Under the pieces are notes generated by a model, which was not told where the DNA came from, searched no databases, and was given only the letters and a program-made list of their open reading frames with translations. The translations under genes and the position numbers were made by a program. Shown here in pieces: positions 1 through 32,000 of a stretch of 32,000 bases of DNA (positions are counted from its first letter, which is position 1; each line of letters starts with the position of its first letter). Location: the NCBI GenBank assembly GCA_934660865.1, contig CAKUIA010000018.1:1-32000 (forward strand), written 5' to 3'. Source of the stretch: an uncultured Opitutales bacterium. Lineage in GTDB: Bacteria; Verrucomicrobiota; Verrucomicrobiia; Opitutales; Intestinicryptomonadaceae.

Positions 1-500
1 CTAAACGCGCAGCTTAGCCACTCTTCGCATTCAGATACACTAAGCTCCGAAAAATTGCGTCTGGCAAATTCGGGTTTGGTTTTAATCAGCCTATTTCCAA
101 TACAGCGAATGTCGCGTATGGAATCTGGGCGCAAATGCTGTTTGCTTTTTAAATACATAGCAAACCCGTCGGCAAAGCTCATTTCTTTAGTACGAATATT
201 TCGCAAGCCAACTTCAATAACTTTTAAAACAAACTGCGCGTCGGTCAATTTGCTGTCGTTTGGTTTTGCGTCCAAAATATTCCTGACAAACCTTGCCGCG
301 TCTAACGCAGAAACATTTGCACCGTTTAACACCTCTTTTATCAATAGTTCCATTTTGTCCATCGTATTTAAAATACGAGTGTCAAGTAAAAATTTCCAAG
401 AAACTTTTTGATTGCTTTGAAATAAGCTACTTGGACGATTTAACCGAACATTTAGTGCACGTTTCTTTTTTGAAAGTCGGGGAGGCCCGTATTCGGACAT
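1..500 (-). CDS. Hypothetical protein, N-terminal part only (runs off the left edge). Its N-terminal region resembles the core-binding (SAM-like) domain of tyrosine recombinases/integrases.
   Basis: Absent from the supplied track because it is open at the window edge. Hand translation of the minus frame shows no stop from 500 down to 1, with a TAA (503..501) directly upstream of ATG 500. Candidate starts are ATG 500, 362 and 353. From 362 it reads MDKMELLIKEVLNGANVSALDAARFVRNILDAKPNDSKLTDAQFVLKVIEVGLRNIRTKEMSFADGFAMYLKSKQHLRPDSIRDIRCIGNRLIKTKPEFARRNFSELSVSECEEWLSCAF. The F..YL...L.P.SIRD.R....L......F.ELS..E.E.WL pattern is typical of integrase N-terminal domains. The catalytic domain would lie outside the window, so family assignment is tentative. 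Confidence 0.45.
   Translation of the reverse strand, partial: MSEYGPPRLSKKKRALNVRLNRPSSLFQSNQKVSWKFLLDTRILNTMDKMELLIKEVLNGANVSALDAARFVRNILDAKPNDSKLTDAQFVLKVIEVGLRNIRTKEMSFADGFAMYLKSKQHLRPDSIRDIRCIGNRLIKTKPEFARRNFSELSVSECEEWLSCAF
360..378. repeat. Left arm of a perfect 19-bp inverted repeat (plus strand CATCGTATTTAAAATACGA)
   Basis: The reverse complement of 360..378 is TCGTATTTTAAATACGATG, identical to plus strand 539..557. The arm is itself a 17-bp palindrome (TCGTATTT-A-AAATACGA, 362..378). Its outer 3 nt are the complement of the minus-strand ATG at 362..360. Confidence 0.9.
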
Positions 501-538
501 TTATTGTTATTCAAAGTATTGCAGCATGACAGCGCATA

Positions 539-557
539 TCGTATTTTAAATACGATG
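539..557. repeat. Right arm of a perfect 19-bp inverted repeat (plus strand TCGTATTTTAAATACGATG)
   Basis: Exact reverse-complement match to 360..378. The palindromic core is TCGTATTT-T-AAATACGA (539..555). The central base is T here and A in the left arm, so the two arms match exactly only as inverted copies. The outer ATG (555..557) is in frame with the downstream beta-propeller ORF. Confidence 0.9.
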
Positions 558-587
558 CTCATCTTAGGAATATCAATAGCAAGGAAA

Positions 588-1790
588 ATGATGAGATCAG
601 TAAAATTTATCTTTGGCGGAATACTTGTATTTTTAGTATGTTTTTCGGCTGCGGCATCTTTTGCCGAAAGCGATGTAAAAATAGGCGGGTTCGACAAAAC
701 TTTTAAAACCCATAATATTATGGGTGAAATTAAAAGCGTTGCCGTTTTGGAGAACGACAACATTGTAGTTGGCGGTTTTCTTTCTACCATAGACGATGTT
801 GTTTCGCAAAACCTTATGAGTTTTGAAAAAGACGGCGAATTTAAGATGTTCTACGATGTGGGACTAGGCCCGGTGCAAACGGTTTATAAGGTTTTTACAG
901 CCCCCAATAACAGGGTGGTTATTACCGGTAAATTTTTAAAGATTAAGGACAAGCCGAGCGCATATATTGCGATTTTCGACGAAAAAGGCTCTAATATGGA
1001 ATTTTCGCCCGCGCCTGGGGCGAACGGCGAAATATATGCCGTAGAGGCCGACAGAGACGGTATTTGGATTGCAGGCAAGTTTACCGCCTTTAACCGAAAA
1101 AACAGAACTAAAATTTGCAGGATAGATTACAATGGCGCTTTAGATAAATGTTTTAACCCGGATATAAAAATTTCGGGCGAAGTGTATACTTTACATTTTT
1201 TTAACGAGGTTTTGTTTGTTGGCGGCTATTTTGGCGGAGCGGGTCCTTGCGTGGAAATCAAAACTACCCATAAAAGCCTTGGCAGGCTTTTGTGGCCAAA
1301 AACGAAACGTGCATTTTTCGATTCGCCCTTTAACCATTGCGGCGCAAACGGCAAAATTTTAAAAGTTGTAAGCCAGGGCAACAACCACCTTTTGGTTGTT
1401 GGCCGCTTTTCGGGGTATGCCGCGGGCAAAGAGTCGAACATAAGAACGGGTGCACTTGTTAGGGTAAATGCAACTACGGGCATGTTAGACAAGTCTTTTA
1501 AAGTTTCGCCAATGTATATAGACGGTACTATAAACGACGTTCTTGTGCACCCAAAAGACGGCAAAATTATTATAGTCGGGCGCTTTACAATGGTAGGCGG
1601 CATAAAGTGCAATAGGGTAGCGCGTCTTAACCCCGACGGCAGTGTAGACCCAACATTCGACAGCAAAATAGGAGCCGACCACGAAGTTTTAAGCGTAGCG
1701 GTTCAAAAATCCGGCAACTTAATAATAGGCGGCAGCTTTAGAAACTACGACGGCGTAAAATGCGACGGCCTTGCCCGCATAAACTACTAA
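588..1790 (+). CDS. Secreted delta-60 repeat / DUF5122-type beta-propeller protein, paralog 1
   Basis: This is track ORF 504..1790 trimmed to ATGATG at 588, which is preceded by AAGGAAA. An in-frame ATG at 555 is an alternative start. The N-terminus MMRSVKFIFGGILVFLVCFSAAASFA-ESD is a signal peptide. Blade motifs recur, for example DGKIIIVGRFTMVGGIKCNRVARLNPDGSVDPTFD and NLIIGGSFRNYDGVKCDGLARINY, as in delta-60 repeat (TIGR02608/PF17164-like) proteins. Confidence 0.8.
   Translation: MMRSVKFIFGGILVFLVCFSAAASFAESDVKIGGFDKTFKTHNIMGEIKSVAVLENDNIVVGGFLSTIDDVVSQNLMSFEKDGEFKMFYDVGLGPVQTVYKVFTAPNNRVVITGKFLKIKDKPSAYIAIFDEKGSNMEFSPAPGANGEIYAVEADRDGIWIAGKFTAFNRKNRTKICRIDYNGALDKCFNPDIKISGEVYTLHFFNEVLFVGGYFGGAGPCVEIKTTHKSLGRLLWPKTKRAFFDSPFNHCGANGKILKVVSQGNNHLLVVGRFSGYAAGKESNIRTGALVRVNATTGMLDKSFKVSPMYIDGTINDVLVHPKDGKIIIVGRFTMVGGIKCNRVARLNPDGSVDPTFDSKIGADHEVLSVAVQKSGNLIIGGSFRNYDGVKCDGLARINY
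1531..1787. repeat. Direct repeat copy A (3' end of paralog 1)
   Basis: Hand alignment against 2976..3232 (offset 1445 bp) gives 7 mismatches in 257 bp, at 1577, 1580-1583, 1591 and 1625. The stretch 1626..1787 is a perfect 162-bp match to 3071..3232. Confidence 0.9.
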
Positions 1791-1816
1791 ATACAATAGC
1801 GCAATAAATAAACAAA

Positions 1817-3244
1817 ATGCACATAATTAGAAAATTTACAGCTTTTATAATATGCCTTTTATCGACAATATGTTTTGCCGAAGACGGCGTAAAAATAGGC
1901 GGCTACGACAAAACCTTTAAAGCGCATAGCATTGTAGGCAGTGTTAAATGTGTTGCAGTGTTGGAAAACGACAACATTGTCGTTGGCGGTTCTATTTCGA
2001 AAATAGACGGTATTCCCGTGACATCGGTGGTTGGGCTTGAAAAAGACGGTTTAGTTAAACGTCCTTACGAATTTGAATCTTATGTATATCGGAGGAAGAT
2101 TTCCAGCATCTTTTCGCTCCCCCACAACAGCTTTTTTATTGCTTTTAACGAAATTTACGATGGTGATTATAGAAAAAATAACAATATTATTTTGTTTAGA
2201 GAAGATGGCATTGGAACTTGTTTGCCCATACACCTTTACAGACAAAACGAAGTAAGTGCAATAGTTGCAAATGAAAAAAATATTTTTGTTGCTACAAACA
2301 GAGTCGGTTTTGACAAAAAGAAAGGCAAGGTACGAAGATCTGGACTTATTCATAGATGTAGCTACAACGGCGATTTGAACGGGCAATTTCGTGTGCCTGT
2401 TACGGTTAGCGGTGCCGTTAACACTTTGCAAATTTTTGACAACACATTGTATATTGGAGGACTGTTTAGGGGCATAACCGCAAACGAAGAAATTATGGGT
2501 AATGCAACACATTCTAACGCTACGATATCTAATACCCGGGAACTAGAAGACCCATTTGCATTTGCAGGCGACATTAAAACTTTGCATACAAGCAAAGACC
2601 CATTTGCAAGCGCGAGCAAAAGCCATACTTCATTTCAAAAGGCAAATATAGACCCTTTTGCGGATAATACAAAAAATATAAATACAAAAAAATATATGCT
2701 AAGCACCGCAGGCAGTATTAATTTGGCTAAAATTTCGCTTATAGACGACGGCAATTTGCTTAAGGTATGGCAATTTTCGACAAAATGCGGCACAGACGGC
2801 GAAATAGTAAAAGTTGTAAAACAAGCCCCCGACAAGCTTTTGTTGGCTGGTAATTTTACTTCCTTCGGCAGCAAAGGTTCGTTTATCAAAACAGACGGGT
2901 TTATAAGAATAGACGAAAATACTGCGGAATTAGATAAAAGTTTTAAGGTAACAAGAAAATATGTGAACGGGAAAGTAAACGACGTTCTTGTGCACCCAAA
3001 AGACGGCAAAATTATTATAGTTGGAGATTTTACAAAGGTAGGCGGCATAAAGTGCAATAGGGTAGCGCGCCTTAACCCCGACGGCAGTGTAGACCCAACA
3101 TTCGACAGCAAAATAGGAGCCGACCACGAAGTTTTAAGCGTAGCGGTTCAAAAATCCGGCAACTTAATAATAGGCGGCAGCTTTAGAAACTACGACGGCG
3201 TAAAATGCGACGGCCTTGCCCGCATAAACTACGGTGCTAAGTGA
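1817..3244 (+). CDS. Secreted delta-60 repeat / DUF5122-type beta-propeller protein, paralog 2 (carries a low-complexity DPFA insert)
   Basis: Has the signal peptide MHIIRKFTAFIICLLSTICFA-EDG. The N-terminal blade (VKIGGYDKTFKAHSIVGSVKCVAVLENDNIVVGG) and the C-terminal ~85 aa are homologous to paralog 1. It starts 26 nt after paralog 1 with no terminator between them, so the two are probably co-transcribed. Confidence 0.8.
   Translation: MHIIRKFTAFIICLLSTICFAEDGVKIGGYDKTFKAHSIVGSVKCVAVLENDNIVVGGSISKIDGIPVTSVVGLEKDGLVKRPYEFESYVYRRKISSIFSLPHNSFFIAFNEIYDGDYRKNNNIILFREDGIGTCLPIHLYRQNEVSAIVANEKNIFVATNRVGFDKKKGKVRRSGLIHRCSYNGDLNGQFRVPVTVSGAVNTLQIFDNTLYIGGLFRGITANEEIMGNATHSNATISNTRELEDPFAFAGDIKTLHTSKDPFASASKSHTSFQKANIDPFADNTKNINTKKYMLSTAGSINLAKISLIDDGNLLKVWQFSTKCGTDGEIVKVVKQAPDKLLLAGNFTSFGSKGSFIKTDGFIRIDENTAELDKSFKVTRKYVNGKVNDVLVHPKDGKIIIVGDFTKVGGIKCNRVARLNPDGSVDPTFDSKIGADHEVLSVAVQKSGNLIIGGSFRNYDGVKCDGLARINYGAK
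2976..3232. repeat. Direct repeat copy B (3' end of paralog 2)
   Basis: Matches 1531..1787 as described for copy A. The repeat ends exactly at the last shared codon (..ARINY), after which the two genes differ: stop in paralog 1, GAK-stop in paralog 2. Confidence 0.9.
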
Positions 3245-3274
3245 TGTATTCCTTGATATGGACGAAGTTTGTGA

Positions 3275-3298
3275 AATAGGCGAATACGCCTATTTTTT
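3275..3298 (+). terminator. Rho-independent terminator after paralog 2
   Basis: Stem ATAGGCG (3276..3282) pairs with CGCCTAT (3287..3293) around a 4-nt loop, followed by a T-run. It overlaps the stop codon of the convergent DUF486 gene. Confidence 0.6.
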
Positions 3299-3631
3299 AT
3301 AGAACACGAAAAAGACGGCAAGTATCATTAGCGCGAAGCCTACTAGGTAGTTCCATTTTATTTCTTCTTTCATAAAAAATATGGTAAAGAAGATGAATAC
3401 CGTTAAGGTTATGGCTTCCTGCATAGTCTTTAGTTGCGCTACGTCGAAATACTTATGGCCGTAGCGGTTGGCGGGAACTTGAAAGCAATATTCAAAAAAC
3501 GCTATGCCCCAGCTTATTACAACAGCCAGCCATATGGGCCACTGTTTCGCCTTTAGGTGTCCGTACCATGCAAAGGTCATAAACACGTTTGAAATTGTAA
3601 GCAATAAAACTATGGGTAGCCACTTTGTCAT
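3290..3631 (-). CDS. Small DMT-superfamily membrane protein (DUF486-like)
   Basis: 113 aa with about 4 hydrophobic helices. The N-terminal LTISNVFMTFAWYGHLK motif is characteristic of the DUF486 family. Its start overlaps the IclR gene stop in ATGA (3631..3628), indicating translational coupling. Confidence 0.75.
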   Translation of the reverse strand: MTKWLPIVLLLTISNVFMTFAWYGHLKAKQWPIWLAVVISWGIAFFEYCFQVPANRYGHKYFDVAQLKTMQEAITLTVFIFFTIFFMKEEIKWNYLVGFALMILAVFFVFYKK

Positions 3632-4419
3632 TTTTTATAGCCAAGTTTTTTTGAAATTAGGGCTGCGGCCTGTTTTGTACCTTTAACCATTTTGTTGAAT
3701 TTGCCCAGCCTTGCCGACGGCGCCGAAACCCACAAAACCCCCTTAACTTTGCCGGAGGCGTCGAATATGGGGGCGGCGGCGCTTATTATGCCCCTTATGT
3801 ATTCTTCGTTGTCTACGGCGTAGCCTTGTGTTGCAATCATTTCCAATTCGGGCAAAACCTTGTAGAAATCTATTTTGTTAGACGGCCTAATGGCGTTTAT
3901 TTTTTCGATAATCTCCAGCATTTGGGGCTTGTCGTAGTTGGCCAAAATTGCCTTGCCCTGGGCCGAGGGATACAGCGGCGAGCTCATGCCTATATTGCCC
4001 ATAAAAATGAATTCGTCGTTGCCCGAAACCCTTTTAACAAGCACGCAGCTTGTTTGGTGCCTTACCCCAAGCATAACGGTTTCGCCGCAGTTGTCGCGCA
4101 GGTTTTCCATAATCTTTTCGCTTGCCGAGGCAATGTCTATGTCGGGCTCGCTCTTTTGGGCGCTTGTAATTTGCGCAACGCCCACCGCCTTTTTTGCCGC
4201 CGTATATTTTTTGTCGCTTTCCGAATATTCCAAAAAGCCCGCGTTTTTCAGCGAAACAACAATTCTATACATTGTGGTTTTGCCCGTGTCGAACGCCTTT
4301 AATATTTCGGGGAAGGCAAGCGGCTTTTGCGACTTTGCCACATACTCAAGCACCTGCAACGCCCGCATTAGGTTGGGTATTTCGTATTTTTTGTCGAAGC
4401 GCTGACGTTGTTTTGCCAT
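3628..4419 (-). CDS. IclR-family transcriptional regulator
   Basis: Track ORF 3628..4476 trimmed to ATG 4419 (MAKQRQRFDKKYEIPNLMRALQVLEYVAKSQKPLAFPEILKAFDTGKTTMYRIVVSLKNAGFLEY). It has an N-terminal winged HTH followed by a C-terminal IclR effector-type domain (..GIISAAAPIFDASGKVKGVLWVSAPSARL). Confidence 0.85.
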   Translation of the reverse strand: MAKQRQRFDKKYEIPNLMRALQVLEYVAKSQKPLAFPEILKAFDTGKTTMYRIVVSLKNAGFLEYSESDKKYTAAKKAVGVAQITSAQKSEPDIDIASASEKIMENLRDNCGETVMLGVRHQTSCVLVKRVSGNDEFIFMGNIGMSSPLYPSAQGKAILANYDKPQMLEIIEKINAIRPSNKIDFYKVLPELEMIATQGYAVDNEEYIRGIISAAAPIFDASGKVKGVLWVSAPSARLGKFNKMVKGTKQAAALISKKLGYKK

Positions 4420-4595
4420 GGGTATTTTTCCGCGTAAGTCTTTATATTTTTGCCTAAAATTTTTGCAAAGCAACAAAATAAATGGGCATTGTTTTTTACA
4501 AAGGGCGTTTTTTTAGGGTAAAAATACGCCGTAAAAAAGTGTTGAAAGTAGCCTTTATATTTATAGAGTATCTGCAAATTTTACATATACAGGAT

Positions 4596-5831
4596 ATGAG
4601 CGAAATAAAAGTACCACAAGGTGAAAAAATAACCATTGCCGCAGGCAAGCTTTGCGTGCCCGACAAGCCCATTATGCCCTTTATAGAGGGCGACGGTATT
4701 GGCCCCGACATTTGGGCCGCCGCACGCAGGGTTTTGGATAAGGCCGTAGAAAAGGCCTACGGCGGAAAAAGGCAAATTCAATGGTTCGAGGTTTACGCGG
4801 GCGAAAAGGCCTTTAAAAAGTTCGGCAACTGGCTTCCCGAAGAAACGCTTAAGGCGTTTAAGGAATATTTGGTAGGCATTAAAGGCCCGTTGACAACCCC
4901 CATAGGCGGTGGCATTCGCTCGCTTAACGTGGCCTTAAGGCAGGAGTTGGATTTGTATGTATGCCAGCGTCCCGTGCGCTATTTCGAGGGTGTAGACAGC
5001 CCCGTAAAGCACCCCGAGTTGGTCGACATGGTTATATTCCGCGAAAATACCGAAGACATTTATGCGGGCATAGAATTTCAAAACGGCAGTGCCGAAGTTG
5101 AAAAACTAAAGGCGTTTTTGAAGGAAAACTTCCCCGACAGGTTCAAGAAAATACGCTTCCCCGACTCGTGCTCGCTGGGCATTAAGCCCGTTTCGCAAGA
5201 GGGCACAAGCAGGCTTGTGCGCAGCGCGATAGAATATGCAATAAAGCAGAACCGCAAAAGCGTAACTTTTGTGCACAAGGGCAATATTATGAAGTTTACC
5301 GAAGGGTTCTTCCGCGACTGGGGCTACAAAGTTGCCCGCGAAGAGTTCGGAGGCGAAGTAATCGACAAGGGCCCATGGTGCAAGTTGCCAAACGGCATTA
5401 TAGTTAAAGACGTTATTGCCGACGCCTTTTTGCAGCAAATCCTTACAAGACCCGCCGAATACGACGTAGTTGCCACGCTAAACCTTAACGGCGACTATAT
5501 CTCCGACGCTTTGGCTGCCCAGGTAGGCGGCATAGGCATTGCCCCCGGCGGAAACATAAACTACCTTACCGGCCATGCCATATTCGAAGCTACGCACGGC
5601 ACGGCTCCCAAATATGCGGGACTAGACAAGGTAAACCCCGGTTCCGTGATATTGTCGGGCGAAATGATGTTCAGATACATGGGCTGGAACGAGGCCGCCG
5701 ACCTTGTAATTAAGGGGCTGGAAAACGCAATCGCCAGCAAATATGTTACCTACGACTTGGCAAGGCTTATACAGGGCTCTACCGAAGTTAAGTGCTCGCA
5801 GTTTGCCGACAAAATGATAGAGCTTATGTAG
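4596..5831 (+). CDS. icd: NADP-dependent isocitrate dehydrogenase
   Basis: Track ORF 4482..5831 trimmed to ATG 4596, preceded by ACAGGAT. The protein ([76 protein letters not shown]) aligns along its full length with E. coli-type Icd. Confidence 0.95.
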
Positions 5832-5840
5832 CTTTTTTGG

Positions 5841-5876
5841 GGCGTTTGGCGAAAATAAACCGTCAAACGCCTTTTT
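5841..5876 (+). terminator. Rho-independent terminator after icd
   Basis: An 8-bp stem (GGCGTTTG 5841..5848 with CAAACGCC 5864..5871) is followed by TTTTT. Confidence 0.7.
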
Positions 5877-5926
5877 GCTTTTGGGGATTTTTTATACGAC
5901 AACAACCTACAACAAAAAAAATATAT

Positions 5927-8218
5927 ATGATAGACATAAAGAAAATTGCGATTTTTGCCGCGTCCGTTTTTGCCGCGTTGTGCGCGCAGGCCAAAATAAC
6001 GCCGCTTAATTGGCAGATAGGCTATTCGGAAAAAGAGGGGGTTGCCCCCGCCGAGTTTTACCCCGCAACGGTTCCCGGGGCGGTTCAGATAGACATAGGC
6101 AAGGCAAAGAATATGCCAAAGATGGACTATGCCAATAATACCGAAAAGTACGAATTTTTGGAAGACTGCTATTTTACGTACAAAACTTCGTTTAAAAAGC
6201 CCAAGCTTAACGCCGACGAAAAACTTTATTTTGTCTCGAAGGGCATAGACTACCAGTTCGACATTATATTTAACGGCAAAAAGCTTTTCTCGCAGGAGGG
6301 TATGTTTACTCCCGTAAACATAGACCTAACCGATATGCTTAAAGACGAAAACGATTTGCAGGTTTTGATATATCCCGCCCCCAAAGCGTACGGCAAAGAC
6401 CATAAATTCAGAAGTGCCGCTCTATATAGGTCGCAGGCCGACAAATCCGTAAAGCCGCCCGTAAACTACGGTTGGGACTGGAACCCCCGCATGGTTTGTT
6501 TGGGCATTTGGGACGAAACCGGGCTGGAAGTTCGCAACAAGTCGTTTATTGCCGACGAATATTTGTCGTACAAGCTTTCCGACGACCTTAAAAGTGCGGC
6601 GTTATCTTTGGAATTTTCGGGCAAAGAGCTTGCGGGCTGCTCGTACAAATGGGAATTGCTAGACGCTTCGGGCAAAAAGGTTGCCGAAAATTCGGGCAAG
6701 ATAGACTCCGACAACTTTTCCTCGAACAACGAGGGCGTTTTAAATGGCGTAAATTTGTGGTGGACGCACGACCACGGCACGCCGTATCTATACACTTTCA
6801 ACCTGAAATTGTTTAACGCGCAAAACAAGCAGGTTCAAAGCATATCCGAAAAGGTGGGCTTTAAAAAGCTGGAGCTTGTTTTGAACGCAAACGAATATCA
6901 AAGCGAAACCGCGGGCAGGGGCGAACGCCCAAGCTACCCAATGCAGATAATGCTAAACAACAGGGAAATCTACGCAAAAGGTTCAAACTGGGTTAACCCC
7001 GAAATGTTCAACGGCACAATCACCAAAGAAACCTACGAAACTTTGGTAAAATACGGCGTAGAGGCAAACTTCAATATCTTCCGCTGCTGGGGCGGGGCTT
7101 TGGTAAACAAAGAGTCGTTTTTCGAAGCTTGCGACAGGCTCGGCATACTGGTTTGGCAGGAATTCCCGCTTGCGTGCAACGAATACAAGAACGACGACCA
7201 CTACCTTAAAATTTTGGAGCAGGAAGCAGTCTCGATAGTAAAACGCGTGCGCAGGCACCCGTCTTTGGCTATGTGGTGCGGCGGCAACGAGCTGTTTCAG
7301 GGCTGGTCGAGAATGAACGACCAATACCACGCGCTAAGGCTTTTAAACGCAATCTGCTACAAGTACGACAGAAAAACCCCGTATTTGTACACATCGCCGA
7401 TGAACGGCGTAATACACGGGCCGTATTTCTTCTATCACGCAAAGACAAAAAGGACAATGATAGACTATTTCCAGCACTACAAGGCTGTGGCCTATACCGA
7501 ATTCGGCGTTCCGGCGCTTTCGCCCATAGAAACAATTAAAGACGTTATCCCCCCCGAAGAATGGTGGCCGATTAAGCCCACAAAGGCCTGGATAAACCAC
7601 CACGCTTTCGACGCTTTGGGCTGGGAAAGATGGCTTTGCCGCCCGGACGTTGAACTTGTGTTTAACGGAAAGGCAAAGTCTCTTGAAGATATGGTAGAAA
7701 GAACCAACTTTTTGCAGGTTCAAGGCTACAAGGCAATGTTCGAAGAGGCGCGCCACCAAAAACCCCATTGCTCGATGGTTATAAATTGGTGCTACAACGA
7801 TTCCTGGAAAACCGTTGCAAACAACTCCATTGTAGGGTATCCGACAATCAGAAAGCCCGCATATTACGCCATAAAAGATTCGTGCCGCCCCGTTTTGGCA
7901 AGCGCAAGGTTCCCGAAATTCCACTGGTATACGGGAGACTATTTTAAGGCGGAAATGTCGCTTTTAAACGATTCGTACAAAAAGCTGAACGCAATGAACA
8001 TAACCGCCTATTTGGTTATAGACGGCAAAAAATACAAGGTAATGACGTGGAACTGTCCCGAGGCCGGCATAAACCGCAACGTTTACGGGCCGCAGGCCGT
8101 GTTTAAACTTCCGGATATGTCGAAAGTAAGCCGCTTCGACTTTGTCTTGGAGGTTGAAAACCACCCCGAATACAACTCGAAATATTCGTTTGTTGTAAAG
8201 CCCAAAAGCGCACTATAG
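5927..8218 (+). CDS. Secreted glycoside hydrolase family 2 protein (beta-mannosidase / exo-glucosaminidase-like)
   Basis: Track ORF trimmed to ATG 5927 (MIDIKKIAIFAASVFAALCAQA, a signal peptide). GH2 hallmarks are present: VWQEFPLACNEY, the acid/base region WCGGNE, and the nucleophile region YTEFG. Substrate specificity cannot be read from the sequence. Confidence 0.8.
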   Translation: MIDIKKIAIFAASVFAALCAQAKITPLNWQIGYSEKEGVAPAEFYPATVPGAVQIDIGKAKNMPKMDYANNTEKYEFLEDCYFTYKTSFKKPKLNADEKLYFVSKGIDYQFDIIFNGKKLFSQEGMFTPVNIDLTDMLKDENDLQVLIYPAPKAYGKDHKFRSAALYRSQADKSVKPPVNYGWDWNPRMVCLGIWDETGLEVRNKSFIADEYLSYKLSDDLKSAALSLEFSGKELAGCSYKWELLDASGKKVAENSGKIDSDNFSSNNEGVLNGVNLWWTHDHGTPYLYTFNLKLFNAQNKQVQSISEKVGFKKLELVLNANEYQSETAGRGERPSYPMQIMLNNREIYAKGSNWVNPEMFNGTITKETYETLVKYGVEANFNIFRCWGGALVNKESFFEACDRLGILVWQEFPLACNEYKNDDHYLKILEQEAVSIVKRVRRHPSLAMWCGGNELFQGWSRMNDQYHALRLLNAICYKYDRKTPYLYTSPMNGVIHGPYFFYHAKTKRTMIDYFQHYKAVAYTEFGVPALSPIETIKDVIPPEEWWPIKPTKAWINHHAFDALGWERWLCRPDVELVFNGKAKSLEDMVERTNFLQVQGYKAMFEEARHQKPHCSMVINWCYNDSWKTVANNSIVGYPTIRKPAYYAIKDSCRPVLASARFPKFHWYTGDYFKAEMSLLNDSYKKLNAMNITAYLVIDGKKYKVMTWNCPEAGINRNVYGPQAVFKLPDMSKVSRFDFVLEVENHPEYNSKYSFVVKPKSAL

Positions 8219-8235
8219 TTGCACGAACGCAAAAG

Positions 8236-8261
8236 GGAGGGCGTAAAATACGCCTCCTTTT
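8236..8261 (+). terminator. Rho-independent terminator after the GH2 gene
   Basis: GGAG(G)GCGTA pairs with TACGCCTCC (one bulged G) around an AAA loop, followed by TTTT. Confidence 0.6.
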
Positions 8262-8358
8262 GCCGTTTTTGCCCAACAAAGCTAGAAAATAGTGCTTTAC
8301 AAACACTAATATATATGCTTTTATCGACATTTAAATTTTTTAAGAAAGATATACAGCA

Positions 8359-8613
8359 ATGGCTAATAACAAATCATCAGAAAAAGATATCCGCCGTACG
8401 GCGACCCGTACAGAGGCTAACCGCAAGGCCAAGAGCCGCCTAAAGACTCTTGTTAAAGCATCCAAGCAGTCGGCCGACAAAGAATCGTTAAAGAAAAACG
8501 CCGCCAACTTGGCTTCGGCTTTGGACAAAGCCGTAAAGACAAACAAGCTCTCGAAAAACAGAGCCAACAAAATCAAGAGCAACTTGGCTAAGGCGATAAA
8601 CAAAAAGGCCTAA
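8359..8613 (+). CDS. rpsT: 30S ribosomal protein S20
   Basis: 84 aa and very basic. MANNKSSEKDIRRTATRTEANRKAKSRLKTLVK..AVKTNKLSKNRANKIKSNLAK matches the S20 pattern. Confidence 0.9.
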   Translation: MANNKSSEKDIRRTATRTEANRKAKSRLKTLVKASKQSADKESLKKNAANLASALDKAVKTNKLSKNRANKIKSNLAKAINKKA

Positions 8614-8640
8614 GCTTTTTTACGCAATATTTTGTTTGCA

Positions 8641-8671
8641 GGCCTTGCCTTTTTAGGACAAGGTCTTTTTT
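8641..8671 (+). terminator. Rho-independent terminator after rpsT
   Basis: GGCCTTG (8641..8647) pairs with CAAGGTC (8659..8665), including one G-U pair, followed by TTTTTT. Confidence 0.6.
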
Positions 8672-8676
8672 GTTGT

Positions 8677-9468
8677 ATGCAAACTTTACCACAAATAGGC
8701 TTTAAAAGCGGCGAGCTTTGCGAAAACGCCGTCAGAACCGAAATATTGTTCCATAAAGAGGGCGAGTTTTTTATGTTGAACAAGCCCGCGGGGGTGGATT
8801 TCGATGTGCCCGCCTCGCGCGAGTTTGGCTCGGTAATTACCTGTCTTAGGCAAAATTTGGAAAAGCCCGAATTGGCCTTCCTTAAAATGCAGGTGCCTAC
8901 GGCTTCGTCGCTTATCTCGCGCGACGTTTCGGGCGCGTGCATAATAGCCTGCAATAAGGATACGGCTTCGGCCCTTAAAAACGCGTGCGGTTCGCACCTG
9001 TTTAACTTCGAATTTTTGCTTGTGTGCAGAAAATCCGAGCGCGCTTTCGAGCCGTTCGAGGTAGACTTGCCCATTCTTACCCCCTATAAAAAGGAAAAGG
9101 CCGTTATAACCCACAATTTCGGCAAAAAGTGCACAACGCAGTTTACGCCGTTGAAGGAAAACGCGCAATTCCAGTTATGGAGCGCAAAAAGCACATATTT
9201 GCGCAGGCATCAAATACGTCTGCACGCCAGTGCCGGCGGCCTTAAAATTTTGGGAGACACTTTATATTCGCAAACGCCCTTTGTAAAACTTTCGTCGCTA
9301 AAAAAAGGCTACAAAAAGTTCGACGAAGAAAGGCCCTTATATCCGTTCATAGCAATACATTCGGCAAAAATATCGTTTTCGGAAAAATCCGAATTCGGCG
9401 CAATCGAGGTTTCGGCTTTGCCTTCGAAAAAGTTTAACACATTGTTGGGAAAACTTTTGCTTGCCTAG
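8677..9468 (+). CDS. RluA-family pseudouridine synthase-like protein with an atypical catalytic motif
   Basis: Track ORF trimmed to ATG 8677. Family motifs seen: FFMLNKPAGV (motif I-like) and RRHQIRLHASAGGLKILGDTLY (motif III). The expected HRLDxxTSG reads SLISRDVSG. There is no S4 domain. Confidence 0.6.
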   Translation: MQTLPQIGFKSGELCENAVRTEILFHKEGEFFMLNKPAGVDFDVPASREFGSVITCLRQNLEKPELAFLKMQVPTASSLISRDVSGACIIACNKDTASALKNACGSHLFNFEFLLVCRKSERAFEPFEVDLPILTPYKKEKAVITHNFGKKCTTQFTPLKENAQFQLWSAKSTYLRRHQIRLHASAGGLKILGDTLYSQTPFVKLSSLKKGYKKFDEERPLYPFIAIHSAKISFSEKSEFGAIEVSALPSKKFNTLLGKLLLA

Positions 9469-9473
9469 TTTTT

Positions 9474-10208
9474 ATGAACCCCGACGACGTAAGAAAATAT
9501 TTCGAAATTCCCGAAGTTGCCGACGAATACGCCTTTGCGGTAGACAGGGTTGGCCTTTGGAATTCCGAGAAAATTGTGATAGAAAAATATCTGCCCAAAA
9601 CGGCGCAAATATTGGAGTTGGGGTGCGGAGCGGCGCGCGTGGGCATTAACCTTGCGCTTATGGGCTACAAAAATTTGGCGGCAAGCGACTTTTCGCCGAA
9701 AATGGTTGAATGTGCAAGGGCCATTGCCGAGTTTAAGCGCGTAAACTTGCCGCTTTCGGTAGAAGACGCAACCGATTTGTCTCGGCGCGAAAGCGGTTTT
9801 TACGACGGGGTTTTGTTTTGCTTTAACGGGTTTATGCAAATTCCCCTGCAAAGCCGCAGGCTTGTTTGCGCAAAAGAGATTTTCAGAGTTCTCAAAAAGG
9901 GCGGCTATTTCATATTTACAACCCATTCGCGCAGCGCAAAACGCAACGAAAAATATTGGGAAAACGAAAAAAAATTGTGGCAAAACGCAAATAACAATCC
10001 CAAATTGGACGAATACGGCGATATATGTTATAAGAGCGACTACGGCGAGCTTTTCATACACTCTCCGATAGAATCCGAGGTAAGGGCAACCCTAAAAGAC
10101 GCCGGCTTTGCCGAGGTCTTTTCGGATTGGCGCAGCAACATTGCAAACGAAAACGCCGCCGTGCGCGAATTTTCCGACGACTGCCGCTTTTGGGTATTCA
10201 AAAAATAA
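9474..10208 (+). CDS. Class I SAM-dependent methyltransferase
   Basis: Motif I ILELGCGAARVG, an acidic post-I residue (AASDFS), and the LKKGGYFIF motif. It starts 5 nt after the preceding stop. Confidence 0.75.
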   Translation: MNPDDVRKYFEIPEVADEYAFAVDRVGLWNSEKIVIEKYLPKTAQILELGCGAARVGINLALMGYKNLAASDFSPKMVECARAIAEFKRVNLPLSVEDATDLSRRESGFYDGVLFCFNGFMQIPLQSRRLVCAKEIFRVLKKGGYFIFTTHSRSAKRNEKYWENEKKLWQNANNNPKLDEYGDICYKSDYGELFIHSPIESEVRATLKDAGFAEVFSDWRSNIANENAAVREFSDDCRFWVFKK

Positions 10209-10218
10209 GGGACATACT

Positions 10219-13020
10219 ATGAAAAAATTTATAATCATACTTCTTACGCTTATGAATATATCGGGTTATGCAAAGGATTTGCAGATCGACAACAGGTTGT
10301 GCGAAACGACTTTCGAAAACGGCTTTAAGCTTTATATGTTCAAAAATTCCGAGCCGCCCGACAGGGTGTCGATGAGGCTTGTTGTAAGGCGTGGCTCGGC
10401 AAACGAGAGCGAGTCGGAAAGCGGCATAGCGCACTTTTTAGAGCACATGGCCTTTAACGGCACAAAGCACTTTAAGGCGGGCGAAATGGTCGAGTATTTT
10501 CAGCGCATAGGCATGGCGTTCGGCGCCGACACAAACGCACATACCTCTTTCGAGGAAACCGTATACAAAATAGACATTCCCGACGCCGACAAAGCCCACA
10601 TAAAAGACGGCATTGTTCTTATGGGCGACTACGCCTACAATATGCTTTTGCCCTTAGAGCAGATAAATTCGGAGCGCGGCGTTATTTTGGCCGAAAAAAC
10701 CGCAAGGCAATCGGCTTCGTATCTGGAATTTTGCGCCTATTGGAGGGCGATTTTCGGTCCCGACAGCGTGTACTCGAAACGCCTGCCCATAGGCGACGAA
10801 AACGTGATAAAAAACGCCCCGCGCGAAACTTTTGTGAAATTCTACAACGAAAACTATTCGCCCGAAAATATGGCGCTGCTTGTTGTAGGCGACTTTGATT
10901 TTAACTATGTAAAAGCCCTGGCAAAAGAGTATTTGGGCGGCGAAAAGGCAAAGGGCTTTGTGCGCCCGGCGCTTTCCGAAAAGTGCAAATTCCCAAAAGC
11001 TTCGGGCAACTATAAGGAGCTTTTTGAAAGGGCCGTTGTAGACGTTTACACAAACAAAGAGCTTAAAAATTCGTCGGTAAAGCTCATGTCGGTTAAACCC
11101 GCAAAATTTGCGGGCGATTCGCTCGAAAAAAGGGAGTATTACGCCGTGCTGGGGCTTGCAAACTATGCGCTTAGCCGCAGGCTTGAAAGGCTTTCGAGCG
11201 AGGAAAATTCGCCCTTTACGGCGGGCGAGGCCTATTCTATGGACTTGTTCGACACCGTAGACGTTGCCTGTCTGGACATAACAGCCCCCAAAAAACTGGG
11301 CAAAGAGGCGTTTTTGCTGCCTTTGCGCGAATTGGCAAAGGCGCTGCAATTCGGCTTCGACGAAAGCGAAATAAACGAGGCAAAGGCCTACTACCTGAAC
11401 AATTACGAACAGCTTGTAAAAACAAAGCTCACCAAAAAAACGAACGAAATTGCCAACGATTTGGCGGGCCGCATTTCTAAGCAAAACGTTATAACTTCGC
11501 CCGAAAGCGACTATTTGGCGGCAAAAAACCTCTTCGCAAAAACTACGGCAAAAGACGTTTTTAATTTGTTTAAAGGCCAGTTTGCCGACTCTAAATTTGT
11601 TGTGTTTGTAAGCGATGCCGTGCCTTGCACATTCGACATACCGGCCGAAGTTAAAAGCGCGGCAAATATGCAGGTTGTAAAAAACGCCGAAATTAAAACG
11701 CAGGAATTTGCATATTCGAACATTTCGGGCAAATACGAAATTGTTGAAAAAAACAGGATTGAGGAACTCGGTTTGCTGCAGGTAAAGTTTGCAAACAACG
11801 TTCGCGCAAACTTCAAAAAAACCGCCTTTGCCGCCGACACGGTGTCCGTAAAATTCTCGTTCGGCAACGGGCGCATGGGCATTGCAAACGAAAAGACCGC
11901 GGCCATCGCCAAATTGGGCGATTTGATTGTATACGGCGGGCTAACTGCGCATACGTACGAGGATATATTTTCGATATTTTCGGACAAAACAATGTCGCTT
12001 GAATTTGCCGAAGACTACGACTGTTTTTCGCTTAACGCCGTTTGCTCTAAAAGGGATTTAAAAAGCCAGTTGCTGCTTATAAGGGCTTACATTACAAATG
12101 CAGCTTTCCGCAAAAACGCGCTAAGCCGCATAAAAAAGACGGTAAAGGAAAACTACATTAAGTTCGACACAACGCCCGAGGGGGCTTTCCAGTCGAAAAC
12201 AATGAAGCGCATTTGCTCCGGCGACGCGCGTTTCGGGTTTCCCCCCGAAGATTTGCTTATGTCCGTAGGCGAAAAGGACATTGAAAACTTCTTTAGAAGT
12301 TTGCTGCAAAAGTCTTATGCCGAAATTTCCTTAGTCGGCGATTTCGACGACTCGGCCGAGGCTACGGTAGGCGAAGTTTTAGGGACTCTTGAAAAGCGCA
12401 GCGAAAACTGCAATGCAACCGAAAAGATGTACGAAGTAAACCTGGCAAACCCCGAAATTCCCGTACAGATAGATTTTAATTCGAAGCTGGCAAAGGGTAT
12501 TTCGGCTTTGGTGTGGAAAAGCTTCCCCATGCGCGACATAGACAGGGCAAGGGCGGCAAACCTGCTTGCCAGCGTGCTGGACGACAGAATGAGAATTAAA
12601 ATAAGGGAGCAGTCGGGTTTGGTGTATAGCCCCTTTGCATTCAACAATTCCGAGCGTACCTACAATTTCGGCATATTGATAGAGGCAAGCATTGTGGATA
12701 AATCGTATACCGACAAGGTTGAAACTTTGCTGCTGGAATGCGCCGAAAGCCTTAAAACGCAGAAAATAACGCAGGACGAATTCGACAGGGCAAAAAAGCC
12801 GCTTATTAAACAGATAGAAAAAATGCGCCGAAGCAACGCGTATTGGCTGGACTCGGTAGTGTCGTATTCGCAGGCTTTTCCCGAAAAAACGCAGTGGGCA
12901 AAAACCGTGTTAAGCGGCTACAAGTCGGTGTCGCTTGGCGACGTTCAAAATGCGGCATATTCGATAATCGAAAAGCCCTACAAGGTAAGAATTTTTCCGA
13001 AGCAAAAAAAGGTTGAATAA
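10219..13020 (+). CDS. Secreted M16-family (pitrilysin/insulinase-like) zinc metallopeptidase, double-length
   Basis: Track ORF trimmed to ATG 10219 (MKKFIIILLTLMNISGYA, a signal peptide). It carries the inverted zinc motif HFLEHMAFNG and the downstream ERGVILAE glutamates. At ~933 aa it is consistent with two fused M16 active/inactive domain pairs. Confidence 0.85.
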   Translation: MKKFIIILLTLMNISGYAKDLQIDNRLCETTFENGFKLYMFKNSEPPDRVSMRLVVRRGSANESESESGIAHFLEHMAFNGTKHFKAGEMVEYFQRIGMAFGADTNAHTSFEETVYKIDIPDADKAHIKDGIVLMGDYAYNMLLPLEQINSERGVILAEKTARQSASYLEFCAYWRAIFGPDSVYSKRLPIGDENVIKNAPRETFVKFYNENYSPENMALLVVGDFDFNYVKALAKEYLGGEKAKGFVRPALSEKCKFPKASGNYKELFERAVVDVYTNKELKNSSVKLMSVKPAKFAGDSLEKREYYAVLGLANYALSRRLERLSSEENSPFTAGEAYSMDLFDTVDVACLDITAPKKLGKEAFLLPLRELAKALQFGFDESEINEAKAYYLNNYEQLVKTKLTKKTNEIANDLAGRISKQNVITSPESDYLAAKNLFAKTTAKDVFNLFKGQFADSKFVVFVSDAVPCTFDIPAEVKSAANMQVVKNAEIKTQEFAYSNISGKYEIVEKNRIEELGLLQVKFANNVRANFKKTAFAADTVSVKFSFGNGRMGIANEKTAAIAKLGDLIVYGGLTAHTYEDIFSIFSDKTMSLEFAEDYDCFSLNAVCSKRDLKSQLLLIRAYITNAAFRKNALSRIKKTVKENYIKFDTTPEGAFQSKTMKRICSGDARFGFPPEDLLMSVGEKDIENFFRSLLQKSYAEISLVGDFDDSAEATVGEVLGTLEKRSENCNATEKMYEVNLANPEIPVQIDFNSKLAKGISALVWKSFPMRDIDRARAANLLASVLDDRMRIKIREQSGLVYSPFAFNNSERTYNFGILIEASIVDKSYTDKVETLLLECAESLKTQKITQDEFDRAKKPLIKQIEKMRRSNAYWLDSVVSYSQAFPEKTQWAKTVLSGYKSVSLGDVQNAAYSIIEKPYKVRIFPKQKKVE

Positions 13021-13052
13021 TGCCCGAAATGTGGGATACTTTTTAGCAATTT

Positions 13053-13766
13053 ATGAATGCCAAATTTAAGAGAATTGTTTTAAAAATAAGCGGCGAAGCC
13101 CTGAAAGATGTAGAAAAGGGCGACGCGCTTTGTCCGGTAATTTTAAAAAATTTAGCCAAAGAGCTGAAGGAAGTAAGCGAAATGGGCGTGCAAATATGCC
13201 TTGTTGTAGGCGGCGGCAACATCTTTAGGGGGCTAAGCGCCTCAAAAAGGGGTGTCGACAGAACTACGGGCGACTATATGGGCATGCTTGCCACCGTTAT
13301 AAACGGCTTGGGGCTTATGAACGCGCTTGAAAACGAAGGCGTAGAAGTTAGGGTGCAAACCGCAATACCCATGGAAAAGGTTGCAGAACCCTTCATTGTA
13401 AGAAGGGCCATAAGGCACTTGGAAAAGGGAAGAATTGTTATTTTTGCGGCGGGCACGGGCAATCCCTATTTTTCGACCGACACAACCGCCGCTTTGCGCG
13501 CCGCCGAAGTTCAGGCCGACTGCATTTTTAAGGCTACCAAAGTAGACGGTATTTACGACAAAGACCCCGTAAAATATCCCGACGCCGTAAAATTCGACAA
13601 GCTTAGCTACCAAGACGCCATAAACAAGCGTTTGGCGGTTATGGATTCCACCGCTTTTTCGATGTGCCAAGACACGAAAATTCCGATTTTGGTGTTCGAT
13701 ATGAACAAATACGGCAACATAAAAAAGGCCGTTTGCGGCGAGCAAATAGGCACTTTGGTAAGCTAA
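13053..13766 (+). CDS. pyrH: UMP kinase
   Basis: [52 protein letters not shown] is a full-length PyrH pattern. Confidence 0.95.
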
Positions 13767-13815
13767 ATTTTTTATAGGGTAGACAAAATTTTTAAAAAAC
13801 TAAAAAGGAAAAAAT

Positions 13816-14376
13816 ATGGATATACAGGCTGAATTGAAAAAAACACAAGAGGCAATGGGCAAAGTTTCGCAGTATGTGTTGAACGAATTTGACACCGTAC
13901 ACACGGGCAAGGCGTCTACTTCGATGGTAGAGGGCGTTGTTGTAGAAGTTTACGGCTCGAATATGCGTTTGAAGGAAGTTGCCGCAATTACCACACCCGA
14001 CCCGCAGACAATAAGGGTTCAGCCGTGGGACAAAAGCATTTTAAAGGCGGTGGAAAAGGCGATTTTGGCCGCAAACGTTGGTTTAACCCCCGCAGTTATG
14101 GGCGACGCAGTTCGCTGCCCCGTGCCCGCGCTTTCGAGGGAACGCCGCGAAGAGCTTGTTAAAATCTGCAACGATATGGCGGAGCAGGGCCGCGTTCGCG
14201 TTCGCAATGTCCGCAGAGACGCACTAGACGCCTTCAAAAAAGCCCAAAAAGACGGCCTTATTACCGAAGACGATTTAAAGCGCGTGGAAAAAGACGTTCA
14301 AAACCTTACCGACAAGGCCATTAACGGCATAAACAAAGACCTTGCCGACAAGGAAGCCGACATTAAGCAGATATAA
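13816..14376 (+). CDS. frr: Ribosome recycling factor
   Basis: 186 aa. ..FDTVHTGKASTSMVEGVVVEVYGS..PWDKS..AILAANVGLTP..PALSRERREELVK..RVRVRNVRRDA is the classical Frr pattern, and it sits directly after pyrH. Confidence 0.95.
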   Translation: MDIQAELKKTQEAMGKVSQYVLNEFDTVHTGKASTSMVEGVVVEVYGSNMRLKEVAAITTPDPQTIRVQPWDKSILKAVEKAILAANVGLTPAVMGDAVRCPVPALSRERREELVKICNDMAEQGRVRVRNVRRDALDAFKKAQKDGLITEDDLKRVEKDVQNLTDKAINGINKDLADKEADIKQI

Positions 14377-14383
14377 TTTTATT

Positions 14384-15460
14384 ATGGCGCAAAAGCCCAA
14401 AAGGGTAGTTATAAAAATCGGAACGCGCGTTCTGATAGAAAATTCGGGCGAGCTTAACGCAGCCCGAATGAACGCCATTGTTGCCGACGTTGCCAAGCTT
14501 GTCGAAAGCGGGATAGAAGTTGTAATGGTAAGCTCGGGCGCGGTGGGCCTGGGTATGGGCAGGCTTTCGCTTGCAAAAAAGCCCAAAAAGCTTAGCGCAA
14601 AGCAAAAATGCGCCGCGGTAGGCCAGGGCATTTTAATCCAAAAATACGAGGAAAGCTTTGCAAAATACAACCTGCCCGTAGCGCAGCTGTTGCTTACGCG
14701 CGAAGACGTAGACAACCACCACAGGCATTGCGCCCTAAAAGAGGTTATCGACGAAATTCTGTCGGACAAAATCGTTCCCGTAATAAACGAAAACGACCCA
14801 ATCAGCGCGTCGGAGCTTAACGTGAAATTCGGCGACAACGACATTTTAAGCGCGCTGATTGCAAGTCTGGTAAAGGCCGATGTTCTCCTTATTTTGTCTA
14901 CCGCAGGCGGCCTTATAGACATGCGCGGTACAAATGAAATCGTCAAAGAGGTCGAAAAGGTAGACGACAGCGTAAAGGCAATGGCAAATACCTCTACAAG
15001 CGTAGGCGGTACGGGCGGCATGGTTACCAAGCTTAGAGCCGCCGAAATTGCCACAAAAAGCGCGTGCAAAGCCTACATTGCTGGCGGAGACATTAAAAAC
15101 GTGGTAGCCCGCACCATATTAAACGGCGAAAATTTGGGTACATATTTTAAGCCGTGCAAGGGTTCGCCCGTGTCGAAAAAACGCTGGTTTGCCCATTTCG
15201 GCAAAAGTATGGGCAGGCTTTTTGTAGACGAGGGCGCCGCAAACGCCCTTAAAAACCGCGGGGCTTCGCTGCTGGCCGCGGGCGTTGTAGACGTGTCGGG
15301 CAGCTTTAAGGCCGGCGATTTGGTGGATATAGTTTTAAACGGCACTTCGGCTTTGGTTGCAAGGGGCTTGGCTTCGTACGACGCAAAGGAAATTATGAAA
15401 AGCAAAAACACCTCTACAAGCGAAGTGGCGGTGCACAGAGACAACCTTGCCTTGCTATGA
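14384..15460 (+). CDS. proB: Glutamate 5-kinase (with C-terminal PUA domain)
   Basis: Track ORF trimmed to ATG 14384 (MAQKPKRVVIKIGTRVL..VSSGAVGLG..NENDPIS..FGDNDILSA). The PUA-like C-terminus reads RLFVDEGAANAL..GASLLAAGVVDVSGSF. Confidence 0.9.
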   Translation: MAQKPKRVVIKIGTRVLIENSGELNAARMNAIVADVAKLVESGIEVVMVSSGAVGLGMGRLSLAKKPKKLSAKQKCAAVGQGILIQKYEESFAKYNLPVAQLLLTREDVDNHHRHCALKEVIDEILSDKIVPVINENDPISASELNVKFGDNDILSALIASLVKADVLLILSTAGGLIDMRGTNEIVKEVEKVDDSVKAMANTSTSVGGTGGMVTKLRAAEIATKSACKAYIAGGDIKNVVARTILNGENLGTYFKPCKGSPVSKKRWFAHFGKSMGRLFVDEGAANALKNRGASLLAAGVVDVSGSFKAGDLVDIVLNGTSALVARGLASYDAKEIMKSKNTSTSEVAVHRDNLALL

Positions 15461-16017
15461 GCGAAGAGATAAATTTAAAGAGAACTTGTTGGGCAATGCT
15501 TATTCCTTCGGGCGTAAAAGTGCGCCTGGCGGAATCTACACCCGTGCTTATAACGCACAGGCTTGGCGGCAATTTTACGGTTAAAGGGCCATTCGGCGTT
15601 GCCAGAATAGAGGGCATAGACGCCGACGCCCTCGGCGAGCCCGTTCCCGAAAACCCCGACAAGCCGAAAACGCAGCCTGCCGAAAGCGAACATAAATTTG
15701 CCCTGCCCGAAAAGGACGAGCTATGGAGTTTGGCAAAGACGGTGTACGACCCCGAAATACCCGTAAATATTGTGGATTTGGGGCTTGTATACAGGATAGA
15801 CGCCTATACCGATGTAGAGGGCAAGAACAATGTAGAGGTGGATATGACTCTTACCGCTCCCGGTTGCTCGCTTGGCCCCGTTATTGCCGACGATTTAAAA
15901 ATGCGCCTAGAGGCAATGCCGGGGGTAGACAAAGCCGAAGTTAACATTGTTTGGGACCCTCCGTGGAATAAGGATATGATTTCGGAAGAGGGCAAGATGA
16001 TTTTGGGCTTGGTCTAA
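15457..16017 (+). CDS. sufT: DUF59-domain Fe-S cluster assembly protein, long SufT-like form
   Basis: The C-terminal DUF59 region reads VYDPEIPVNIVDLGLVY..VEVDMTLTAPGCSLGPVIADD..V.IVWDPPW, preceded by an ~85-aa N-terminal extension as in long SufT proteins. Its start overlaps the proB stop (ATGA, 15457..15460). Confidence 0.65.
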   Translation: MSEEINLKRTCWAMLIPSGVKVRLAESTPVLITHRLGGNFTVKGPFGVARIEGIDADALGEPVPENPDKPKTQPAESEHKFALPEKDELWSLAKTVYDPEIPVNIVDLGLVYRIDAYTDVEGKNNVEVDMTLTAPGCSLGPVIADDLKMRLEAMPGVDKAEVNIVWDPPWNKDMISEEGKMILGLV

Positions 16018-16050
16018 AATTTTTTGTTCGCAAAGTTTTCCGCAAACGCA

Positions 16051-16084
16051 AAAAAGTTCGGGAAGCGTAAATCCCGAACTTTTT
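16051..16084. terminator. Bidirectional rho-independent terminator between convergent sufT and hisF
   Basis: A 9-bp stem (AGTTCGGGA 16055..16063 with TCCCGAACT 16072..16080) is flanked by an A-run upstream and a T-run downstream. Confidence 0.75.
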
Positions 16085-16109
16085 GTTTTTTGCAAGCGTA
16101 GCTGAAATT

Positions 16110-16868
16110 TTAAAGCCTTACGGGGATTGAATTTTCCGCCAAAAATTCTTTTGCCTGTTTTATTGTGTATTTGCCGAAGTGGAATATCGAGGCCGCCAAA
16201 ACCGCCGAAGCGCCCGCCGTTTTTACAACGTCTTTTAGGTGGTCCAGCGTGCCCGCTCCGCCCGACGCAATTACGGGTATGCCCACATTTTCGCTGACGG
16301 CTTTTGTAAGCTGCAGGTCGTAGCCGTCTTTTGTGCCGTCGGCGTCCATCGAAGTTAGCAGAATTTCGCCGGCGCCGAGTTCTTCCACCTTCTTTGCCCA
16401 TTCAACGGCGTCCAGCTCGGTTTGTTTGCGGCCGCCGTGGGTAAATACGCCCCATTTGCCGTCGCCTATTTTCTTTGCGTCTATGGCGGCAACTATGCAC
16501 TGGTTGCCGAATTTTTCGGAGGCGTCGGCTATAAGTTTCGGGTTTAAAATTGCGGCTGTGTTAAGCGAAACTTTGTCGGCCCCCGCGTTTAACATTCGGC
16601 GTATGTCGTCGGTAGTGCGCAGCCCGCCGCCAACCGTAAGGGGCATAAAACACACGTCGGCTGTGCGTTCCACAACGTCTACCATAATGTTTCGGTTGTC
16701 GCTGGAGGCCGTTATGTCTAAAAATACAAGCTCGTCGGCTCCCTGCTTTTCGTAGGCTTTTGCCTGCTCTACCGGGTCGCCCGCATCTATTAGGTCTAAA
16801 AAGTTTACACCCTTTACAACTCTGCCCGCCTTTACGTCGAGGCACGGGATAATTCTTACACTAAGCAT
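16110..16868 (-). CDS. hisF: Imidazole glycerol phosphate synthase, cyclase subunit
   Basis: [64 protein letters not shown] is a full-length HisF pattern. Its start overlaps the upstream gene by 8 nt. Confidence 0.95.
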
Positions 16869-18498
16869 TTTTAAAAGTCGCGTTTATTTCTATTTGTTCC
16901 GACGGGTTTACAAGTATGTCGCCCTCGTTTGCCATAACCGAGTCGTTAAGCCAAACCGAAAGTCGGGCGGGCTCGTCGAAATCTTCGGGAGCGTATTGCC
17001 ATTTGCCTATTTCCAAAAACTGCATGGGCACTCCCTTTTGCTCGCCGTTTTTCCTTACATAGGGCTTGTTGCCTATCCCTACAAGCGCGTTTACAATAAG
17101 GCAGGTTTTCCCTTCCTTTGCCTTTTTTGGCTTCTTTTCGGCGGGGGGTAGGTCGTCGAAAAGCATAGTTTGGGGGCTTTCCTTTTGCGGTTTTTCGCCC
17201 CCGGTTTTTTTGTCGGAGCCTTCGGTATTCGCCTTTTCCTCCTCAAAATCTTCTTCGGCGTTTACGGGCAAATTCAGTATGTCTTCTATAATGCTTTTAT
17301 CGCTTTTTTTACCGCTGCCGTCCAAAAACGAAAAGTCGTCCATATTCGGGTTTATTTCAACCGCGTCTTTGCCGAATACGGGAAAAATTCCCCCGTTGTT
17401 TTCTTCGTCGGCGTCTTCGCCGCTTTCGGGGAAGCTTTCTATGCCGTCTTCGTTTTCGGGCTTTTCGCCGTCTTCGGCGGGTGCGCTTTCGCCTTTTGCT
17501 TCGTCTTGCGGTGTGCCTTTATCCAGCATTTTGTCTATAAAAGACTTTGTGGAATTTTTCTGCGAATTTGAAATTGCCTTTTTTAACACTCCCGAAAGCT
17601 CTTCGGGCAACGCCCCTTTGTCGATGTCGTGCGCGATTGGCTCCTGCACGATTTCGTTGTCTTCTATGTCTAGGTTTTCGACTTTTTCTTCGCTTTCGCC
17701 GGCGTCTTCGTCGTATTCGGTTTCGTCTATACGGTTTTCTATGTAGCCTAGCCTTTCGCTAAGCGTCTTTAGCCTGCTTTCGTATTCGGCCGCCTTGCTG
17801 GAAAGCTCGTCGGCTCTGCCGGTAAGCTCGTCGGTTTTGTCCGACAAAATGTTTGCCTTGTCGGCAAGCTCTTCGGTTTTTGTGCTTGCCTGCAGTGCGT
17901 TTTGGTTTGCGCTTTCAAGGTGCTTTTCGTCCGACGAAATTTTTTCGTCTACCGCGTCAAGTCTCGCCAAAGCCGAATCTACATCGCCCGAAAGGGCGTC
18001 TATCTTTTCGGTTAGTTCGTCCCTTACGGCTTGCAGTTCGTTGTCGTTGCTTTGGGTGTTGTTAGCCTCAAAAGCCGACAGTTTTTCGGCAAGCTCCCTA
18101 ATTTCCGACGAGCATTTTTTCAGCGAAACCGACTTTTCGGCAAGTTGGTTTTTAAGCTCGCAAAGCTGCGAAAAAGTTTCCTGCAAATTTGTGGCCGTTG
18201 CGCTTTGCGCGCTTTTTATAGAGTTTGTCTCCCTAAAGAGAATGTTGAATGCCTCCTCGATTTTTGCGTCTTTTTTAAGGCTTTCGGCGTTTGCCGAAAA
18301 TTTTGAGGATTTATAATCAAGCAAAAACGGCACAAGCGAAGTTGCCGCGGCAACCGCTGTCATCAGCATGCAAACTGCCGCCGTCGAAAAGGGTATAACT
18401 TCGCCGTTTGCCGTATACGAAAATACCACAAGCAAAACGGCCACAATTTGCAGGGCGTCGGCCAAATACAATGCCCAAATCGGCGGCGATTTTTTCAT
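16861..18498 (-). CDS. Hypothetical membrane-anchored protein with a coiled-coil and an acidic region, function unknown
   Basis: 545 aa. Two N-terminal hydrophobic helices ([22 protein letters not shown]; [21 protein letters not shown]) are followed by ~200 aa of heptad-like E/K/L/S-rich sequence (..[41 protein letters not shown]). Next comes a ~230-aa D/E-rich low-complexity region, then a compact ~85-aa C-terminal domain ([54 protein letters not shown]..). Its tight spacing with trpS and hisF supports it as a real gene. Confidence 0.7.
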
Positions 18499-18523
18499 AC
18501 TCTAAAAACTTTTGTTGGTGTTG

Positions 18524-19534
18524 TTATTTTTTGGGGGCTTGGTAAAAGCCGGCTTTTCTCCAAACCTTGCCCAATATTTTGTTTGCCCTATATTGCGCCT
18601 TTTGTATGCCCGACTCGAATACCGATTCAAGATACGCTTTGTCGTTTACAAGGCTTAAATACTTTTCCCTTACGGGGGCTAAATGGGCAATCAAAGCGTC
18701 GGCAACGGCGCTTTTAAAGTCTCCGTAGCCTTTGCCCGCAAACTCGTTTTCTATTTCGGCGTAGCTTTTTGCCGTTATAGCCGAATATATGTTCATCAGG
18801 TTTGCAATGCCCTTTTTGTTTTCGGCGTCGAACCTTACGCACGAGTCGGAATCGGTAACCGCGCCCATAAGCTTCTTTTTAATTGCGGTCGGCTCGTCTA
18901 CAACATACACAACCGCGTTTTGGTTTTTGTCGGATTTCGACATTTTGGATTCCGGATTTTGCAAAGACATAATCCTTGCGCCCGCCTTCGGGATTGAAGC
19001 TTCGGGAATCTTGAAGGTGTCGGAATATTTTAGGTTGAATTTTTGCGCCAAATCGCGCGCCAATTCCATATGCTGTTTTTGGTCTTCGCCTACGGGAACA
19101 ATGTCGGCATTGTATAGCAGAATGTCGGAGGCCATAAGCACGGGGTAATACAAAAGCCCGCTGCCTATAAACGAAGTCTGTTTTTTTGCCTTGTCCTTAA
19201 ACTGAGTCATTCTTTCGAGGGCGCCTACGGGGCACAAACACGCCAAAACCCACGCCAAATCGGAATGCCCGTGAACGGCGCTTTGCGGGAAAATTGCGCT
19301 TTCGGGGTTAAGGCCGCAGGCCAGATACTGCGCAAGGCAGTCGTATACGTTTTTGCGCAGGTCGGCGGGGGTGTAGGGCACGGTTATTGCGTGCATGTCG
19401 GCTATGCCGAAATAACATTCCTCTTTGTTCGACAAATCCACCCAATATTTAATCGCCCCAAGGTAATTGCCCAGGTGCAGTTTGCCGGTGGGCTGTGCGC
19501 ATGTTAAAACAACTTTCTTATTTTCTTCGTTCAT
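18524..19534 (-). CDS. trpS: Tryptophan--tRNA ligase
   Basis: Track ORF trimmed to ATG 19534 (MNEENKKVVLTCAQPTGKLHLGNYLGA, the HIGH-type motif) and carrying KMSKS (..SKMSKSD..). Confidence 0.93.
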   Translation of the reverse strand: MNEENKKVVLTCAQPTGKLHLGNYLGAIKYWVDLSNKEECYFGIADMHAITVPYTPADLRKNVYDCLAQYLACGLNPESAIFPQSAVHGHSDLAWVLACLCPVGALERMTQFKDKAKKQTSFIGSGLLYYPVLMASDILLYNADIVPVGEDQKQHMELARDLAQKFNLKYSDTFKIPEASIPKAGARIMSLQNPESKMSKSDKNQNAVVYVVDEPTAIKKKLMGAVTDSDSCVRFDAENKKGIANLMNIYSAITAKSYAEIENEFAGKGYGDFKSAVADALIAHLAPVREKYLSLVNDKAYLESVFESGIQKAQYRANKILGKVWRKAGFYQAPKK

Positions 19535-19555
19535 TTTTTTAGCGGATAATATTTG

Positions 19556-19580
19556 CAAAAAAGCTTTCCCTTTCAAGCTT
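19556..19580 (-). terminator. Weak hairpin with T-run between hflX and trpS (possible attenuator or partial terminator)
   Basis: On the minus strand, AAGCTT-GAAAGGGA-AAGCTT is followed by TTTTT. The stem is only 6 bp and AU-rich, so confidence is low. Confidence 0.3.
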
Positions 19581-19592
19581 ATATTGCTTTGT

Positions 19593-20879
19593 TTACGGCG
19601 AATATTTTTCGAATGCGGCGGCTTTTGACGATGGCAGTTTTACGGTAAGCTCCACGCAGTAGTCCAAGTCGCTTTTTTTGCGCACAGCCCCCAGTTTGTG
19701 CAGGGCTGCAATGGCGGCATAGTCTTGCCTCGGAATTTTAAGGAGCATAATGCGGCAGTCTTTGTTTACGGCGTGCTCTATTGCCCGCAAAAGACCATCC
19801 AAATTTGCGCCGGTTTTTGCGCTTACAAAAATCGCATTCGGGTAGCTTGCCGCAAGTTGCGCCCTTAAAAAGCCGTCTTTAAGTTTGTCGCATTTGTTAA
19901 AGACCAGCAGCGTTTCCTTATCGGCAACGCCCAATTCCCTTAAAACATTGTTTGTAGTTTGTATGTGCTCGAAGGCGTCTTGGCTGCTGCAGTCTACCAA
20001 ATGCAGCAAGAAATCGGCGTTTACGGCCTCCTCTAAAGTAGACTTAAAGGCCTCTACAAACTGGTGGGGCAAATTTCTTACAAAGCCCACGGTGTCGGTA
20101 AGCAAAACGGTTTGACCGCCCGAAAGCTTAAGCCTGCGCGTTGTGGGGTCTAGCGTGGCAAAAAGCTTGTCTTGGGCGAGAACGTCGGCATTGGAAAGGG
20201 CATTTAACAGCGAAGATTTGCCCGCATTTGTGTAGCCGACTATTGCGGCGGTGGGCACTGGCACTCTCTGGCGCCTTTTGCGCTGCGTGCTGCGCTGCTT
20301 TTTTACCTCTAAAAGCTGCTTTTTTAGCGCCGCAATTCTTTCCCTTACGCGGCGTTGGTCCAGCTCTAGCTGGCTTTCGCCTTCGCCTCGCTGGGTAACG
20401 CCGCCGCCCCTTTGCCTGCTAAAGTGGTTCCACGCGCGCTTTAAACGCGGCAGGGAATATTCCAGCTTTGCAAGCTCTACTTGCAAGGTTGCCTCTTTTG
20501 TTTTGGCGCGTCGGGCAAAAATTTCCAAAATTATTTCGTGGCGGTCTATCACGCAAAGGTTTGCAAGCTTTTCCCAGTTGCGCTGCTGGGTGGGGCTTAT
20601 CTCGTTGTCGAATACTACAAGTTTTGCCCGGTTTTCCTCTGCCGTTTTTATTATTTCTTCGGCCTTGCCCGAGCCTATAAGCAACTGCGGCGAAAATTCC
20701 CTTACGCTTACAACAATTTTTTTGCGGCACGCAATGCCCAAGTTTTTGCAAAGCTCCTCAAGCTCGTCTATAAGGCTTTGCGCGTTTTGTAGAGTTTGGT
20801 CGGCCTTTCTTACCGCAACTAAAACGGCGTTGTTTGATATGTTTTTATACGGGTCTTTGTTCGGGGGTGTTTGCGGCAT
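19593..20879 (-). CDS. hflX: GTPase HflX
   Basis: The HflX N-terminal domain is followed by a coiled linker and G motifs (VGYTNAGKSSLLNAL, DTVGF, NKCD). Confidence 0.9.
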   Translation of the reverse strand: MPQTPPNKDPYKNISNNAVLVAVRKADQTLQNAQSLIDELEELCKNLGIACRKKIVVSVREFSPQLLIGSGKAEEIIKTAEENRAKLVVFDNEISPTQQRNWEKLANLCVIDRHEIILEIFARRAKTKEATLQVELAKLEYSLPRLKRAWNHFSRQRGGGVTQRGEGESQLELDQRRVRERIAALKKQLLEVKKQRSTQRKRRQRVPVPTAAIVGYTNAGKSSLLNALSNADVLAQDKLFATLDPTTRRLKLSGGQTVLLTDTVGFVRNLPHQFVEAFKSTLEEAVNADFLLHLVDCSSQDAFEHIQTTNNVLRELGVADKETLLVFNKCDKLKDGFLRAQLAASYPNAIFVSAKTGANLDGLLRAIEHAVNKDCRIMLLKIPRQDYAAIAALHKLGAVRKKSDLDYCVELTVKLPSSKAAAFEKYSP

Positions 20880-20933
20880 ATATTCTTCGCTTTAAGATTG
20901 TCTTAAAACGGCGCACAATGCAACAATAATAGT

Positions 20934-20963
20934 TTGACAGGCACAAAGGCTACTGCGAATATT
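20934..20963 (+). promoter_or_regulatory. Candidate sigma70-type promoter for holA
   Basis: A perfect TTGACA (20934..20939), an 18-nt spacer, then AATATT (20958..20963). The -10 element ends 5 nt before the holA ATG (20969). No Shine-Dalgarno sequence is visible. Confidence 0.3.
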
Positions 20964-20968
20964 TTTGT

Positions 20969-22066
20969 ATGGTATATCTTGTATTGGCAGACGACGAATT
21001 TATAGCCGACAACGCGGCAAAATCGATATTTTCGGAATTGTCCAAAAAAGTAGACGACGAATATTCAAACGAAATTATAGAGGCCATGTGCACAACAGCC
21101 GACGAAGCCGTAAAGGCGTGCGCGGCCGCGGTAGAGTCTATGATGACAGTTTCGATGTTTTCGCCGAGAAAAAACGTTTGGGTAAGAAACGCCAATATAT
21201 TTTCGGAAAACAGGGCGGCAAAGTCGCAGGCCGCGGCCGAAGCGGTAGAAAAACTGGTTGCCGCAGCCAAAAGCCTTGCCGACAGCCAGGACGTTGGCGT
21301 TGTAATTAGCGCGTGCGGGGCCGACAGGCGCAAAAAGGCATTAAAAGAGCTTATGTCGTTTGCCGAAGTTAGCGATTTAAAGGCTTCGAACGCAGCCCAG
21401 GCGTGCCAAAAGCTTGTTTTGCAGACCTGCGAAAAATGCGGGGTAAAAATCGAGGAAGACGCCCTTTATGCGCTTGTAAACACGGTGGCCGCCTCTCCGA
21501 GAATGGTCGTTAGCGATACCGAAAGGCTTGCCGCCTACTTGGGCTTTAACGGCACAATTACCGAGCAGCTTGTTTCGCAAAATGTTCCCGTTTTCGGCGA
21601 GGGCGACTTCTTTGAAATAAACACCGCATTTTACGACGGCGACTTGCCCGCGGCATTGTCGGCGCTGCACCGCAGGTTTTTTACCGACAAAAACGCGTCG
21701 GCGCGCCAGATATTGGCGGGCCTGGTAAACCAAAACTCGATATTGATACAAATAAGGGCGCTGGTAGACAGCGGCGTGCTAAAAGCATCGCCTACGGGAA
21801 TATACAAGGCGTCTTTCGAGGCGCTGTCTATGCAAATGGCCGACGACTTTGGCGGAGCTTCCAACAAAACCCCCTACAATGTGTTTTCGCAAAACTCGTG
21901 GTATGTATGCAACAAGCTTGCTCTAATAGCGTTAAAGTTTTCGCTAAAAAGGCTTATAAATTTCCAAATGTATTTTGTAGAGGCTTTCCGCAACCTCATA
22001 GCAAGGGGGGCGGCTTCCGACGAATCGGTTATGGCCGAGCTTTTTGTAAAATGCTCCATAAAGTAG
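20969..22066 (+). CDS. holA: DNA polymerase III delta subunit (probable)
   Basis: 365 aa. The N-terminus MVYLVLADDEFIADNAAKSIFSEL resembles the conserved YLLyGdDeFl start of HolA. The helical C-terminal half and the length also fit. Called from pattern only. Confidence 0.55.
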   Translation: MVYLVLADDEFIADNAAKSIFSELSKKVDDEYSNEIIEAMCTTADEAVKACAAAVESMMTVSMFSPRKNVWVRNANIFSENRAAKSQAAAEAVEKLVAAAKSLADSQDVGVVISACGADRRKKALKELMSFAEVSDLKASNAAQACQKLVLQTCEKCGVKIEEDALYALVNTVAASPRMVVSDTERLAAYLGFNGTITEQLVSQNVPVFGEGDFFEINTAFYDGDLPAALSALHRRFFTDKNASARQILAGLVNQNSILIQIRALVDSGVLKASPTGIYKASFEALSMQMADDFGGASNKTPYNVFSQNSWYVCNKLALIALKFSLKRLINFQMYFVEAFRNLIARGAASDESVMAELFVKCSIK

Positions 22067-22081
22067 AACGCAATAGGCCTT

Positions 22082-23458
22082 ATGAGATTTGTTTTGCCGA
22101 TATTTTTTGTTTTTTGCGCGCAGCTTTTTGCGGTAGACGCAAATTTGTACAATTCGCTTAGAAACGCTTTCGACTATACGGGCTTTCCCGAAATCGCCAA
22201 AAGCGATGTAGAAAACATAAAAAAGCTTGCGGCAAGCGACGCCGACGCGATGTATTGCATGGGCGTTTTGGCGTTTAGGGGGCTCGGCAAGGTTGAAAGG
22301 AACAATTACGAGGCCTTAAAATATTTCACAAATTCCTCTATATTCGGCAATGTAGACGCGCTTGCGGCGGTAGGCTATTTTTATATGGAGGGCATTGCCC
22401 TAAAACAAAATCCCGAAAACGCCGTAAACTATTTTAAAAGGGCGCTGCCTTCGCCGCTTGCAACAAATTTTTTGGGTGTGTGCCACCTTAGGGGCTTTGG
22501 GGTGGAAAAGTCCGAACAGAAAGCCGAAGACCTGTTTAACGACGCAATAAAGGCGGGGAACCTAAGGGCCAAAATTTCGCTGGCAATGTGCAAAATGGGC
22601 GGCAAAAACAGGGACTTACAACTGGCGTTGTCGCTTTTAAAAGAGGCGGCCAACGGCGCAAATGCCATAGCCCAATGCAATATTGCAACCTTTTACCTAA
22701 AGGGGGCGTTCGGGGAAAAAGAGCCAAAGCAGGCGTATTTGTGGTTCGAAAAATCGGCAACAATGCAATATCCGCCAGCGCAGCTTGCGTTGTCTAAGCT
22801 GTATTTAGAGGGCAACGGCACCGAAAAAGACGCAAACAAGGCCTTGTATTGGGCGCAAAGGGCGGCGTATAACGGCAGTGCCGAGGCGATGAATACGGCG
22901 GGCTTAATGCTTTCGGGCAAAATATCGGGCGTAGGGCTAGATCCTAAATTGGCGTTTGAGTATTTTAGAAATTCCGTCGATAACGGATACGAAAAGGCTT
23001 TGGACAATTTGGGCGACTGCCATTTTTACGGAGTTGGAACTGAGCGCGATTTTAAGGAGGCCGCAAGGTATTATAGAAGGGCGGCATATAAAAACAGCGC
23101 ATACTCGCAAACAATGCTTGCCCAAATTAAGCTGGAGGGTTTGGACGGCAGGCGCAACAGCCGCGAGGCCGTAAGGTGGCTAAAAAAGGCGGCCGACGCG
23201 GGCTATGTGGAGGCTCAAAGCCGCTTGGGTGCGGTTTTGCTAGAAGACGATTCCGACAAGGGAAATGCAGCCGAGGCGGTGCGCTATCTAAAAAAAGCCG
23301 CCGACGCCGACAACCCCGAGGCTTTGGGCAACCTGGGAGCATGCTATGCCATTGGTATGGGCGTTACCAAAAATAGGGACGAAGCCGTGCGTCTTTTAAA
23401 GCGCGCGGCCGTGCTCGGCAACGAAGACGCCGCTCGCGCCCTGGGCCGCCTAAGATAA
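22082..23458 (+). CDS. Secreted Sel1-like repeat (SLR/TPR-family) protein
   Basis: Signal peptide MRFVLPIFFVFCAQLFA. Many tandem ~36-aa units follow the A..G...A...LG..Y..G.GV..D...A..W..KAA pattern (for example AVRWLKKAADAGYVEAQSRLGAVL and AVRYLKKAADADNPEALGNLGACYAIGMGV). Confidence 0.85.
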   Translation: MRFVLPIFFVFCAQLFAVDANLYNSLRNAFDYTGFPEIAKSDVENIKKLAASDADAMYCMGVLAFRGLGKVERNNYEALKYFTNSSIFGNVDALAAVGYFYMEGIALKQNPENAVNYFKRALPSPLATNFLGVCHLRGFGVEKSEQKAEDLFNDAIKAGNLRAKISLAMCKMGGKNRDLQLALSLLKEAANGANAIAQCNIATFYLKGAFGEKEPKQAYLWFEKSATMQYPPAQLALSKLYLEGNGTEKDANKALYWAQRAAYNGSAEAMNTAGLMLSGKISGVGLDPKLAFEYFRNSVDNGYEKALDNLGDCHFYGVGTERDFKEAARYYRRAAYKNSAYSQTMLAQIKLEGLDGRRNSREAVRWLKKAADAGYVEAQSRLGAVLLEDDSDKGNAAEAVRYLKKAADADNPEALGNLGACYAIGMGVTKNRDEAVRLLKRAAVLGNEDAARALGRLR

Positions 23459-23550
23459 AAAAAAGCTTTACAAAACCGCAAAAGGGTACATCATTTGAAC
23501 CATAATTATAAACATAAGTTTATACACAAATAACCATAAGAAATAAAACT

Positions 23551-23808
23551 ATGTCAGACATTGAAAAAAGAGTAAAAGATATCATAGTAAAACAGCTCCA
23601 AGTTAACGAAGAGCAAATTACCCCCGAAGCGTCTTTTGTAGACGATTTGGGTGCCGATTCTCTCGATCAGGTTGAGCTTATAATGGCTTTTGAAGAAGAA
23701 TTTAAGGACGATATTAAGGAAGAAATCCCCGAATCCGACGGCGAAAAGCTTACAACTGTCGGAAAGGTAATCGACTATATCAAAGAAAAATCGAAAGCCA
23801 ACAATTAG
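23551..23808 (+). CDS. acpP: Acyl carrier protein
   Basis: 85 aa with the phosphopantetheine attachment motif [19 protein letters not shown]. Confidence 0.95.
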
Positions 23809-23842
23809 TTGCAAGATTATAGCTAGATAATTTTTGTAGAAT

Positions 23843-23876
23843 ACCCGTTAGTTGGCTTTGCTTCTAACGGGTTTTC
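23843..23876 (+). terminator. Hairpin with T-run between acpP and fabF (partial terminator or attenuator)
   Basis: A 9-bp stem (ACCCGTTAG 23843..23851 with CTAACGGGT 23864..23872) is followed by TTTT. Confidence 0.6.
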
Positions 23877-23920
23877 TGGTTTTTTACAACTTTGTTTATT
23901 TCAATTAGTTAGGATACGTT

Positions 23921-25168
23921 ATGAGCCAAGAGAGAATTGTTGTTACAGGTCTGGGCGTAATTTCGACTTTCGGCGACGGCATAGACGCTTTGTGGTCGAA
24001 CCTTTGCGAGGGCAAAAGCGGTATAACATCGGTTAGCCTTTTCGACGCTTCGCAGCTAAACTGTCAGGTTGCTTCGGAATGCCGCAACTTTGTGGCCGAA
24101 AATTATATGGACGCAAAAGAGGCAAAACGCAGCGACAGGTACACCCACTTTGCAATGGCCGCAGCCAAGCTTGCCGTAAAAGACGCGGGGCTAGACCTTG
24201 AAAAGATGGATATGAACAGAATGGGCGTGCTAATCGGTTCCGGCGTAGGCGGTATGGATACTATCGAAAAGCAGACAACCGCTTTCGTGCAAAGGGGGCC
24301 GCGCAGGGTTTCGCCCTTTATGATACCGAATCTTTTGGCGAATATGGCTTCGGGCGTTGTTGCAATAGCTTTGGGGGCTAAAGGTGTAAACTTTTCGGTT
24401 GTAAGCGCATGCGCAACCGGTACGCACGCCATAGGCGAGGCTATGCTTCACCTGCAGCTTGGCAAGGAAGACGTTATCTTAGCCGGCGGCAGCGAGGCTG
24501 CGGTAACCCCGCTAAGCTTTGCGGGCTTTTGCGCCATGAAGGCCATGGCCACAAACTTTAACGACGAGCCTTCAAGGGCTTCGAGGCCTTTCGACGCCGA
24601 CAGGTGCGGCTTTGTAATGGGCGAAGGCGCGGGCGTTTTGGTGCTTGAAAGGCTAGACCACGCCCTGGCAAGAGGCGCGAAAATATATTGCGAGCTTTCG
24701 GGCTACGGCGCAACATGCGACGCCTACCATATTACAAGCCCCGACATAGAGGGCAGGGGCTTGACCCACTGTCTGGAAAGGGTTTTAGACGACGCAAAAG
24801 TTTCGGTACAAGATGTAGACTATATAAACGCGCACGGAACTTCTACGCCCTACAACGACAAGTTCGAAACATTGGCAATACACAAGGTATTTGGCCCGTA
24901 TGCAAAAGACCTTATGATTAGCTCTACAAAGAGCATGACAGGCCACCTGCTTGGGGCTGCGGGCGCGCTTGAAGCCGCAATTTGTGCAAAAACAATAGAA
25001 ACGGGAATTGTTCCGCCTACAATAAACTACGAAAATCCGGACCCCGATTGCGATTTGGACTACGTTCCCAACGTTGCAAGAAAGGCGAAGGTAGACACCG
25101 CCATTAGCACCAACTTGGGCTTTGGCGGGCACAACGGAACATTGTTATTTAAAAGGTATAAACAGTAA
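23921..25168 (+). CDS. fabF: Beta-ketoacyl-ACP synthase II
   Basis: Active-site Cys context VVSACATGTHAIG, His motifs NAHGTSTPYND and KSMTGHLLGAAG, and the C-terminal NLGFGGHNGTLLF. Confidence 0.95.
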   Translation: MSQERIVVTGLGVISTFGDGIDALWSNLCEGKSGITSVSLFDASQLNCQVASECRNFVAENYMDAKEAKRSDRYTHFAMAAAKLAVKDAGLDLEKMDMNRMGVLIGSGVGGMDTIEKQTTAFVQRGPRRVSPFMIPNLLANMASGVVAIALGAKGVNFSVVSACATGTHAIGEAMLHLQLGKEDVILAGGSEAAVTPLSFAGFCAMKAMATNFNDEPSRASRPFDADRCGFVMGEGAGVLVLERLDHALARGAKIYCELSGYGATCDAYHITSPDIEGRGLTHCLERVLDDAKVSVQDVDYINAHGTSTPYNDKFETLAIHKVFGPYAKDLMISSTKSMTGHLLGAAGALEAAICAKTIETGIVPPTINYENPDPDCDLDYVPNVARKAKVDTAISTNLGFGGHNGTLLFKRYKQ

Positions 25169-27849
25169 TGAGCGATATTTCAAAGGCCTACGAGCCTCAA
25201 AAAGTAGAAGACAAGTGGTATAGCCAGTGGGTTGAAAACGGTTGTTTTAAGCCGTCTAGCGACCCTACTAAAGAAGCGTATTCCATAGCAATGCCGCCCC
25301 CGAATGTTACGGGTGTGCTTACAATGGGGCACGTTTTAAACAACACCATTCAGGATATTTTAATACGCAATGCACGCCAAAACGGCAAAAGCGCGGTTTG
25401 GGTGCCTGGCACCGACCACGCGGGCGTTGCAACCCAAACCAAGGTAGAGGCATATTTGCGCAAAGAGGGGCTTTCGGCCAAAAAGCTTGGGCGCGAAAAG
25501 TTTTTGGAAGTTGCCAAGCAATGGCGCGACAAGCACGGCGGCATAATTATAGAGCAGCTTAAAAAGCTTGGGGCTTCGTGCGACTGGAGCAGGCTTGTCC
25601 ACACTTTAGACGACGACTATTCAAAAGGCGTAATTAAGGCGTTTGTAGAGCTTTACAAACAAGGCTATATTTACCGCGGCAAAAGAATGGTAAACTGGTG
25701 TCCGGTAAACCTTACGGCTCTTTCCGACGAAGAGGTTATTATGACCCCCCAAAAGAGCAAGATTTACAAGATGAAATACCAGCTTGCCGACAAAAGCGGT
25801 TATCTTGAAATTTGCACAACGCGTCCCGAAACCATTATGGGCGACTCGGCCGTTGCCGTAAATCCCAACGACCCCCGCTATGCGCATTTGGTTGGCAAAA
25901 AGTGCATTAGGCCTTTCCCCGAAAAGGAAATTCCCATTATAGGCGACGAAGCCGTAGACATTAAATTCGGTACTGGCGTATTAAAGGTAACCCCCGCGCA
26001 CGACCCCGCCGACTTCGAAATAGGCAAAAGGCACAACCTTGAAGTTATTACCGTAATGAACCCCGACGCCACTATGAACGAGTTGGCGGGCGAAGACTTT
26101 GTAGGGCTAGACAGGTTTAAAGCGCGCGAAAAGGCGGTTGAAAAGCTCGACAAAATGGGGCTTTTAATTGAGGTAAAAGACTACGAAAACAACGTCGGCT
26201 TTTCCGAAAGGGGCGGCGTACCCATAGAGCCTCGCGTTTCCGACCAGTGGTTTATGAGGTACCCCCATGTAAAGGAAGCCAAAGAGGTTGTGGAAAAAGG
26301 CCTTATAAAGTTTTGGCCGGCCCGCTGGGAAAAGACCTATTTACACTGGCTCGACAATATCCGCGACTGGTGCATAAGCCGCCAAATTTGGTGGGGGCAC
26401 AGAATACCCGTTTGGTATAAAAAAGGCGTTGCCAACATAGACTTTAACAACCCCGAACACGTTTACGTGGGCGAAACTGCCCCCGCCGACGCCGAAAACT
26501 GGGTTCAAGACGAAGACTCGCTCGACACATGGGCGTCGTCGTGGTTGTGGCCCTTCGGCATACTGGGTTGGCCGAACAGGGAAAATTCCGAAAAGCTTGG
26601 CTTGGCAAGGTATTACCCGACTTCAACCTTGGTAACGGGCCCCGACATTATATTCTTCTGGGTTGCCAGAATGATTATGGCGGGCTTGGAATTTACCGAA
26701 GGCGAGGAAAAAGACCGCATTCCCTTTAAAAACGTATATTTTACGGGCATTATAAGGGATATGCAGGGCAGAAAAATGTCGAAAAGCTTGGGCAATTCGC
26801 CTGACCCGTTAGACTTAATCGCAAAATACGGCGCCGACGGCCTGCGCTTCGGCATTATGAATTGCGCTCCGCAAGGGCAAGACATTCTCTTTAGCGAAGA
26901 TAGAGTTCAGCTTGGCCGCAATTTCTGCAACAAGTTGTGGAATGCCTGCCGCTTTAGGCAAATGCAGGGCGAGCTTGGCAAGAATTCCAGCATAGACGAA
27001 ATTGTTTCGAGAATAGACACCTCCATTATAGACGACAACGACAAGGCTCTTATATTAAGTCTGTTAAATACGGCGGAATCCATAAGGAAAGACTATTCGG
27101 CGTACCAGTTTAACGCAATTACGCAAGACATCTATGCGTTTTTCTGGAACGATTTTTGCGACTGGTATTTGGAGGTTTCCAAGTCGAGAATGGCCGACGA
27201 AAACGCAAAGAAAACCATTCTTGCCATACAGGATTTGTGCATAAGGCAAACACTGCTTATGCTGCACCCGTTTACCCCGTTTATAACCGAGGAATTGTGG
27301 CACAGTATGGGCTTCGGCAAAGATGGCGAATACATACAAAACGTATATCCCTACCTAGACGCCGAAAAGTTCAAGGCTGCCTTAAAGCTAAACGCTTCGG
27401 CTTTGGAAAATGTGGAAATGCTTAAAGACTTTGTGGCCCAGGCGCGCGCGTTAAAGTCGCAATACAAGCTTGCAACAAACAAGCACGTTAATATGAGCTA
27501 CATTGCAAAAGACTTTTCGAAGCAGTTGTTGGCCGCAAACAACGAACAGCTTAAAAAGCTTATAGGTTTAGATACCTTAAACGAAATTTCGGGCGAAATA
27601 CAGTCGCCCGTAAGCGTGGCAAAGGCGGCAACAATATACCTTATCCTTTCGCAGGAGGCCTCTGCACAAGACAAGGCGAAACTCGAAAAGGAAAAGGAAA
27701 AGATTGTGTCGCTAATTGCCTCTACAAAGGCAAGGCTTTCGAACGAGGCGTTTGTTTCGAAAGCTCCCGCAAATGTCATAGAAGGCGCTAAAAAACAGCT
27801 TGTCCAATACGAATCAAAGCTTGCCGAGCTTGAAAAGATTTTAGGCTAG
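25168..27849 (+). CDS. valS: Valine--tRNA ligase
   Basis: 893 aa. It has the HIGH-type motif PPPNVTGVLTMGHVLN, the KMSKS motif, the editing domain, and a C-terminal coiled coil. Its start overlaps the fabF stop (TAATG). Confidence 0.97.
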   Translation: MSDISKAYEPQKVEDKWYSQWVENGCFKPSSDPTKEAYSIAMPPPNVTGVLTMGHVLNNTIQDILIRNARQNGKSAVWVPGTDHAGVATQTKVEAYLRKEGLSAKKLGREKFLEVAKQWRDKHGGIIIEQLKKLGASCDWSRLVHTLDDDYSKGVIKAFVELYKQGYIYRGKRMVNWCPVNLTALSDEEVIMTPQKSKIYKMKYQLADKSGYLEICTTRPETIMGDSAVAVNPNDPRYAHLVGKKCIRPFPEKEIPIIGDEAVDIKFGTGVLKVTPAHDPADFEIGKRHNLEVITVMNPDATMNELAGEDFVGLDRFKAREKAVEKLDKMGLLIEVKDYENNVGFSERGGVPIEPRVSDQWFMRYPHVKEAKEVVEKGLIKFWPARWEKTYLHWLDNIRDWCISRQIWWGHRIPVWYKKGVANIDFNNPEHVYVGETAPADAENWVQDEDSLDTWASSWLWPFGILGWPNRENSEKLGLARYYPTSTLVTGPDIIFFWVARMIMAGLEFTEGEEKDRIPFKNVYFTGIIRDMQGRKMSKSLGNSPDPLDLIAKYGADGLRFGIMNCAPQGQDILFSEDRVQLGRNFCNKLWNACRFRQMQGELGKNSSIDEIVSRIDTSIIDDNDKALILSLLNTAESIRKDYSAYQFNAITQDIYAFFWNDFCDWYLEVSKSRMADENAKKTILAIQDLCIRQTLLMLHPFTPFITEELWHSMGFGKDGEYIQNVYPYLDAEKFKAALKLNASALENVEMLKDFVAQARALKSQYKLATNKHVNMSYIAKDFSKQLLAANNEQLKKLIGLDTLNEISGEIQSPVSVAKAATIYLILSQEASAQDKAKLEKEKEKIVSLIASTKARLSNEAFVSKAPANVIEGAKKQLVQYESKLAELEKILG

Positions 27850-27877
27850 GCAAACCAACTATTTGCGAAAAAACGAC

Positions 27878-27909
27878 AAACGCAGGTCTAAAAGGGCCTG
27901 CGTTTTTTT
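27878..27909 (+). terminator. Rho-independent terminator after valS
   Basis: AAACGCAGG (27878..27886) pairs with CCTGCGTTT (27897..27905), running into TTTTTTT. Confidence 0.75.
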
Positions 27910-28006
27910 GCGCCGAAATGCCGAAAATTTTTCACGAAAAGCGGCGTAAAATTTCTCCTTAAAAAAATCCTAAAAAGCAGGGCGGGGTGTGCATAGTAAG
28001 TATGCG

Positions 28007-28040
28007 CAAAAAAAAGAGGGGCTAAAAAGCCCCTCTTTTA
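28007..28040 (-). terminator. Rho-independent terminator after rplT (hairpin usable in both directions)
   Basis: AGAGGGGC (28015..28022) pairs with GCCCCTCT (28029..28036). A plus-strand A-run lies upstream (a T-run on the minus strand) and TTTT lies downstream. Confidence 0.75.
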
Positions 28041-28059
28041 AATTTTTTGTAAAGGTTAA

Positions 28060-28419
28060 TTACTTGGCAATCTGAGCTTTAGCCTTTTCGACAAGGGCGT
28101 TGAATGCCGCTTCGTCGTTAATTGCCAATTCGGCAAGCTGTTTTCTGTCGAGTTGTACGTTCATCGACTTTAACGCGCTCATAAACTGGCTGTATTTAAA
28201 GCCGCAATTTCTGCAAACTGCGTTGATACGAACTATCCAAAGTTTGCGGAATTCGCGCCTGCGAACCCTGCGGTCTCTGTAAGCGTACTTACCAGCGTGT
28301 TGAACCGCGTCTTTCGCGTAGCGAAACAAACGGGACTTGTTACCGAAATACCCGCGGGCCTGCTTTAATACGCTGCGCCTGCGTTTGCGGGTATATACTG
28401 CATTTGTTACTTTTGGCAT
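28060..28419 (-). CDS. rplT: 50S ribosomal protein L20
   Basis: MPKVTNAVYTRKRRRSVLKQARGYFGNKSRLFRYAKDAV..YRDRRVRRREFRKLWIVRINA is the canonical L20 sequence. GGAG lies 10 nt upstream of the ATG. Confidence 0.95.
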   Translation of the reverse strand: MPKVTNAVYTRKRRRSVLKQARGYFGNKSRLFRYAKDAVQHAGKYAYRDRRVRRREFRKLWIVRINAVCRNCGFKYSQFMSALKSMNVQLDRKQLAELAINDEAAFNALVEKAKAQIAK

Positions 28420-28504
28420 GTTATATAATCTCCGATTATTGTTTTATGTAGCCTTGGGGTCGCCTAAAAAAACACCCCTTCAGCCTGTTGATGTTTGCTT
28501 TTTA

Positions 28505-28696
28505 TTATGCGAAGGGCATACCCTTTTTGAGGGCGGCCGCGTGTCCGTCGGAAACCTTCTGGTCCTGGCTCATTCTGCGTCTTTGCTTAGTGTTTTTTGC
28601 GCTAAGCAAGTGGCGCTTGCCGGGCTTTCTGCGAAGGAGCTTGCCGGTTGCGGTTACTTTGAAGCGTTTAACTATCGATTTCTTTGTCTTTTGCAT
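28505..28696 (-). CDS. rpmI: 50S ribosomal protein L35
   Basis: Track ORF trimmed to ATG 28696. MQKTKKSIVKRFKVTATGKLLRRKPGKRHLLSAKNTKQRRRMS matches the L35 pattern, and the gene sits upstream of rplT. Confidence 0.9.
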   Translation of the reverse strand: MQKTKKSIVKRFKVTATGKLLRRKPGKRHLLSAKNTKQRRRMSQDQKVSDGHAAALKKGMPFA

Positions 28697-28816
28697 TTCT
28701 GTATAAGATAAAAGACACAATGAAATATATTTATTGGAATTTGTAAAGTTTTTTTTGCTTTATTTTTATAAAAATTGAATTGAAGAAAACGCGCGTATAT
28801 GCAACAATTTGTCTAT

Positions 28817-30052
28817 ATGAATAATTTTCTTAAATTAGCACCCGTTTTGTCGGTAGCCCTTGCGCTTTGCGCTTGCGGCGTTATAGAGGAAAACCGCCAA
28901 AACGAGGCGTCGAAATGGACTTTCGGTAAAGACGTATCCTTGCTTAGAACATACGCCGACTGCGAGGTTTTGGGCGAAAACGGTTCGTATATAGCCGTTT
29001 CGCCGAAGCTGGGCGGCAGGGTAATGGTTGCCACTTTAGACGGCGCTTCGGGCAAAAGTCTCGGCTGGTATAACCGCAATTTGGTCGCAAAAAAAGACAT
29101 AGTTGAAACTTCGCGCAACATAATAGGCGGCTTAAACAGGTTTTCGCTTGCCCCCGAAGGCGGGCAGTACGCCCTGTTTTTCGGCTCGGGCGACTTGATG
29201 ATTCCCGAAAAATGGAAAGCCCCGCAGTTTTTGGGCGCAAGCCAATGGGACCTTGTTTTTGCCGACAAAACGAGAATTGCCCTCGAAAAGTCTGCAAGCG
29301 TAAAAAACTCAAAGGGCGCCGAATTTAATTTTAAGGTTGAAAGGCAGATTGTATCCCTAAACAAAGCCGACGCCGAAAAGGTGCTGTCGGCGAAAATTCC
29401 CGACAGCGTAGACATGGTTGCCTTTGCCGCTTCCGACAAAATAACGAACACTTCCGACAGGCAATGGGAGCAGGAAACCGGGCTTATTGCCGCGGTTTCG
29501 CAAAGCTGCTTTAATGCCGACAAATCAACCTACGTTTTCGTTCCCTACAAAGAGGGCGATGTTAAAACTTTGGGCAACATTGTAAGGGACGACTATTTCC
29601 AAACCGCCGACGAGTTCAGGCTTTTTGTTTCGCCCAAGTTTATAAGGTTTAGGGCCGACGCGAAAAAGACGGTAGAAATAGGGGTGCTGCAGCAAAGGGC
29701 AAAGGGCATTGCGCTTTCCTACAACGCAAGCAAACGTTTGCTTGTAGTGGTAAGCTTTTCCATGCCCAAATCGCGCAAGGCCTATGTAGGCAACACATGG
29801 AAGCGCAGCGACAACGAATTTGCGGGCGACGTTTTAAGCGTTTACAACAACGGCCCCGTAAACGACACTTCGCTTGCCGCCGAGCATTTTTACGAAATTT
29901 CCACAAATTCGCCCGCGCTCGGGCTTGGGGCTAAAAAAAGCCAGATAAACATTCAAAGGGTGTTCCAGTTCAGCGGTTCGGAATACGAACTTGGCAAATT
30001 GGCCGAGGCGGTTGCCGGAATTTCGATAGAAGATTTAAGGGTAGAAATGTAA
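28817..30052 (+). CDS. Hypothetical lipoprotein
   Basis: Track ORF trimmed to the second ATG (MNNFLKLAPVLSVALALCACG, a lipobox-like LALC/LCAC). I cannot confidently place it in a family. GGLNRFSLAPEGGQYALFF vaguely recalls aldose-epimerase-like folds. The next gene starts 7 nt downstream. Confidence 0.6.
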   Translation: MNNFLKLAPVLSVALALCACGVIEENRQNEASKWTFGKDVSLLRTYADCEVLGENGSYIAVSPKLGGRVMVATLDGASGKSLGWYNRNLVAKKDIVETSRNIIGGLNRFSLAPEGGQYALFFGSGDLMIPEKWKAPQFLGASQWDLVFADKTRIALEKSASVKNSKGAEFNFKVERQIVSLNKADAEKVLSAKIPDSVDMVAFAASDKITNTSDRQWEQETGLIAAVSQSCFNADKSTYVFVPYKEGDVKTLGNIVRDDYFQTADEFRLFVSPKFIRFRADAKKTVEIGVLQQRAKGIALSYNASKRLLVVVSFSMPKSRKAYVGNTWKRSDNEFAGDVLSVYNNGPVNDTSLAAEHFYEISTNSPALGLGAKKSQINIQRVFQFSGSEYELGKLAEAVAGISIEDLRVEM

Positions 30053-30059
30053 AAAGATT

Positions 30060-31112
30060 ATGGACAAAAAATTTTTAAACGACTTGCTTAACACGCGCTC
30101 GCCTACGGGCTGCGAAAAAGAGCTTAACGACGTTGTCGAAAAATATGTTAAACCATTTGCCGACGACTTTAAAAAAGACGTTTTAGGCAACAGAATTGCA
30201 ACCTTAAACGGCTCTTCTAAAAAAACGCTTATGCTGGCTTCCCATAGCGACGAAATAGGCTTTATAATAACCTCCATAGACGCAAACGGGTATTTGTATT
30301 TCGACAAACTTGGCGGCCACGACGATTGCATGATTGCGGGGCGCAGGGTAAACATTCTTACAAAAAACGGCATTGTAAGGGGCGTAACGGGCAAAAAGGC
30401 CATACACTTAATGACGCCTGCCGAACGCAAAACCGTTCCCGAAATAGGCAGCCAGTGGATAGACATAGGAGTTTCGTCTAAAGCCGAAGCGCAAAAGCTT
30501 GTAAGGATTGGCGACAGCGCGGTTTTTGAATATTCGCCCGTAGAGCTTTCCGAAAACAGGCTCGCTTCGAAAGCGCTAGACGACAAGGCGGGCTGCTACA
30601 GCGTATTTAATGCCCTAAAACAGCTTTCGAAGGAAAAAAAGCTTTGCTATACGGTGTGCGCGGTTGCCACAACGCAGGAGGAAATAGGCACGCGCGGCGC
30701 GCAAACCTCGGCGTTTGGCGTTAACCCCAGCGTTGCCATTGCCGTAGATGTAGAACATTCGAGCGACTACCCGACTGCGAAAGTGGGCGTAAACCCCGAC
30801 ATTAAACTCGGCGGCGGCGTGGTAATTTCGAGGGGGCCCAATATGAACCCCGTTGTTTTTGAAAGGCTTGTAGAATGTGCCGAAAAAAATAAAATCGCCT
30901 ACCAAATAAACGCCGAAGCGCGCCCGACCGGCACCGACGCGAGGGTAATTCAGATGGCCCGCAGCGGAATTCCGACCGGTTTGCTTGGCATACCGCTTCG
31001 CTATATGCACACCCCAAGCGAAGTTTGCGACCTGCGCGACTTGCAGGCCTGCGCCGACCTTATTGCGGCGTTTGCAAAAACACTTAAAGACAAAGACACT
31101 TTCGAATATTAA
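30060..31112 (+). CDS. M42-family metallo-aminopeptidase (glutamyl aminopeptidase / FrvX-YsdC type)
   Basis: SPTGCEKEL.., LMLASHSDEIGFIITSIDANGYLYF, ALDDKAGC, TTQEEIGTRGA and YMHTPSEV are typical M42 motifs. Confidence 0.85.
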   Translation: MDKKFLNDLLNTRSPTGCEKELNDVVEKYVKPFADDFKKDVLGNRIATLNGSSKKTLMLASHSDEIGFIITSIDANGYLYFDKLGGHDDCMIAGRRVNILTKNGIVRGVTGKKAIHLMTPAERKTVPEIGSQWIDIGVSSKAEAQKLVRIGDSAVFEYSPVELSENRLASKALDDKAGCYSVFNALKQLSKEKKLCYTVCAVATTQEEIGTRGAQTSAFGVNPSVAIAVDVEHSSDYPTAKVGVNPDIKLGGGVVISRGPNMNPVVFERLVECAEKNKIAYQINAEARPTGTDARVIQMARSGIPTGLLGIPLRYMHTPSEVCDLRDLQACADLIAAFAKTLKDKDTFEY

Positions 31113-31118
31113 AATATC

Positions 31119-31886
31119 ATGAGCGTAAAAGGTAAAAGAATAGTTCTTACGCGCCCCGATAATAGCGACTTAAAGGCCCTGCTAAAAGACAAGGGGGCGG
31201 CCGTAATAGATATGCCCCTTATACATATCGTGCTTTCGAACCCCGACAATTCCGATGTGCTCGACGACATTGCAACCTACCAGTGGCTTTGCTTTACAAG
31301 CTCAAACGGCGTAAACGGTTTCTTTAACGAATTTTTCCGCCGCTACGACGACATTCGCTGCATAGGCGCGTGCAAGATTGCGTGCGTGGGCCAGTCTACA
31401 GCAAGAACGCTTAAAGACAAATACCATTTGGCAAGCGACGTTGTTCCTGCCGAACAAAACGCAATTTCCATGGCCGAAGCCATGATGCAGCACGAGTCTT
31501 TGGACAACCTGCAAATATTGATTGCCTGCGGCAACCTCTCAAAAGACGAGCTATCTAAAACCCTCGAAAACAAGGGCAGGGCCATTGTAGACAAGTTTGT
31601 AGTATACCAAACCGAGGAAACTCCTAAAAGCGACATTTCGGCCGCCATGAAAGACTTTGTAAAGTTCGGCGCCGACGCGATTGTTTTCGGCAGCCCGTCG
31701 GCCGTAGACGCGTTTTTTGCCGACATTAAAAACTTTGCAATCGACAAAAGCGCCGTAAAGCCGAAAACGGTAGCCATAGGCGAAACTACGGCCTCGAGAA
31801 TGCGCAAACATTCCATGCCCGTAGACATTGTAGCCGAAAGCAGCTCCGACGCGGGCGTTATGGCGGCGCTCGAAAAAATATTGTAG
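31119..31886 (+). CDS. hemD: Uroporphyrinogen-III synthase (probable)
   Basis: 255 aa. KRIVLTRP..LKDKGAAVIDMPLIHI.., WLCFTSSNGVNGFF, ACVGQSTARTL and AIVFGSPSAVDAFF follow the HEM4 pattern. Confidence 0.65.
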   Translation: MSVKGKRIVLTRPDNSDLKALLKDKGAAVIDMPLIHIVLSNPDNSDVLDDIATYQWLCFTSSNGVNGFFNEFFRRYDDIRCIGACKIACVGQSTARTLKDKYHLASDVVPAEQNAISMAEAMMQHESLDNLQILIACGNLSKDELSKTLENKGRAIVDKFVVYQTEETPKSDISAAMKDFVKFGADAIVFGSPSAVDAFFADIKNFAIDKSAVKPKTVAIGETTASRMRKHSMPVDIVAESSSDAGVMAALEKIL

Positions 31887-31948
31887 GCCTTAAAACGCTT
31901 TGGCAAAAAAACTTTAAAATATACAAACAACAAAACCCCCTTCTCCCG

Positions 31949-32000
31949 ATGAAATATAAAAACTTTTTCAAATTCCTGTCGTTAATTGCGGCGCTTTCGC
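31949..32000 (+). CDS. Start of a hypothetical exported protein (truncated by the window end)
   Basis: ATG at 31949 gives MKYKNFFKFLSLIAALS.., which looks like a signal peptide. Only 17 codons are visible. Confidence 0.3.
   Translation, partial: MKYKNFFKFLSLIAALS

Follow-up and report, generated by a model that had tools for sequence, protein, structure and literature searches.

What does the perfect 19-bp inverted repeat near the left end of this Opitutales contig do, lying as it does between a recombinase-like gene and two beta-propeller genes? A sequence-only reading of the window (here, the whole stretch of 32,000 nucleotides that was analysed) had interpreted the repeats, the short segment between them and the adjacent recombinase-like gene as a candidate inverton. 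Comparison with relatives supports this interpretation, and all of its refuting checks that were run turned out in its favour. Judged by that comparison, positions 360-557 very probably form an inverton in which the segment 379-538 is turned over by the adjacent Xer-like tyrosine recombinase. The features on which the argument depends are the following.

1..362, minus strand: 5' part of the recombinase gene (residues 1-120), with its start ATG at 362..360, running off the left end of the window
362..378, no strand: recombinase-proximal site TCGTATT-TAA-AATACGA; the perfect repeat reaches 360
379..538, no strand: predicted invertible segment (160 bp); majority orientation, TTGACA end beside the recombinase
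380..385, minus strand: TTGACA, -35-like, facing outward, 1 nt from the site (TGTCAA on the plus strand)
511..524, plus strand: TCAA-AGTA-TTG(CAG), a putative weak -35 or the TTR part of a motif like the IHF consensus
539..555, no strand: distal site TCGTATT-TTA-AATACGA; the perfect repeat reaches 557
588..1790, plus strand: first target, a DUF5122 beta-propeller protein (PF17164, E 1.7e-27) with a signal-peptide-like N-terminus
1817..3244, plus strand: second DUF5122 beta-propeller protein (PF17164, E 1e-22)

The perfect 19-nt inverted repeat is confirmed from the letters: 360-378 (CATCGTATTTAAAATACGA), when reverse-complemented, is identical to 539-557 (TCGTATTTTAAATACGATG), and 160 bp (379-538) lie in between. 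Among perfect inverted repeats with a gap of 30-300 bp it is the longest in the 32-kb window, and none of 200 first-order Markov resamplings of the window exceeded 16 nt. The segment is intergenic, with divergent genes on both sides, and an Rfam search of positions 200-800 found nothing relevant. Inside each arm lies a 17-bp near-palindrome (362-378 and 539-555), the sole difference being the central base. The single-base asymmetry claimed earlier thus holds for the arms in the window, but not across the family of related loci, where the asymmetric part is a 3-bp centre (369-371 and 546-548 here). A search of the window for the site pattern, with up to three mismatches allowed, returned these two sites and no other.

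Both ends of the repeat carry an outward ATG, and their fates differ. On the left, the minus-strand ATG at 362..360 does open the recombinase-like ORF, as had been proposed, and A362, the last base of the proximal site on the minus strand, is the A of this ATG. On the right, the ATG at 555-557 is indeed in frame with the ORF 504-1790, but as a family feature it fails, being peculiar to the window: in about 75% of 53 related loci the distal site is followed by TA, and a minority has TG there. A conserved alternative target start at this ATG was ruled out, as the other TG cases checked meet stop codons. The first target has AAGGA directly before its ATG at 588, and since the distance from the site to this ATG is 32 nt, the gene can have its promoter only in the site or the segment. 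The second propeller gene shares repeats with the first and is a paralogue, probably co-transcribed with it.

The visible 120 residues of the left ORF gave no Pfam match, and they are 75-84% identical to the N-termini of PF00589 recombinases of 330-381 aa. These full-length homologues are tyrosine recombinases (PF00589, E 1e-11 to 1e-14), which bears out the earlier description of the ORF as recombinase-like; the stretch of the gene that would encode the catalytic domain falls beyond the left end of the window. R200, K227, R284, H307 and Y317 are invariant among 11 full-length relatives, which thereby carry the catalytic set of the PF00589 superfamily (Arg-I, Lys, Arg-II, His/Trp-III and the Tyr nucleophile). 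The relatives align to XerA (5hxy), and at the position of the XerA His (PHVLRH) they have an invariant Asp281 (QDVLRH) in place of the His of HxxR; this is a deviation within the tyrosine recombinase superfamily and does not exclude them from it. Against the XerC, XerD and XerA equivalogs their best scores are 51-55 bits, compared with NCBIfam cut-offs of 220-335. The family recombinases are therefore Xer-like in fold and size, distantly similar to XerA, XerC and XerD, but are not Xer orthologues. An AF2 model of the visible 120 residues is confident and all-helical (pLDDT 88). Foldseek returned no significant match for this model, and residues ~60-120 weakly and locally resemble integrase core-binding domains (AF2 and Foldseek). 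At the N-terminus the family proteins have an additional helical stretch of about 60 aa that has no family match.

The locus belongs to what is apparently a large, undescribed switch family. About 60 related gut Opitutales loci share the module of two 17-bp sites, T-N-GTATT-NNN-AATAC-N-A, placed 135-163 bp apart. In about 58 loci, drawn from MAGs of gut Opitutales, from Intestinicryptomonas porci and from human-gut metagenomes, site and recombinase ATG overlap, the last A of the site being the A of the ATG. The segment of the window is homologous to those of four such loci (L006, L011, L108 and L129). Invariance of the GTATT/AATAC arms follows from the way in which sites were searched for, and the positions next to them are near-symmetric. 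The centres were left free: 15 types occur between loci, and the two centres of one locus are always reverse complements. In the centre-free scan such complementarity was found in 52 of 114 pairs, compared with 1 in 64 expected (binomial P 5e-62). One set of orthologues even shows a compensated change in both sites, with CAG/CTG in L008 and CGG/CCG in L076 and L116. The lox/FRT logic proposed from the window thus extends to the family, whose sites have the inverted arms and the asymmetric, matching centre of lox/FRT/dif-type core sites, with centres that vary between loci and covary within a locus. Each site has two 7-bp arms, TNGTATT and AATACNA, presumably with one recombinase monomer on each, and the 3-bp centre would give the site its polarity, with the requirement that partner centres match. 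Switches within one genome or contig differ in centre; with 15 centre types, a rule of 'one centre per genome' as a sign of orthogonality is not statistically compelling. Viral contigs have complementary centres in only 5 of 59 site pairs, about three of which resemble family members, and on these pairs a phage origin of the family was rejected.

Evidence for inversion comes from loci in which the segment is turned over between unchanged flanks. L008 is colinear with L076 and L116 in its flanks (134/150 and 225/250), and its segment is reverse-complemented, matching at 113 of 137 positions when flipped and at 78 of 137 unflipped. Likewise, L009 carries in reverse complement the segment found in L001, L005 and L045 (87-89%), and the segments of L096 and L064 stand in opposite orientations. 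In this last pair a polymorphism in the inner half-site travels with the segment, which places the crossover between the arms. The breakpoints of the flipped orthologous and paralogous segments fall exactly at the repeats. Since the sites form an inverted pair, their recombination inverts the segment and does not delete it; in the window, the two inverted 17-bp core sites would recombine and flip the 160 bp of 379-538, with a predicted junction TTGACAC-TCGTATTTTAAATACGATGCTCATC.

The claimed invertibility is thereby borne out for the family, and for the window copy it rests on the relatives. Exact-protein look-ups of both propeller proteins found no match and no second copy of the locus, and tblastn and blastn of the window against all loci likewise found no second copy, with 84% identity at best. 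The contigs reached through the DMT_6 protein stop within the repetitive 3' portion of the propeller genes, and one of them is 100% identical to window positions 3092-4000 (L024; contig k141_883671, ENA analysis ERZ27286925). The flipped orientation was seen in 6 of 60 loci (L008, L009, L015, L020, L064 and L105). With 90% of loci in a single orientation, inversion could also be rare or a thing of the past, as opposed to frequent phase variation.

The window strain might carry a real family member that is locked or fossil, its recombinase truncated or inactive and its segment serving as a fixed promoter region. The left gene is visible only to residue 120, and the best 120 matches are all of at most 206 aa. 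Truncated relatives are very common; among them, beside intact switches (L002-L004 and L151), are 113-aa forms with only the N-terminal part and a 196-aa form, and L001 has a frameshift. In a near-identical sister strain (L021), a deletion has removed the switch together with the 5' portion of the recombinase gene. However, the window ORF reads through residue 84, the common breakpoint of the truncated relatives, and the sites still form a perfect 19-bp repeat that decay would erode. The two or three paralogous recombinases per genome might also act in trans, and the sister strain keeps a matching catalytic C-terminus at the position of the window locus, a remnant indicating that this part of the enzyme once existed there. 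On balance we regard a locked switch as improbable.

The sequence-only reading had also offered an alternative without any rearrangement, in which the two palindromes are copies of an operator for a dimeric regulator, spaced so as to allow looping. In its full form, a dimeric transcription factor on these twin operators would draw the intervening 177 bp into a loop and repress the divergent genes. The near-perfect palindromes do overlap the likely transcription and translation starts of those genes, and a recombinase bound on its own start codon would repress, such that operator-like autoregulation may coexist with inversion. Yet operators do not require the reverse-complementary centres seen in the 52 unconstrained pairs with their 15 types, site polarity is always inverted, and the adjacent gene encodes a tyrosine recombinase and not a helix-turn-helix regulator. 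When recurrence of the palindrome before unrelated genes was checked in the 213 kb of window plus loci, there was none: GTATTNNNAATAC is confined to switch positions, always in pairs, and hence is not a regulon operator. Contradicted by the loci in which the segment is inverted between colinear flanks, an operator pair alone is a highly improbable account. Equally hard to credit is a mobile island that moves recombinase, switch and propeller genes together, with the sites as its attachment points or ends and the repeat as a by-product. In its favour, the recombinase-plus-switch module adjoins unrelated genes in different loci, and the island of the window is absent from the sister strain, whose flank is 98.8% identical. 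Against it, what lies between the two sites is only 135-163 bp long and in no case includes the recombinase or the cargo, and an island would require direct repeats along its borders in order to integrate and excise. Moreover, the sister-strain deletion ends inside the recombinase gene and not by precise excision at the site, and only three family members occur in the viral-contig collection.

If 379-538 is an invertible segment, what would its inversion control? The TTGACA noted earlier at the left inner edge is present on the minus strand of 380-385, preceded on that strand by an A/T-rich tract (386 to ~425), and it occupies the identical position in 49 of 55 unique segments, with the upstream consensus ttcaaaagttttttgaaattttt. 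Because this best -35 abuts the site, only the site itself and the fixed flank leave room for a -10. As a -35 for the recombinase itself TTGACA was ruled out, since a spacer of 17-18 nt sets the -10 on ATGRAM, past the start codon. At the other end, TTGCAG (519-524) is followed by 17 nt and by TATTTT (542-547), the latter inside the distal site; the letters of the promoter proposed earlier are therefore present, but its role is that of only one of two candidate outward promoters. The TTGCAG hexamer is loosely conserved, as TTnnnA. TCAA-N4-TT stands at a fixed distance from the distal segment end in 32/55 segments, 15/55 having the strict WATCAANNNNTTR form, and TCAA-N4-TTR, which overlaps TTGCAG, could by its sequence be an accessory-protein site. 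Read outward, the distal site has a central T in 34 and a central A in 5 of 51 unique switches. The first bases of the target-side flank are T (77%) and A (72%), while the recombinase side always has TG, and in five of six orphan switches the TA-start is on the side facing the SD-bearing (presumed target) gene. The sixth position of the putative -10 in the flank is T in only 42% of loci. A scan of 250-700 for consensus promoters and terminators found nothing.

These elements suggest how the two orientations may differ. The segment ends are asymmetric, with the A/T tract and TTGACA 1 nt from the site at one end and TCAA-N4-TTG about 15 nt from the site at the other, and each site contains an outward -10-like TATTnT, from which transcripts would start at about the last base of the site. 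Such a start at the A of the recombinase ATG would make the recombinase mRNA leaderless. After a flip, the two -35/UP modules would have changed places, the one formerly directed at the target genes now directed at the recombinase and vice versa. TTGACA would then combine with a TA-initiated -10-like hexamer in the fixed target flank, the 17-bp site serving as a spacer of 18 nt, and the hybrid promoter so formed would presumably be the stronger one. The flipped state is thus probably ON and the majority state seen in the window probably low or OFF. At the window locus the target-side flank is TGCTCA and not TA..., and the hybrid TTGACA promoter would consequently be poor there. The sequences demonstrate the site pair, the recombinase family, the covarying centres, both orientations among relatives and the kind of target genes; we infer the promoter positions, the ON state, the leaderless start and the activity of the window copy, and the switch is a candidate ON/OFF promoter of the propeller genes.

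A bolder, four-part joint reading, which we offer only tentatively, is that the family consists of self-contained, individually addressed switches built unlike fimS-type invertons. First, the site would be the exact 18-bp spacer of a split promoter, with UP element and TTGACA mobile and the -10 staying with the target. Second, the leaderless recombinase mRNA would begin with the last base of the enzyme's own site, such that binding of the recombinase to this site might autoregulate the enzyme, with orientation setting the enzyme's -35. Third, the 3-bp centre may act as an address that stops cross-recombination among the switches of one genome. Fourth, the widespread 113-aa proteins consisting of the N-terminal domain only may be trans regulators of switching.

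Across the related loci the target ATGs lie 12-91 nt from the site, and the targets include pentapeptide-repeat, PEP-CTERM, TIR, GT25, WavE, acyltransferase and beta-helix proteins; by their predicted products, the switch-facing genes serve the cell surface, LPS and defence. Most gut Opitutales have not been cultured, and our literature search on surface variation in this group found no paper. The family makes it evident that these bacteria have many recombinase-linked switches before genes for secreted repeat proteins, LPS modification and TIR-type defence, which would be the same bet-hedging strategy as documented for Bacteroides and Akkermansia. The family is also an unusually clean natural data set on the design of tyrosine-recombinase sites, with 7-bp arms fixed and a 3-bp centre covarying, and small orthogonal site/recombinase pairs for engineering could come from it. 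As the cultured Intestinicryptomonas porci Cla-KB-P66 (NZ_JALBUT01) carries three copies of the switch, L012, L013 and the flipped L020, the model is directly testable.

Among known systems, loxP/Cre, FRT/Flp and dif/Xer have in common with the family site the two inverted binding arms, the asymmetric centre that sets polarity and the matched centres of partner sites, and dif/Xer resembles it further in that the family recombinase is most similar to XerA, XerC and XerD. The loxP site is built as 13-8-13 and dif as 11-6-11. In contrast, the family site is much smaller, 7-3-7 or perhaps 5-7-5 if TT/AA belong to the overlap, and unlike in loxP, FRT and dif, only its central 3 bp vary. XerD, too, has the His of HxxR found in XerA, for which the family recombinases have the invariant Asp.

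In fimS, a segment of 314 bp lies between 9-bp repeats and contains a complete promoter. Unlike fimS, the sites in the window are 17-bp palindromes, one of which holds the start codon of the recombinase, and the best -35 abuts the site. Nevertheless, fimS with FimB and FimE in Escherichia coli and the Tsr tyrosine-invertase switches of Bacteroides fragilis (Weinacht et al. 2004, as cited in PMC11602134) share with the window switch a short intergenic segment, inverted repeats, a dedicated adjacent tyrosine recombinase, control of surface proteins and a possible site for an accessory bending protein inside the segment.

Closest in setting are the invertons of Akkermansia muciniphila ('group 138', PMC11892184; the cps1 inverton, PMC13343947), which have the phylum and the gut habitat in common with the window switch and, like the family described here, occur in many copies per genome. 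In a published example, 17-bp repeats surround 157 bp (2092093-2092109-2092267-2092283), a geometry that matches the 17 bp and 135-163 bp of the family described here. Their targets are surface structures, namely autotransporters and capsule, and both orientations were shown experimentally. The arms differ, the Akkermansia motif of Jiang et al. (2019) being quoted as CGGATT..AATCCG as opposed to GTATT..AATAC here, and in viral contigs the Akkermansia motif CGGATTNNNAATCCG matched only tRNA anticodon stem-loops. The family nevertheless resembles the known Akkermansia switches, which makes the window switch a sound representative of a type of device already known.

The repeat arms 360-378 (CATCGTATTTAAAATACGA) and 539-557 are exact reverse complements separated by 160 bp, as the sequence-only reading had proposed. 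No other perfect inverted repeat of the window with arms 30-300 bp apart is as long; in first-order Markov resamplings (n=200), the longest such repeat was usually 11-13 nt, and 16 nt once. With up to three mismatches tolerated, the site pattern has just two matches in the 32 kb, those of the switch. The sites and adjacent genes are as follows:

Left ORF, minus strand: leaves the window after 120 residues
362-378: 17-bp near-palindrome TCGTATTTAAAATACGA, inside the left repeat arm
539-555: 17-bp near-palindrome TCGTATTTTAAATACGA, inside the right repeat arm
588-1790: DUF5122 beta-propeller gene with signal-peptide-like N-terminus, right of the switch (PF17164, E 1.7e-27)
1817-3244: paralogous DUF5122 beta-propeller gene with signal-peptide-like N-terminus, right of the switch (PF17164, E 1e-22)

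Other proposed elements were also found: TTGACA at the left inner edge (380-385, minus strand), TTGCAG (519-524), 17 nt and TATTTT (542-547) at the right edge, and a left-arm ATG (362..360, minus strand) opening the left ORF. The right-arm ATG (555-557) is indeed in frame with the propeller gene, but it is not conserved across the switch family. Both propeller genes contain a long repeat (1426-1725 and 2871-3170, 82% over 300 nt), and their 3' ends are identical over 141 nt. Metagenome contigs of this region (L022-L030) nearly all break within the propeller-gene repeat.

The module recurs in gut Opitutales. In every related locus, a recombinase start codon ATG overlaps a site T-N-GTATT-NNN-AATAC-N-A by one base, the final A of the site, and a second site is found 135-163 bp further upstream, directly before a divergent, unrelated gene. 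Scanning a metagenome collection for GTATTNNNAATAC, 137-167 nt and GTATTNNNAATAC with centres unconstrained yielded 114 pairs, 52 with reverse-complementary centres (expected 1/64; binomial P ~5e-62) and 22 with identical centres, several in tandem arrays, which appear to be unrelated direct repeats. Across all collections, a recombinase N-terminus begins in one site of ~58 of the 72 complementary-centre pairs. Viral contigs, scanned with the same pattern as a background control, gave complementary centres in 5 of 59 pairs, with ~3 true members of the switch family. A search for further copies of the palindrome, suggested earlier as a check, found the motif confined to switch positions within 213 kb (window and loci); this restriction and the complementary centres of the recurring module remove the alternative that the palindromes are operators of a regulon.

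Invertibility of the segment is borne out, for the relatives, by the occurrence of both orientations between colinear flanks. When 60 loci were oriented by the recombinase gene and read by the position of TTGACA, this hexamer, perfect or near-perfect, was next to the recombinase-proximal site in 54, at a distance of 1 nt, and adjoined the distal site in six (L008, L009, L015, L020, L064, L105). On sequence comparison, the decisive case is locus L008 versus its orthologues L076 and L116: the distal (134/150) and recombinase (225/250) flanks are colinear, whereas the segment matches at 113/137 when reverse-complemented and at 78/137 unflipped, the match spanning site to site. Likewise, the segments of L001, L005 and L045 match that of L009 in reverse complement (87-89% over 155-158 nt), and L096 and L064 have a recombinase start and segment in common with opposite segment orientations. 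In the latter pair, the variable inner half-site (CCGTATT/AATACGG) remains with the TTGACA end, as would be expected of a crossover in the centre. Assembly is an unlikely source of the flipped orientations, since the 17-bp sites are far shorter than the k-mer sizes in several contig names (k77-k141). The window copy has the majority orientation, a perfect repeat and the conserved TTGACA. Locus L105 (~4360-4590) carries a third site copy, in direct orientation relative to the distal site and separated from it by 7 nt on its outer side, which would permit alternative inversions. L010 (~3985) and L018 (~3967) have a single site at the recombinase ATG and no partner within ~4 kb upstream; the partner may be distant, bounding a larger invertible region, or lost. 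In L010, a divergent ORF seems by eye to begin ~20 nt from the lone site.

The asymmetric centre noted at the window locus is real, but what had been taken as a single base is, by family comparison, a 3-bp address: 51 unique switches have 15 centre triplets between them, differing among loci, and the partner site is always complementary. In L008 (CAG/CTG) versus L076/L116 (CGG/CCG), the centre change is shared by both sites. The crossover region of a core site used by a tyrosine recombinase should show just such covariation, and the proposed lox/FRT-type logic thus holds across the family. In loxP, FRT and dif, identical centres are required for strand exchange, and centre asymmetry decides between inversion and deletion.

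A Pfam search with the visible 120 residues of the left ORF gave no match, and its identity as a recombinase, suspected from the start, was settled by full-length relatives. In gut Opitutales genomes (uncultured MAGs, Candidatus Merdousia, Intestinicryptomonas porci), its N-terminus continues into 330-381 aa proteins whose catalytic domain is that of phage integrases (PF00589, E 1e-11 to 1e-14). Their scores against XerA/XerC/XerD models are weak, far under curated cut-offs, and the XerA structure 5hxy can be aligned with them. R200, K227, R284, H307 and Y317 are invariant in 11 full-length recombinases, and an invariant Asp takes the place of the HxxR His (position 281 of the L009 recombinase in alignment A3; QDVLRH versus PHVLRH in XerA); XerD likewise has His in this motif. 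Genomes hold 2-3 copies of the gene.

The window ORF continues past the residue-84 breakpoint common in truncated relatives. Locus L021, whose flank is 98.8% identical to window-locus DNA, has lost both propeller genes by deletion, together with the switch and the recombinase gene's 5' part, so that a DMT_6 gene is directly followed by a 3' recombinase remnant (L021 6343-6868 versus window 1-3268). Since this remnant retains the recombinase 3' end, encoding ...WVQDVLRHTYASF...NMGHSNQMLLCHRYINM..., the catalytic domain once belonged to the window locus. The region is a strain-variable island: L024, from sample ERZ27286925, matches window 3092-4000 at 100% identity, while L021 carries the deletion.

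Several recombinase variants were encountered. In many loci (proteins P0046-P0115; L151), an intact switch is followed by a 113-aa ORF comprising recombinase residues 1-84 and a conserved 29-aa tail (TMKPWQNAKQFAIHANIGRLPPALEWANA), then a terminator hairpin; L151 has two such units (2245-2586 and 5001-5342) 2.9 kb apart. These look more like N-terminal-domain-only paralogues than random pseudogenes. An identical 196-aa shortened recombinase (tail RPEPNVARMAPRYFGDLRFCNIP; L002 6001-6591) occurs in three samples (L002-L004) with the same switch orientation, a candidate locked switch. The L005, L006 and L008 recombinases (A3 columns ~124-172) and P0016, P0028, P0036 and P0038 carry an in-frame insertion of ~25-50 aa (QFKRSANEISPQAKDPKGE...) at one shared position, where the N-terminal extension gives way to the core-binding domain. 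Its presence in several diverged recombinases and some truncated forms suggests a small repeated insert.

Divergent target genes begin 12-91 nt past the distal site, and only 12-22 nt in ~17 loci, so the target promoter must be in the site or segment. Of 43 distinct targets, six encode pentapeptide-repeat proteins, three PEP-CTERM proteins and two TIR (CAP12/Pycsar-type) proteins; others encode WavE, a GT25 glycosyltransferase, an acyltransferase-3, proteins with beta-helix or Ig domains and, in the window, the DUF5122 propeller. Many of the products have signal peptides, and genes of these kinds are what phase-variable loci usually carry.

In 49 of 55 unique segments, one end has TTGACA preceded by an A/T-rich tract (consensus ttcaaaagttttttgaaattttt); at the other end, 32 carry TCAA-N4-TT(R) at a fixed distance, and 15 match the E. 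coli IHF consensus in its strict form, WATCAANNNNTTR. The window TTGCAG is part of the TCAA-N4-TT(R) motif and may serve as a weak -35, as an accessory-protein site, or as both. We infer two outward promoter arrangements, P1 and P2, that fit these data. In P1, the site itself contains the outward hexamer, TATTnN, which becomes TATTnT because the outward-read central base is biased to T (T 34, A 5, G 5, C 7 switches). Transcription would start 7 nt downstream, at the last site base and A of the recombinase ATG, making the mRNA leaderless; this would explain why the start codon is always at the site end, leaving no room for a ribosome-binding site. At the window locus alone, a P1 transcript would begin at ATG 555, and an N-terminally extended propeller protein may result.

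In P2, one base plus the 17-bp site would form an 18-nt spacer after TTGACA, and the -10 would be the six bases of the fixed flank next to the site. Flipping would then give the target a strong hybrid promoter (putatively ON), and in the majority state, the window's included, the target would have only a weaker P1-type promoter. The target-side flank begins with T in 77% of loci and has A second in 72%, the recombinase-side flank is always TG, and L002, L075, L099 and L141 have TAnnnT, 6-8 nt and ATG directly after the site; the sixth hexamer position is T in only 42%, the window's flank is TGCTCA, and a consensus promoter scan around the window switch gave no match. We consider P2 evenly poised between right and wrong. 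Orphan switches with no adjacent recombinase gene (L009 7859-8029, L067 1225-1417, L136 2655-2849, L140 1159-1343, L109 319-513) presumably depend on recombinases in trans. TA starts 5 of 6 of their flanks facing Shine-Dalgarno-bearing, presumed target genes and 1 of 5 readable opposite flanks; in L067 and L136, TTGACA lies toward such a gene and a terminator on the other side.

Our literature search turned up no article dealing with invertons of Opitutales, Merdousia or Intestinicryptomonas. Two articles (PMC13343947, PMC11892184; both citing Jiang et al. 2019) describe invertons as common in gut bacteria and Verrucomicrobiota as rich in them. The Akkermansia repeat motif is quoted in the literature as CGGATT..AATCCG. 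Common tRNA anticodon stem-loops have this sequence too (viral-contig loci L216-L224), so pattern searches by it alone are misleading. The published Akkermansia muciniphila inverton has 17-bp repeats around 157 bp near autotransporter genes; its geometry and palindromic ATT...AAT form match those of the switch family, although the arm sequence differs. Family-level evidence thus supports the window switch as a tyrosine-recombinase inverton, a known type of device, with function at this locus probable; a site placed inside a promoter spacer, a leaderless recombinase mRNA and 3-bp addressing are putative features that may distinguish it.
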